A stretch of 63,827 bases of DNA, counting the filler, from Stramenopiles sp. TOSAG23-2 (Eukaryota), in assembly GCA_900128395.1 (NCBI GenBank). It is 6 parts of 6 records of this genome, joined end to end, with 100 filler letters (N's around TTAATTAATTAA, not from the genome) between each part and the next. Parts side by side here need not be neighbours in the genome. Positions count along the whole stretch, not along the records: positions 25,104 to 37,547 come from LT649853.1; 5 more parts are not named here. One strand, 5' to 3'. The notes beneath the pieces are model-generated. The model saw only the letters and a list, made by a program, of their open reading frames with translations. It made no database searches and had not been told where the DNA came from. The translations under genes and the position numbers were made by a program. Shown here one piece after another: positions 1-63,827 of the stretch; within the stretch, counting starts at the first letter, position 1, and every line of letters starts with the position of its first letter.

Positions 1-249
1 AACCTACTAGATGTGGACTTGGCACCTATGAAAATTTAGTATTCTTATTTGTACTTAAATAGACTATTTGAATTTTTTTTTGCGGATAAATTGTTTTTTT
101 GTATTTGAGTGTAAAATCGAAAATGGGAAAATATGGATTATAGCTAAATTTGTATTACATTAACAGCGCTTAGTTGTATTACCCAACTTTTCCGAACCAC
201 GTATTCAATTGGAATTGGATGAAAACATAAGTAATATTTTAGATGATGT

Positions 250-467
250 GTGGTGCTGTGCATCTTGTAAAATATTGATTTTGTATTTTCCACTTTGAGT
301 TGTTGCAAAATAATCGATATATACATCAAGTTGTCCCCAATAGTTTCAAATAGTGAATGTGGTGCTGTGCATCTTGTAAAATATTGATTTTGTATTTTCC
401 ACTTTGAGTTGTTGCAAAATAATCGATATATACATCAAGTTGTCCCCAATAGTTTCAAATAGTGAAT
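250..467. repeat. Perfect 109-bp tandem duplication (250-358 and 359-467)
   Basis: gtggtgctgtgcatcttg...caaatagtgaat occurs twice head-to-tail. Confidence 0.9.
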
Positions 468-1358
468 AGTGTTAAGTGCACAGTTTTGGGCGCTTTGCAT
501 ACCATACTGGCATATCGCACTTACTGCGGTCGTGAAAATGTAATATAGCACTGCGTTAATATTGTGATTATTTTCTACTATATTCTTTATCTTATGTCCA
601 TATTACCTTAAACTATTTATATTTCTCTACTTTATTTACTCAACTAAAACTACCTCATCATTATCATCAAAAATTATTATCACCTGTTAAGTGTTCGTAC
701 TATATAAAAAAACCTGTAGTGTAATTTCAGTAATTATTCCTAGTAAAATTACAAAAACTTTTTAACTTTAAACAAAAAAACGCGACTGTTAATAACGATT
801 ATTTATACTTTATTGTATACTAAAATCTCCTTCCTTCTATTAAATACAGGATAGTTGGTTGATAGGAAAATATTATAATATTGATATAAAAATATAAATT
901 AAATTTAGTACAAATCATAGTAGTATATTATATATTATACTTTAAGACTACGATTTATCCTGCGCTATTCACGTTTTGTATCTAAAGTGTTGGTCTCTTC
1001 TTCATCCATACTGTGTACCTGGTCATATATATATATACGAGGGAAGTGATATTATTAATATATAAATATATATGTGCATAGAAAGAAAGAAAAATAAAGA
1101 GAGCATCTTTACGAATATAAATCGACAACCTACAATCATTACATTATCGTCCATAGTTTCTCATATAAAACAACGCAGAAAATTTTTGTGATTTTTCGAT
1201 AATTATTTATTTATTTATTTGTAGATTTAGCATTTTTAATTTGGAGCGCCATTTTTGAAAGAAACTAAGAATTATTAATACATATACAACACAATATAAA
1301 TTACATACTATATACATACAATAATATAAATACATACTATATATATATATATACAAAT

Positions 1359-2855
1359 ATGAATTCTGATTGTGATACGAGTCTGGAAAATTTGTTTGAA
1401 GAAGGTGATGAAAAATGGTCCACAAAAGCAATTGCATTCAGATTAGGTAAAGACGTATTAGTATCCCCTAATATAATTAATACAGATGATTTACCTGAAG
1501 AAGACGTCGTTGATGCAAAAGGTGAGGAAGCAAAAACTAATGCTGATTTTAAATTCGAAACGGATGCAAAAGGCTGCCCTAAAGAATATAACAAGATCAA
1601 AGACATGCTTCCGAGCAATCATTTGAACAATATTGGACGTGAAAATCAATTATGGTTTAATCAATTTGATTTTGATCTCAACAACTCTGATGATACAAAC
1701 GCTGCTGATGATATTGACGAATTGCCAAATATTACGACATTCACGGTAACTGCTGAAGTAGATCAAGGAACAGAGATGTTTGAAAAAGAGGATGGTGAGG
1801 AATCTGAAGATGAATCTGAAGAACATACATTCGACAAATATGATACGGGATATGGATTAAACGATGGTGGAAAAGATGCAACTACTGTTGCAGCCCTTGG
1901 TAATCATGAAAATGATGATGCGAAAAAAGTGCTTGTTTCAGCAGTGAAAAGAAAATCATTGAAAGTGGTTTTTTTGTCAAGTGGTATGTCATCAACACAA
2001 ATTAAAAAGTATCCAAATGTTGTAGCAGCTATGAAAAAACCTGCAGTACCACCGCAAAGGATGTCTAATAATGAAAATAAGACCAAAACTAAAAATCCTA
2101 GTAAAAGAGGAAAGAAAAGAAAAAATAACATAACACCTTCATCGTCATCAGCATTAATTAAAAAAAAACAACAAAAAAAACCTAAAAAAACCCAAAAAAC
2201 AAAAAGTTGTGAAAAACAACAAACACCAACACCGCTGCAGTCAAAACCATCATATGGCGAGTTTAAAACACTTCCAGCAAAAGAAAAATTTTCTAAAAAA
2301 CAACTGGAATTTCAGCAAAAGTATAACATCGATGTTACATTATTACATTTAAAACAAAGTCAACCGACTGATACTGTTACTGGATTATACGACACGAAAG
2401 ATGTAGACGCTTTATTCCAGGGACGTTATGAAGATTATTTGATTCAAAAAGGTGTAATAAAAGTCTGTGATGTTAAAGCTTTAATAGCAACATGGGAAAA
2501 TTTTCCTAATAAAGCAACAATGCCAAAGGAACTGCAGCAAATTGATGTTCCAAAAAAAGGAAAATGGTCTATGAGTAACACGTTTACACAAAGGGAGAAA
2601 CAGATCATTGAAGAAGTTTATATATTATTATATGGACCTAGCTCTGGATGGGATGGTAAAAAAAATTTATCCGAGATAATTGCGTTATTTCTCGGCGGCG
2701 GACGTGGTGCTGCTCAAATTAATTCGCATCTCAAGAATGTTAGAGAAAGTGAATTACATAAGGAAAATAAAACGGGAATACGATCAACGCATCCATATAT
2801 GCGCTTTGCAAATTATAGGCTAAAGGTTTTTAACAACAGTATTTACCAAGCGTAA
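1359..2855 (+). CDS. Acidic/Lys-rich nuclear protein with C-terminal Myb/SANT-like helix-turn-helix
   Basis: 498-aa ORF; NLS-like KRGKKRK; FTQREKQII...YG...W...IIALFLGGGRGAAQINSHLK resembles SHAQKY/GARP-type Myb; coding-like sequence continues in shifted frames past the stop (about 2825-2973). Confidence 0.55.
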   Translation: MNSDCDTSLENLFEEGDEKWSTKAIAFRLGKDVLVSPNIINTDDLPEEDVVDAKGEEAKTNADFKFETDAKGCPKEYNKIKDMLPSNHLNNIGRENQLWFNQFDFDLNNSDDTNAADDIDELPNITTFTVTAEVDQGTEMFEKEDGEESEDESEEHTFDKYDTGYGLNDGGKDATTVAALGNHENDDAKKVLVSAVKRKSLKVVFLSSGMSSTQIKKYPNVVAAMKKPAVPPQRMSNNENKTKTKNPSKRGKKRKNNITPSSSSALIKKKQQKKPKKTQKTKSCEKQQTPTPLQSKPSYGEFKTLPAKEKFSKKQLEFQQKYNIDVTLLHLKQSQPTDTVTGLYDTKDVDALFQGRYEDYLIQKGVIKVCDVKALIATWENFPNKATMPKELQQIDVPKKGKWSMSNTFTQREKQIIEEVYILLYGPSSGWDGKKNLSEIIALFLGGGRGAAQINSHLKNVRESELHKENKTGIRSTHPYMRFANYRLKVFNNSIYQA

Positions 2856-3148
2856 ACAGCTGGTAGATAGCGTAGAAAGTGTGCGAAACAAGTGCAAAAA
2901 TTAATACAGAACCAGTTGATGATGCCATCATGGAGAAAGTTACTGTTATAAAAGAACCATGTCGTAGTAAATAAAATTAATATTAAAATATTCCGATTAA
3001 ATATTTTATGCATATTGTTTTCTTTTTTGTACATTTATAAGAGTATATTTTCTTAAAAAATGTTCTTTTCTAAAAATACTCGTACGAATTTTTCTTCTGT
3101 TACTATATCGCCGGAGATTAAAAATTTCAGAACACTTTACCCTCTCCT

Positions 3149-4330
3149 TCACTTCATCCACCAATAATCTTTTCCTTTCGTTAATGTTTTTATATTACCT
3201 TTATGCGTTCGTGCATAGCAATGTGTCTTCGTCTCTCTTGATGCAATTAAAATTCCAAAACATATATGGCCACCAAATTTCCATGCAACATTTCCCTTTG
3301 TAAGAGTTTTCGCCCCCACTTTTGGTTGTTCCTTTGATGAACTGTTTTCAACTTTTTTCGTTTCTTTTTTCACCTTTTCAGTTTTTAAAGCAGCAGCAGC
3401 AGTAATTTTCGAATTTTTACGAGATTTAAATGTACTACTACTTTTTTTCTCTTTAATATTATCAAACATTTTCTTGATTTCTTTTTGTTCCTTTTCTGAT
3501 AATTTATTAGTATAACCATCTAGTTCTTCATACCAATTTTTATTTGGCATTTTTGATACAAACTCAGAAAGTGGATGAAGTAATGTTGTAGCATGATCCA
3601 ATGATACCCATGATGTTGCTGTATGACTACGAAATCCAATACGCAGATCTCCAACATTAAATGGAATACTAGAAAATTTACATTTCGTTCGCGAATTAGA
3701 TGCAATATCCATTTTAATATTATGTAAAAAACATGTTGGATGTTGCCACGTGACAGAATTACGCCCCATAATCCAGGCTTTCATCCCTACACGCAATTCA
3801 TCTTTTTCAATTTGCTCCATGCATTTTCGACAACGAGATCTGCCAGTTTTTGCATTTTCAATTTTAATCACATCGTTTACAGTTGCGACAGTTGGAGCTG
3901 CTGTAGATTTATCCTCCTTGGTTGTAGACTTTTTCTTCTTTCCGTTTGTTCTTCTTCTTCGTTTAATAGGATATGGAATAGAATCATCACTATAGTCTGA
4001 TGTGTCACCACCATTATCATCACTATCATATTCACTTTCAATACTATAATCTGAGAAATTGTCATTACCAATTATACGTATAGTATCTTCTTTGTAATCT
4101 TTTGCAGGAACATTTTTTAATCTCTTTGATGTACGCAATGGTCCTTTTGCTTTGATTTCTTTTTTACGCTTGATCGTGCTTTGCTTCCTTTTTCTGGTTT
4201 GTTGTTTAATTTGTTTTTGCATTTCCACTTTTGTTTCTTTCAAACCTAATTTTTTTAATTTTTCATTATTACGTTGAATATTTTGTAAACGTAATATTTC
4301 ATATTCAGACAAACCATTTGTATATTGCAT
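3149..4330 (-). CDS. PARP-type zinc finger protein (one canonical, one degenerate finger), no catalytic PARP domain
   Basis: IENAKTGRSRCRKC...LRVG...WQHPTCF is a zf-PARP CCHC; second copy ASNSRTKCKFS...LRIG; N-terminal LSEYEILRLQNIQRNNEKLKKLGL motif; ATG at 4330 preferred to the TTG at 4408. Confidence 0.8.
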   Translation of the reverse strand: MQYTNGLSEYEILRLQNIQRNNEKLKKLGLKETKVEMQKQIKQQTRKRKQSTIKRKKEIKAKGPLRTSKRLKNVPAKDYKEDTIRIIGNDNFSDYSIESEYDSDDNGGDTSDYSDDSIPYPIKRRRRTNGKKKKSTTKEDKSTAAPTVATVNDVIKIENAKTGRSRCRKCMEQIEKDELRVGMKAWIMGRNSVTWQHPTCFLHNIKMDIASNSRTKCKFSSIPFNVGDLRIGFRSHTATSWVSLDHATTLLHPLSEFVSKMPNKNWYEELDGYTNKLSEKEQKEIKKMFDNIKEKKSSSTFKSRKNSKITAAAALKTEKVKKETKKVENSSSKEQPKVGAKTLTKGNVAWKFGGHICFGILIASRETKTHCYARTHKGNIKTLTKGKDYWWMK

Positions 4331-5503
4331 GTTGATAATAAATAATGTAAAATAAAATATAATCAATAACGAGACACGTGATGCTGTATGAAATATTTTT
4401 ATATACAAATTGTTATGGAAGTAAATGATCGATACGTATCTACAATTTGATGATCTATTTCTATATGCTTATATATATATTTGGTTTGCGAAAAATTCTA
4501 ATTCAACAACCAATGGTATGTACCTGCTACATCTTACATTTTTTTTGGAAAAAAATCATCAAGGTGTGTTTTTTGTTCCTTATAGAACATTTTCGCGTGG
4601 GCAAAAACAAAATACATGCAAATAGAATTGGTTTCCATTAGACTACTATTATAATATACCGACAAAAATCCTATATATAATCACCTCAGTATAACGACCG
4701 TATCCAAAACATCCAACATAACATTCCCAAAAAGATATGTATATATGTCATTTGTATACATGTACATATATATATATACAAAGTAGAAGAGAGATATGAT
4801 GTATATTTATTCATACGTATTAATTCCAACACTTTTATATTTTATTCATTTATATATAGAGAGAGATAGATAAACAGATACAGATAGAGAGATACAATGC
4901 ATGATAAAAAATACCATCTTACATATATGTTCATATTAAGTTTATTGGGAATGATTTAAAACAACATAAACGTGATTATCCATTTATAAAATGCGATTTG
5001 ATAATCATTCATAATAACCAAAACAATGACAACGACGACGACAACGGTGGTGGTGAGACGATACATACTAAATATCAAGATATCGATCTTTTTACACATG
5101 ACATGAAAAACAAGACAATCTTTTTAGAAATCAATACATTTACTAATGGAACTTTGATTGGAAAGGAGCGATTTTATAAATTATCATGAGAAAAGGTGTG
5201 AGAAGGGCGGGTGGACGAGACGAAGGCTGGGAGATTTAGGATTCTTAAGACTACTATATATTTGTACTTCAGAGGCCACAAAATCCGCGTGAAAAGACAA
5301 CAACAAACAACAACAAAAACAAAAAATGAATCACAAAAAAAAAATTCAAATTATAAAAGTTAAAAGTAAAATTAAACTTTCAGTTTGTGTAACATTTTTT
5401 TACAATCCTATATATATAAGAAAAAAAAGATAAAGAGTCTACAAAAAAGAATCACGTAGAGTAAATATAATAAGAATAATAAGTTTTGGAAAAAGTAGAA
5501 GAA

Positions 5504-6151
5504 ATGGCAGGAGAAAAACAACAACAAGCTGGACAAGGTGGAAGTAAATGTAGTTGTAAATTTTCAAGTACGGAAGCTATGTTTATTATGAATATTTTGG
5601 ACCTGTTTGTAGCAATTTGTATGGTATGGCGCGGCGTACAATTGATCATGTCAGGACAATTTGATTACGTTATCCGTGGCATTTGGACTGTATTGATTGG
5701 TGCTGTATTGGTAGTCATGGTTTTCTTTGTCTTCCAGATTTTATATTCATATTTCAAATTCTTGCTTACCTTTTTAGGTAGAGGTTTGCTTTATATGTTT
5801 TTCGCAAGTGTCATTGGCTCAGCAGCAGATACTTTCGGCGTTATCATATATTTTGGATTTTATATAATCGGTGGCATCAATGTATTCGCTCAATTTGGGG
5901 GTTTATGCGGCTGCTTTCCATTGAGATACCCACGACCATTCTTCATGTCTGGAGTCAATATTGGTGGTCAACAAATGGGTGTGAACTATGAATCTGACGC
6001 TGTTAAAAAGAGTTTTGCGGAAGATGATGGTAGTGATTTTGGCACAGGTGGTGGTGGCGGTGTTGAAGTCACAGATAGCAAAGGAAAGCAAGACGAGTTA
6101 CGAAATCCATTTGAGGACAGTGGTGGTGCATACGGTGGTAGAAATGCTTAA
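5504..6151 (+). CDS. COPI-associated Golgi membrane protein (Tvp15-like)
   Basis: Several TM helices and YFKFLLTFLGRGLLYMF motif; acidic tail with NPF; first ATG at 5504. Confidence 0.7.
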   Translation: MAGEKQQQAGQGGSKCSCKFSSTEAMFIMNILDLFVAICMVWRGVQLIMSGQFDYVIRGIWTVLIGAVLVVMVFFVFQILYSYFKFLLTFLGRGLLYMFFASVIGSAADTFGVIIYFGFYIIGGINVFAQFGGLCGCFPLRYPRPFFMSGVNIGGQQMGVNYESDAVKKSFAEDDGSDFGTGGGGGVEVTDSKGKQDELRNPFEDSGGAYGGRNA

Positions 6152-6627
6152 ATTATATATGTATATGTATATATATATATAAATATATGAATTAAAACAT
6201 CATGAAATATTCACATTTGTGTACTTTAGAACAATAGGAAAAATAGAGTGTGTTTGTTTATTATCATGGGTTTCATAATATATATATATATATATATATA
6301 AAGATGGTTAAAATCTAAAGTTATAAAAATATACATTATGTGTGTTTGTTTTTAATCAATTTTATGGGTTTTATAAAGATGGTTAAAAATCTAAGAGTTA
6401 TATAATATATATATATACCACAACAGGGAAAGTAGTGCGTGTAACAATAAAAGAAAATATAAATTTTAAAAATATTAACATGAGATATAGATCTATATCA
6501 TATCGGTATTTTCTTAGTTTTAATAGAAGGTGTATGCATATGCATATGATATGTATGATAAAATAACTTCTTCCTATCATCTTCTCGCATATATATACGT
6601 ATAATATGATGTGTAATATATGTGTAA

Positions 6628-8394
6628 TCATGCAAAAGCACGTGGACTATCTACATCTGTATTTGGTGGTACAATAGTCAATTTTGTAGATGGTGGAATA
6701 GGAATTGCATTTGATGTTGTTCCAACTTGATTATCATTTACATTATTATTATTTCTCATTGGCTTTTTGATTTTTAATCCTAATAATGACGAAGTACTTT
6801 TCTGTTGTTTATTTGAATTATTGTTATTATATTTAATAACTGATTTTCGTACTACTTTGCTCAATATACCACCACTTAATGCAATTTCTTTTTCTGAAAT
6901 ATATGCACCATTTTTTTCTAACAATTTCAATGCTTTCGCACCTTTAGTTGAACCAGAGATGCATGCACTTCCATTCAATAAAGACAATAAAGGACTTTCA
7001 ACATTGTCATCAGCAACACTATTAATCATAGCACGTTTTCCATATTGAATCAACACTTCAATAATAGGTAATGACAATCGTTGGGAATTTGCTTCGCATG
7101 CTACATGTAATGCATTTTTACCATCTGTTTCACGTTTATATAAAGGGCCAGCACCTAATTTTAATAACGTCTCCACAATTTCCACATTTTGCCCCTTCGA
7201 TGCATGAATTAAAATAGAATCACCAGTCGAATCACAAACGTCTAAATCACAATTATATTTTGCTAAAATTTGAATACATTCAATTACAATTTGAACTACA
7301 TCTTTCGCATCATTCTCCTGTTGTTGTGATAATTCCTCCTGTTGCTGTTGTTGTTGGCGATATCTCCTATTTTTATTACGATAATTTGAATATATTGATG
7401 AATCAATACACATGTAAATAGGTGTTTTATCCTCTAAATCTCGAACAGCATGATCTGCACCATTTTTCAACAATAATTCCAATACATCTGGATGTCCATA
7501 ATATGCCGCACAATGCAATGGTGAAAATAAATTGTGATCAGTTAAGTTGATATCAAATGCATTTAAATCCAATAAATATTGAACTATATCAATATGTCCA
7601 TATGCAGATGCATAATGTAAAATAGATGCACCATCTTCATCAACAGATAGCATTTCATGTAATTGATGTACGCGAGCCTTTACTTTAGCCCAACCAATTG
7701 ATGATGGCGTATTGTTTTTTTCCTCATTATGATCATTATTATTATTATTGTGAAGGTTATTGTATAAAATTAGATGTTCTTGTAATTTTTTTAAACTATT
7801 TAAATTTCCATGTATCGAATGGAAAAAGATAGTATCTGTTGAAAATTGATGATGCCAGCCATATGCTTGATTTGGTGTATATGCTTGTAAGTTTGAAATA
7901 GCTCTACGTAATTCCAACACCCAACGATGTTTCGTATTCCAAGAATTTGTCCTAAAGACGAAATTACGACCATAGTCAGGTGCATTTAATCGAAAATCAT
8001 GATATAAATGTTTATCTTTATTATCCTCGTCATTATTATCATTATCATAAAATAAATCAGATATTGTAGTATTTTGCAATGCAACGACTTGGCGTACTTG
8101 CAATCTTTCTTGTCTTTCTTCTTTTGTAATTATAAGCATATCAGCAAGTAAAAAGCAATATCTCCGATTTTGCCGTGTAAAAAAACTTTCAGTACCTAAC
8201 TTTGTTAATGCCCCATGAAAGATTATATTTCTACTATTATTATTATTTACATTATTATTATTACTTGTAGCATTTGTTGGAAACAATAAGTTTCTATCAT
8301 GTTTATTTGAAAATATCAAACGATTTTTAATATGTTGCAAGTTCAACGCAGTTGTTGGTTGGTGGTAATACGATGATGACTTTTCCTCCGTCAT
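6628..8394 (-). CDS. PH domain plus ankyrin repeat protein
   Basis: HGALTKL...RRYCFLLADMLII...KHRWVLELRRAI (PH); SILHYASAYGH, SPLHCAAYYGH, NALHVAC (ankyrin). Confidence 0.85.
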   Translation of the reverse strand: MTEEKSSSYYHQPTTALNLQHIKNRLIFSNKHDRNLLFPTNATSNNNNVNNNNSRNIIFHGALTKLGTESFFTRQNRRYCFLLADMLIITKEERQERLQVRQVVALQNTTISDLFYDNDNNDEDNKDKHLYHDFRLNAPDYGRNFVFRTNSWNTKHRWVLELRRAISNLQAYTPNQAYGWHHQFSTDTIFFHSIHGNLNSLKKLQEHLILYNNLHNNNNNDHNEEKNNTPSSIGWAKVKARVHQLHEMLSVDEDGASILHYASAYGHIDIVQYLLDLNAFDINLTDHNLFSPLHCAAYYGHPDVLELLLKNGADHAVRDLEDKTPIYMCIDSSIYSNYRNKNRRYRQQQQQQEELSQQQENDAKDVVQIVIECIQILAKYNCDLDVCDSTGDSILIHASKGQNVEIVETLLKLGAGPLYKRETDGKNALHVACEANSQRLSLPIIEVLIQYGKRAMINSVADDNVESPLLSLLNGSACISGSTKGAKALKLLEKNGAYISEKEIALSGGILSKVVRKSVIKYNNNNSNKQQKSTSSLLGLKIKKPMRNNNNVNDNQVGTTSNAIPIPPSTKLTIVPPNTDVDSPRAFA

Positions 8395-8616
8395 TTGTAA
8401 AGTATTGGTTATATGATATTGATATTTTCTTCTTTTTTACTTTTAGTAGTTTTTATTAGTTTTTTTTTTGAGCGTTAATTATATAATACAAACGTAAGAC
8501 GTGTAAAACACAAAAAGAGTGTGTGTGTGTCCTATATTCTGTTTTCTAAAAGCACTTTTACACACAATATATTTGTTTTACAAAAAAATTATACACTCAA
8601 CACACTATCTCTAGTT

Positions 8617-10083
8617 CTACATCATATTCATTCGTTCCTCATATACAACTTTCATTTCCTTTACTCTTTTTTCCAATGCATCCACACATGTTTTACGCTC
8701 ACTTAAAATTTTGTTTTCTTTTTTTAATCGTATATCTTCCTCCTCATTCAATTCACGTTGTGTCTCACAATCTTCACCAAATTGTTGTAAATTCCTATCT
8801 AAATTTTTCAATCGATTTTTTTCTTTATCCAATTTCATTTGTTTTAAATTCAATTCTATTTCAAATTTTTTACATTTCTTTTCTTTTTCTTTACATGTTT
8901 CTTCCCGTATTTTCAACTCTTTTAACAATCGATCTACTTCTTCACGATCAGTTGTTAATGTATTTTTCATATTATTTGATTCCAATAAATTTTTTTCAAT
9001 TTCATCTTCTTTTTCTTTTATTGCATTTATTCGTACATCATATCCTTGTTTTAAAATGTTAAATTTTTTCTCTTCAATATTAAATTTATTAATACGTTCA
9101 GATAATTTTTCTTTTTCCACTTTATTTACATCTCTCATTTCTTGATTACATCGTTGTGCAGCTTTAATTAATTCTTTTTCTTCATTGACTTTTTTCAATG
9201 CATTTTCTGCTTTCAATGTAATTTCTTTTGCTTCGTTTTCACGTTGTGTTATTGTAGCATATTGTATATCTAATGATTTTTTCTTCTCATCAACTTCATT
9301 TTTTCTTTCAATATAAGCTTTGACTAACAATTCATGCTCTTGTTCTTTTATGATTAATTGTTGTTCTTTCATATTTATTACATTCATTTTTTCTTGCATT
9401 GTTTTCAATTTATTTTGTATTTTTAACATATTTTGTTCCATTTCTTTTACGTTTAATTCTGCATTTTTTACATTTTCCATTGCTTTTTTTTCTCGTTTCT
9501 CCATTTCCTTTAATTCATAAAAGGCATGATCTTTATCTTCTTTTTCTCGTAAATATTTTTTAGAATATTCTTCAATTTGGCGATTGTTTTCTTCCTTTGT
9601 TGTATCCCTTTTTGATGCTTCTTCTGCTAATTCAGTAATTTTAGCTGCAACTTCTTTTTGATGTTCCGTTAAACGCCTACGTATCGCATCCAATTTTTGC
9701 CTTTCAATAATTAATTCATCTTTTTCTTTTACTAATAATTTCTCACCTTGCCTAAGTAAAGTGATTTTTTCATTTAAAGATTCATTTCTTGAATCATAAT
9801 CAATTTGTGCAATTTTTAATCTTTTTTGCCATTCCTCCAATTCTTGAAACTTTTTCGTTAATCTATCTTCACGACTATTAAATAATTGATGCATTTGTGC
9901 TTGCTCTCGAAACTCTGGCCCACCACTATTATTATTATTGTTGTTGTTATTATCCTGACTAAATTGTTGCTTATCTGCTACATTATTATAAGACGACGTT
10001 GATGCTACATATTTTTTTATTTTTTTATTATTGTTACTTGAACGTTTGTTCTTATTTCTTTTTTTCGATATTATTGATGTCAT
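8617..10083 (-). CDS. Long coiled-coil protein, function unknown
   Basis: 488-aa E/K/Q-rich heptad ORF. Confidence 0.75.
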   Translation of the reverse strand: MTSIISKKRNKNKRSSNNNKKIKKYVASTSSYNNVADKQQFSQDNNNNNNNNSGGPEFREQAQMHQLFNSREDRLTKKFQELEEWQKRLKIAQIDYDSRNESLNEKITLLRQGEKLLVKEKDELIIERQKLDAIRRRLTEHQKEVAAKITELAEEASKRDTTKEENNRQIEEYSKKYLREKEDKDHAFYELKEMEKREKKAMENVKNAELNVKEMEQNMLKIQNKLKTMQEKMNVINMKEQQLIIKEQEHELLVKAYIERKNEVDEKKKSLDIQYATITQRENEAKEITLKAENALKKVNEEKELIKAAQRCNQEMRDVNKVEKEKLSERINKFNIEEKKFNILKQGYDVRINAIKEKEDEIEKNLLESNNMKNTLTTDREEVDRLLKELKIREETCKEKEKKCKKFEIELNLKQMKLDKEKNRLKNLDRNLQQFGEDCETQRELNEEEDIRLKKENKILSERKTCVDALEKRVKEMKVVYEERMNMM

Positions 10084-10226
10084 CGTTTGATATATATATA
10101 TGCAGATGAGATAAAATCTGGATACTTTCTTACTATCTATTATTTGGGTTGGATGAGTGTATGTGACATATAATAAATTTATATATAAAAATATATATTA
10201 TTGAAATTATTATAACGTCTTTGTTT

Positions 10227-10610
10227 GGCAGAGGCTGGAAAAGTGGAATCGTATTTTAGGTATTATTTGTCTACTAATTAGTATATTAACAAGTATAAAA
10301 TTATACTATCAAAAAGCATCTGTCCGGACAGATGCCGGACAGATGCCGGACAGATGCTCTTTTTTCAATACTGTGTAGTGTTAAAACCATGATCACATAT
10401 TTAACTACACTTTTATATAGTTAAATTAGAATACTAATTTAACATAATGGTTTTAACACTACACAGTATTGAAAAAAGAGCATCTGTCCGGCATCTGTCC
10501 GGCATCTGTCCGGACAGATGCTTTTTGATAGTATAATTTTATACTTGTTAATATACTAATTAGTAGACAAATAATACCTAAAATACGATTCCACTTTTCC
10601 AGCCTCTGCC
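10227..10610. mobile_element. 384-bp fold-back (MITE-like) element with 164-bp inverted arms
   Basis: 10227-10390 is the reverse complement of 10447-10610; 56-bp spacer; no TSD found, so mobility is unproven. Confidence 0.6.
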
Positions 10611-10921
10611 TGCCTTAGCCTGGTATGTAATATTTAAAGTATGAACCAATGTTAACTCAAAAATTAATATAACTTAGATTTTAACCATCAATATAAATAA
10701 TAAAAAATTCTCTTATATTTAAATAATATTGATTTTATAATAATATACGCGTATTATTTTAAAAAATATAATTTAATTTAAAATATATAATAATATTTAA
10801 AAATATTTTTTATATACTAATACGAGTCGTATGTATTTTGTAATTTTATATAAAAAAATATTATAAAAAAATATTTTTTTTAATATATATACACAAACAC
10901 GCGCTTTTAATGAGACCCTTT

Positions 10922-12456
10922 CTACAATCTAGTAGATTCTGTTTTGTAAACCACACAGTAGATGTCAACGTTTTCTGTTATACTGTACGAAGAGTCCACA
11001 TTACATATTGACATGGTATACGAGCCACCGCTTAATGTATCCACAGCAACTACAGGCACACCTTGTGTATTCATGGTTCCAGCTCTTTTCCCTATGAAAC
11101 ACATAACGATGTCAGCAGCTTCTAAAAATGAGTCAGAAACAGTGACAGTTTGACACGCATCTGGATCTAATTCATATGTACCACCAGGGAAACGTAAATC
11201 GATGGATAACGCGTTTGAGGTTACAGTACAAGTTCTTGAGTATGCTACGGCGTTACCAGTGCATGCAATATCTTCTACGGTTGCTAATTGGTGGTAGACC
11301 TTAACCTTACCCCTAGTAGTCGCTGGCCCAGCTTTGATAACAACATCTCCACCAGTATTACCAGTTCCATGGGTTCCTCCAGTAATTGTAACGGATCCAC
11401 CGTCATTATTCGCAGCCCCTTGACCACCAGTAATTGTCAAATCACCACCAGCACCACCAGCCGAGGATGATCCTGCAAATATGTCGAGATTACCACCTTT
11501 ACCACTAGATGAATCCCCGGATGATAAGCTAGTTGCTCCGCCCGTCCCACCACTACTCGCGCCTGCAGCTAACGTTAACGCACCTCCAGCTGCTGCAGTA
11601 GAAACACCGGCAGTAATGGTAACAGCACCACCAGCCGCAGCAGTAGATTTTCCAGCTGTGAGCAAGATTGAACCACCATTACCAACGCTTGCATCCCCGA
11701 CGGTCAATGAAATGAGGCCAGCTTTTCCGTCAGAATCTGCATTTCCTGTACTCATAGCAATTGATCCAGAAGATCCACACGAAGTTGAACCAGAGGCAAA
11801 TACTAAACTTCCACTGATACCGAGATTCCCAGAGTCTTTTGTTTTTACTATTATTGAACCACTACTAGTCGCGGTACCAGTACCTGAAAGTATCGAGACA
11901 AATCCACCAGTTTTTGATTGGGAGGTTCCCCCAAGTATTGATACATCACCTCCTAATCCAGAAGTAGTACCATGCGCACTTGCCCCGCCCGCTACAGACG
12001 TATCTCCGCCATCTGCAGCAGCAGCAGTTGTCTTACCAGCTGTAACTGATGACGCACCGCCATTTCCAGAAACTTGGTCTAGTGCTTTAATTGTGACTGA
12101 TCCACCATCCATTACAATAGCGCTTGTTCCAGTAAAATCAACGGTGGAAGAAGCGGCGAAGTCTATTTGTTGCGTATTTCCAATTGAGACTAACAACTCG
12201 TCAATGTGTACCAATTGATTTGCACTGCTTTCTGAGTCGTAAATAACGACATTTCCAGAAGTAGCTCCAGGATCCCCTCTTGTTCCGGGATAAATATTTA
12301 CATTTCCAGTACTTTTGCCAGCTGTTGTAGCTTGGCCAGCGCGTATATTTACATGGCCACCATTTTCCGCACTAGCTTGACCCGATTGCATCAGAATGTC
12401 ACCACCGTTATGACTGGAGCTTGTACCAACTGTTAAAAACATATCACCACCTTCAC
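10922..12456 (-). CDS. 5'-truncated Gly/Ser/Thr/Ala-rich repeat protein (GGxVxIxAG repeats, probable beta-solenoid) with Cys-containing C-terminal domain
   Basis: ORF open up to the contig edge; many GG-x-hydrophobic-x-hydrophobic-x-(A/G)G units. Confidence 0.75.
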
Positions 12457-12556
12457 NNNNNNNNNNNNNNNNNNNNNNNNNNNNNNNNNNNNNNNNNNNN
12501 TTAATTAATTAANNNNNNNNNNNNNNNNNNNNNNNNNNNNNNNNNNNNNNNNNNNN
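12457..12556. other. Artificial contig spacer
   Basis: N run with central TTAATTAATTAA six-frame stop. Confidence 0.98.
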
Positions 12557-12596
12557 CACCAATTAATATATATATATTTTTATAATATCTTTCCGT

Positions 12597-15500
12597 ATGG
12601 CAAATCAACAACCAAATACTAATTTTCGTACCTCTAAATTAATACAAGAAATATTAGTTGGATTAAGGGATGATAAAACTGAGAATGTTGTTGATTTAAG
12701 TAATGGTTTATTGAACGATGATGATGTGAAAAGAATGTGTGTATTTCTACCACGAAATGTAACGATGGATAGCTTAATAGCAAGACATAATAATTTGACA
12801 TATAAATCTGGACAAGCATTTGCACAAGCACTTGCTACTCGACATGCGCATATAGAAGAACTTGATCTTAGTTTCAATTCAATACGTATGGAAGGTATTA
12901 TAAGTTTAAGTGAAGCATTAGAATGGAATACTAGTATATTAACTTTAAATCTAAGACGAAATGAATTAACAAATGATGGTGAAAGTGTGGAAGGTATTGT
13001 AAAATTAGCAAGGGCATTGGAAAAAAATTATGGTATGACAGATTTAGATTTAAGTGATAACAATTTAACAGATTATTTAGGTAAAATGGAAGGTGTAGCA
13101 GCATTAGCAGCTATGTTGGAAAAAAACGAGACATTAAAAATTTTAAAAATACCAAATAATGTATTAGGTTCACAAGGTGCTGCGTTATTATCTGATTGTA
13201 TCGTATCGAATACGGCATTGACGTCATTGAATTTAGCATCAAACAGTTTAGGATCAAAAGGTGCAAAAAGCATTGCATCTATTTTATCACGTGGTAGTTT
13301 GAAAAATATTAAAGAATTAAATTTAGCACATAATGATTTGTGTGGTCAGTATGGAAATATAGAAGATAATGAAGTAAAAATATTAGCCAATTCATTAAAA
13401 GGTCATGAAACATTGACAAATTTAAATTTAATTGACAACGGAGTAACCGTTGCCGCGGGTCGGGTTTTTGTAGATGCATTGCGATATAATACATCATTAT
13501 TAGAGCTAAAAATTGGTGGTTCTGATCCTGTACAAGGTAGTGATAAAGTTATGGAAAGTTTACGTTTATGTTTGGAATCAAATCAAACTATTTCTAAAAT
13601 TATAAATGGTGAAATTGACGATGTAAATATGCAAGACAATAAACTTCGATCGCCATTGCACCATGCCGTGGAAGCACGATCAATTGCTGGTATTGCAAAA
13701 TTAATAGACGATTTAGATGCGGAGAAAGATGTTCAAGATGCAAGGCGTTGCACGCCTTTAAGACGTAGTGTAGAAATGAGATTTGCTCCAACAATTGCTG
13801 CATTATTATCTAGAGATGTAAATATAAATTTAACTGATAAGTTTGGAGATAGTCCATTGCATCAAGCAGTACGAGATGGCGATGGAGCATTAGCGACTGT
13901 TTTATTAGATCAAGGAGCTGATACGTCCATCTTAAACAATCGTGGGTTAAGACCATTAGATGTAACACGATCACAACATTTAAGAGAGCTATTGTTGAAA
14001 CATGCTAGGAGACGACCGATATGGTTAATCGTTGGACATGATGATTTAGAATTAGAATTTGGTGAGCGTTTAGCAAAGGAAATATGGGATCGTAGTGGTT
14101 TAATGTCATGGATAGGTGGTGGTGAAGGGCGTGATGGATGGAAGCATGATGATTCATACATGACAAAAAATACAGTCGATGGTGACAATGAAGATGGTAA
14201 GAATACCAAAAAGAAGAAGAAGAAAACGGGAACTGGCAAGAAAAATTCACAGCAAGAATTTGCTGGTTATGAAGGTTCAACTGATAAGTTAATGGAGGAT
14301 ATGATAGGTCATTGTGCAATAGTCGTATTTATTGCAGGTCCATACTCGCAACGATCTCCTGCGTGTCTTCGAGAATTAATGGTTGCTGTAGATAAAAATA
14401 TACCAATTATCAATGCACAATATCATTCAGCACCATTGCCACGTTCTTTGGAAGGGTATTTATATAAAAAGAAAATGTTTTCATTTACAAAAATTACGGA
14501 AGCTATGACGAAATCAAGACGTGCACATGCATGGGATGATGTGGCACCAGAATTTGTGAAACTAATGCATGTCTATGAAGATGAATTTAGAAAACAATTA
14601 CCAATAAAAATGATGCCGATGATTGGATCCGATGCGGATCATTTTGCTTTGAAACAAGTTGATGGTAAATGTTACGTATTTATTTCTCATGGCGGTGCAC
14701 ATCGCCAATATGCGACACATGTAAAACACGAACTGGAACAATATCGATTGTGGTGTTTTGTGGATAATAATGATAAAAGGGCTGCTGAAGATAGGTTAAC
14801 ATTAGCACAAGAAGGTTTGAATAAATGTATGGTATTTGTACCAATTTTATCAGACGATTCATTGAAAAACCCAATTCTAGTGGAACAAATTAAATTAGCA
14901 GAGAAAACTGGTAAACCGTTGTTTCCGATTGTATTATCACAAATGAAAATTCCGCCAATGTTACATAGTCCATGTACTTTGCTCACTCGGCGCTCCATTG
15001 TTACTCATATTCATCCGTCGTTAAATAAAGATAAATTTAGTGGAATTGGACGTGTACATTTTAGGGGTAATTATGAAAGTTTAGCGGTTTGGATTCAAAG
15101 TCAAATTGCTATGGGAGTTATACATTCTAATGCTGGTGTGTTGACAATGGAAGATGAAGAAGATAGTAAAAATGATGGGGATGATTTGTTTGATAATCTT
15201 GGTAGCCCATTTGAGGCGAAGAGTAAAAAGAAGTCCAAAAAAAGTGTCGGGTCACATGGATCTAATTTTGGTGGTGGTGCAAAAGATGGCGCAAGATATA
15301 GACAATTGCAAGAACGAATACGTGGTCAAGATCAAGCACTTGTGGAATCCTTTGACCGAATTAAGGCATTGGAAAAAGAACTGAAAATGGCAAATAAAAA
15401 AATTGCTAAATCTGGTTTGATAGTGAAAGAATTAGCTACGTGTGTTGAATTTTATAGAAGTAAATTGCCACGATATCAAAAAGAAGAAATTGAAATCGAA

Positions 15501-15707
15501 TCTTCCATTGGTGAAGAAGATGCAGAAACTTTAAAGGAAAAAGCATTATATTTACATCGTATGGACCCTGCTGTGCAAATTCAACGTATGGTTCGAGGAA
15601 TGATAACTAGAGAAAAAGTATATCAAATAAAATTGCTTAAATCAGCTATATATGTTCAAAGTCGCTATAGAGGTTACATTGTGAGGAGGAAAATGTGGGA
15701 AGAGTAA
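12597..15707 (+). CDS. LRR (RNI/NLRC3-like) - ankyrin - TIR - TIR - coiled coil - IQ protein
   Basis: LxxLxLxxNxLGxxGAxxL repeats; SPLHHAV, SPLHQAV; IVVFIAGPYSQRSPACLREL and YVFISHG...VFVPILSDDS TIR motifs; IQRMVRG and VQSRYRGY IQ motifs. Confidence 0.85.
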   Translation: MANQQPNTNFRTSKLIQEILVGLRDDKTENVVDLSNGLLNDDDVKRMCVFLPRNVTMDSLIARHNNLTYKSGQAFAQALATRHAHIEELDLSFNSIRMEGIISLSEALEWNTSILTLNLRRNELTNDGESVEGIVKLARALEKNYGMTDLDLSDNNLTDYLGKMEGVAALAAMLEKNETLKILKIPNNVLGSQGAALLSDCIVSNTALTSLNLASNSLGSKGAKSIASILSRGSLKNIKELNLAHNDLCGQYGNIEDNEVKILANSLKGHETLTNLNLIDNGVTVAAGRVFVDALRYNTSLLELKIGGSDPVQGSDKVMESLRLCLESNQTISKIINGEIDDVNMQDNKLRSPLHHAVEARSIAGIAKLIDDLDAEKDVQDARRCTPLRRSVEMRFAPTIAALLSRDVNINLTDKFGDSPLHQAVRDGDGALATVLLDQGADTSILNNRGLRPLDVTRSQHLRELLLKHARRRPIWLIVGHDDLELEFGERLAKEIWDRSGLMSWIGGGEGRDGWKHDDSYMTKNTVDGDNEDGKNTKKKKKKTGTGKKNSQQEFAGYEGSTDKLMEDMIGHCAIVVFIAGPYSQRSPACLRELMVAVDKNIPIINAQYHSAPLPRSLEGYLYKKKMFSFTKITEAMTKSRRAHAWDDVAPEFVKLMHVYEDEFRKQLPIKMMPMIGSDADHFALKQVDGKCYVFISHGGAHRQYATHVKHELEQYRLWCFVDNNDKRAAEDRLTLAQEGLNKCMVFVPILSDDSLKNPILVEQIKLAEKTGKPLFPIVLSQMKIPPMLHSPCTLLTRRSIVTHIHPSLNKDKFSGIGRVHFRGNYESLAVWIQSQIAMGVIHSNAGVLTMEDEEDSKNDGDDLFDNLGSPFEAKSKKKSKKSVGSHGSNFGGGAKDGARYRQLQERIRGQDQALVESFDRIKALEKELKMANKKIAKSGLIVKELATCVEFYRSKLPRYQKEEIEIESSIGEEDAETLKEKALYLHRMDPAVQIQRMVRGMITREKVYQIKLLKSAIYVQSRYRGYIVRRKMWEE

Positions 15708-15983
15708 AAAAAGCGTGTGTATGTGTGTGTTTTATTTTATACACCGTATATAATATAAAAAATTCTCTTACTTAAATATTATATTTTTATCCCGTTTGTT
15801 TGTGTGTGTTCTAATTTACAGTCGTTATCTCTAACGTAGAGTTTTAGATTATGTACTCATACGAGACGTATTTATTTACACGTGTACGAACAACTAAAAT
15901 ATATTTTAAATTACGTCTCTCTAGTTCTCTCTCTCTCTAAAAATAACCTGGAACAACAAAAAATATTTTTTTTTACTTTTTTT

Positions 15984-16480
15984 TTAATTTAAAAATTTTT
16001 CCACTAATTTTTGTAAAAAAAGCTATCATATCTGCAAAATGAAACTATACCAACATATAGATGTGCAGGTTTTTTACAAGGGTTATGGCATATGCCGGTA
16101 TTTCCAAAGCAACTTGCATAAACCATCTCTTTGTGCGATTACGTATTTGTGAATCTTTATCTATATACTATTCTCTTCTCCAATTTCTCGTATAACTTTT
16201 CTAATTCTTTGTATTTCTTTCTTACAATTTTCCAATCTTGTTGATTCATCTTTGGGTATAGTGTCGGAAGCATCCATAGGCAAGGACTTCTCATAGCTCA
16301 AATCAATATGTTTTGGTATACTTATAGTTGCCCCCATTATGTACAAAATTTAAAGGAATCTAATAGTTATGAGATATTATTTGGTCTATCCAGCCTTATA
16401 ACGCTGTTGTTACTGCAACACGATACTTGGCATACTACAGTATAATACATATACAAAAAATTTACAACAAGTCTTTCATC
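15984..16480 (-). pseudogene. Frameshifted gene remnant
   Basis: Protein-like segments in successive frames (ENCKKEIQRIRKVIREIGEENSI / DKDSQIRNRTKRWFMQVALEIPAY / FADMIAFLQKLVEKFLN) broken by small indels. Confidence 0.45.
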
Positions 16481-16951
16481 TAATAAATAATGTGCACTAT
16501 TATTAATACTCTACCGGTACTATAAAATAATAACAACTGTTGTTTGTTTTGAAAAAAAAAAAAAAAACACAGCAGCAGTAAATAAGTCTGGAAGTCCACC
16601 TGGTCCACAACAGGCCACAGCAGGCAGTTGCTTTTTTTTTGCCTGTAATAACGTATACTAATAAGTACAATTTCGTATAAATCGGCAATCATCTTTTCTC
16701 AAAAAACCAGCAGTTATTTTGTCATTTTTATTATGTTGTAAATAATGTATATAGTTATACATCCAGTACACATCTATATACATCAATTGTGATGTAACAT
16801 GTCTTTCCAATTACATAGCGTGTCATATGACTACATAAAAATAAGATTAGAGTAATGCAAGGTAATAAATAATAAGAAGGAGAAGAAATCAACCCCCATC
16901 GATCTGCTTGATAGTAGATATTAACTTACAGCTGTGCTCAGGATTACTTCT

Positions 16952-18757
16952 ATGATGCAAAGTAATAATAATAATAAATTACGCCCCATCGATCCGATTG
17001 ATCAATATATAAAAGAAATTCCTGAAAGTCTTCATGATATTATCTATTGTTGGGATCGACCACATCAATTGTTTAGAAATATGATCGATGAGAAAAAAGA
17101 CATGAATATACAAAAAGATTTTGATATTAAACCAAGAAAAATTGAAGTACATGAATTAGAATGGCTGGAGCAAGTCTTAAATGAAAATGCTTTTCTTAGA
17201 GCGAAAAAGCTTCAGGAAAGGAAATTGCTATACCAAGTATCAAAAATTATATTATTAGAAGAAAGTCAAGACATTTTATTTAGACAAGGCGATGAATCTA
17301 CTTCATATTTTATTGTATTACATGGTGAGTTAAATTGTATTGTATCTACAGATAATGAAGGTGAAAGTGCGGCAGATATATATGCTTCTAGTAGGGTGAA
17401 AACGAAAAAAATGTTTTCAACAAAAAGAGCCATGAAAAATCAAAAGAAAAAGAAAATAGTTGTTCATGGACAAAGAGTTGGGGGCCATATAAAAGAAAAA
17501 GATCTTCGTGGCGTTATCGTTGGTACATTTATAGCTGGAAATAGCTTTGGAGAAACAGCATTGACAAAAACCAAACATGGTTTACATAGACGCGCTTCTG
17601 TAATAGCGAAGAAACCAAGCATTTTATTACGTATAGGAACAAAGGAATATATTAAAGTACAAAGAAAATGGAAAAGTCTAAAACTAAAATTAACTGCAAA
17701 TTTTCTTTCACGTTTAGATTTTTTAAAACATTGGCCAAAACAGAAAATATATACATTGGCAGAAAATGCATGTTCCCTTATTGTTTTTCATAAAAATGAA
17801 ATTGTCCAAAAAAAAAATGATCCTATATTATATATGTATATCATTGTATCTGGCGCATTGCGAAAGATGCAAAAATTTCCACATCGTAAAAACACAATTT
17901 TAGAAACGAAAAAAGCATTTAGAGGTGATTTAATATGTTGTAATGAATGGATACATCATGTTACTCACAGTTCATTTGCTATAATTACTGCATCTGAATT
18001 TTTTAAAACGGAGGTAATACGGTTAAATCAAAATGGGTTTTTAATGATTCAAAAAGATGAAATTGCATTTAATAAAATGTGTGAAATAGTCAAAGCGAAT
18101 GAATATTTGAAATATTATGAAATTACTGAAAAACATAAACTAATTGATAATCAAAATGTCTTAGTCAGACAAGCACATCCAACAAGTTCATTTAAGAAGG
18201 ATAATGAACTAAGAGAAAATTGGAAAACTTTTCGCAGAAATTTATCATCAACAGTAAAGGCAATTCCTACGTATGATGAACAGATAAATTTGAAATTAAA
18301 AATAGCCAAACAACATCATAAAGTCAATTCGTATTTAGATAAGAAAATGAAACGTGATGGTGGGACGTACCATTTAACGCAATTGCGTTTGTTAGTTGCT
18401 AGTAGAAGCGATGATAAAACGAACAATGAAAATAAACAGTTATTTGAGACATTGGCGAAAAAAATTGATGATAAAAAAGATGAAGATGATGATATTATTG
18501 ATACAACTCACAAAGAGGAAGAGAATGAACAAAAAAAGACGACAATTCGTCCAAAACGACTAGGTGCAGCACGCAAAACGGTAACAATACGTTCACCAGA
18601 GCCTCCATCAAATCAATCTTCAAATTCAAATTTACAATTTAGATTAAAGTCACCAAATAGTTATAATTCGCATCGTATAATTTTGAATAGAAATATATGG
18701 AGTTCACAATCTAGTAGCCCAATAGAAATGAGTCGTAGTAATAAATTAATGTTATGA
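16952..18757 (+). CDS. Cyclic nucleotide-binding domain protein (two CNB domains)
   Basis: ILFRQGDESTSYFIVLHGEL...GNSFGETAL...RRASVIA; second degenerate domain IVQKKNDPILYMYIIVSG. Confidence 0.85.
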   Translation: MMQSNNNNKLRPIDPIDQYIKEIPESLHDIIYCWDRPHQLFRNMIDEKKDMNIQKDFDIKPRKIEVHELEWLEQVLNENAFLRAKKLQERKLLYQVSKIILLEESQDILFRQGDESTSYFIVLHGELNCIVSTDNEGESAADIYASSRVKTKKMFSTKRAMKNQKKKKIVVHGQRVGGHIKEKDLRGVIVGTFIAGNSFGETALTKTKHGLHRRASVIAKKPSILLRIGTKEYIKVQRKWKSLKLKLTANFLSRLDFLKHWPKQKIYTLAENACSLIVFHKNEIVQKKNDPILYMYIIVSGALRKMQKFPHRKNTILETKKAFRGDLICCNEWIHHVTHSSFAIITASEFFKTEVIRLNQNGFLMIQKDEIAFNKMCEIVKANEYLKYYEITEKHKLIDNQNVLVRQAHPTSSFKKDNELRENWKTFRRNLSSTVKAIPTYDEQINLKLKIAKQHHKVNSYLDKKMKRDGGTYHLTQLRLLVASRSDDKTNNENKQLFETLAKKIDDKKDEDDDIIDTTHKEEENEQKKTTIRPKRLGAARKTVTIRSPEPPSNQSSNSNLQFRLKSPNSYNSHRIILNRNIWSSQSSSPIEMSRSNKLML

Positions 18758-18848
18758 TAATATATGTGTTTTTCTCTTACCATATGTATTATCATATCAT
18801 ATATATATAAATATATACATCATGTACACACACACACTTTCAAAATAT

Positions 18849-18911
18849 TTAATCACTGTCACTATCTGAATCAGAATCTTCATCGCTATCTTCATCACTA
18901 TCTTCATCGCT

Positions 18912-18942
<31 letters not shown>

Positions 18943-19820
18943 CCTTCATTATCTACAGCTGGTGGTTTATACGATGCGAATTCACTTGCACGAAATCTAG
19001 TTAAAAATTTTCTACGATGTCCACCTTTTTTAATTCCAAGTGTATCTAAATCATATTCGGTAAATCCAACGGAACTTATAAAATTAATATCATCCCACCC
19101 TTGACTCAATAGTAAATCTGTATATTGTGGCAATTCTATAGTTTGTAACCAATTTGCAACCGCATTGTCTGTACGTGCCCACGTTTCCGCACGTTTTGCC
19201 CGTATTAGATCAGCAACTTTTACACTATTTTGAACAACTGCGAGTTCTAGCGCGGTATGGTTATCTTCGTTTGTCATTTCTAAGTCTACACCTGATTCTA
19301 ATATAATTTGAGCTGCTGGTACAGATCCACTAGTAGCAGCATAATGCAATGCTGTGTGTCCTAACGTGTCGGTTATATTCGCCATTGCACCTGATGCAAT
19401 TAATAGTTTTATAATCTCATGATGCCCATAACGTGCAGCTATATGCAAAGCACCATATCCGTCATGTCCATCGTTAAAGTTTGGATCAGCCCCTGCTTTT
19501 AAAAGTGTTTCCACTGCTTTTATATCACCTTCTGCACATGCTAATTGCATTGGAGTCCAAGAAACAAAACTATTATCTAACTTGCGTTGCAAATCGCCAC
19601 CGCCTTCAACCCATTTTTTCAAAAATTCAACATCACCAGAACGTGCAGCACTTATAACTTGTGGGGCATCTTGGTATGCTTTTGGAGACATAGGGACAAC
19701 TGCTCTTCCAATACCTAACGGTTCCGTTCTAATTGGCAATGGATTTCCATTTTCATCCATATTTTCTTTTTCCCCAACATCGACAACATTGTTCGTATTG
19801 TCCTTTAAATTCGCTTCCAT
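18849..19820 (-). CDS. Ankyrin repeat plus SAM domain protein with acidic tail
   Basis: GYGALHIAARYGH, GHTALHYAA; VANWLQTIELPQY...LDTLGIKKGGHRRK (SAM); poly-Asp tail. Confidence 0.9.
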
Positions 19821-20546
19821 CGTGGTTTTATTTTAATTGCTTTCACAACGCGTATTCAAAAATTATTTCTTGGAATTATATGTTGTCAGTCGTTGTCTAT
19901 GTGTATTTTTCATATTGTTTTCTTTCTTTTTTTTTAAAAAAAATAATCATATTTATTATTGATTATTGATAATAATAATAATTTTGTGCATTTCAAAAAA
20001 AAATGTCTCAGGCATTTTTTTATGGTTTTAAGGGAACATTTTGGGTATAAATTTTAAAATTACAATTTTTATTTTCATACCATTTACTTACACAGTAATA
20101 AAACTGCTACTGTTGACGTGATTGTATTATATATGTATTCAAAAAATTCTTTTTCCTTAAATTTATAAGCAATTTTTCATATAAGTTAAGTATAAATATT
20201 TTCAATAAAATATTTTTTGGTGTTATTTATAACTGCTGGCCCGGCTGGCGGGCTTGTCGTACGTGCGCAGAGTATTCAGTAGTGTTGCCGGCCCGTAATC
20301 CAGTAATCCTGTGGTAATGCTATGATGGTGCAAAAGCCGCCGCCTCCTCTTCTTTCAAAAACATCATAACAAAATAATCATCAATAAAATCATCATATTT
20401 TCAAAAAAATCAATTATTAATAATTTGATTAATGAATGGGGGAGGCAATTGAATAGAACAGAGAGAGAACGATAATCTACCGAATGAAATATAGATACGA
20501 CGACGGCGACGACGGACAATAACATAATAATAGAACAACAAAAAAG

Positions 20547-23500
20547 ATGAATGAGTATCATATATATGAGGAATTAGGAAAAGGTAAAAAATCCATTGTA
20601 TATAAAGGTAGGAAACATAAATCAATTGAATATGTTGCAGTGAAAAGCGTTGATAGGGACCAAATGGATAAAGTATTGCACGAGGTGCAAGTTATGTATC
20701 GTTTGAAACATCCAAATATATTAAGATTTTTCAATTGGTATGAGACTAGGAACCACATTTGGCTGATTTTAGAATATTGCACTGGCGGTGATCTATTGCA
20801 ATTATTGACACAGGATGCCCATATGCCAGAAAGAGCTTTGAAAGTGTTAGGTGTTGATTTATTAGCTGGTTTACACCATTTGCATACATTAGGTATTTTA
20901 TATTGCGATTTGAAACCTTCTAACGTGCTTGTTGATGAATTTGGCGTGTTAAAACTCTGTGATTTTGGGCTAGCTCGTGAATTTCCAACATTGAATAAAG
21001 ATGTCGATGGTAATAACGGCCCTAGACGTGGCACACCGTGTTATATGGCCCCTGAATTATTTGCTGAAGATGGTGTTTATAGCACCGCATCTGATTTGTG
21101 GTCACTAGGCTGTGTTTTATATGAACTTGCAGTCGGCAGCCCTCCATTTGTTTCAAATGATTTTGAAGAATTAGTTGAAATGATTGTTTGGTCCGAAGCT
21201 CCATTATCGCATCGTTATACATTGGAAAAATCGAAAAATCAAGTAACATTAAGTCTACAATTTCAAGATTTACTACATGGTTTGCTACAAAAACAACCGG
21301 AGGATCGTTTAAAATGGGATCAAGTATTGAAACATCCATTTTGGGATCCACGTTTAGCACCAAAACCTCAACCTTTACCAAATGAAGAATTATATAATAT
21401 GCATTTAAAAAAACGCCTTGCTGCAAAGGCAAAATCACATGCACGCTCTGCTTCTGTTATGGATAGCAGGAACAACAAAAATGACGACAATAATACTTCA
21501 CGTTCATCGACTACGTCTTCCTCTTCGCAAAATATTATTGAAGAAGATGGCTGGGATATAATACAAGAAGATAGTAATTTAGGAAATGAAAGCAATTATA
21601 CAACAAATTCCGAATGGGATGGAAATGAGACTAGTAAAACAACATTTGTTGGTGAATTTGAAATGTCGGATATTGTATCCGCTTCAAAAGAAAATAAAAA
21701 GCAAAGAAGAGGTGGAAGTAATAATGCCAGCGGTGTAGACATTATGCGTTTATCACGCATTGTGCGTGAAAATATGGAAAATGAAAAAAGTAATAATGGA
21801 TATGATGATAGAAAAGAAAATACAGTTTCCAATACAATATTGGCAACTGCAGATACAGAAGTAGATTTTATTGACAATAGCAAAGGTCGAAGTGAACAGC
21901 AAGGTCGTAGTCATGAAGAAAGTCTCGGTGATGAAATAGAAGATGACGATTCTAGAGAAGAGGAACTTCTAGGTGTGAGTAATCATTTAGAAGATGATGA
22001 AGATAGTAACGATGATAAAAGCAGTTCAATGAATAGTAGTAGTAACAATTATGATATTAATAATAATCGTCATGGTGCAGTAAGTCCACATGCATTTGTA
22101 TCTAGAAGTACATCAAGATCAATTAAAAAAACAAATTCTGGGATTGAAGAAGGGGATACAGAGGGAGACGAGAAAAAAAAGAACAATAGGAATAAAAAAA
22201 GTCCTTCATCATCATCATCTTCGCCACCACAATCATTAAATTCTCAAAACAAAAATTTATTATACATGAAAAATAATAACAATAATACACAACAACAGCG
22301 TTATGAAAGCAATGAAAGATATTTATTACAGCTTATATTAGATGGTGTTCCAGTAACAGTTTCGCCAATTAGTGGCAATCGTTCCATTGAAACACCAACC
22401 CAATTAACATTTAAAACATCTTCATTACCATTTAAGCCTGAATCCGTAAAAACCGTTATGAAAATGCAACAAGAAGATTTAGAAAGTTTCTTGACCAAGA
22501 TATATCGTGGATTAAGCGGTAAAGCAAGAACTGTTAGTGAAAAAATGAGTATCTTGGGTTATTTTACGACGATCTGCACGCCTACTCGCATTGCTAATTT
22601 AATCGTAAATAGCAGTGTGATGAGATTACTAGTAAAACTTGCACGAAAACATAGTACATCCCCAAATATACGTAGTGCAATTTCTAAGATGATGTCTACC
22701 TTATTTCGCCATGCAACATTTATAGCATCTGATATGGCTGATGATGGTGTGCTTCACGTGCTTGTGGAAATGGTGCGTGATCGACATCCGACGGTAAGAC
22801 GAGCTGCCATGGCAGCATTAGGCGAATTGCTTTTTTATATTACAACAGAAGATCAAGATGATAACGATCCACAATCACCAAATAAACCAGAAGATGATAA
22901 CAACAATGCTTGGATAGTTCCAGGAAATGTTATATCTTTAATCGATCGCGTCTTGCGTGTAAACGGAAGCACTACTGGGAATGGAGCAATGGGGGATGAC
23001 ATTGTTCAACATTATGCAACAAAGACATTGCAAAATATGTTTGCCCAAGGAACGTCGAATCAAGTGGCACGTTTTGCTACTCAAGAAATTGCATTACATT
23101 TACGGGATGCAATACGTGGTGGGCGAAATGATGCTCATCGTGTTGCCGCGATGACTGCATTGGCATTATTGCTACGTAGAAACCCAAAAGTCTTGCATAA
23201 AATTGTAGATAAAGCCACGTTGAAATATATATTAAGTCATTTTTCCGACATGAGATCTCGCACGTTGCAACCTGGATTGACGATAATGAACCTAGTGTTA
23301 TATCATGGGCGACACATGTCAAATAATATCAAACAGGTACGAAATATGTTGGTATCATCTCCGAGAATATTAAATACATTAACAAAATGTTTAGAAAATG
23401 CACCAAAGCAGGGAAATGTTAAAGGCCAAGTGTTAGTGTCATTGCGACTTTTATTAGATAATAATCCTGTATTTATAGCTGCATGTTGCAATGGGAAATT

Positions 23501-24782
23501 ATCGAATTTATTGTTACGCTTGTCCCCGCAAATAAGTGCAAATATTGATGCAAATCCATATGTTTACAAATGCTTTAAAGAATTTACTAACTTTTTAGCT
23601 AAATCAGTAACAAGTTCATTAGAATTAATAGCATCAAGAATTCAAAATGTCAAAACAGCAACGGATGATTCGCCAGTTCGATATTCCACATTCGTAGCTA
23701 ATGATCAAATTGAAGGTGCAGTTGTAATTTTACCAAGTTTATTATCATTGATCAATTCACCTTTGTTATTAGAGAACTTATGTCACGCACCATTAGCGAT
23801 TAATATCTCTAAAGTTTTGTTACATTTGCAATCGATGATGTCTGATGAGTGGGATGATATTCGTAGAGTTTTATTCGTCTTGTTAGAGGCATTTAGTCAT
23901 AATGCAAAGTTGTTGCTGCATCCTGGTCAACAAAGAGTCGTCGTGCGCGCTTTATTGCCATCATTAGTGCAGTGGCTAGATAGCAGCAATGGCAATATTC
24001 GTGTACTTTTTATGAAAATTAGTTGTGATATTTTAATGACATTATTTCAAGGTATAAGTGGTAAATTCGAGGATCAACTTGAAGATGAAAATGTTGAAGA
24101 ATTATCACATGGCGTTCGCGTATTTATTGAAAATGAAATGTTGCCTATGTATAAAATTATCATAAAACAGGAGGAACCTGTGCCACAATACGCATTGAAA
24201 ATTTTGTGTGCGGCACTTGATTATGACAGGGGGTACGTACATGCAATACTTGAGTATAATTTATTGCGTGATGTTATTCGCTGTCTATATACGCGAACAC
24301 GTGTTGGTGAAGGGGAAATGTCTGTAAGCACTCATGCCGCTAAAGTTTTATGCCATATCGTTAAAGATGGAGAAGCAAAAATAGAGGATTTGCATCGATT
24401 GGATGTTTCGAACCAACTATGCAAAGCAATATTATCTGCGTTGCGTGAAGGTGTCGAGCCGTCCTATGATCCACTGGTTGATGTTCTGTACGTCATATTA
24501 AAGCATGCAAATCAAATCGTTGCTGGTAATGCTCGTGGAAACTCTTCTGGTAATTTAGTATCCGATTTACACGTATTGGAAGTAAAAGAATCGTGTGAAG
24601 ATTTTCTTGCATTGGATTTTTTAGATGCATTAAAGCAATTAATACAAAATGGCAGAAATAAAATGCGAGATTATATTGATGATGATGATGATGATGATGA
24701 ATATCATTACAGCAGAATGGCAAGCAAATGTATGTCATTGTTGGAAGATATTTTTGGTAATAGATTGAAGTATGGGAAGTAA
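20547..24782 (+). CDS. ULK4: ULK4/RUNKEL kinase-like protein with HEAT/ARM repeats
   Basis: [13 protein letters not shown]...[47 protein letters not shown]; C-terminal [16 protein letters not shown] repeats. Confidence 0.92.
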   Translation: [1411 protein letters not shown]

Positions 24783-25003
24783 AAAAATATTTTTTTTATG
24801 ATATCATACTAGAGGAGGGGACTGCAAACTTCCTCCGGTGTGGTGTGTAATTTGGTACGAGTCGTATAAAAACATTTCTAAAAATATGTCACTAAAATTA
24901 TTTAAATAAAATTACTCGGTAGTACAGTAAAAAGAGGATTAATGATTTTTAATTACATATATATAGAGTTATCTACATTAAAGATGGCGAAAATTTTTTT
25001 TTT

Positions 25004-25103
25004 NNNNNNNNNNNNNNNNNNNNNNNNNNNNNNNNNNNNNNNNNNNNTTAATTAATTAANNNNNNNNNNNNNNNNNNNNNNNNNNNNNNNNNNNNNNNNN
25101 NNN
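25004..25103. other. Artificial contig spacer
   Basis: N run with TTAATTAATTAA. Confidence 0.98.
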
Positions 25104-25480
25104 AGATATTAGGAAAATATTTATATATTTTTCAAAGTTTCTTCGATGCTTAGACTACGAAAGAAATAGGTTTTGCAGCCAATACAGGCAATAGCTCCAT
25201 CTTGCACACCTTTTTAAGGATCTACGTGTTACCATAGGCAAAAAAGTATTATATTGTAGACTACCAGGTACAGAGCGCATCTATGCACCTATTACAATGC
25301 AGCGAATGGATTTAGATTGCCAGGATTGCAACGATTCATCTCATGCACACTCGATGCACTACTTTAACTATTAATTACCAGATTACGTATTTATATTTAT
25401 GTATTAACCTGTCCTGTATTGTAGAAAGAAGAATCCCAAAGACAAACATATCGATATAACGAGAATCAAAAAAAAAAATC

Positions 25481-27388
25481 ATGCGTTGTGAAGAGGGAAG
25501 TAAGACACGAAATAATGCAAATATTAAACCGGCAATATATGTATTAATCATTACATGTATTATTAATATCGTATTATTTATAATATTTGATAATTATTAT
25601 TGTTTCACATTAGATGCTCGCTCAATTAGTTTAGGTAGAATTTTATTAGGTTTCATTTCGTTATATGATTTATATTATTTTCGTTTAAAATATGCGTATT
25701 CGTTTTATACAGATGATGGTATGTGGCCAAGAACTTTAATATTAGAAGGTAAAGATCCACAAGCGAAAAGAACTGATTTTTCACCATACATGGCAGTATC
25801 ATCTCATGTTCAAATTATTGCTTGTTTTTCAATTGTAGGCATTGCATCTTTTTTTACAATAATAGGTTATTGTACACATTTTTCTGTTTTTATTTTATGG
25901 TGTCATACACGTGGATTTGCTTTTCGTAATAGTGGCGTACAACAAGCAGGCGACACATTACATCGTTTGTTATTATTTTGGATGATGTTTTTACCATCCA
26001 ATGAACATTTTTCAATAGATTCATACAATAAAATTAATTCTACTTCTGTAGATGGAATGACTAGTAGTATTAATAGTATTGCTACGTTTGGTTTATTATT
26101 GCAATTAAGTTTAATCTATCAATTTACATCGAGTTTTAAAGTCAATCCAAAATGGACAGTTGATGGAAGTGCCATTTATTATGTATTAAATAACAAAGCA
26201 TTTGTTTATGAACCATTTGGTCGTGATATTTTGCTGAAATATTTATCACCGTTTTTGTTATCTATTTTAACAAAATCAACTGTATGGTTAGAACGTTTTG
26301 CACCATTATTTATTTTTGTTTATCCCTTGCGTTACTTGGGTGTTTTTTTATTTATTGGGTTTCATCTTGGATTATATTTTTCCATGCGTTTGGGATTATT
26401 TCCATTAATATGCGTTGCTGGTTGGATTATTTTAATACCAACAGATGCATGGAGCGGTGATGAAACAAGTTCTATTATGAATGTGACGGTACATGAATCA
26501 TTTAATACTCCTATAACGATTACGTTTAGTACCATGATAATAACATTTATAGAAAATATTATGTATAGGATTGTACAAATATTCGCCATTTATTTAGCAA
26601 TTGCATCAAATATTAACACGTTGCCAAAAATGCAACTCAACGATGAGAATTTATCTTTTTTTAAATGTGGAAAAAATCATATTATTAAATATTGTATAAA
26701 TAACTATGTTTTAGAAATGCCAAAAGAAATATATGAAGTTGCGCGTTTCCTTGGTCAAAATCAACAATGGTTTTTATTTGATAAACCACAAGATTATTCT
26801 TTTTGGTTTGATATAGTTGGTTTGGTTGAAATAAATAATAATGATGGTGATGATGTTGACAACAAAAAACGAAAAGTAATTCATGTTAATTTACATCGAA
26901 TTTATCAACAATACATAAACAAAACGTATTTGTTAAATTATGGCAAGATTAAAAATAACAATGGTATAAGTACATATAAACCTATTAATACGAGTGAAAA
27001 TTTTAATAAAGATTTCAATTGGGACGAATTGTTTGCAAATAATCGATTTAGAAAATTATACCAACGCTTAGCTGATAGTAAAAATAGGTATAACCATTTT
27101 CATGAAGCATTTGCAATGCATATGGGGAAAATTTTTGATTTATCAATGAAATCAAATGATTTAAATATTCCTAATGGCAGTACATTGAAGGAATTGAAAT
27201 TCATAGCATATCGTAAACAAACCTTGCCATGGAATGATTTTGTAAATGGAATACAAAAAATTGAGGACAATAATGATGATGATGCTGATGCTTTATCTTC
27301 CACAATAGCATGTAAAGAAATGTGGTCTTATAAATATTATTTACGAGTAATAGATGATTCCAATGATGCCAAGGGTAAAAGAGAGTAA
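25481..27388 (+). CDS. HTTM-domain membrane protein (vitamin K-dependent carboxylase-related fold)
   Basis: DARSISLGRILLG, FYTDDGMWPR, GDTLHRLLLFWMMFLP, FSID, FHLGLYFSMRLGLFP, QQWFLF. Confidence 0.75.
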   Translation: MRCEEGSKTRNNANIKPAIYVLIITCIINIVLFIIFDNYYCFTLDARSISLGRILLGFISLYDLYYFRLKYAYSFYTDDGMWPRTLILEGKDPQAKRTDFSPYMAVSSHVQIIACFSIVGIASFFTIIGYCTHFSVFILWCHTRGFAFRNSGVQQAGDTLHRLLLFWMMFLPSNEHFSIDSYNKINSTSVDGMTSSINSIATFGLLLQLSLIYQFTSSFKVNPKWTVDGSAIYYVLNNKAFVYEPFGRDILLKYLSPFLLSILTKSTVWLERFAPLFIFVYPLRYLGVFLFIGFHLGLYFSMRLGLFPLICVAGWIILIPTDAWSGDETSSIMNVTVHESFNTPITITFSTMIITFIENIMYRIVQIFAIYLAIASNINTLPKMQLNDENLSFFKCGKNHIIKYCINNYVLEMPKEIYEVARFLGQNQQWFLFDKPQDYSFWFDIVGLVEINNNDGDDVDNKKRKVIHVNLHRIYQQYINKTYLLNYGKIKNNNGISTYKPINTSENFNKDFNWDELFANNRFRKLYQRLADSKNRYNHFHEAFAMHMGKIFDLSMKSNDLNIPNGSTLKELKFIAYRKQTLPWNDFVNGIQKIEDNNDDDADALSSTIACKEMWSYKYYLRVIDDSNDAKGKRE

Positions 27389-27737
27389 TCGTGGCAAAAT
27401 CGCCGTTATACCTTTTTTATTTCCTATCAGTATACGAATATTAATAGTAGTCTTTTAATATAGTACAACTTACTGACTGATTTTTTCGTTATATTTAGTA
27501 TGAGCGTGTTTACTATTACTATTACTACTATTACTATATATGATGATGCGCTAAACTCAAAATTGTAACACACATCTTGAATGATTAATCATGAACACAT
27601 TTATATATGTTTATATATGTATGTACAAATACACTGTGTGTGCAACATATATATATATACATATGTTTGTTAAATAGTAAAGAGGAAGAAGAATATTAAA
27701 CATATTTTTATAAAATAATTATTTGGCCTCGAAAAAA

Positions 27738-28769
27738 ATGAATGTATATAACATGATTAAAATTATCATTTTATTCATTGTTACATATCATAATATTGTT
27801 ACCTTGGCACAGACAACAACTACGGTTGCACCAACGACGGTTACATCAACAACAACAGCGGCGGCATCGTCAACAACAGCATCGTCAACAACAGCAGCGG
27901 CATCGTCAACAACAGCATCGTCAACAACGGCATCATCAACGACAGCATCTGCGACAACAGCATCTTCAACCACTGCAGTATCTACAACAACAGCAGTATC
28001 AACAATATCATCATCAACAACAGCAGTATCGACAACGACAGCCGGCTTAAATGCAAATTGGGATTGCAAAGCAGCATCTGGTGAATATAAAATTTATTCC
28101 ACTGGATTTTGTCCATCGCCATCGTCAAATGAAGTCAAAGGAGTCTACGTAACTGTGAATGAAATTTCAGTCGATGGAGTATTGAAAATTACTGGTATTG
28201 CCGCTGTAGCAAGGGAATGGCCATCAATCAGCGGTGCATTAGATCATAAGCTCTTTAAAGTAAGTTCAACGGGACGAGAATTGCATTTGACAAATGTAAA
28301 ATTAATCAATGGAAAAAATAGTAAAGCTGATTCCTCTGGGGGAGCCATTGAAGTCTTGTTGTCGGGGAAAGCATTTGTTCAACAATGTATTTTTGCAAAC
28401 AATGAAGCGAAAATAGGTGGCGCAATATCTGTTGAGTATGGTAACATTGATGTAGTAAGCTCCATTTTTGAGGGATCGGCAGGATTTACAAAGACACTTG
28501 AAGCACCTGATGTATTTGGTGAAGGTGCGTTATTGAAAGAAAATTATGAGCGTACGGCAACTATAAAATCATCGGGCAAGACAACTCTGTTAAGTTTAAC
28601 AAGGGAAAAATTCAATGAATTGAAGAAAAATAATAGTAATAAACTGTCTTTAGAAACGATTGATGAAACATTGGAGAAAAATGTAGCAAAATATGAAAAA
28701 GAAGATAAAACGCGTGAGGCTGGTAAAGATGAGAATGGTGGTGGTGGTGGTGGTGGTTTTGAGGTTTAA
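27738..28769 (+). CDS. Signal peptide, mucin-like stalk and short GGAI beta-helix fused to a partial cNMP-binding domain (probably internally deleted receptor gene)
   Basis: Hydrophobic N-terminus; ASSTT repeats; GGAIEV...FANNEAKIGGAI; then VFGEGALL...RTATIK...LSLTREKF with no TM between. Confidence 0.65.
   Translation: MNVYNMIKIIILFIVTYHNIVTLAQTTTTVAPTTVTSTTTAAASSTTASSTTAAASSTTASSTTASSTTASATTASSTTAVSTTTAVSTISSSTTAVSTTTAGLNANWDCKAASGEYKIYSTGFCPSPSSNEVKGVYVTVNEISVDGVLKITGIAAVAREWPSISGALDHKLFKVSSTGRELHLTNVKLINGKNSKADSSGGAIEVLLSGKAFVQQCIFANNEAKIGGAISVEYGNIDVVSSIFEGSAGFTKTLEAPDVFGEGALLKENYERTATIKSSGKTTLLSLTREKFNELKKNNSNKLSLETIDETLEKNVAKYEKEDKTREAGKDENGGGGGGGFEV
27840..28040 (+). repeat. Coding minisatellite (about 15-bp GCATCGTCAACAACA units, ASSTT)
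   Basis: Directly visible tandem units. Confidence 0.85.
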
Positions 28770-29022
28770 AAAGAATGCTGCGCTATGTACAAGGCGTAAA
28801 TATTCTACTCGTAAACAAATATTTTGTGACGAAGTATTTTTTATTATATAATTTATTAAAAAAATATTTGTATACTCTTCGTATTTTATATAAAAGTTTT
28901 TAAAGTTTTTTTTACACGCACTTTAATTTTTCTTCTTTTATAAATATTATATATGTGCATATGGATTTTCCTCCTCCTATAATAGTCATACATTTTTAAA
29001 TAATCAAAATATACTCTGAATT

Positions 29023-29898
29023 CTAATGCGACGGATTAATACATGCTTTTGCACCTAATTCACATACCACATCCAATTTTCTTAAATCTTCCGTCACTTT
29101 ATATTCCCATTTTCTGGGATCAAATACTTCCAACCCATTGTATGGTTGCCATAATCTAACAATTTCACCCGTATCAATTGATTTCCATACATGATGAGGA
29201 CCTTTAACAAAATGATCAACCATTAATTCTCCCATGCCAATAAATTCAACATCTAATGTTTCACGACCAACATACAAAGCATCATGTGCCCAATCATTTG
29301 ATACTGGACCAACACCAACATTAATACATGGACAAATTGGTATTGGATCAATACCGTATTTCGTAATTTCTGGATGCACATTATTATCAATATGATGAAA
29401 ATGTTCCGTCATATTTGTTAATGGCAATGGTGTTTTGCTTCTTAAATAATCTATTCTCAACGCAATATTATCAATATCATAATTAAATACACCCTCTTGT
29501 CGTTTGTAACAGTGGGAACCATTTGAAATAGCTGCAGGAATTTGAATTAAGCATAAAGGATCACGTTTCACAAATATTTGAATCTCATGAAAACCAGAGT
29601 TGACAAATTGTTTTGGAAAGATTGGTGGTTTTGGTACAATACCTTTTGCTTTCATTTCAGCAGCTGTACCAATTGATGTGCACTTAATAGGTGTAAATTC
29701 ATTTAATTTGTCTCCAGATACCATACCTCCAATACCTTCACAGGTGGTACAGTTTCTGAATAAATCAGGACAGTCTGCATCATATTCATTACACCTTCTT
29801 AATCTTCCCCACTTGTGTGGATTCCCGTCACAAATACTTTGTGCCGGTATAATCATATTTATAACAATTACCACTATTAATAATAGTTTATTCATCAT
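29023..29898 (-). CDS. Secreted Cys-rich protein, possibly LolA/ependymin-like fold
   Basis: Signal peptide; PPIFPKQF, GVFNYD...LRIDY, CPC, DWAHDALYVGRE motifs; fold assignment is inference. Confidence 0.6.
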   Translation of the reverse strand: MMNKLLLIVVIVINMIIPAQSICDGNPHKWGRLRRCNEYDADCPDLFRNCTTCEGIGGMVSGDKLNEFTPIKCTSIGTAAEMKAKGIVPKPPIFPKQFVNSGFHEIQIFVKRDPLCLIQIPAAISNGSHCYKRQEGVFNYDIDNIALRIDYLRSKTPLPLTNMTEHFHHIDNNVHPEITKYGIDPIPICPCINVGVGPVSNDWAHDALYVGRETLDVEFIGMGELMVDHFVKGPHHVWKSIDTGEIVRLWQPYNGLEVFDPRKWEYKVTEDLRKLDVVCELGAKACINPSH

Positions 29899-29957
29899 TT
29901 TAAAAATATAGTACGGAATTTTTCAAATGGTATTCTTTTCGTTTGTATGTTTTTCAA

Positions 29958-30056
29958 TACTATAACAATTAAATTAGCGTCTTTAATTAGTAATGACTAA
30001 TTGTAATACTACTATAACAATTAAATTAGCGTCTTTAATTAGTAATGACTAATTGT
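29958..30056. repeat. Tandem duplication with 52-bp period
   Basis: tactataacaattaaattagcgtctttaattagtaatgactaattgt twice. Confidence 0.9.
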
Positions 30057-30488
30057 TTTATCTATACAACATAGTATATTGAATTTTCTATTTTTCCTCG
30101 ATTGATTCTCACCCACAATTGTTCGATACGGTTTTGATGACGACATCACCATGTTCAAGTTATTGGATTTTGTATAGTGCTATTATCTTGGCCGCTATCC
30201 AGATTTATAGTGCTATTACCTTGTTAATGGCACACACATATTTCATCGGAAGCTGGGAAGGTGGGAAGGTCGGAAGTCGGAAGCTATATTTTTTGGTGAA
30301 AAATGATGATACAAATTGAAGAAAATATTTTTGATGATTGATGATTATAACTGAGAGTATTAAAAAAATACGAACGTGTGTTATATTTTTTTCAAAACAA
30401 ATGAAAGGAACACTTTAACTTTTTAAAAAACGAGTGTGTGTTTTTGATTTTATTTTTCGCACACGCACACACAACATTATCCCACTCC

Positions 30489-31574
30489 TCACCTTCCATT
30501 ATTAATTTGATATCCATATTGTTGACCAGGATATTCTTGATCAAATCCAAATTTTGTACCACTACGACTGCTATTACTACCCGTACTACTAGGACCATCT
30601 AAATTACCACTATTTTGATTAACATTGTTATTGTGATTACTATTACTAATACTACGATAATCATGTTGTGGTCCATGTCCACCAGAATCTAACAATTGTT
30701 CTTCTGCAGGTGGTGGTGGTGGCAATCTACGAAAATAATACAAAATTAAAATACATGGTAATGTTTCAAACAATATATAATATCCACATATTAATATCAA
30801 TGGAGATATACCAGGTAAATCTTTATCATATCCTACAAGGTTTGAAATCGTACCATATGCAATGAAACCACTACGTAATGTAAAGCACAATGTACATATA
30901 ATACCCAATGCACGCACTTCATTTACTTTACCACTAACAATTCTAAATTCAACCGGTATGCTACTTAAAGCAGTGCGTGTACGATTGCCAAATACAACTA
31001 AAATGAAAGCGGTAATTGCAAATACAATTGCTATACAAGATGAAGATACAACACGTAACGGTGTTAATGCTGGTTTTAATTGTTGAAAATTACTTGATAA
31101 CGCATATAATGTCCAGAACGACACTTGCATGATGTAAACGCATACATTTGCGGTGATGCATAATGGTCGAAACCATATATCGTAGACTTTTACTCTATCT
31201 TGTGATGTATAATATACTTTAGCCCATGATAATAATAAAATAGTTGAGGTACTGAAAAATAATACACCTGGCAATTCGTTTAATATGAATAACCATGTAG
31301 GAAATCCTCGTCCATTTAATATAGAATCTGAGTTTTGCTCATCCCAATGCACGGTTACGTATACCCAATGAAAATGAACTCCTAGGAAAAAAATACATCT
31401 GGTACAACTACATAAAAAAATCATGACTTGCAATAATTTCTGTGTCGTCCATTTTTTTAAATAATAATGCACACGTCCAAGTAATACTAACGTAGTAATT
31501 GATAATAAACCAGTAATGATACCAAGTGCTAAAAACACCCAATATAATGCATCGATCGGTGCAACAGGTACCAT
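30489..31574 (-). CDS. THH1/TOM1/TOM3 (GPR137-like) seven-TM protein
   Basis: WTTQKLL, NELPGVLFFST..LLLSWAKVYY, ICTLCFTLR, YYILFETLP..LILYYFRRLPP. Confidence 0.85.
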   Translation of the reverse strand: MVPVAPIDALYWVFLALGIITGLLSITTLVLLGRVHYYLKKWTTQKLLQVMIFLCSCTRCIFFLGVHFHWVYVTVHWDEQNSDSILNGRGFPTWLFILNELPGVLFFSTSTILLLSWAKVYYTSQDRVKVYDIWFRPLCITANVCVYIMQVSFWTLYALSSNFQQLKPALTPLRVVSSSCIAIVFAITAFILVVFGNRTRTALSSIPVEFRIVSGKVNEVRALGIICTLCFTLRSGFIAYGTISNLVGYDKDLPGISPLILICGYYILFETLPCILILYYFRRLPPPPPAEEQLLDSGGHGPQHDYRSISNSNHNNNVNQNSGNLDGPSSTGSNSSRSGTKFGFDQEYPGQQYGYQINNGR

Positions 31575-32046
31575 ATTTATTTATTTTTGCAGATGTACGG
31601 ATATGTGCTTCAATTGTTTTTTTTTTTATTGTATATCTTTTATATATGATTGTTGTTGTATTTGTTTCTATCTATCTATCTGTATATCTATCAATTAATA
31701 TTAATAATTGTGTGTGGTGTGTACAAATCTTGTTGCATCAGACGACGACAAGGCATCACAGACAGAGAGGTGTTAAAAACAGGGTTTTTTTTGAAAAATA
31801 ATTGGGGCGATCGATGATGATGCTCCCGGGGTGACACAACAGACTTTGTCACCCATCATCCATGTTTGGAAGAAGAAGCTTCTTCATAACATATTGCAAT
31901 ATATATATATATATGTATATACATAAAAGTAGAAATATATTTGTATTATATTATATTATATTATACATCGTAAAGAAACAACTTGAAGTGACATAAAAGT
32001 TTATTGATATGTATGTGTAGATATCAATTTGGTTCTTTATAAAAAT

Positions 32047-33579
32047 ATGCTCCTCACGTTAAGTAAAAGATCATCATCTATCATCAAACTTCCACAATCA
32101 TCTTTACAATTGTCTAGGAGAGTATACAGTACGACGAAGAAAGATGCAGGTGGGTATTCCCAATCACGGCGTAATTATAGTTCGATAAATAAGGGAAAGA
32201 AAATCAATAAAATACAACATAAGCCAAAACATGTTAGCAAATTCAGGGTTCCCGATTTACCATATACCAGGTATGCATGGATAGGCTATGGCCTTACTTT
32301 TTGCGTGGGGTATTGGTGGTGTAGAACAATATATGTAGAGGAAGAACTAGAGGTAATAACATTTAAACAAAATGAACAACTATTTGTTGATCCAAATTGT
32401 AGTATTATTCTTGATTCTGGTGCTGCATCGACAACATTACCCATAAGTAGCGTTAAAAGTCGCAATGGAGAAAAATTTAAAGTCAGACGTGCTGATGAAA
32501 AAATGATTACTGTAACCAATGCTAAAATTAATTATGAGTATAAAGCAAATATTGGTATTAATAAAAATGTTTTATTTACGAAATCTTCAAATAGTAGTCA
32601 AGGTTTAATATCATTAGGTGCTTTACTAGATGAATTTAACGAAACTGCAATTTTATTCTCTCTGAATAGTGCATATGCAATAAAATTGAAGGATCTGAAA
32701 AAAAAATTGAAGGAGCTGGAAAATGTTGGTCCACTACCACTGCAATTGATTGCAGAAAGACATCCTTTAATTTCATTTATAAAGAAGTATGATAACAAAT
32801 TTAATTATGATAAGGATCATTCCCATGATATGTGGTACTGTTACCCTAAAATCTTATTTCCAGAATATGATAGCAGACTAAAATGGCAATCCAGGCAATA
32901 CAATGATCCCCCTGTGCTATCACAACCATTATTATTTGATACTGGGGCTACAAACCATGTATTTCCAATGTCTTCTTTCAAAAGCAATACAAAGTTTGAG
33001 GTTATTCCTGAAATAGTTAGCAAGACTCCGGATGATTCAAGCCCTTTGATTCTAAACAAGGCATTAAACAAGCTAGGACTTTTATACGAAGTATATGTAT
33101 CAGAAAAGGCTAATGGCATCATAATTTCTCCACTGCACATGCTTCTAGTGCTTAGGCGTATTCACGAATTAACATTCCTGAAAGATGTAAAATCTCTTAA
33201 CGATGGAACTTTCAGTAAGGCTCCTAAAATACAACCTAAATTTCCGCCTTTCCATGGTGCATTTCTGTTTACGCGAACTTGTGTGTATTACATTGGCACT
33301 GACGATATTGATATGGTAAAAAAACACAAAATTGCAACTTTTAAAAATGGTCTTTGGGAGATAGATAAAAAGTATTTTGGTTTGTCAGGTTCGGAATCAA
33401 ATAATATACCCATTATGTCAGACGTATGGGCCAAATCCAAATACGATTATATACTTGCAGTCCAGAAGAAACCTAACCAAATTGTGCGGGAAGATGGTAA
33501 GATGTTGAGGCGTCAAAAGGGTGAGAAAAAAAAATACATAATAGTAAGTGATGGCATTATGACAAACATTCGCCTTTAA
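32047..33579 (+). CDS. Membrane-anchored protein with two tandem copia-like aspartic protease domains and a mitochondrial-type presequence
   Basis: R/S/L-rich N-terminus; TM YAWIGYGLTFCVGYWW; IILDSGAAS (D at 32413) and LLFDTGATNH (D at 32938); first ATG at 32047. Confidence 0.65.
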   Translation: MLLTLSKRSSSIIKLPQSSLQLSRRVYSTTKKDAGGYSQSRRNYSSINKGKKINKIQHKPKHVSKFRVPDLPYTRYAWIGYGLTFCVGYWWCRTIYVEEELEVITFKQNEQLFVDPNCSIILDSGAASTTLPISSVKSRNGEKFKVRRADEKMITVTNAKINYEYKANIGINKNVLFTKSSNSSQGLISLGALLDEFNETAILFSLNSAYAIKLKDLKKKLKELENVGPLPLQLIAERHPLISFIKKYDNKFNYDKDHSHDMWYCYPKILFPEYDSRLKWQSRQYNDPPVLSQPLLFDTGATNHVFPMSSFKSNTKFEVIPEIVSKTPDDSSPLILNKALNKLGLLYEVYVSEKANGIIISPLHMLLVLRRIHELTFLKDVKSLNDGTFSKAPKIQPKFPPFHGAFLFTRTCVYYIGTDDIDMVKKHKIATFKNGLWEIDKKYFGLSGSESNNIPIMSDVWAKSKYDYILAVQKKPNQIVREDGKMLRRQKGEKKKYIIVSDGIMTNIRL

Positions 33580-33774
33580 AACATTTTTTTATATTAAAAA
33601 ATTAAAAAATGGCAATCACATTTTTTAACTCTCTCACAAAATATCCTATCTTGGCAATAATAAAAAAAACGCGGAGTAAGAAATCCAACAAATGCCAATT
33701 TATTAAAATTATAATATACTTCGTATTTTTTTACGAAGTATAATATTAATACACCTACCGCTACCCGTCTCTGC

Positions 33775-35466
33775 CTAAATTGTACTTCCTGATGACGCAC
33801 CACCTTTTTTTGATGAATCACTTGTTGCAGGACCTGCTAAATTTAATCGCCTTGCACATCCAATATATTTAAACATTAAAAATAATTCAATCATACCCAT
33901 TATTCCTCCAATTAACCACATAAAATGAGAAAAGCTTCCATAATGATGATTGATTCTTATAATATCTGATTGAAACATTGGACCAGATACTAAAGGACAT
34001 ATTGCCATTCCTATGCTCATTGATGCAGACACCATACCACTACATTTTCCTCTTAAACTAGCTGGTACTTTAGCGGACGCAATTTGTAATAATGTCGGTA
34101 ATGTTAAATTCCATCCAACACCTATTGTTAATAAAAAGAAAATAGCATGTATCCAAAAAATTTCTATAAACGTATATACTGCTATACCCGTTGTCAACAA
34201 CACACATGATATTATTGCTGTTCGTGGTGCGCCAATTTTATTAATCAGAAATTTAACTCCACATATATTCATTATAAGAGCTACAATACCAAATCCAGCA
34301 AGAAAAAAACCTAATTCCGTTGGACCAAAATTAAAAAGAATCATCCATACTAGACCAGTCATACTAGTCATACAAGCAAATGTAAATGCTGCAAGAGCCG
34401 TGCATGCAGCGCATATATATGCAATAAACGGCATTTTTTCATCTGTTGTTGCTGCTTGGCCATCATTTTTTTTAGTGTTGTCCTTCTTATCGTTTGTAGT
34501 ACTACCAGCTTTACCATCAACGTTCATCGATTTTAAAAATTCTTTTCTTCCATAATTATATATATCATCAATATTTTGTTTCCTTGGCCCACAAATTCCA
34601 CCATTCGGTCGTGTTTCAGGTATTTTAAAAATACCAATGCTTAAACATATAAATGCAATGATGGCTGGTGAGAAAAATGCAATTCTTTTATTGCCAGTAG
34701 TTGCAGTTATTATTCCTCCTACTAATGGACCTAACATAAATCCAAGCCCAAGCATTGCAGCAGCCATCCCAAAATATTTCGGCCGTTGCCGTGGATCACC
34801 AACCGTATCTAACACCATAGCTTGTACAACAGGCATTGTTCCTCCTGCTACTCCTGTAAAAAATCTAGCAAAAAGTAATGAATAAAGTGTAGTTGCTAAG
34901 CCACACCAAGCATATCCCAATGCTGATGAAACAATGGATCCCATAATAATTGCTTTCCTACCAACTGTATCGCTTAGTTTTGACATGAAAAAGTTTCCAA
35001 CAAATTGTCCAACGCCAAATGCGAATATAGTTAATCCCACCTCGACCGAAGAACCACAACCAGGTGTCTCGCCACATATTTGAGTCACATTACTGTTTTT
35101 TACATATTGTGGGCATGTTGGACATTGAGTTCCTTCCTCCCATGGTAATTCAAGTGTATAATATGGCAAAATTGGTATTCCTATTCCTGCACCTAGAAAA
35201 TCAACAAAGGCACATAAATAGGCTGGCCACAATACTTTTAAAACATTTGGCGGTGAAGATGATGATGATGAAGTACTTGTTTCCTCCTCCTCTTTTTTGT
35301 TCGTTATTACATTATCTTCTTTTTTTTCCGTGATATTAACATCTTTTGAAGATGATGATGATGAAGTACTTGTTTCCTCCTCCTCTTTTTTGTTCGTTCT
35401 TACATTATCTTCTTTTTTTTCCGTGATATTAACATCTTTTAATTCAAGTTCTTTTGATTGGCTCAT
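33775..35466 (-). CDS. MFS transporter (DHA1/TetA-like)
   Basis: About 12 TM; motif A KLSDTVGRK; ARFFTGVAGG; GFMLGPLVGG; IPET. Confidence 0.9.
   Translation of the reverse strand: MSQSKELELKDVNITEKKEDNVRTNKKEEEETSTSSSSSSKDVNITEKKEDNVITNKKEEEETSTSSSSSSPPNVLKVLWPAYLCAFVDFLGAGIGIPILPYYTLELPWEEGTQCPTCPQYVKNSNVTQICGETPGCGSSVEVGLTIFAFGVGQFVGNFFMSKLSDTVGRKAIIMGSIVSSALGYAWCGLATTLYSLLFARFFTGVAGGTMPVVQAMVLDTVGDPRQRPKYFGMAAAMLGLGFMLGPLVGGIITATTGNKRIAFFSPAIIAFICLSIGIFKIPETRPNGGICGPRKQNIDDIYNYGRKEFLKSMNVDGKAGSTTNDKKDNTKKNDGQAATTDEKMPFIAYICAACTALAAFTFACMTSMTGLVWMILFNFGPTELGFFLAGFGIVALIMNICGVKFLINKIGAPRTAIISCVLLTTGIAVYTFIEIFWIHAIFFLLTIGVGWNLTLPTLLQIASAKVPASLRGKCSGMVSASMSIGMAICPLVSGPMFQSDIIRINHHYGSFSHFMWLIGGIMGMIELFLMFKYIGCARRLNLAGPATSDSSKKGGASSGSTI
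35254..35439. repeat. In-frame 93-bp (31-aa) tandem duplication in the MFS N-terminal tail
   Basis: KDVNITEKKEDNV(R/I)TNKKEEEETSTSSSSSS twice, one substitution. Confidence 0.9.
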
Positions 35467-35969
35467 CTTGTCTATGTAAATTCTTGTATGTTTGTATATG
35501 CATGTATTTATCTATATTTCTGTTCTTTCTGTGGATGGGCTCCATATATTTATTTGTTCCATCGGAATAGATGATGAGTGCATTTTTTGAATTTTTTTTG
35601 GAGATTTTTCTACTACAGTATATTTTTGATGATGGTTCGACATAAAAAGAAATTACCGATCAAATTATTGTATTTAAGTATAAATTGATAGTACTGTTTG
35701 TAATAGATATTTCGTTCTTTTCTTTCTTCGCAAGAAGTGCAAATAAAAAATCCATGTTCGGTCCGATCCTTACTGGCTTAGCTTTTTGCATAATTTTATA
35801 CTAAAACTACTAAAGATATTTAAGATATAGAAACAGAAAGAGAAAGATGTAGTGACAGAACTGAAAGAAAGAAACAATTATACCACCAAGAAGAAGAAGA
35901 ACAAAAACAATTAAACAAAAAATAAAAAAAACCGTCTTAGTAAACAATTATAACTATTAGTATATCATT

Positions 35970-37040
35970 ATGAGTGAAACTATTTCAACTGCAGTGACTG
36001 AATTATTTAATATTAAAAGGCCAATTATATTGGCAGGTATGAATGTTGCTGCCGGACCGGAACTCGCTGCTGAAGTGACGAACAACGGTGGATTAGGTGT
36101 TATTGGTGGTGTTGGGTATACACCAAAATTCTTGAAAGCACAATTGGATGAATTGAAATCGTATTTGAATGACAAAAATGCACCTTTCGGTGTTGATTTA
36201 CTTCTTCCGCAAGTTGGTGGTAGTGCAAGAAAAACAAATAAAGATTACACAGGTGGTACACTTCCTCAATTAATTGATATTATCATTGAAAGTGGTGCTA
36301 AATTATTTGTAAGTGCAGTGGGTATTCCTCCTAAATGGGCAGTTGATAAATTGCACGGTAATGGCATTTTATGCATGAATATGATTGGTGCACCTAAACA
36401 TGCAGCAAAAGCTTTAGCTGTTGGTGTCGATATTATTTGTGCACAAGGTACTGAAGGTGGTGGCCATACTGGTCAAGTCGCTACGTCTGTATTAATTCCA
36501 ATGGTAGTCGACAGTGTACGTGGTAAAAAATCACCTTTAACTGGGAAACAAGTACCAGTAATTGCTGCGGGTGGGATATTTGATGGTCGTGGCTTAGCAA
36601 TGGCATTGTGTTTAGGTGCAGACGCTGTTTGGGTTGGTACCAGATTTGTTGCAGCTGAGGAAGCTGGAGCACCTCCAGCGCACCAAAAAGCAGTTTTAAG
36701 AGCAGGTCCACATGACACCATCAGGAGTACGATTTATACTGGCCGACCTATGCGTATTATTAAAAATACATATGTAGTCGATGCAGAGGAAAATCATGCA
36801 GAGGAAATCAAAGAATTTGCAAATCGAGGTATTATTTACATGCAAGGCGATTCGAGAAGACGCAAAGAAGCTGGTGAAGAATGGAGTGTACAGCAACAAA
36901 TGGAAGCACGACCTCAATTAATGGGTCAAGCTTCTGCTGCTATTGATGCTGTTGAACCAGCATCGAAAATCATGGATGAAATGATAGCTGGTGCCTTGGC
37001 AACTTTACGACGTGGAGTTGGTATGGCAGCAAAGTTGTAA
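35970..37040 (+). CDS. Nitronate monooxygenase (2-nitropropane dioxygenase)/FabK-like FMN oxidoreductase
   Basis: PIILAGM, GGLGVIG, AQGTEGGGHTG, AAGGIFDGRG, VWVGTRF. Confidence 0.93.
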   Translation: MSETISTAVTELFNIKRPIILAGMNVAAGPELAAEVTNNGGLGVIGGVGYTPKFLKAQLDELKSYLNDKNAPFGVDLLLPQVGGSARKTNKDYTGGTLPQLIDIIIESGAKLFVSAVGIPPKWAVDKLHGNGILCMNMIGAPKHAAKALAVGVDIICAQGTEGGGHTGQVATSVLIPMVVDSVRGKKSPLTGKQVPVIAAGGIFDGRGLAMALCLGADAVWVGTRFVAAEEAGAPPAHQKAVLRAGPHDTIRSTIYTGRPMRIIKNTYVVDAEENHAEEIKEFANRGIIYMQGDSRRRKEAGEEWSVQQQMEARPQLMGQASAAIDAVEPASKIMDEMIAGALATLRRGVGMAAKL

Positions 37041-37547
37041 ACAAACCAATACCGCTACCATCAAGGAGGAACTTACCAACAAGTTATTATAACAATTGTA
37101 TTGCTTTTAGGAATATTACCTTTATCACCACGAAAACGTCGTGTTATCAATGTATTATAATCCTCGTGCAAAAAAATTTATGCAAAAATCGAGACGAGAC
37201 AAAAAAACACCGCTTGCAAATGTGAGGCTGCTTAAAAAATTCGTAAATCGTTATTTTATCAATTTTGCCTATCAACACTATACCAAAAAAACCAGAAGTA
37301 TTCTGATGGTTTTCAACAAATAGGTACCCTCAAGTACAAAAAATACCTAGTATATCCTATCAAATATATCAAACACTACAAATCTACTTAGTATATGAAA
37401 AGGACTACATTAAGTATAAATATGATAGGAAATGAAAAACAGAAAATGTGGCAAAAAAACACACTTTTCAGTGTAAAATGTTGAAAGGCCTGTGTCCATG
37501 CTAATTTCTAAATGCTATTTCCATATATTAAAAACACTTCATAGGGA

Positions 37548-37647
37548 NNNNNNNNNNNNNNNNNNNNNNNNNNNNNNNNNNNNNNNNNNNNTTAATTAAT
37601 TAANNNNNNNNNNNNNNNNNNNNNNNNNNNNNNNNNNNNNNNNNNNN
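37548..37647. other. Artificial contig spacer
   Basis: N run with TTAATTAATTAA. Confidence 0.98.
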
Positions 37648-38211
37648 CCGTGGTTGGCATCACATTTTGTTAAAGATTGCACATATTGTTTGCGTTGCAT
37701 TCTGGCATTATTATTTATTAGATTTATTGGCGAATGTTTTTTTTTAGTAGTCGTCGTGTCGTCGTCCTACCGTCCTACCACACTACTGGTGGTAGTCCGG
37801 GTAAATCGTCTATATGAATATCATATTCTAATAAGTATAGTTTTTTTTATCAAAAGTGCTAAAAGTGCCAAAAGAAACTCTGGCTGCTATTATTTCGAAT
37901 TATTAGAATTATAGCTATCGGCTATCGGTATATAATATGATATACTTGGTACAATACTATTATATAATACATACATACATACTACAGACTACAGCTGTTT
38001 AATTTATAATAAGTTATTAGTATTATCGATATAATACAACAATTTAAATTATAATAAAGAATAAAGCACTAAAAAATATGATAATAGTAGCAGTTGTCTT
38101 CTTCAATTATTAATACAAACTACGAAAACTCTTGTTACAGAATATTAATACCACTTCTATATTGATATCTTGCTCTCCGCCCAAAGAAGATCTACATAGG
38201 CAGGTAAGATA

Positions 38212-41200
38212 ATGCCATCTTCAGCTGAGGTGGAAGATTACCGCAAACAATATGTGCAATCTTTAACAAAATGTGATGCCAACCACGGACGTTATTCAAT
38301 GTTGACAATGAACTTTTCATCAGTGGAATATTATCTTGGTGATTTTGATCCAGTAAAAACGAGCGTTGCTTATCATCTTTTAACAAAGACAGAAAAGTAT
38401 TGCATAGATGGATTTGAATGTGCGCCACAAGTGCACTTGTGTGTACCTTGTCAGTTTGGTAAATATTGCCCACCTGGCTCTGTGCGGTACAACAACTCTG
38501 CTCTTGTGAATATTTGTCCAAAAGGTCATTTATGTAAAACACCGAAAGATAAGGAATTATGTCCTGCATCGTTTGCTTGCGGCTTTGGCAGCGCAAGTTT
38601 AAATAGCCCGGTGACACCATCATGCAGTAATTATGAAAACAATGTGGCTGTCTACTGCCCAGAAGGGTCCTCTCTTTCGTCACAATTCACATTTGAAAAT
38701 CTATGCAAAGGAGGTTATTATTGTCCAAAAGGTGGAAATGGAACAAATCGCCAAATATTATGCCCAGAAGGCCATTTTTGTTATGAAGGTGTTGCTCAAC
38801 CAATTCCATGTACGAAGGGATTGCTAGTTGATACGACCGATTTTGGATTTAAAAATGCATGTTCGTATGGCAGATCTTATCCTAGTTATGATGTTTTTCA
38901 AACAGTGCAACTATTAATAGTCTTGTTGTTTCTTTATATTATTTCGAAGGGTATTATTTTTGTGAAACAATTGTTGAAAACTTATAGTGATAAAAAATTA
39001 AAAAAACTGTACAAAACAAAAAGTGAAGCAGCATTTTTAAAATTTATAAAAAGCTCAAATGATGATGCTTTACATGATAATCGTAAAATAAGCATGACTG
39101 GTTCAACTAAAAAATTAAATATTGTACTAAAAGAGAAAGGACTTTTAAGTTCAGTAGAAAATAATATGATCCTTGATATGTTTGACCATATTGATATTCA
39201 ACATCATGGAAAAATTAGCAAAAGTGAATTAGAAAAATTTCTTACTCATCAAATGGAGAGAGGAAAAAGTAATTCCAATGTAAAAATGTTCTCAAATCCA
39301 CTTAAATCAAACGGTGGAACGTGGAAACAAAAAGTGCGATCAATTTTTAAGAAATACGATAAAGATCAAACTGGGTATTTAGATAAAGAATCCTTTCAGC
39401 AATTATTTCGAGAATTTGACTCTGTACAGAGAAAATCTGAAGTTGATCAAAAAAAGCGAAATGATGAAAGCAACAATGCAAATGATTTTTTAACAGGCGT
39501 TAGCAACAATTTTACTGGCTTCAAAGCGGATCACCGAAAATATTCTATACAATTTAACGGACTAGGCTTGAGTTTAAAATCTAATCACAAAGTTGTCTTG
39601 AAAAATGTGACTGGTGAATTTTTCCATTCTCAGCTTATTGCTATTATGGGGCCCTCTGGATGTGGAAAATCAACGTTTTTAAACACTTTATCTGGAAGAG
39701 CATATTACGGGCATAAGAAAGGGGTAATGCAAATAAATCACAAAGATGACACGTTATTAAATCATCGAAAATCAGTTGGATTTGTACCCCAAGAGGATAC
39801 AGTTTTTGATATGTTAACAGTTTATGAAAATTTAATGTATTCGTGTGAACTTCGTTTGCTTGGATCAACTAAGTCAAAAAGAAAAAGAATCGTTGAAGAT
39901 GTCATACATTTATTAGAACTTGAAAAAATAAGACATTCAGTAGTTGGTTCAGTTGAAAAAAGAGGTATCAGTGGAGGGCAAAGAAAACGAGTCAATATTG
40001 GAATGGAATTAGTTGCAGATCCTTCAATAATCTTTTTAGATGAACCTACCAGTGGTTTGGATAGTGCTTCAGCATCTGTTGTTTTATCAGCGTTAAAAGA
40101 TTTAACCCATTTAGGGATCACAATCATAGCAGTAATCCATCAGCCAAAATATTCCATTTTTGAACTTTTTGATCAATTGTTACTCTTAGGTACAGGTGGG
40201 GAAACCGTATTTTGTGGTCCCGTGTCATATGTTAAAGATTATTTTGCCTCGCTCGATTTTAAAATGCGTGAGGAAAATGCAAATTTAGCAGACTTCATTA
40301 TCGATGTTTGCGCCGGGATTATCCCACGTGAAAACCATCCATCATATTTGCCTAGTGATTTACCTAAATTATGGGAGAAACGTGGAGTTGAAGTTGTGAA
40401 GGAACACCAAGACCACCATAATGACGTGAGGCTAGAAAATGCTGGCAAACAAAATGACGGTTCGTTATCACCAAACGATTTGTCGAAGTTTCTTAAGTCA
40501 CTTCGTTCGTACTTGCTCATTACGTCGAAGAAAAAACTTTTCTTAGATGATTTAACGGCGTTATGCAAATTAATAGATAGAGATGGCATATTGCCACGCA
40601 AAAGTTTAAATATAATAAAAAGATTTGTCCATTCATTGATTATCGAAGAATCGTCAAATGAACATAAAAAACGATATTCTTATAAAAGTATTTATACCAA
40701 GTTGAAAACATTTGTTGAAATTACAAATAAAAATGCAAAAAATAGTCGAGCTAACCGTCAAAAAAAGAAAAAAGCAAGAGGTAGGAAATTTCGAGCATCG
40801 ATGATGGATTCCAAAGAAGCAAATTCAATGTTAAATTTTACTAACCAAGCACAAAATGATAATGATGGAAAAGCATATAAAAGTATCCTTACTCAAGACA
40901 ATAATGATAATACAAATAACAATGGGAAATCCTTGATGCACATATTTTGGACTGGTTGGCATCAATATTGGATTTTGCAACACCGTTGTTTTATAATATT
41001 AGTTTACAACAATTGGAAGCGAATATTAAGTGATACATTTATTTTGATTTTGTGTGGAATTATTACTGGTGGAATGACTCAATCAACTGTATCTTCATTA
41101 AATTACCCTATATTGCCAATTGCATTGACATTGTGCGTCACATTGCTTGGAGTTTTAAGTGCTGTAAGTGCCACAAATATTTTTGGTGGGACGAAATTAT

Positions 41201-42140
41201 TATATTTTCGCGAACGCGCATCGAATTTATACGTCTTTCCATATTTTATTTCAAGGATATTATTAGATATAGTAACAATCGTTTTAAAAAGCAATATTTT
41301 TTTGATGTTGCGACCCCGTTAATTGGTAGATTAGAATTAGTCGCAGTATTTGCATTTACGGCTTATGCGGCAAGTCCAATCGGTTATATGATCTCGATCA
41401 TTGTTAATGATAAACCATCAACAGTGGCAATAACTGCTGCTGTAACATTTATTCTAGGCGGTCTTATGACAGGACTGAATCCAGAATTAGCAACTGTTAA
41501 AACGTATGCTTTTCCATTACCACAATTGTATGATTTGAGTTTTGGGAGATGGGCTGTTGAGGGGATATTAAGCGAATGGATTGTTAAATCTCCGTTCCCA
41601 TATATGTCTACAGCAAAAGATTTTTTTGAGGACAAAGGATATGAAATATATGCTGGTAGAGGGGAAACAAATATTGTCAGTCTTTTTATAATTGGTACAT
41701 TTCTGCGATTCGTGACATTAATTTTGTTAATCACAATCAATCGAGACAAACAGCTGCATTTAAAGCTTGGTATCGTGAACAAGCTATGCTTTTGGAATAA
41801 ATTAAAGAACAAACAAAAAAAAAGAATGGCAATGTTACAAAGAGATGTTCTAAAAGCAAAAAAACATACTCATCATCATCATCCAAATAAATCGCATTTT
41901 AAATTTGATAAGAAAAGAAGCAGCGTTTTAACAGATATATTAGAAGATCATAATTATGATCATGGCCACGAAAAGCATATTGCAAGCGGTAATGGGAGTA
42001 TAACAAGTAATGTTCGAAATTTTAATACATCAAGTGAAAGTAAACCTGTTGCAGTTATGGTAGAAATGCGGATGCAAAAAAACCCTTTACATCATGGCAA
42101 AGGGAAAAGTACGTGGGTGGAGAATCCACTTAAATCATGA
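38212..42140 (+). CDS. ABCG (White/ADP1-like) half transporter with Cys-rich ectodomain and EF-hands; frame break near 41300
   Basis: CPxGxYC repeats; DIQHHGKISKSE and DKDQTGYLDKES EF loops; GPSGCGKST, ISGGQRKR, IIFLDEPTSGLD; membrane domain split between ORFs 38212-41322 and 41052-42140; true 5' end uncertain. Confidence 0.85.
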
Positions 42141-42325
42141 AAACTATTGTGGAGTATATAATGTACGAATCGTACGAAGTATATATATATATGAGATATA
42201 CTGATATATTTAAAAATAAAAAAATTATTTTATGACACACTCTAGTATGATATCATACTTTGTACACGTCAGTAATTGTTAATATTTGTACGAGAATCTT
42301 TTTTTTATTTAAAACGCGTGATTTC

Positions 42326-43123
42326 CTACATCTTTATATCAATATCTACCATTTCAGAATACCCCATTTCATAATAACTTTCACCTTTTCTCTTCTATAA
42401 TATGTACCACCACCAAAACAATTAATCCGATCAGTACAATACAACGCACAAACTTGTCCAGGACAGTGTACAGTTGAAATACGTAATACGTAATACAGGA
42501 TACAAGGTTTTTATTGAAAGTGCATAAGTGCATATGATTTTTTTTGGATTTTATTATACTTGTTAGTATAATTTTTTTTTATATAATATAAATAATTTGT
42601 TATTTTGTTACATCTTTTGATTTTGATTACATTACATCATATCATCACCCTCTTGTAAATACAATATTGATGCTTCTTTTCTAAATTTTAAAGCTCGTTT
42701 TTCTGATGGTGTTAAAACTTTCTTCTTTTTCTTTATACGATTGTTATTTATTTTTGTTGGTGTTTGTTTTTTAATAGATATAGGTGTTGTTGTCGTTTTT
42801 ATGTCTTCGTCTGATGATGAATGATGAAAAACAAATTGAATATCATCATCTAATAATTTATTATAATTATTTTCATTATCCATTACAATATTAATATCAT
42901 CCATAAATTTGCTATCGTTATTAGTAGTATCAACACTAATGTTATTTTTATTTGTCGCCATTCGTTTTTTATAATACTCTTTTTGTTTCTTTTTCTTTGT
43001 ATCACTAGATGGATGATAAATTTCTATTGTTGATTGAACATATTCATTGACATAATTTTGTTGCTTATTATTATTCGATTTTCTATGGTTATTCAACATG
43101 TTGCCATTATTATTATTATCATC
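42326..43123 (-). pseudogene. Headless, decaying gene fragment
   Basis: ORF 42632-43099 followed by coding-like sequence scrambled by short duplications and frameshifts. Confidence 0.45.
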
Positions 43124-43372
43124 TTATCTTGTAAGAAACAGAATTTAGAGCTAATAAAATTATTGTTAAATCATACAACCTGTACAAAGGATGTATTAAA
43201 TACTGAAACTAGCTTAGGAGATACACCGTTGACTTTTGCTGATGGCAATGGTTTAAATCGTTTTAAATATTTAGATGGCAATAATATAAGTGATGTTGAA
43301 ACAGAGATTGTTCATTTATTAAAAGTTAAAATGGGGAGAATGGATACGATGACGATTAATAATGAAGGTTAA
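43124..43372 (+). pseudogene. 3' fragment of an ankyrin repeat gene
   Basis: SCKKQNLELIKLLLNH...LGDTPLTFA; no credible start. Confidence 0.6.
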
Positions 43373-43959
43373 AATACTTCTTTTTAGGATTTTAGCACGT
43401 GCGCACTTTTTAGTATACAATTTTTTCATACTTCTTTATTTTTATTTTCCCTATATACTACTATAATTATTTATTATAGCAATAGCGGATATAGCGGTGT
43501 GCGGTGTGGTAAACTTAACTTTTTATATATAGGCACAGACCACATGTGGTAGACTATGTGGTAGTCTATGAATACAGTACCAGAATATGCATAGCATATA
43601 CACAGCACGGAATATAAAAAATAAAAGGGCCAATTAACTATGGGGGGAAATATTTTAATATGGTACGCATCGTACGCACGTACGCACGTACCATACATTT
43701 CACAGTTGTTTTTAACCTATAATAATTCGAGCATTGACAGGGCAGAAATACCAATAGTAATCCATTATAAAATATGTCTATTATTTTGATAAATATATAT
43801 ACATACCAAGACAAATATATTTATATACATACACAAATAGAACAAATCACAAATAACAATATTGATAACAGCATTATTCAACCCAATATCATTATTGTAT
43901 CTTCTCTCTGTGTTATACAATACATACATATATATATACAATATATAAATAAAAGAAAG

Positions 43960-44829
43960 ATGTCAACAACAACTACAACGACGACAACAACTGATACCGC
44001 ATCAACCACGAAAAATACAAAACCAGCTTTTAACATACCAGCAGGTGGTAGTAGTAGTAAAAATCATACAATATATTATCCATACCATCGTAATGAAGGG
44101 TATCCAAAACAAATGATGGCAAACTTTCGTTTGGTAAAGGTAGCAAGTTTAAAACGATACATACGATATTATAATGTACAAGTACGTCCAGATAGTACAC
44201 CAGTAGAACTTGCAAGTGCAGTTGCAAAACATTTTAAACGAGACTTAGATGTGAGTGGTAGTGTAGCAGGTGAAAAGAAAGTGATCGAGCATTTTGTTGA
44301 ACAAGTAACAAGAGAACAGCGTGGGCATGGATTAGGTGGCGACCATGACCCATCCGTCAACGATGTCAGTTCGAAGAAACGCAAGCGCACCGGTGAGACT
44401 GCTCCATGGATTGTACCAGATGGCGATATTCAACCAGGTGCCGAAGTGGCTGCAAGAGTAGGAAACGAGTGGATTCATGCTCGTATTGTTCGTTATATAA
44501 CACGTACAAAGAAGTATGAAGTCGAAGATGCTGATGCTGAATCCCAAGATAAAGGTAAATGTTACCATGTGCATACTAAATATGTATTGCCATTGATTAT
44601 ACCAAAGCTTAGTGCTGAATTGATAAAAGGCGAACGTGTCTTGGCATTGTTTCCATATACAACTAGTTTTTACGAAGGGCAAATTGTATCAACTGAAGCG
44701 CATGATCGATATGGTGTAAGATTTGATGATGATGTTGAAGATGGCAAATTAGTAAAGAAAAGAAAAATACCAAGATATTTTGTTGTACCATTTCCACAAC
44801 ATTTGCAAAAAGATAAAAAAGCAAAATAA
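43960..44829 (+). CDS. SAP30 Sin3-binding-like domain fused to SGF29-type tandem Tudor domain
   Basis: ANFRLVKVASLKRYIRYYNV...ELASAVAKHF...EKKVIEHFV (SAP30-like); GAEVAARV..EWI...KYEVEDAD...GERVLALFPYTTSFY...YGVRFDDD (SGF29); ATG at 43960. Confidence 0.8.
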   Translation: MSTTTTTTTTTDTASTTKNTKPAFNIPAGGSSSKNHTIYYPYHRNEGYPKQMMANFRLVKVASLKRYIRYYNVQVRPDSTPVELASAVAKHFKRDLDVSGSVAGEKKVIEHFVEQVTREQRGHGLGGDHDPSVNDVSSKKRKRTGETAPWIVPDGDIQPGAEVAARVGNEWIHARIVRYITRTKKYEVEDADAESQDKGKCYHVHTKYVLPLIIPKLSAELIKGERVLALFPYTTSFYEGQIVSTEAHDRYGVRFDDDVEDGKLVKKRKIPRYFVVPFPQHLQKDKKAK

Positions 44830-45025
44830 AAAACTCTCTTTCTATATCTACACATGTAGAGTAAAGAACTTTTTTAGATTTAATACATTACGTTATTTTA
44901 CGTATTATAATATATTAAAACAAGAAATGTAGCAACATAAATATCAAATTTACGTCACTTTAAAACGTACAACAAATCTATCTTCTTGTATTTGTCTTGA
45001 AATAATAACATATCAATATATTAAC

Positions 45026-46516
45026 ATGTTAAATACCATTCATAAAGTCACTGGTGTAAAAATAAAACCAAATGATTCAAAAAGATTATTGTATATATGT
45101 ATTGTATTGTTTTTATTATTAACTTCAAATGGGATATTGTCACCAATACGCGATACGTTAGGCTCGATGCAAGGTAAAGATGTTGTGTCATATTTGGTAT
45201 CTATGTCTACATTTACTATGATTGCAATTAATCCGTTGACGTCATACATTGCAAATAATTGTACTACATTAATCATGGGTAAAATTTATATTCGTGGTGC
45301 TTGTATAACTTGTCTACTGTTTTTTTTAATTTTTCGTTTTCAACCAACATTTGATAATATAACTATGTCTATATTTTTCATTTGGGCTAATTTACATTCT
45401 GTATTGTCTGTATCAGTCGTATGGGGTGTTTCCGGCGATATATTGGATTTAAAAGAATCACGTTCATATTTTGCATTATTAAGTTTAGCAGGTACTGCTG
45501 GTCACATATGCGGCGCCGGGTTAACATCCTTTTTAACACGAAGAAATGTGAATGTAAAATATATATTATTGATCCCAATTGTGTTGTTGGAAATATGTTA
45601 TGAAATATATATTTATGTTTTAAATATGAAACAAGATGAAGAAAATGAAAATAATATATCGTCATCACAACAACAGTCGTCTCAACAGAAAGACAAGAAA
45701 GAGGTAAACAAAAAAGGTACCAACCAGAAAAACGAAGACAATAGTTTGGCATCTAATTTTTGTAGTGCATGTTCATCATTGTATACATTGTTTATAATTT
45801 TATATACAACATGTTATTCAGTTGGTTTAACAATGTTGTATCTAGAAAAAATCAGTATATTATCACATTTAAATACAAATGAGAAAGCACTTGCATTTGC
45901 AAATATGAATTTTTTTGGCTCAATAACTACAATGGTAATACAAATATTTCTAGCAGGTCGTATGTTATCAAAATCTTCCACATCAATATCTTTATTATTA
46001 TTACCATTGTCATTTAGTTTTGGGTTTTTCTGTATTTTTCAATGGAATGATGATGGCAATGCTATGAAATCGTTGTATATGTTTGAAATTTTAAGACGTG
46101 CTGTTGCATATGGTTTTGTCAAGCCTGTACGTGAATTGTTATACCAAGCTTTAGATAAAAGTCAAAAATATAGCACAAAAGCTTTCAATGATAGTATTGC
46201 TAGAAAAGTCGGAGATATGTTCGCACCATTATATAGTGTATTAACCTCTGAATGGAGGATGCTAAATGTAACGTGTGTTTGTACTTTGTGGTGTTGGCTT
46301 GCCGTTTATTTGGGAATAACATTTGATAAAAAAATGGTGTCTACTTCATCTTCAGGTCGTAGTAGTAGTAAAAAAAAAGTTCGTGCGAAAACTCCAGCTA
46401 AGAAGAAAGCAACACCAGCTAAAAAAAAGAAAGCAACACCAGCTAAAAAAAAGAAAGCTACCCCGAAAAGCAAAGGGCGTACAGCAAGTAGAAGAAGAAG
46501 AAGTTCAAGACGCTAA
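45026..46516 (+). CDS. NTT/TLC (ATP:ADP antiporter-like) MFS transporter with appended Lys-rich tail
   Basis: LSPIRDTLG, FFIW...SVVWG..D, GTAGHICG, RRAVAYGFVKPVRELLY, KYSTKAFND..ARKVGD. Confidence 0.8.
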   Translation: MLNTIHKVTGVKIKPNDSKRLLYICIVLFLLLTSNGILSPIRDTLGSMQGKDVVSYLVSMSTFTMIAINPLTSYIANNCTTLIMGKIYIRGACITCLLFFLIFRFQPTFDNITMSIFFIWANLHSVLSVSVVWGVSGDILDLKESRSYFALLSLAGTAGHICGAGLTSFLTRRNVNVKYILLIPIVLLEICYEIYIYVLNMKQDEENENNISSSQQQSSQQKDKKEVNKKGTNQKNEDNSLASNFCSACSSLYTLFIILYTTCYSVGLTMLYLEKISILSHLNTNEKALAFANMNFFGSITTMVIQIFLAGRMLSKSSTSISLLLLPLSFSFGFFCIFQWNDDGNAMKSLYMFEILRRAVAYGFVKPVRELLYQALDKSQKYSTKAFNDSIARKVGDMFAPLYSVLTSEWRMLNVTCVCTLWCWLAVYLGITFDKKMVSTSSSGRSSSKKKVRAKTPAKKKATPAKKKKATPAKKKKATPKSKGRTASRRRRSSRR

Positions 46517-47053
46517 GAAAAAGAAAATATTCTATAATTCTCCGGGGTTAAATATTTGATGTTTGATAGACGACATACAAAATGAGTATCATATGATAAA
46601 AGAAGACGATAACTACTGTATGTGTACAGGTAAATTGAGGGATGATTTTAATTCGTAGATAATTTGTTTTAGAAAAACAAAAGCAGAGAGAGGAGAGGGT
46701 ATATAGTATATGCGCGTATATATATAATATAAGGTCACAAGAATAATATGATAATATACTCTCGTAGAATAATATGATACAGTAGTTATCGTCTTCTTTT
46801 ATCATACTCATTTTGTATGTCGTCTATCAAACATCAAATATTTAACCCCGGAGAATTATAGAATATTTTCTTTTTCTTAGCGTCTTGAACTTCTTCTTCT
46901 TCTACTTGCTGTACGCCCTTTGCTTTTCGGGGTAGCTTTCTTTTTTTTAGCTGGTGTTGCTTTCTTTTTTTTAGCTGGTGTTGCTTTCTTCTTAGCTGGA
47001 GTTTTCGCACGAACTTTTTTTTTACTACTACTACGACCTGAAGATGAAGTAGA
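46340..47053. repeat. Long inverted repeat (arms 46340-46621 and 46777-47053) spanning the 3' ends of two convergent genes
   Basis: Arms are reverse complements except a 5-bp indel; 155-bp spacer. Confidence 0.95.
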
Positions 47054-48088
47054 TAATAATAATGCATCTGCCTCATCAACTGATAAACGTTCATCACGAT
47101 ACATCAATTCAAGCTCAACACCTTCTTCATCCAACCAATCTTCACCCGTTTTTGGATGGGTCATGTATAAAGAGTTGAAGCCAAATGATTCAAGCAATTT
47201 CACCATTTTTCTATTGGAACTTCCACCTGCAATGTTCACAAGGAAACTTGTGCTTGACGATTTTGCTGCATTCAACGCAGCAGCTAAACATAAACGACCA
47301 TATCCACTACCACATACAATAGGAATATCCGTCCATTTCGCACTTCCAGCATTACCAATTTCTTTTGCAATGTTTCTACCCTTGCTTGATAATTTGACAG
47401 TAGGATCGTAACGATGATGACTTTCATCTGGGCCTGGGTAGCTACTTAAATATGCATCATGCAATACAACCATACCTTTAATGTCCGAACCGTCTTTAAG
47501 AACAAAGATGCGTAAACCTTGCCAAGCAAAATTTGCACCTCCATTATTAATATCGTATTCATCATCATCTGGAACTTGACCATCAATTTTACTTGAACCT
47601 TGTAAATATGTACCAGCAACGCATGATAAAAAGTCGTATACAAAGGTAGACCTCAAACGCCCGCTAGTTAATTTCTTCAACGTGCCATTTGAACGCAATG
47701 CTTTGTGAACACCTTTTGCCGTTTTAGATGTAACTTCCACAACTTTAACGTTGGATTGTTTTGCTGCAGCAGTTAAAACAGAAGAAGCAGATTTGTAATT
47801 ACTTTTTTTTCTTGGTGTTGGTGGAGCACTGCTACTACTTTTCTTTTTACTGCTACTTTTCTTTTTCCTGGATGATGCTTTTGACTTCTTTGAAGGAGTT
47901 GATGATGATGCTGCAGCTGAAAGCATATAAAAAATGATAAATATACCTATAACTAATGGTATTGCCATTTTATTTGCTTTAATAGCATCCATATCCATAG
48001 CTGCTATGTCTTTTAATAATGAACTAATTAGTGAAGTCGCTGTTTGTGCTACATCTGTTACGGTTTCTATTGCATTATTTTCTGACAT
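46877..48088 (-). CDS. N-anchored membrane protein with GNAT-like acetyltransferase domain and histone H1-like tail
   Basis: TM IPLVIGIFIIFYML; IVCGSGYGRLCL (motif A-like); NRKMVKLLESFGF (motif B-like); TPAKKK repeats. Confidence 0.6.
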   Translation of the reverse strand: MSENNAIETVTDVAQTATSLISSLLKDIAAMDMDAIKANKMAIPLVIGIFIIFYMLSAAASSSTPSKKSKASSRKKKSSSKKKSSSSAPPTPRKKSNYKSASSVLTAAAKQSNVKVVEVTSKTAKGVHKALRSNGTLKKLTSGRLRSTFVYDFLSCVAGTYLQGSSKIDGQVPDDDEYDINNGGANFAWQGLRIFVLKDGSDIKGMVVLHDAYLSSYPGPDESHHRYDPTVKLSSKGRNIAKEIGNAGSAKWTDIPIVCGSGYGRLCLAAALNAAKSSSTSFLVNIAGGSSNRKMVKLLESFGFNSLYMTHPKTGEDWLDEEGVELELMYRDERLSVDEADALLLSTSSSGRSSSKKKVRAKTPAKKKATPAKKKKATPAKKKKATPKSKGRTASRRRRSSRR

Positions 48089-48996
48089 GTTGAATTTGTT
48101 TTTTGTTCCTCTCTTTTTTCTCTTTCGTTGTTACTACCACAATGATGAATGAGTCTAGTTGTTGTTGTTTCAACTGTTTGATAACTATTTGTAAGTGAAG
48201 TGAATGAATATTATATCATCATATACACTTTTTTATAATTCATTTTTTATAAATAATAACCACATAATTAGAATAATAGTGAGATGATAAAAGTATTATT
48301 ATTATTACTGGATGATTACATTAGTACATACATAGCAGCCATACAGTTAGATATATAATACATACTGTATATTATCATAGAGAGCTAGAGGGGGAATACT
48401 ATACTTACTATGGGTACATATACAGGAATATATAACAGTACCTGGTAATATACTAGCATCACATAGGAAAGATAGCACTATGCTGTATCATCAAGAATCT
48501 TATCGAAACTTCACCTGTGTGATGATGTGCACCTGTTGATTCTATTTGATCCTGATGCTGATTGATTTCTTGTTTTTTAAATCTTGTGTGTGCTGTGTGC
48601 TGCCTAACACTGTGGTTGCTATTTAATAACAGGCTTATAATGCTAATACGGCCTAGGTTGTTCATCTTCATGGCTGGGCGGCTGACAATTATTATGAATA
48701 ATATGAAAATAGCATTGGCAATCAATCATCGCCACTCAATCAATAAAGATCAATCTCGAGATTGGTGATGTGATACCTATGGTACAATGGAAATACCATT
48801 ATTATACATCGAAATACCATTACAATGTTATTAAATAATATCACCATATAGTACTCATAACAAATATATATACTATATAGTTCACAAATATTTACATAAA
48901 CATATATAGAACGTAGATCGTATATATATATATATAACAGAACAAACATAAACAATAATAATTACTATATTATATTATATTATTAAATAAAAAACA

Positions 48997-49779
48997 ATGG
49001 CTGTTGGAAAAAACAAGAAATTGGGACGCAAGAAAGGAAGAAAGAAGGTTGTAGATCCTTTTACTAAAAAAGATTGGTATGATGTAAAAGCACCAAATAT
49101 GTTCACAAACAGGGAAGTATGCAAAACACCTGTTAGTAGAACTGCTGGTGTTAAAACATCCACTGAAAGTTTGATGGGTCGTGTATTCGAAGTATCTCTT
49201 GCTGATTTGAACAAAGATGAAGCACTTGGTTACCGTAAAATTAAATTGATCGTTCAAGAAATTCAAGGTAAAAGTGTTTTATGTAACTTTTACGGTATGG
49301 GCTTTGCACGTGATCGTTTATGTGCTTTGATCAAAAAATGGCAAACTTTAATTGAAGCTAGTGTTGATATCAAAACCACCGATGGTTACTCCCTTCGCCT
49401 TTTCTGCATTGGTTTCACCAACAAAAGGAAGAACCAACAGAGAAAAACGTGTTACGCACAAAGCTCCAAAGTACGCAAGATTCGCGCACGCATGATATCA
49501 ATCATGGAACGTGAAGCAGTTAAATGCGACATGAAAGAGTTGGTATTGAAATTTATCCCAGAAATCATTGGTAAAGAAATTGAAAAAGAATGCCAAGGTA
49601 TCTATCCATTAAAAGATGTTTACATTCGCAAAGTTAAAATGTTGAATCAACCAAAATTTGATCTTTCCAAATTGATGGAATTGCATGAAGGTGGTAGTAC
49701 CGAATCAGGTAGTAAAGTAAAACGTGAAATAAACGAAGGTACTGTTGACGGTTTAGCAGGTGCAGGAGGTAGACTTTAA
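48997..49779 (+). CDS. RPS3A: 40S ribosomal protein S3a (eS1)
   Basis: MAVGKNKKL...[16 protein letters not shown]...[11 protein letters not shown]...KKWQTLIEA. Confidence 0.98.
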
Positions 49780-50090
49780 AACATATAATAATTTATCATT
49801 GGTAATATAAAAAAAACTCTTAAAGTTTTAATTTTCATTAATAAATCAATATTTTAACTCTCTCTCTCTCGCCGTATATTTTTATATTGTTATCACACCA
49901 CAAGACTATATACAGAGACACACAAAGGCAATTTACGTACGTACCGAACATACACACACCTCTACGAAGTCGTATTTTTTGAAATAAAAATACTTTTTTT
50001 GTTTAATATAAATATTTTAAAAATTATAGCTGTCCTCTCTACAAATTCAAAAATTCCGCAATAGTACTCTCATATGATATGATATTATAT

Positions 50091-50190
50091 NNNNNNNNNN
50101 NNNNNNNNNNNNNNNNNNNNNNNNNNNNNNNNNNTTAATTAATTAANNNNNNNNNNNNNNNNNNNNNNNNNNNNNNNNNNNNNNNNNNNN
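50091..50190. other. Artificial contig spacer
   Basis: N run with TTAATTAATTAA. Confidence 0.98.
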
Positions 50191-53100
50191 CGATGGCACG
50201 AAAGATTGGCAGGGTATTACCTCCTCGGCAGACGGGACGAAGCTAGCGGCGGTTGCGTATGGTGGCAACATATGGACACTTGTTATACCATGCCCAATTC
50301 CTACCAGCGGTTCCGCCACCATCACCAGCGACTGTACTATGACGGACGAAGTTGCCGTTTCAGGAGACTTGACCGTGACGGGGAACGAGAATACATACTA
50401 CACTAAGATTGAAATGGCTGAATATGACCGGTGGTTCTCCTAGTGGTAGTGGTGGCGGTTCTATTCATATTTCTATTAATGTAGATGCTCATTTGAATAT
50501 CACTCATTGTGTCTTCTACAAGAACAGTGTTGGTTCTAATTATGGCGGAGGCGCAATCTACGCTGATGCATATGATGTTTTGGTCTCTTTGATGAATACA
50601 GAATTTATAAAGAACAATGCCGGTGTTTATGGTGGTGCTGTCTATTTTCGATATGGAACATTAAATAGTCACAATGTTCAATATATTCAGAATAATGCTG
50701 GTCATGGTGGTGGACTATGTTTGTTCTATAATAAGCTCAGTTCCATAAACAATGATTTGTTTACTTTGAACAAAGCAAAATACAGGGGCGGAGGTATTTA
50801 TGTATATGGTATTACCAGTTATAGTAGTATATTGGCTATTGTGCAAACAACATTGAAACACAATAAACAAACGACAGGAAGTAATCACAAGTATGGTGGG
50901 GGTGGAATATACATTGATTCCAATATTATCATTTCCATGAGAGAAAGTATATTCATTGAAAACGAAGCAGAAGCTCAGGATTCTGGGCATCAAATTATGA
51001 CTTACAATGATTCATCTGGTACCCCGTCCATCACACTGGTCAATACAAACTTTACACACATTGATGGAACGGCGAATAATTTCTATGGGCATGATGGTTC
51101 ATCAGGTGGAACTGCCAAATACATAGCCCCGAAAAATTGCGGTACAAACCCATGCACTGTTTCCCCTTTTGCTGGAACATGCACTGCTAGAACGAACACA
51201 ACTTACGGAGTTCTTTGTGACTTGACAGGATGCCCGACTGGTGAATTTAGAAACGCACTAGAAGTTACCGAGTCCATGTTACCCCCTCCCAACCCGCCAT
51301 CATGTTCAGCATCAACGACGACAACACAAGAGCCAACTACAACAACAACAGAAGCACCTACGACAGTAACTACAACAGAAGCATTAATGCTCGGGGGGGA
51401 GTGGAACTGTGCCGATACGAGTGGGGTGTTTACGCTGTCGAATGACTGTACTATGACGGACCAAGTTGCCGTTTCAGGAGACTTGACCGTGACGGGGAAC
51501 GAGAATACATACACGACGCTGACAGCAGCAAGCGGAAAGAGGCATTTTAAGATTGAAAGTGGAACTCCTACGTTGACATTGGAATGGTTGAACATGACTG
51601 GTGGTTCTCCTACTGGCGAGAGTGGTGGTTCTATACGTATTTATAATGTAGATGGACATTTGGATATCACTCATTGTGTCTTCTATAAGAACTCTGTTGG
51701 TTATGAGAAAAGTGGGGGCGCTATCCATGCTTTTGATGATACTAATAAAAATGTTTTGATCTCTTTGACGAATACAAAATTTATAGAGAATAATGCTGAT
51801 TTTGATGGTGGCGCTGTCTTCTTAACATATGGAAGATTCAATAGCCATAATGTTCAATACATTCAAAATACAGCTGCTCGGGGTGGCGGACTCTATTTGA
51901 ACTATCTTAAGGATAGTACGATAAACAGTAATTTATTTTCTTTGAACGAAGCAGTGAACTACGGAGGAGGTATTCATATATATGGTCAGACCTATACTCC
52001 TAAACAAAGTGTATTGGATATAACAAGATCAATATTCAAACACAATAAACAAACGACGGGAACTGGCGATCAATCTGGCGGGGGTGGAATTAGTATTACT
52101 GGATATGTTATCATTTCTATTAGAGAAAGTACATTTATTAAGAATGAAGCCGAAGCTGAGGATCATGGGCATCAAATTAGGACGCGTGAAGATGGCTCTA
52201 ATATTCCCTCCATCACACTGGTCAATACAAACTTTACAAACATTGATGAAACGGCGAATAATTTCTATGGGAAGGATGCTTCTGGAAGTGGAACTGCTAA
52301 ACACACAACTCCGAAAATTTGCAGTACAAACCCATGCACTGTTTCCCCTTTTGCTGGAACATGCACTGCTAAATAACTGTGACTTGACAGGATGCCCGAC
52401 TGGTGAATTTAGAAACGCACTAGAAGTTACTGAGTCCCTGTTACCCCCTCCCAACCCACCATCATGTTCTGCATGGACAAATTGCACCGCCGGCCAGTAC
52501 ATCGCTACGAACGGAACCGATTCATCTGACCGTGTATGCTCACCTTGCGGTGCCGGAACATATTCAGCTTCCGCCAACGCATTCTCTTGCACTGCGTGGT
52601 CCAGTTGTGTAGCGGGCCAAAAGATAGACGCCAACGGCACAAGCAGCACCGACCGGAAATGCGTAGCATGCTCTAGTGGACAATATTCTACCACGACGAA
52701 CCAATTCTCTTGTACCAATTGGACAGCATGTAATTCATCTGAAATAGAAAGTGTTGCGGGTTCTACAACAACAGATAGAGTTTGTGCATTGTCTGAGAGT
52801 CCTTCTCCAACGGCAGAATCGCCATCACCGGGTGGAAATACGCCATCGTCCGAGTCGCCGTCACCTTCTGGAAATACGCCATCGTCCGAGTCATCATCTG
52901 AGTCAACTATAAATTCACCATCACCATCCGAATCAGTCATGGAAGTTACGCCATCTTCGGAAGCCACTGTAGAAGTGACACCATCGCCTAAGTCAGACAT
53001 AGGCTCATCATCTTCTGAGTCACAAGCGGGAGATGCCGTAGATTCGTATCTACCTTCACCACCACCATCTACCCGAAAGCAGCCGACGTATGGTATAAAA

Positions 53101-53382
53101 AGACGAACACCAGCATTTAATCGAGAATCTCTAACGGTGGAACAAATTATTGGTATTAGTAGTGGAACGTTTTTCTTTTTAGTTCTGTTAGCATATGCTG
53201 CGGAGTATGTTGATGAACAAACAGCAGCTCGTAAACGAAAGGAAGAGGAGGCTCGCAAGAAGAAAGAAGATGAGGCTCGTAAGGCAAAATTATTGAAACT
53301 CCGGAAAGCGAAAAAAGCAAAACTTCAGAAAGAGAAAGAATTAAAGAAGAAAAATAGAACCACAGTGGTACCGAATAAATAA
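50191..53382 (+). pseudogene. 5'-truncated cell-surface protein gene (propeller-type repeat, two GGA(I/V) beta-helix modules, TNFR-like Cys repeats, Ser/Pro stalk, TM) with two frameshifting deletions
   Basis: WQGITSSADGTKLAA; FxxN...GGAI repeats; CTAGQY..GT..SDRVC; TM IIGISSGTFFFLVLLAY; frame changes near 50400 and 52372. Confidence 0.75.
50330..52469 (+). repeat. Diverged internal duplication of about 1 kb (about 50330-51308 and 51444-52469)
   Basis: Shared gactgtactatgacggac start and ccatcatgttc end; parallel protein sequence. Confidence 0.85.
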
Positions 53383-53930
53383 TTCAATTGTTTGAAACGA
53401 TCAATAGAACAACACTAGATTCTTCTATATACCCTTGTAATTTAATTATTGATGGGAGAAATCAATCATCTAATTTGTTCAATATGTAAGAAGTAATTTA
53501 ACAGAGATAATTAGTTTTATATATATGTGCATATCTAATATATTAATACGTAAATATTTATTTTAAAATATATCCCTATCAAATTCTATTATTATTTATA
53601 CTTAAATTGTAGTATATAGAATTCGATCGAAATGTTCTTTCACTTTTACTTTAACTTATTGATGTGCTGTTAGAACATATATATAATCGAACGGGCGTGG
53701 AAGGATAGAAACCTACTCATGCTTGTAGAGTATTAGTTTGCAGAGATGCATTAGAGCTTTATTATAGTAGGATAGTATATTTATTCTTGCGATTGAGTAG
53801 TGAGCATATTACTTAACACAAGAAGTGTAAAATTTTTATAACACTACAATAAAATACAAATATTATATATTTACATCGTCGAAACGTGTATCAAAAAGAA
53901 AGATTGTAACACATTAGCAACACAAAAAAA

Positions 53931-55778
53931 ATGGCATCATTATTAACAAAAGAACCAACTGAAAATAATAATACCTCTCTTCTTAATGGAGATACATTAC
54001 TAATGCTCCCAGTAGAATTGCTTGCTATTATCATATCATTTATAACAAATGATAAAAAAGAAATTTTTCGTATTTCACTTGTTAATAAAATACTATTCAA
54101 TTCACTTTTCAACAGTGAAGATATTGGCGCAGATGAAATTTGGCGTTCATTAACTAAAGAAACATTTCGTGTAACACAAGAGAAATTTAATCATTTCCCT
54201 AAAATAAAGTCACATAAAACATTATATTCAATATTGGAGCAATATGTACCGAAAGAAGGATTTTATGTCTTGTCTGAAATGCATCCTTGGGGTATATTAT
54301 TTCTTTTTCATTTTGTAAAAGGGCAATTTGTTGGTGAACTGATGATACCAACAAATGTAATGAATGTACAACCTGAGTATGAAAAACAAGCATATATTTT
54401 AAAGCCTATTTTTGCATGTGATTTCACTGAAGATACTTTACTAGCAGGTAAATTATTGGGTAGTAGTGATAAGAATAATACTTTACTATCATCATCATCA
54501 GGTGACGGTGGAAAATTGTTTGATCGTAAAAACGATTTTAATGTAGAAATCTTAGAATTGGAAAAATTGAATATGGATATTGTCGTTAGACCTTTAATGG
54601 GCAACGCACCCAATGCATTATTTACTGATGTACATTTAAAAAATAAAGGGCATTGCATACGAATTGTACCATTAGTTTCTTCAACCTCATCAACAACAAC
54701 CAAAAAAAAGGAAGAAGAGACGGATGATGATGATATTAATAATAGCAGTACTGCTAATTCTATATTTTCACGATTTTCAAATTCTATTCGTATTTTTTCC
54801 GCTAGAAATTTCTCTAGAGATGGTTCATCAGATTCAACAAAAAGAATGTTATTATCTAATTATGGTCTACCAGAATCAAGTGAAGCTATATCAGCAAGAG
54901 AAATATTGACCAGAATATTCAGTCAATCACCACGTTTTCCAATATCGGAAAAAATGGTGAAAAGTGTATTTGATTTATATAAAGTGAAATTAATGGAAGA
55001 GGCAAAAGAAGAGTCATCAGTTAAGAATCCAAATAATTTAGGATTAACGTTTACATATGTAGATGGTCCAACAAGGAAATTAGATTTAAAATATCAAAAA
55101 GGAATGTTACGGCCAGGGTTATATACAGGTTTTTATCACCCTGAAATGTATGGTAAATTTTGTAAAGAATGTGTATTAATTGAATATAAGAAATATACAT
55201 TTGATGGGAAAAACAATGAGAAAAAGCAAATGAATGATTTAATTACATGGAAAATCATTCAAGATGAAATTTTCAATTCATCTGCTAAATTCCAACAAAG
55301 TGATCCTAGTAATATATTTGATAATTTACAAAAACAAGTGTCAAATTCTCAAATAACGGAAGTAGTATTTTTAACTGCACGCAAAGTGACTGGTGATATA
55401 CACGTGCCAGCAGGAGTAATTACGTTTGCATCTCTTATCTATCCTGAAATTGAATCAATAAGTGATAAAGATAGTACAACAACAAAAAAAGGGGCGGATA
55501 AATATAATATGCAAGATACATTTGTATATGATCGAGATAATGCAAATACAAAGTACAAATTACTGAAAAAATATCGAGGGTGGGGTACAGTTAGTTATCC
55601 TGGTTTTCGCAATCCTTCATGGTTGAAAGGTCATTTCCTACAAGTAGAACCAGATTCAAGTGGAGGAGATCGATTTGGTTTCCATTGGGGTGATATGGAT
55701 GATGATGATGGAAGAGATGAAACTACAATATTAAATTGGGTGACATTACAAAATGATTTTCCATGGTTTAATATTTGA
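53931..55778 (+). CDS. F-box protein, FBXO31-like
   Basis: LLMLPVELLAIIISF F-box; PGLYTGFY, KVTGDIHVPAG, GWGTVSYPGFRNP, DRFGFHW match the FBXO31/DUF3506 C-terminal barrel. Confidence 0.8.
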   Translation: MASLLTKEPTENNNTSLLNGDTLLMLPVELLAIIISFITNDKKEIFRISLVNKILFNSLFNSEDIGADEIWRSLTKETFRVTQEKFNHFPKIKSHKTLYSILEQYVPKEGFYVLSEMHPWGILFLFHFVKGQFVGELMIPTNVMNVQPEYEKQAYILKPIFACDFTEDTLLAGKLLGSSDKNNTLLSSSSGDGGKLFDRKNDFNVEILELEKLNMDIVVRPLMGNAPNALFTDVHLKNKGHCIRIVPLVSSTSSTTTKKKEEETDDDDINNSSTANSIFSRFSNSIRIFSARNFSRDGSSDSTKRMLLSNYGLPESSEAISAREILTRIFSQSPRFPISEKMVKSVFDLYKVKLMEEAKEESSVKNPNNLGLTFTYVDGPTRKLDLKYQKGMLRPGLYTGFYHPEMYGKFCKECVLIEYKKYTFDGKNNEKKQMNDLITWKIIQDEIFNSSAKFQQSDPSNIFDNLQKQVSNSQITEVVFLTARKVTGDIHVPAGVITFASLIYPEIESISDKDSTTTKKGADKYNMQDTFVYDRDNANTKYKLLKKYRGWGTVSYPGFRNPSWLKGHFLQVEPDSSGGDRFGFHWGDMDDDDGRDETTILNWVTLQNDFPWFNI

Positions 55779-56096
55779 AAAAACAAAAAGAGAAATTTTT
55801 AAATAAATTTGTGAGATACGAGAAGCTTCGTACGTCTACGTAAAATTATATCATTACACATCTATAGTCGTATAGTTTTGTATTTTTTATATATATATAT
55901 CAAGTATATATTAGTAGATATTTATTTTGTTTTATATATAAAATATTTGTGTTTGGGGTTCCGTAATATTTTATGTTAATTTTATACCTCTCTCTCTCTC
56001 TCTGTGTAGTGCCATATTTTTAAAACCTGATTAATTCCTGAGATTTACTAAATATGCAACAAATAATTTACGATCCTCTCACAATTTTTTTTTTAT

Positions 56097-56810
56097 TTAT
56101 GGTGAAATGGTTGGTACAGTTTCATTGCATTCTTGATTATCATTACTATTTGCTATTTTTTTTTTAATTAATACCCCTTCTTTTGTTCCGACTACTACTT
56201 TAACTTCTCCTTTTTTTTTTGTTTTTTTTTTTGATTTATTACCTTCTTCTTTGCTACATTTAAGATATTGCATTACTATTACATTTTCATCTTCTCGACT
56301 TTGATAAGCATAGTTCAAGTATTTTATTGCATATGATTCAACGAGTTTCCATGGGACAAAAAAAGGCTTTGTACAATATGCTTTCTTTAAAAATTTTGTC
56401 GTATTCATACCACTTTTCGTCCATGAACTTTCTTCGGAAAATGTACCCCATGATCTTAAATTTTTATTTTCCATAACAATGGTTAAACTTTGGTTTTTAG
56501 TGTCACACGTAACAAGTTCTGACCATACAAATTCGGTAGCGCGTAAAACGAATTGCAACAATGTTGGTATGGCCCATCCCCATTCGTATTCCACCGTTCC
56601 ATCTTTCCATGTTGCTATCTTTTTAACTCTAAAACCAGGTTGTATTGGTCTTTCATCCCTGGCTTTTAAAGCTAGTTTAGTTACTGTATTCCAGTCTCCT
56701 GTAAAGGTATATTCTGACTGGCAATGTAACTCCTTTCCTTTATATTCAAAATGATAATCCGCAGTTGCTTCATCCTCGGGTTCTTTCTTTTTCGGAGACG
56801 ACCCCCACAT
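56097..56810 (-). CDS. PRELI/START-like lipid transfer domain protein
   Basis: SEYTFTGDWNTV...IPTLLQ...EL..CDTKNQSL...NKNL...SEESSW pattern. Confidence 0.55.
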   Translation of the reverse strand: MWGSSPKKKEPEDEATADYHFEYKGKELHCQSEYTFTGDWNTVTKLALKARDERPIQPGFRVKKIATWKDGTVEYEWGWAIPTLLQFVLRATEFVWSELVTCDTKNQSLTIVMENKNLRSWGTFSEESSWTKSGMNTTKFLKKAYCTKPFFVPWKLVESYAIKYLNYAYQSREDENVIVMQYLKCSKEEGNKSKKKTKKKGEVKVVVGTKEGVLIKKKIANSNDNQECNETVPTISP

Positions 56811-57874
56811 ATTTACACAATATTGTATGTATATATGTGTGTTTGTGTGTGAATATAAATAGAGAGAGAAGTAAATAAATAAATATATATTGATGTATAT
56901 AGTATAAATGAATGCACACTTATAAGAAGATAGTGTAAACTATTTTATAAATAATATTTATTAGTTTATAATTATATAAATATATATATGTTTTTTTCCC
57001 ATAGTGAATAGTGTTAAATATATCACCTTTCATTCATAATTATATTTGGATAATGCACCGCGTGTGTACTCCAAAAAATTTAGCACTACATAGCACTGAT
57101 ATAGCTGGTAAAAATCAGCATTTTAGATGCAGGTTGTTGACGAGTCCAATTTGTGTGATATCAAAGATTGGGTAAGTACGAATATTTTATACTGTAAATG
57201 CCCTCCATTTTACCTATGTCATATAGCAGCTTTTTCCGGATTTAGCACTAAATAGGCTTGATTATTTTTTCAATAGTAAACAGTTATAGAAACGCCGTCG
57301 TGGACGTAAACATTTCCTAAATTAATACTTGCCTTAGTAACTTAGGCTTGATTAAGGAATATTTGTTGTTTTTATTATTATTTTGTTATATTTTTTGCTA
57401 TGATGCTATGATATGTGCATATATTTTTATTGACTCTTATTACTTCTCTCATATCTATTCTATACATACATATATGTATATATATGTATGCGTAATGCCA
57501 TTATAATTACCTACTATTCAAACATTTTTCATGAGTAAATAAGCACGTGTCTACATCTTCTCGGTGTACAATAGTACTTGCAGTGTGATAGTATATTATT
57601 AGAAATAAACGATGAAGCCATCAGGCAAGCCCGGCAAGCACGCTGGCACGCGCACAAGTCTTTTTCATACAAGGAAAAATTAAATTTGGTAGGCGTCTTC
57701 TCGTACTTATAGCTTATACAAAAAGGTGGTCCACAGTACGGTTCAGGATTAGGAGGGGATTAGCATAGCTAAGGAATTATTTTAGAATAATGCTCTACCT
57801 GTATACCGTAAATTAAAATCTAGCTCATCATAGCTAAAATGTGCTTTTAACACGTACAACTCAAAAAATGTATT

Positions 57875-59169
57875 GAGTGCGTTTGCGAACCTGAGGGAGA
57901 GGGGTGTGAACCTGCTAAATTGACCTAGTAAAAAAGTAGTGTAAGAAAAAATTAAGTATAAACCATCCCCGAAATCTTCACGTTTGAAAGTTAGCGAATA
58001 TATTGTAATATGTGTAAATATATATGGATAATAGAAATATAGTAAAAATGTTTGGCAGAGGATAACTACACCTGTATATGACTTTGCGGGACCAACAAGA
58101 CATCTGTAAGCTTGTATGATAATAATAAATGTGAGGCGGGGTATGGCAATACGTGAATCAATTGAGGCGCATGTTTAATTGTTATGTTGACGATGTTGAA
58201 TTAAAATTCAGCTTTTTATTGCATAATATTGCTATATTCTGTTGAAAATGTCATTTTAAAAAATATTTTATACAATAGAAAATCATACTTCTGGGTTATA
58301 TTGCATTGAGTTTGAGGTGTCAGTGGGCTCATGTGGTGGTATTAGTTGTGTGACGGTATATAGATAGTCGCAAATCAATTGTGGCGCATGTTTAATTGTT
58401 AAATTCCTCATGTTGAATTAAAATTCACCTTTTTCAGTCTATTTGGTGGTATTATTACTATTATTTATACATTTAAATCATCAAGGCAATACGAACAAAA
58501 AATATAAGTAGAAATGTAAATATTATGCATGTTAGTAATAAAAAAGGCAAAGAAGATTATATTAAAGGTAATTTCAAACGGCAGGTATTGGATATATCAG
58601 AATTAGTATGTTATGTATATTTTTTTTTATATTCAACGCCTTATACAACCATCATTTTCACATTTTTGGGGTTGAAATAATAATATTTTGACAAATTCAT
58701 AAAAAATGAATTAAATATTTTAATAATCTTGGAATAGCGAGTGTTTTGTGATTTAAGAGCGCATTGGTTTGTGTTATTGTGTATGTTAAGAGTGAGTGTA
58801 AATTAAATGTGATATTGTAGTAAAAAATAAGTTTTGATTAGTAAAAGATTTAAAAAGATTTGTATCTCTCTTCCAATGAATAAAAATGTCAATCATTCAA
58901 CAAAACACTAATAATACTAGTATAATCGCTTGAAAGTTGTCTAAGTGCCTAAAATAGAGCTGAAAAAGCCCATGAAAATGGTAGGTAATGCTATTCCAAT
59001 GCTAACAGGAACAGGTAAGTTGGTCCAAGTAGGGGGAAATTAGGGTATTTTTTACTTTCAACGTGAAGATTTGGGGGATGTTTTATACTTAATTTTTTCT
59101 TACACTACTTTTTTACTAGGTCAATTTAGCAGGTTCACACCCCTCTCCCTCAGGTTCGCAAACGCACTC
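57875..59169. mobile_element. 1295-bp non-autonomous DNA transposon with about 116-bp TIRs and a candidate ATT target duplication
   Basis: GAGTGCGTTTGCGAACC... at 57875-57991 mirrors 59054-59169; ATT at 57872-57874 and 59170-59172; no internal ORF. Confidence 0.8.
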
Positions 59170-59327
59170 ATTGTTGCTATTCAACAATTGTCTCAAGAAG
59201 TATTGTAGTATATAAAATGTTCTCTTACTCATATATTTTTTTTTTTACTAAAGTATAAAAGAGTATAATTAAACCATCATCATTAAAATCATACCATCAT
59301 TTTGACCATCAACTTTTTTTTAAAAAA

Positions 59328-59627
59328 TCAATTATAAATCACTCTATTATACGCTTTCACAACAAAACGTACCAATTCCAAATCTGTAAATACTGGTATA
59401 TTTTGATCAATGCAATTCCGACGTAAATAATACCGTCGTTCTAATTCTTGAAAATTATGTTGTAAATATTGGTTTCTTGTTGATGAACGATCAATGGAAC
59501 TTTTATTACGACTAAAATCTAATAAAATATCAAATTCTGCTGATTCTGTTAAAATTGTATCCTTAATTTTGATTTTGACAGTGGTAATACCATCATCATT
59601 TATGTCATTATCTCCAATTAACAACAA
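59328..59627 (-). pseudogene. Headless 3' gene fragment, unknown family
   Basis: 99-codon protein-like ORF with no ATG, beginning at a microsatellite palindrome. Confidence 0.4.
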
Positions 59628-60478
59628 CTACTACTACTAGTAGTAGTAGTAGTGATGATTCAAATAATCGACCACCAGTTACTGTATCAAATATTGTTCT
59701 TGTTGGTGGTTGTGCATTAAATGTCAAAGTAAACACAGTCGTACAAAATTACTTTCGTATACCTGTATATATACCATCTAGTCCTGGTGATAGTGGCATT
59801 GCTATTGGTGGTGCATGGTTTGTTACACCACCATCTAACAATTTGCCATTAGAATATCTCGGTGCACAATTATTTGACCATATAGAATTAAAAAAATATG
59901 TGAAAAAATATGATGGAAGAAAGACTACACCAAAAGAAGTATCAGAATTATTATTAACAGGAAAAATTGGTGCTATTGTACGTGGAAGACAAGAAGTAGG
60001 ACCCAGGGCATTAGGTCATCGATCCTTAGTAGCAGTTCCAAATACAATTGAAGTACGCGATAAAATGAATAAAATCAAACATAGAGATTGGTATAGACCA
60101 TGTGCTCCAATATTGAATGAAGAAGATGTTGATAAAGTTTTTGAAAAATGCAGTAATGAAAAATTAAAATGGCACTCACCATATATGTCCTTTGCACCAT
60201 TATTAAAGGAAGAAATCATACAGAAATTTCCTGCTATTTCACATGTAGATGGTACAGCAAGACCACAAACAGTAAATCGTAATCGAAATCCATGGATATG
60301 GGAATTATTAAATTACATTGGTTTAAAAACAGGTGTATCTATTTTAATCAATACATCTTTTAACGCTCATGGTAGGCCAATCGTCAATACAATTAAACAA
60401 AGTATTAAATTATTATTAGAATCAGATGATTTAGATTTTTTAGTTGTCGAAGATTATTTATTTGTGAAAAGTCGTTAA
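59624..60478 (+). CDS. NodU/CmcH/TobZ-family O-carbamoyltransferase, C-terminal half only
   Basis: Frame open from 59588 with no upstream ATG; IVLVGGCALNVKVN, PGDSGIAIG, GRQEVGPRALGHRSL, KHRDWYRPCAP, HVDGTARPQTV, INTSFNAHGRPI. Confidence 0.88.
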   Translation, partial: TTTTTSSSSSDDSNNRPPVTVSNIVLVGGCALNVKVNTVVQNYFRIPVYIPSSPGDSGIAIGGAWFVTPPSNNLPLEYLGAQLFDHIELKKYVKKYDGRKTTPKEVSELLLTGKIGAIVRGRQEVGPRALGHRSLVAVPNTIEVRDKMNKIKHRDWYRPCAPILNEEDVDKVFEKCSNEKLKWHSPYMSFAPLLKEEIIQKFPAISHVDGTARPQTVNRNRNPWIWELLNYIGLKTGVSILINTSFNAHGRPIVNTIKQSIKLLLESDDLDFLVVEDYLFVKSR

Positions 60479-60785
60479 TAATTCAATTTGAAAAGCTAAA
60501 AGGCCAATTATGTGTTTGGAAAACAAGAGAGTGTATTTTTGTAAAAGAGGGTAGTATAATATTGACGTATTTACGATCAATAAATTTTAAAATTTAAAAA
60601 ATATAAAATTATTTTAATTTCACATATTTTAACAAAACACTTCTTCACTCTTCGCTCTTCGCGCACCAAATAATTGTATTTACACACCGATGCTCGTCCT
60701 GGGTTCGAATATATACATAAATCAACTCATTCTCTACACGATAATTAAAAACACTCTGTCTCGTCCATTTCGTATATATACCGAA

Positions 60786-61628
60786 TCATTCATGTTTTCT
60801 TTTTTTCTTTTTTACAGCATACCAACCAGATTCATTTTGTTGATCATATAACAAGGCGAAAAAAATAATAATTGCAACAATGGCAAATATAACTTGTTTT
60901 ATAAATGTTGAACGTATATCCATCATGAAACTTATTCCAAACGTAATGACAAATGAAATAACAACTGTTAATACTTTCAAATTTGTACCAATTTCTTTTG
61001 ATTTGTCAATATTAGCTTGACGTAATAAGTTTTGTTCTTCCATTTCTTGTTTTTGTTTTTCCATTTCTTTTTTTTGATTTTTGATTTTTTCTTCTTCTTC
61101 TTCTTCTTTATCAAGTTCTTTGACAAATTTATCCCATTTATTATAATCAGTACCAGGCGTTGCATTTTTATTAAAACTTCTTGGTGTGTTTTCAATTTTA
61201 TATTTTTGATATGCTTTTTGTAATTTAATATATTCAGCTGCTGTTAGTGTTCCTTTTTTGCCATCTTTCGTTGTATACGTTGCGACTGGTTTATTTGCAT
61301 TATTATTATTATTATTGTTATTATTATTTCCTGTGGTTGGTTGTATCATTTTAATATTATTGTTTTTATTTTCTTTTAAATTTTTTAAATTGGATGGATC
61401 AATGCTAGTTATATCACTTTGTTTCCCTCCTTTCTTCTTCTTTTTATTCTTCTTCTTCTTCTTCTGACTAGATTGCGATATATCTTCATCTGGATCTTTT
61501 ACTTTTAAATCATCTCCAAAACTATCTTTTAAATGTTGAAACATGACATCGCCCATAGTTTCGTTTTTTATTTTTTTAATCATTCTTTCACGCATCCTGT
61601 TTTGTTCATACGTGGACAGACTCGACAT
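60786..61628 (-). CDS. Coiled-coil protein with DYNKWDKF motif and two C-terminal TM helices
   Basis: 280-aa ORF; two hydrophobic helices; basic C-terminus. Confidence 0.65.
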   Translation of the reverse strand: MSSLSTYEQNRMRERMIKKIKNETMGDVMFQHLKDSFGDDLKVKDPDEDISQSSQKKKKKNKKKKKGGKQSDITSIDPSNLKNLKENKNNNIKMIQPTTGNNNNNNNNNNANKPVATYTTKDGKKGTLTAAEYIKLQKAYQKYKIENTPRSFNKNATPGTDYNKWDKFVKELDKEEEEEEKIKNQKKEMEKQKQEMEEQNLLRQANIDKSKEIGTNLKVLTVVISFVITFGISFMMDIRSTFIKQVIFAIVAIIIFFALLYDQQNESGWYAVKKKKRKHE

Positions 61629-61876
61629 GGTGTTATATGATATGTATGTATATTTTTGTATGTACTTCGGTTGAAGTGGTTTAAAGTAGATGGTATTCTG
61701 TTGTTGTTTTATTATATTTTTTTGATATTATTTTCGTGTGTGTATGTTTTTTTTCTTTCATGGTGGTATATTCGGTAATATATATTATTGATTTGAATTG
61801 AAAATGTTTGAAAATAACGGCTTAGGGGGAGTGAAAATAGTAAATAGTAATCAATATATATTGATATAAGATAAAA

Positions 61877-62317
61877 TTATTTATGACTCTTCTTTTTACC
61901 ATCAGCAGTTGAAAGATTATTATTATCATAATCATCTTCTTCCTCTTCATCATCATCATCTTCATCATCATCTTCATCATCTTCTTCATCACGTTCTGCT
62001 TCACGTTCTTCCGCTAGTGTTTTATGTTCATCAAGCACTTTTAAATATTGTTGAATAATTTGATTATCAGGGTCAATTTTTAATATATCACCAGCTAATG
62101 CAATTGCTTCTTCAAATTCTCTTTCTTGAACTAGACCTAAAAACTTTGTAAACATTTCGACAGATACTTCTGATTCCCATTTGGAATCATCATCCGCTTC
62201 ATTATATTGTACAACTTCATTTTGATTTTTTTTAATTTCTGCTACTTCTTTAATAAATAAATTTTTAGTTTTTTGTTTAATATTATTCATTGGTCCACGT
62301 TTGTTTTTATTATTCAT
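61877..62317 (-). CDS. Small TPR-like acidic-tail protein (ERICH2-like)
   Basis: VEMFTKFL..VQEREFEEA..LA..IL..DPDN followed by poly-D/E. Confidence 0.6.
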   Translation of the reverse strand: MNNKNKRGPMNNIKQKTKNLFIKEVAEIKKNQNEVVQYNEADDDSKWESEVSVEMFTKFLGLVQEREFEEAIALAGDILKIDPDNQIIQQYLKVLDEHKTLAEEREAERDEEDDEDDDEDDDDEEEEDDYDNNNLSTADGKKKSHK

Positions 62318-62613
62318 TTTTTAAATTAATATATGAAAATTTTTGTTTTAAATATAAAAGGGAGGGGTGGATGGTGCTTAAAGATAGAAAAACGGGGGGA
62401 TGTATACGGATTGAATATTGTTAATGTTGTTGTTGTTGAATGTGATGTAATATATGTTTCTATATTATTTAAATTCAATTTGGTACATTTGTGGTTACAT
62501 TTTTTTGTCGATTTCCTATCAAGTTGTTAAAATTACAGTACACTAATATTATACTTATTTTTACAAAAAAAAATAAAATAATTAAGTACAATATTAGTAT
62601 ACTATAATTGACC

Positions 62614-62713
62614 NNNNNNNNNNNNNNNNNNNNNNNNNNNNNNNNNNNNNNNNNNNNTTAATTAATTAANNNNNNNNNNNNNNNNNNNNNNNNNNNNNNN
62701 NNNNNNNNNNNNN
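62614..62713. other. Artificial contig spacer
   Basis: N run with TTAATTAATTAA. Confidence 0.98.
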
Positions 62714-62733
62714 ACACTGTAAGATAGAATCTA

Positions 62734-63759
62734 CTACGATGATTTTTCCTTCGTTACACTTTCATAATTTTTTACCTTCCATATACCTAATACATAACAT
62801 GCACGTATAGTGAAGATATCCCTAGCCATTTGTGGTATACTTTCAAATAAATTTACTTTAGAACCATCAATTTCTTGCCAATTTACTGCTACTTCACCAA
62901 TTGGTATGCCTAATGTATTTGCTAAATATAATAATTCTACATCAAATGCCCAACGTTCAATATGTTGTGATGGGAAAATATTTCGTGCAGCTTGCCTTGA
63001 AAATAATTTAAATCCGCATTGCGTATCATTAATTCCAGCAGCACACATGATAGATACGTAAAAATGGAAACCAAACATTAAAAAATTTCGCAATTGAGAG
63101 CGTTCAGCAACTGCCTCGTCCATTAAATGGTGTCTACTACCAACAACCATTCCTAAGCCATCCTTCTCAATCTTACTCATATGGTCTTCCAACCGTTCAA
63201 TATCACTAATGCTTGTCGCACCGTCGGCATCTACCATTAATAAATATTCCCCGCGCGCGCGTAACATGCCTTTGCGCACCGCACCACCTTTGCCGTTGTT
63301 TTCAAACAATTTTAGTACTCTAACGTGGTCCGTTGAATATTTTCTAGAATACTCCAAAGCAACTTTAACCGTAGTATCTCTACTACCATCATCCACAATA
63401 ATAACTTCATATGTAAAATTACTATCACGTTTTCGTCGTTTTTCCAAATAATCCATCGTTGCATCCATCATTGGAGGCAGACGTACATATTCATTATACG
63501 CTGGTACTATCAATGATAAATATATGGATCCTTCGTCAAACAAGGATGGGAATAAATTGCGATTGTTTGTCTTGAAATCAACACCATTATTTTTTGGATC
63601 TATAAATCGATCTTCTGACGGGTCGTCAGCCGCCATTTTCCTATGATACGATTGTATGACAGGTTGAAACAACCAGAAAATCACACGTACTATGAAAAAT
63701 ATGACTAACGAAACGATGACGTTGGTCGTTGTAATATATTGTTGCAGGGATTCACTCAT
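62734..63759 (-). CDS. ALG5: Dolichyl-phosphate beta-glucosyltransferase
   Basis: N-terminal TM; LSLIVPAYNE, IIVDDGSRD, GKGGAVRKG, MVDADGAT, DTQCGFKLF, WAFDVE, WQEIDGSK. Confidence 0.95.
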   Translation of the reverse strand: MSESLQQYITTTNVIVSLVIFFIVRVIFWLFQPVIQSYHRKMAADDPSEDRFIDPKNNGVDFKTNNRNLFPSLFDEGSIYLSLIVPAYNEYVRLPPMMDATMDYLEKRRKRDSNFTYEVIIVDDGSRDTTVKVALEYSRKYSTDHVRVLKLFENNGKGGAVRKGMLRARGEYLLMVDADGATSISDIERLEDHMSKIEKDGLGMVVGSRHHLMDEAVAERSQLRNFLMFGFHFYVSIMCAAGINDTQCGFKLFSRQAARNIFPSQHIERWAFDVELLYLANTLGIPIGEVAVNWQEIDGSKVNLFESIPQMARDIFTIRACYVLGIWKVKNYESVTKEKSS

Positions 63760-63827
63760 GGTGGTGGTGGGTTCAGCTGGTGTTAATTTGCCTGTGTATG
63801 GATATATACATATATATATATATATAT

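Follow-up and report, generated by a model that had tools for sequence, protein, structure and literature searches.

A probable copia-type retropepsin unit, doubled in tandem, as a putative single-chain aspartic protease of a marine stramenopile

The locus, its relatives and its transcripts

The DNA analysed here, referred to as the window, is a stretch of 63,827 nucleotides (filler included) from Stramenopiles sp. TOSAG23-2, a marine protist whose DNA is AT-rich and gene-dense. At 32047-33579 on the plus strand it contains an intronless open reading frame (ORF) of 510 codons and a stop, encoding a protein of 510 amino acids (P0001), and the start at 32047 is the first ATG that follows an upstream stop. 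The features of this gene, all on the plus strand, are the following.

32047..33579, +, whole CDS, protein P0001 (ORF call; relatives P0003, P0004, P0005)
32047..32271, +, leader, residues 1-75, basic, Ser/Thr-rich and presequence-like (composition)
32170..32181, +, R42-N-Y-S within the leader (R42 invariant; R-x-[YF]-[SG] in all three clusters)
32272..32322, +, hydrophobic segment, residues 76-92, a marginal transmembrane (TM) or sorting segment (Kyte-Doolittle)
32323..32871, +, repeat unit 1, the N half, residues 93-275, with a retropepsin-like core at about 105-212 (hhalign)
32413..32424, +, D123-S-G-A, first motif of catalytic type (invariant; in contact with the DTG loop as modelled by ESMFold2)
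32605..32613, +, L187-I188-S189, copia-type 'ILS' (invariant in alignment A1)
32899..33456, +, repeat unit 2, the C half, residues 285-470, in which about 365-400 is an insert specific to the lineage (hhalign)
32938..32958, +, D298-T-G-A-T-N-H304, second motif of catalytic type (DTGA and H304 invariant)
33121..33132, +, I359-I360-S361-P362, second 'ILS'-type motif (I359, S361 and P362 invariant in A1)
33544..33558, +, V500-S-D-G-I504, a C-terminal motif (invariant in the alignment)
33580..33610, +, short 3' end (oligo-dT library contig, 49 nt)

An earlier note on this DNA, made from the sequence alone, had described both neighbours as host genes, and this description holds: a THH1/TOM1-3 domain gene lies upstream and an MFS transporter gene downstream, while at a locus in a second genome (L001) the gene is flanked by genes for a SAM-domain protein and a glycosyltransferase. 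The note had also reported that LTRs, gag, reverse transcriptase (RT) and integrase (IN) are lacking nearby. In agreement with this, no long direct repeats or LTR-like repeats were found to bracket the window gene, and no RT, IN or gag family was recovered in a Pfam scan of 26 of the 27 long window ORFs (all but one that lies under another) and three L001 ORFs. As to copy number, each of the two loci holds one copy, with no second copy within the window. These observations support a conserved host gene, single-copy in both loci, rather than a retroelement fragment.

An exhaustive HMMER search of 1.84 billion cluster representatives, free of any restriction on length, recovered P0003, P0004 and P0005 as the only relatives, P0003 being a fragment of the same protein as P0001. 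The three clusters, of 31, 10 and 5 members, share about 40% mutual identity, stand at 33-43% identity to the window protein (by alignment or tblastn) and conserve the full-length frame. Thirteen full-length members drawn from them were aligned, and A1 denotes an alignment of the family. Both D[ST]GA motifs, LIS/I.SP, VEEE, AFLFT.TCVY, WAKS and VSDGI are kept across the clusters. The earlier note had put forward an ortholog search as a check, and an ortholog lies at the L001 locus. A word-indexed protein search with the whole protein and A1 gave a 95% relative alone among the matches listed, more distant ones having probably been crowded out, and the half-domain profile A3, searched against longer proteins, matched nothing outside the family at E <= 10. 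Viral contigs and prokaryote genome contigs contained no relatives by two peptide patterns each, and since only such patterns were used these contig searches reach close relatives only; the copia motif pattern likewise had 0 matches in viral contigs.

As to transcript coverage, four marine RNA libraries (poly(A)/oligo-dT or cDNA), each from a different study, include contigs with pieces of the ORF, at least 99% alike to it in most records. These libraries may contain DNA, and none of the contigs covers the ORF from end to end. A single contig of 49 nt from an oligo-dT library continues past 33610 into TAAAAAAAAA, which hints weakly at a poly(A) site behind that position. The differences seen among the RNA contigs (13 non-synonymous, 6 synonymous) are few and mostly lie in the variable insert, and at that scale they give no clear sign of purifying selection.

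Two homologous units and their predicted packing

The two D[ST]GA triads start at 32413 and 32938, 175 codons apart, exactly as first described. Both stand in a hydrophobic-hydrophobic-Asp-Ser/Thr-Gly loop (ILD123SGA and LFD298TGA), and both are invariant in 13/13 aligned full-length members of the three clusters, in which the Asp motifs are spaced by 157-175 residues. From the composition of the protein itself 0.0066 D[ST]GA motifs per protein would be expected, and two are present. Residues 302-303, directly after DTGA, vary even between close strains.

The doubling of one protease-like unit, claimed at the outset from the motif order, is supported by profile comparison. The N half (93-275) and the C half (285-470) align over 144 columns (hhalign 91.8%, E 7.4e-7, score 46.0), a score reached by 0/100 column shuffles (mean 12.6, sd 2.6, max 23.4) and far from that of the reversed control (12.9). 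Removal of the D[ST]GA stretch leaves a score of 30.2 (E 2e-4), which none of 60 shuffles reaches (max 22.8). These alignments support the internal duplication of one D[ST]GA-bearing unit, whose copies would since have diverged to 17-25% identity. Each unit has an extra tail of about 70 residues, and here the earlier proposal of a third motif group, following ILFS and FLFT, found no independent support: alone, the tails are at noise level against copia, against RVP-type proteases and against each other, and the apparent HDMWY/LWH correspondence between them has low posterior confidence.

When the N and C halves were modelled together with ESMFold2, an ipSAE of 0.69 was obtained, the best of three controls giving 0.00; the ipSAE mark is attained by 51/78 solved complexes and by 2/108 mismatched pairs. 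The runs share at least 59% of their contacts, with a partner pLDDT of at least 52 and a chain pLDDT of 51-54. In the model the DSG and DTG loops touch, at an expected error of 0.6-0.8 A, the contacts of least error being S124 with F297, D298 and T299, D123 with T299, and G125 with D298 and T299; in addition, strand 201-206 (AILFSL) pairs with 405-409 (AFLFT). Note also that the ESMFold2 pass is possibly driven by the motifs, or by likeness to solved retropepsin dimers, which is the very likeness claimed.

AlphaFold2 was unusable, giving no confident fold from a single sequence (pLDDT 31.1) or from 13 sequences (33.2). A Foldseek search of the 13-sequence model against the PDB, uninformative since the model is unusable, returned 0 matches at E <= 0.001, the best having a probability of 0.35 and being unrelated. 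In the ESM Atlas the whole protein had no usable match, and residues 285-470 reached at best 0.88, under the 0.9 lead level, with unrelated bacterial clusters. The suggestion that the two Asp residues meet agrees with the touching loops of the ESMFold2 prediction. In that prediction the halves pack together as a pseudo-dimer, their catalytic-type loops in contact, and most likely the two units form this pseudo-dimer within one chain.

Affinities within clan AA and competing explanations

Both halves were compared with the protease regions of 21 natural Ty1/copia Pol sequences (Pfam Pol_BBD confirmed 19 of them), chosen by the pattern D[ST]GA[ST].HM, which favours the motif region, and with 14 RVP-type (gypsy-type) proteases. 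The N half aligned with copia over 151 columns (hhalign 84.2%, E 7.4e-6, score 39.4), a score that 0/60 shuffles reached (max 23.2) and that exceeds the copia versus RVP-type calibrator (32.8), with the reservation that the hhalign probabilities, 84% and 52%, lie under the usual safe level and that the profile of the family has little depth (Neff 1.8). Against the RVP-type set the same half scored 25.4 (max of 40 shuffles 22.6), with LISLG placed on the ILG motif, and its core gave 37.2 (85.6%) with copia versus 24.3 with RVP-type. After removal of the motif the N half still scored 26.0 against copia, unreached by 60 shuffles (max 19.1). The C half scored 31.4 (core 31.5) against copia, barely above the 29.0 (core 29.3; max of 40 shuffles 20.2) found with RVP-type proteases, and without its motif it fell to the noise level (11.3; shuffle max 14.8).

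The second motifs bear on the same question. At the ILS column every one of the 21 copia sequences shows [LI][LIVM]S, which there stands 65-76 residues past the Asp. In the window protein LIS stands at +64..66 and I.SP at +61..64 (S189 is 66 residues past D123 and S361 63 past D298), and these are aligned on both the RVP-type ILG and the copia ILS. Ty1/Copia proteases usually carry ILS where others have ILG, according to Llorens et al. 2009 (PMC2642776), and PMC3587641 names 'DSGA' as the motif typical of the copia protease. Taken together, the comparisons support a copia-type affinity of the N half and an ILS in both halves, the C half being equivocal; of the copia origin proposed earlier, the N half and the paired ILS speak for it, while the C half without its motif does not.

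No curated family model is matched at its threshold. The best is RVP in the ortholog, where the N half encoded at L001 gave E 0.011 and 16.4 bits (cut-off 20.7) over profile positions 15-79 of 101. The window protein matches no Pfam family even at E <= 10, Pol_BBD (PF22936) and Asp or TAXi are absent at E <= 10 for whole proteins and halves, and NCBIfam held nothing relevant for the window protein. A copia HMM matched the family's sequences weakly (13.2 bits at best, Z = 1). PDB sequence searches with the protein, with A1 and with A3 gave nothing significant of relevance; among the non-significant matches were candidapepsin (E 1.2, motif region only) and 4q5m_A, a 203-residue 'Protease' chain in which two stretches were matched. 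An apurinic endonuclease match (E 0.0039) spans the linker region and was judged spurious.

An unlikely alternative is that the duplicated unit is retropepsin-like and of clan AA but came from another LTR element or from an old cellular single-domain protease, its ILS being convergent. The near equality of the gypsy-type and copia scores of the C half fits this, as does the fact that the near-threshold Pfam match is to RVP only and not to Pol_BBD, and the sampling pattern biases the comparison towards the motif. Against it, the N half favours copia, also in its core and after motif removal, and H304 past DTGA fits the copia D[ST]GA[ST].H. The ILS in both halves, at a spacing matching that of 21/21 copia sequences, is moreover a copia peculiarity according to PMC2642776.

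With a probability of roughly 0.6, we favour the reading that the window gene is a domesticated copia-type retropepsin that was duplicated in tandem to give a putative single-chain aspartic protease. The protease region of the Ty1/copia Pol polyprotein is most likely the source of the unit. Past the leader, which is basic, and a short hydrophobic stretch, two homologous units follow in tandem, each with a putative clan AA retropepsin-type core of about 100 residues, an intact hydrophobic-D-[ST]-G-A loop and a Ty1/copia-type ILS. They would fold against one another into an intramolecular pseudo-dimer in which D123 and D298 face one cleft and S124 and T299 form a 'fireman's grip' between the loops. 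The product would be a bilobed single-chain aspartic endopeptidase of pepsin-like architecture, reached by a separate and much younger duplication.

A pseudo-protease of the same fold and origin, serving without catalysis as a binding or scaffold module, is rather improbable. The flap regions are poorly conserved and residues 302-303 differ between close strains, which would fit such a protein; dead proteases, however, usually lose residues of the catalytic motif, whereas both D[ST]GA and H304 have stayed invariant in 13/13 members despite about 40% identity.

Very little speaks for a strongly divergent member of the pepsin family (A1) that shares pepsin's ancient duplication. The resemblance is real, as both are single chains with two homologous lobes, one Asp in each and a similar motif spacing (157-175 residues here), and candidapepsin appeared, via the motif alone, among the non-significant matches; it is nevertheless resemblance and not membership. 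The pepsin motif is D[TS]G[ST], followed by hydrophobic-hydrophobic-Gly, whereas the window protein has GA for G[ST], an ILS with Ser for Gly in the second motif, and no Pfam Asp or TAXi match. Its halves align over 144 columns, unlike pepsin lobes, which share just the Asp motif and the hydrophobic-hydrophobic-Gly motif according to PMC2761423. Since the halves of the window protein are still detectably homologous (E 7.4e-7), a duplication separate from and younger than pepsin's would follow.

The view that the gene is a chance ORF, or a piece of a retroelement whether active or in decay, has nothing in its favour beyond the copia-like motifs themselves and hardly deserves consideration next to the host neighbours in two genomes, the lack of flanking LTR-like repeats, the lack of RT, IN and gag among the ORFs scanned, the single copy per locus, the frame kept in three clusters and the pieces in RNA libraries.

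Leader, location and relation to known proteases

The Arg/Ser-rich, acid-poor leader noticed at first sight is present: acidic residues begin at position 33, and the stretch before VEEE has 19 R+K versus 2 D+E. An acid-free stretch of the first 32 positions is shared by 3/27 long window ORFs. The maximum hydrophobic moment of the leader is 0.51, and the window protein has R42 and, at its N terminus, an S[FL]QL..R stretch in common with the other clusters. We take R42-N-Y-S to resemble the R-3 mitochondrial processing motif. Of the single TM helix that had been proposed along with the leader, the segment itself was recovered, as 17 uncharged residues (76-92), but it is marginal as a helix, with a Kyte-Doolittle mean of 0.80 (1.92 and 1.25 for the equivalents in P0004 and P0031). 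The composition of the leader and the conserved R-x-[YF]-[SG] would fit mitochondrial import, after which the protease body might be held at, or released from, the mitochondrial inner membrane.

Catalysis, the copia-to-host direction and the location are our inferences. A fuller scenario remains tentative, and we would put it somewhat below even odds: a one-Asp protease of a Ty1/copia element was captured by the host, duplicated in tandem, fused into a two-Asp chain and, in marine protists, targeted to mitochondria, either at their inner membrane or in the intermembrane space, one lineage having gained a C-terminal EF-hand pair through which calcium could regulate it. Such a history would repeat in nature, in a form that can still be read, the event long proposed for the origin of pepsins. 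No domesticated copia protease and no tandem retropepsin of natural origin would have preceded it.

The copia enzyme has a single domain and is assumed to work as a homodimer. The window protein shares with this protease (MEROPS A11; PF22936) the D[ST]GA(.)(.)H loop, an ILS that replaces ILG and, in the N half, co-linearity over 151 columns. It differs in lying outside any Gag-Pol, without LTR, IN or RT, in having, after a leader and a hydrophobic segment, two units on one chain, and in escaping the PF22936 model. Given the host neighbours and the lack of LTR-like repeats, IN and RT, it is therefore at most a copia-protease derivative and not a member of that family.

Domesticated retropepsins are single-domain homodimers of the ILG type with other accessory domains (UBL/UBA), and to our knowledge none is copia-type or tandem, our literature search having found no such case. 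Ddi1/Ddi2, ASPRV1/SASPase and NRIP2/3 are likewise genes of the host and share with the window gene the retropepsin-like domain and its D[ST]GA loop; they appear as non-viral eukaryotic clan AA families in PMC2642776. Bacterial retropepsin-like proteases, such as the secreted Pseudomonas enzymes described in PMC11957051, are also cellular clan AA enzymes independent of retroelements, but they are prokaryotic and single-domain. Engineered tethered dimers of retroviral protease, of which 4q5m_A serves as the example here, also place two retropepsin units and one active site on one polypeptide; those are laboratory-made, with identical halves and a short linker, whereas the fusion in the window protein is natural and its halves are 17-25% identical.

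Pepsin-type proteases are thought to have arisen by duplication and fusion of a retropepsin-like unit, and their lobes are too diverged for sequence to reveal the common origin. The halves of the window protein align over most of their length, and the family would therefore offer an intermediate stage that is open to direct study. It raises the questions of how the symmetric site of a homodimer turns asymmetric, what roles the linker and the tails play, and how specificity changes. The family is nameless, has no Pfam model and comprises three clusters only, and therefore escapes routine annotation. The host-recruited retroelement proteases that we know of so far are gypsy- or retrovirus-like single domains only; the window gene would add the Ty1/copia protease to them. 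If the location holds, it would also place an aspartic protease in mitochondria, where we are familiar with no other of such a kind.

The gene, its two motifs and its relatives

The gene studied encodes a 510-residue protein (P0001) and lies in DNA of about 32% G+C where both strands are crowded with long intronless ORFs. The two aspartic protease motifs described in the earlier note are located exactly where they had been placed, 175 codons apart. Given P0001's own composition, D[ST]GA is expected 0.0066 times per protein; P0001 has two.

32047-33579, plus strand: one open frame of 510 codons
from 32413, plus strand: D123-S-G-A, first catalytic-type motif
from 32938, plus strand: D298-T-G-A, second catalytic-type motif

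HMMER, run exhaustively against 1.84 billion cluster representatives (E <= 0.001), returned three proteins, namely a 117-residue fragment of P0001 itself, P0004 (679 aa, 41% identity) and P0005 (479 aa, 42% identity). A word-indexed search added P0002, a 95% identical relative, and P0005 also exists in a longer form, P0031, whose N-terminus is more complete. The relatives form three clusters of 31, 10 and 5 members; EukProt records exist for P0001 and P0005, and the P0004 cluster includes two fragments from marine surface metagenomes. Both D[ST]GA motifs, H304, L187-I188-S189 and S361-P362 are invariant in alignments of 4 and 13 full-length members, as are VEEE, AFLFT.TCVY, WAKS and VSDGI, while I359 is invariant among the 4 and kept in 90% or more of the 13. 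The invariance of these motifs at approximately 40% identity argues for constraint. The 19 differences that RNA contigs show in the ORF (6 synonymous and 13 non-synonymous, 8 of the latter at residues 348-369, which lie within or immediately ahead of an insert specific to the lineage) say little about selection. We also observed that codons 302-303 (32950-32955), directly after DTGA, read TN in P0001 and GI in P0002, and that one RNA contig has the same four base changes as P0002; the surrounding D, T, G, A and H304 do not vary between close strains. In another genome, the P0004-type ortholog (locus L001, 4935-6974, plus strand, 679 aa) has a pair of EF-hands added at its C-terminus (Pfam EF-hand_7, E 4.7e-10), which suggests that this lineage regulates the same protease body by calcium.

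Internal duplication and affinity to copia proteases

Pfam gave no match to P0001 at E <= 10, whether whole or in halves, and PDB sequence searches gave no significant match. The strongest Pfam signal was RVP on the N half of the L001 protein (E 0.011, 16.4 bits against a cut-off of 20.7, positions 15-79 of 101); the second motif of P0005 matched Asp_protease_2 at E 0.14. Reference samples were assembled from genome contigs. A degenerate DNA pattern for W..D[ST]GA[ST].HM, run over prokaryote genome contigs, produced 52 matches at 51 loci, many on short contigs of a few MAGs, and 22 of them had an open frame of at least 165 residues past the motif. Pol_BBD begins at the motif in 19 of 20 Pfam-scanned candidates, most of which also contain, in copia order, gag_pre-integrs, rve and SH3_retrovirus (9/10 and 10/10 in two batches). 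The copia sample comprises 21 sequences, excluding L025, which is without these domains, and including loci L047 and L052 without Pfam scan. The RVP-type sample comprises 14 of 17 Pfam RVP matches in five of the same genomes; the three left out are a partial match and two that are interrupted by internal stops. In several bacterial MAG assemblies there are numerous short contigs encoding eukaryotic LTR-retroelement Pol proteins (approximately 15 contigs bear the copia motif in the MAG G001 alone, which also has 15 RVP matches), and these look like eukaryotic DNA binned into bacterial MAGs.

Profile comparison scores. N half, residues 93-275; C half, residues 285-470; the first comparison uses profiles of the four-sequence alignment.
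N half vs C half (hhalign): 46.0; probability 91.8%, E 7.4e-7, 144 columns; shuffles reaching 46.0, 0/100 (max 23.4, mean 12.6, sd 2.6); reversed control 12.9
N vs C without D[ST]GA stretch: 30.2; E 2e-4, 122 columns; shuffles 0/60, max 22.8
Cores (105-212 vs 285-415): 34.2; E 1.4e-5, 95 columns
Tails (207-275 vs 410-470): 10.9; E 0.15, 48 columns; noise
N half vs copia: 39.4; 84.2%, E 7.4e-6, 151 columns; shuffles 0/60, max 23.2
N half vs RVP-type: 25.4; max of 40 shuffles 22.6
N core: 37.2 (85.6%) vs copia; 24.3 vs RVP-type
N half without motif vs copia: 26.0; E 7.9e-4; shuffles 0/60, max 19.1
C half vs copia: 31.4; 52.0%, E 1.5e-4; shuffles 0/60, max 17.3
C half vs RVP-type: 29.0; max of 40 shuffles 20.2
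C core: 31.5 vs copia; 29.3 vs RVP-type
C half without motif vs copia: 11.3; noise (shuffle max 14.8)
Merged N+C profile: 38.1 vs copia; 28.9 vs RVP-type
Yardstick, copia profile vs RVP-type: 32.8

The doubling proposed in the earlier note is borne out by the score between the halves, which persists without the motif, and judged by these profiles a duplicated unit with a core of about 100 residues is certain. The tails of the units go along by position only, and since they score as noise on their own, the claim is limited to this core. Judged by profile scores, the N half is closer to copia than two accepted clan AA families are to each other (39.4 vs 32.8), and without the motif it keeps the full N half's alignment register on copia; the C half is linked to copia mainly because it is homologous to the N half. 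In the alignment of the N half to copia, the posterior confidence is high at ILDSGA and over NIGINKNVLF..GLISLGALLDEF but only moderate at ILFSL and LIAERH; it is low for HDMWY vs LWH, a correspondence that we do not claim.

Llorens et al. (2009, PMC2642776) state that Ty1/Copia proteases usually have ILS, and nearly all other clan AA enzymes ILG; 'DSGA' is given as the typical copia protease motif in PMC3587641. At the ILS column, [LI][LIVM]S occurs in 21/21 copia sequences, 65-76 residues past the Asp, and one RVP-type example has ILG there. The P0001 family has an invariant LIS, its Ser 66 residues past D123, and I.SP, its Ser 63 residues past D298. Together with the N-half scores, these ILS-type motifs in both halves support the earlier copia-type reading, within clan AA.

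Predicted active site and location

That both Asp share one cleft, as had been proposed, is supported by prediction: AlphaFold2 gave no usable model of the protein, and ESMFold2 brings the two loops into contact. With P0001 residues 91-280 and 281-510 as two chains, ipSAE was 0.69, 0.69 and 0.70 in three runs vs 0.00 in three controls; this mark is attained by 51/78 solved complexes and 2/108 mismatched pairs. Fold confidence is modest, with contact agreement between runs of at least 59%, partner pLDDT of at least 52 and 51-54 for the other chain. The least-error contacts join strand 201-206 (AILFSL) with 405-409 (AFLFT) and, in the loops, S124 with F297/D298/T299, D123 with T299, and G125 with D298/T299; the ILS-helix regions of the two halves also face each other. 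We take this to be retropepsin-dimer geometry, with a loop-to-loop 'fireman's grip' and pairing of the strands after the ILG helix. The score may reflect the model's memory of dimers of this kind, and it therefore shows likeness, not proof.

Residues 1-32 hold no acidic residue, and the first 30 contain 5 basic and 11 Ser/Thr residues; acid-free first 30 residues occur in 3/27 of the window's long ORFs. All three clusters have an S[FL]QL..R stretch at the N-terminus and keep Arg R42 without exception, within R-x-[YF]-[SG]; this arrangement is similar to the R-3 motif at which mitochondrial presequences are processed. Of the leader and transmembrane helix described earlier, the basic, acid-poor leader stands (19 R+K vs 2 D+E ahead of VEEE), while the helix is weakened, the hydrophobic segment being short (14-17 uncharged residues; KD means 0.80 for P0001, 1.92 and 1.25 for the other two clusters); rather than anchoring the protein firmly in a membrane, it may serve in stop-transfer or sorting. 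Judged from the leader, import into mitochondria has roughly even odds, the main alternative being a type II membrane protein of the secretory pathway.

A host gene and its classification

Neighbouring genes in the window encode a THH1/TOM1-3 domain protein, an MFS transporter and a nitronate monooxygenase. A Pfam scan found no RT, integrase or gag families among 26 window ORFs, and no LTR-like direct repeats bracketing the gene were found, in agreement with the earlier view of a host gene. At L001 the P0004-type gene is flanked by a SAM-domain gene on one side and a gene for a group 1 glycosyltransferase on the other, and tblastn, counted within these two loci, gives one copy in each.

Pieces of the ORF occur in contigs of four marine RNA libraries (poly(A), oligo-dT or cDNA; four studies), in which DNA may be present; these contigs are mostly 99% or more alike and none covers the entire ORF. 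One 49-nt contig from an oligo-dT library runs over 33578-33610 and then on into TAAAAAAAAA, which hints weakly at polyadenylation 31 nt past the stop codon.

Elsewhere in the window, the MFS transporter gene (33775-35466, minus strand) has a 93-nt tandem duplication in its 5' part (35254-35439, perfect to 99%), by which an acidic, Ser-rich block of 31 residues is repeated at the N-terminus of the protein. A 52-nt intergenic tandem duplication (29958-30061, 94% identity) lies between two genes. The N run at 37548-37647, flanked by TTAATTAATTAA, had the appearance of a scaffold gap with linker, and the window therefore that of a draft scaffold; these 100 letters are the filler added between the LT649853.1 and LT649854.1 parts. 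The stretch 50424-53382 has the highest G+C of the window (0.39). Two ORFs overlap there, one with a Chlamydia PMP-type repeat (E 6.9e-7) and the other with TNFR/NGFR cysteine-rich repeats (E 1.6e-14); a long antisense ORF is also present. The ORF at 45026-46516 (plus strand) weakly matches the TLC ATP/ADP transporters (E 4.9e-6), a family characteristic of plastids and of parasites living inside cells.

The observation made in the earlier note is confirmed. P0001 falls outside A11 in the strict sense, because it is without polyprotein context and does not match the curated A11 model, and it is not a pepsin either. Literature searches for tandem or domesticated copia-type retropepsins listed none. 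P0001 is best described, from its sequence, as a putative protease whose family and architecture are both new within clan AA.
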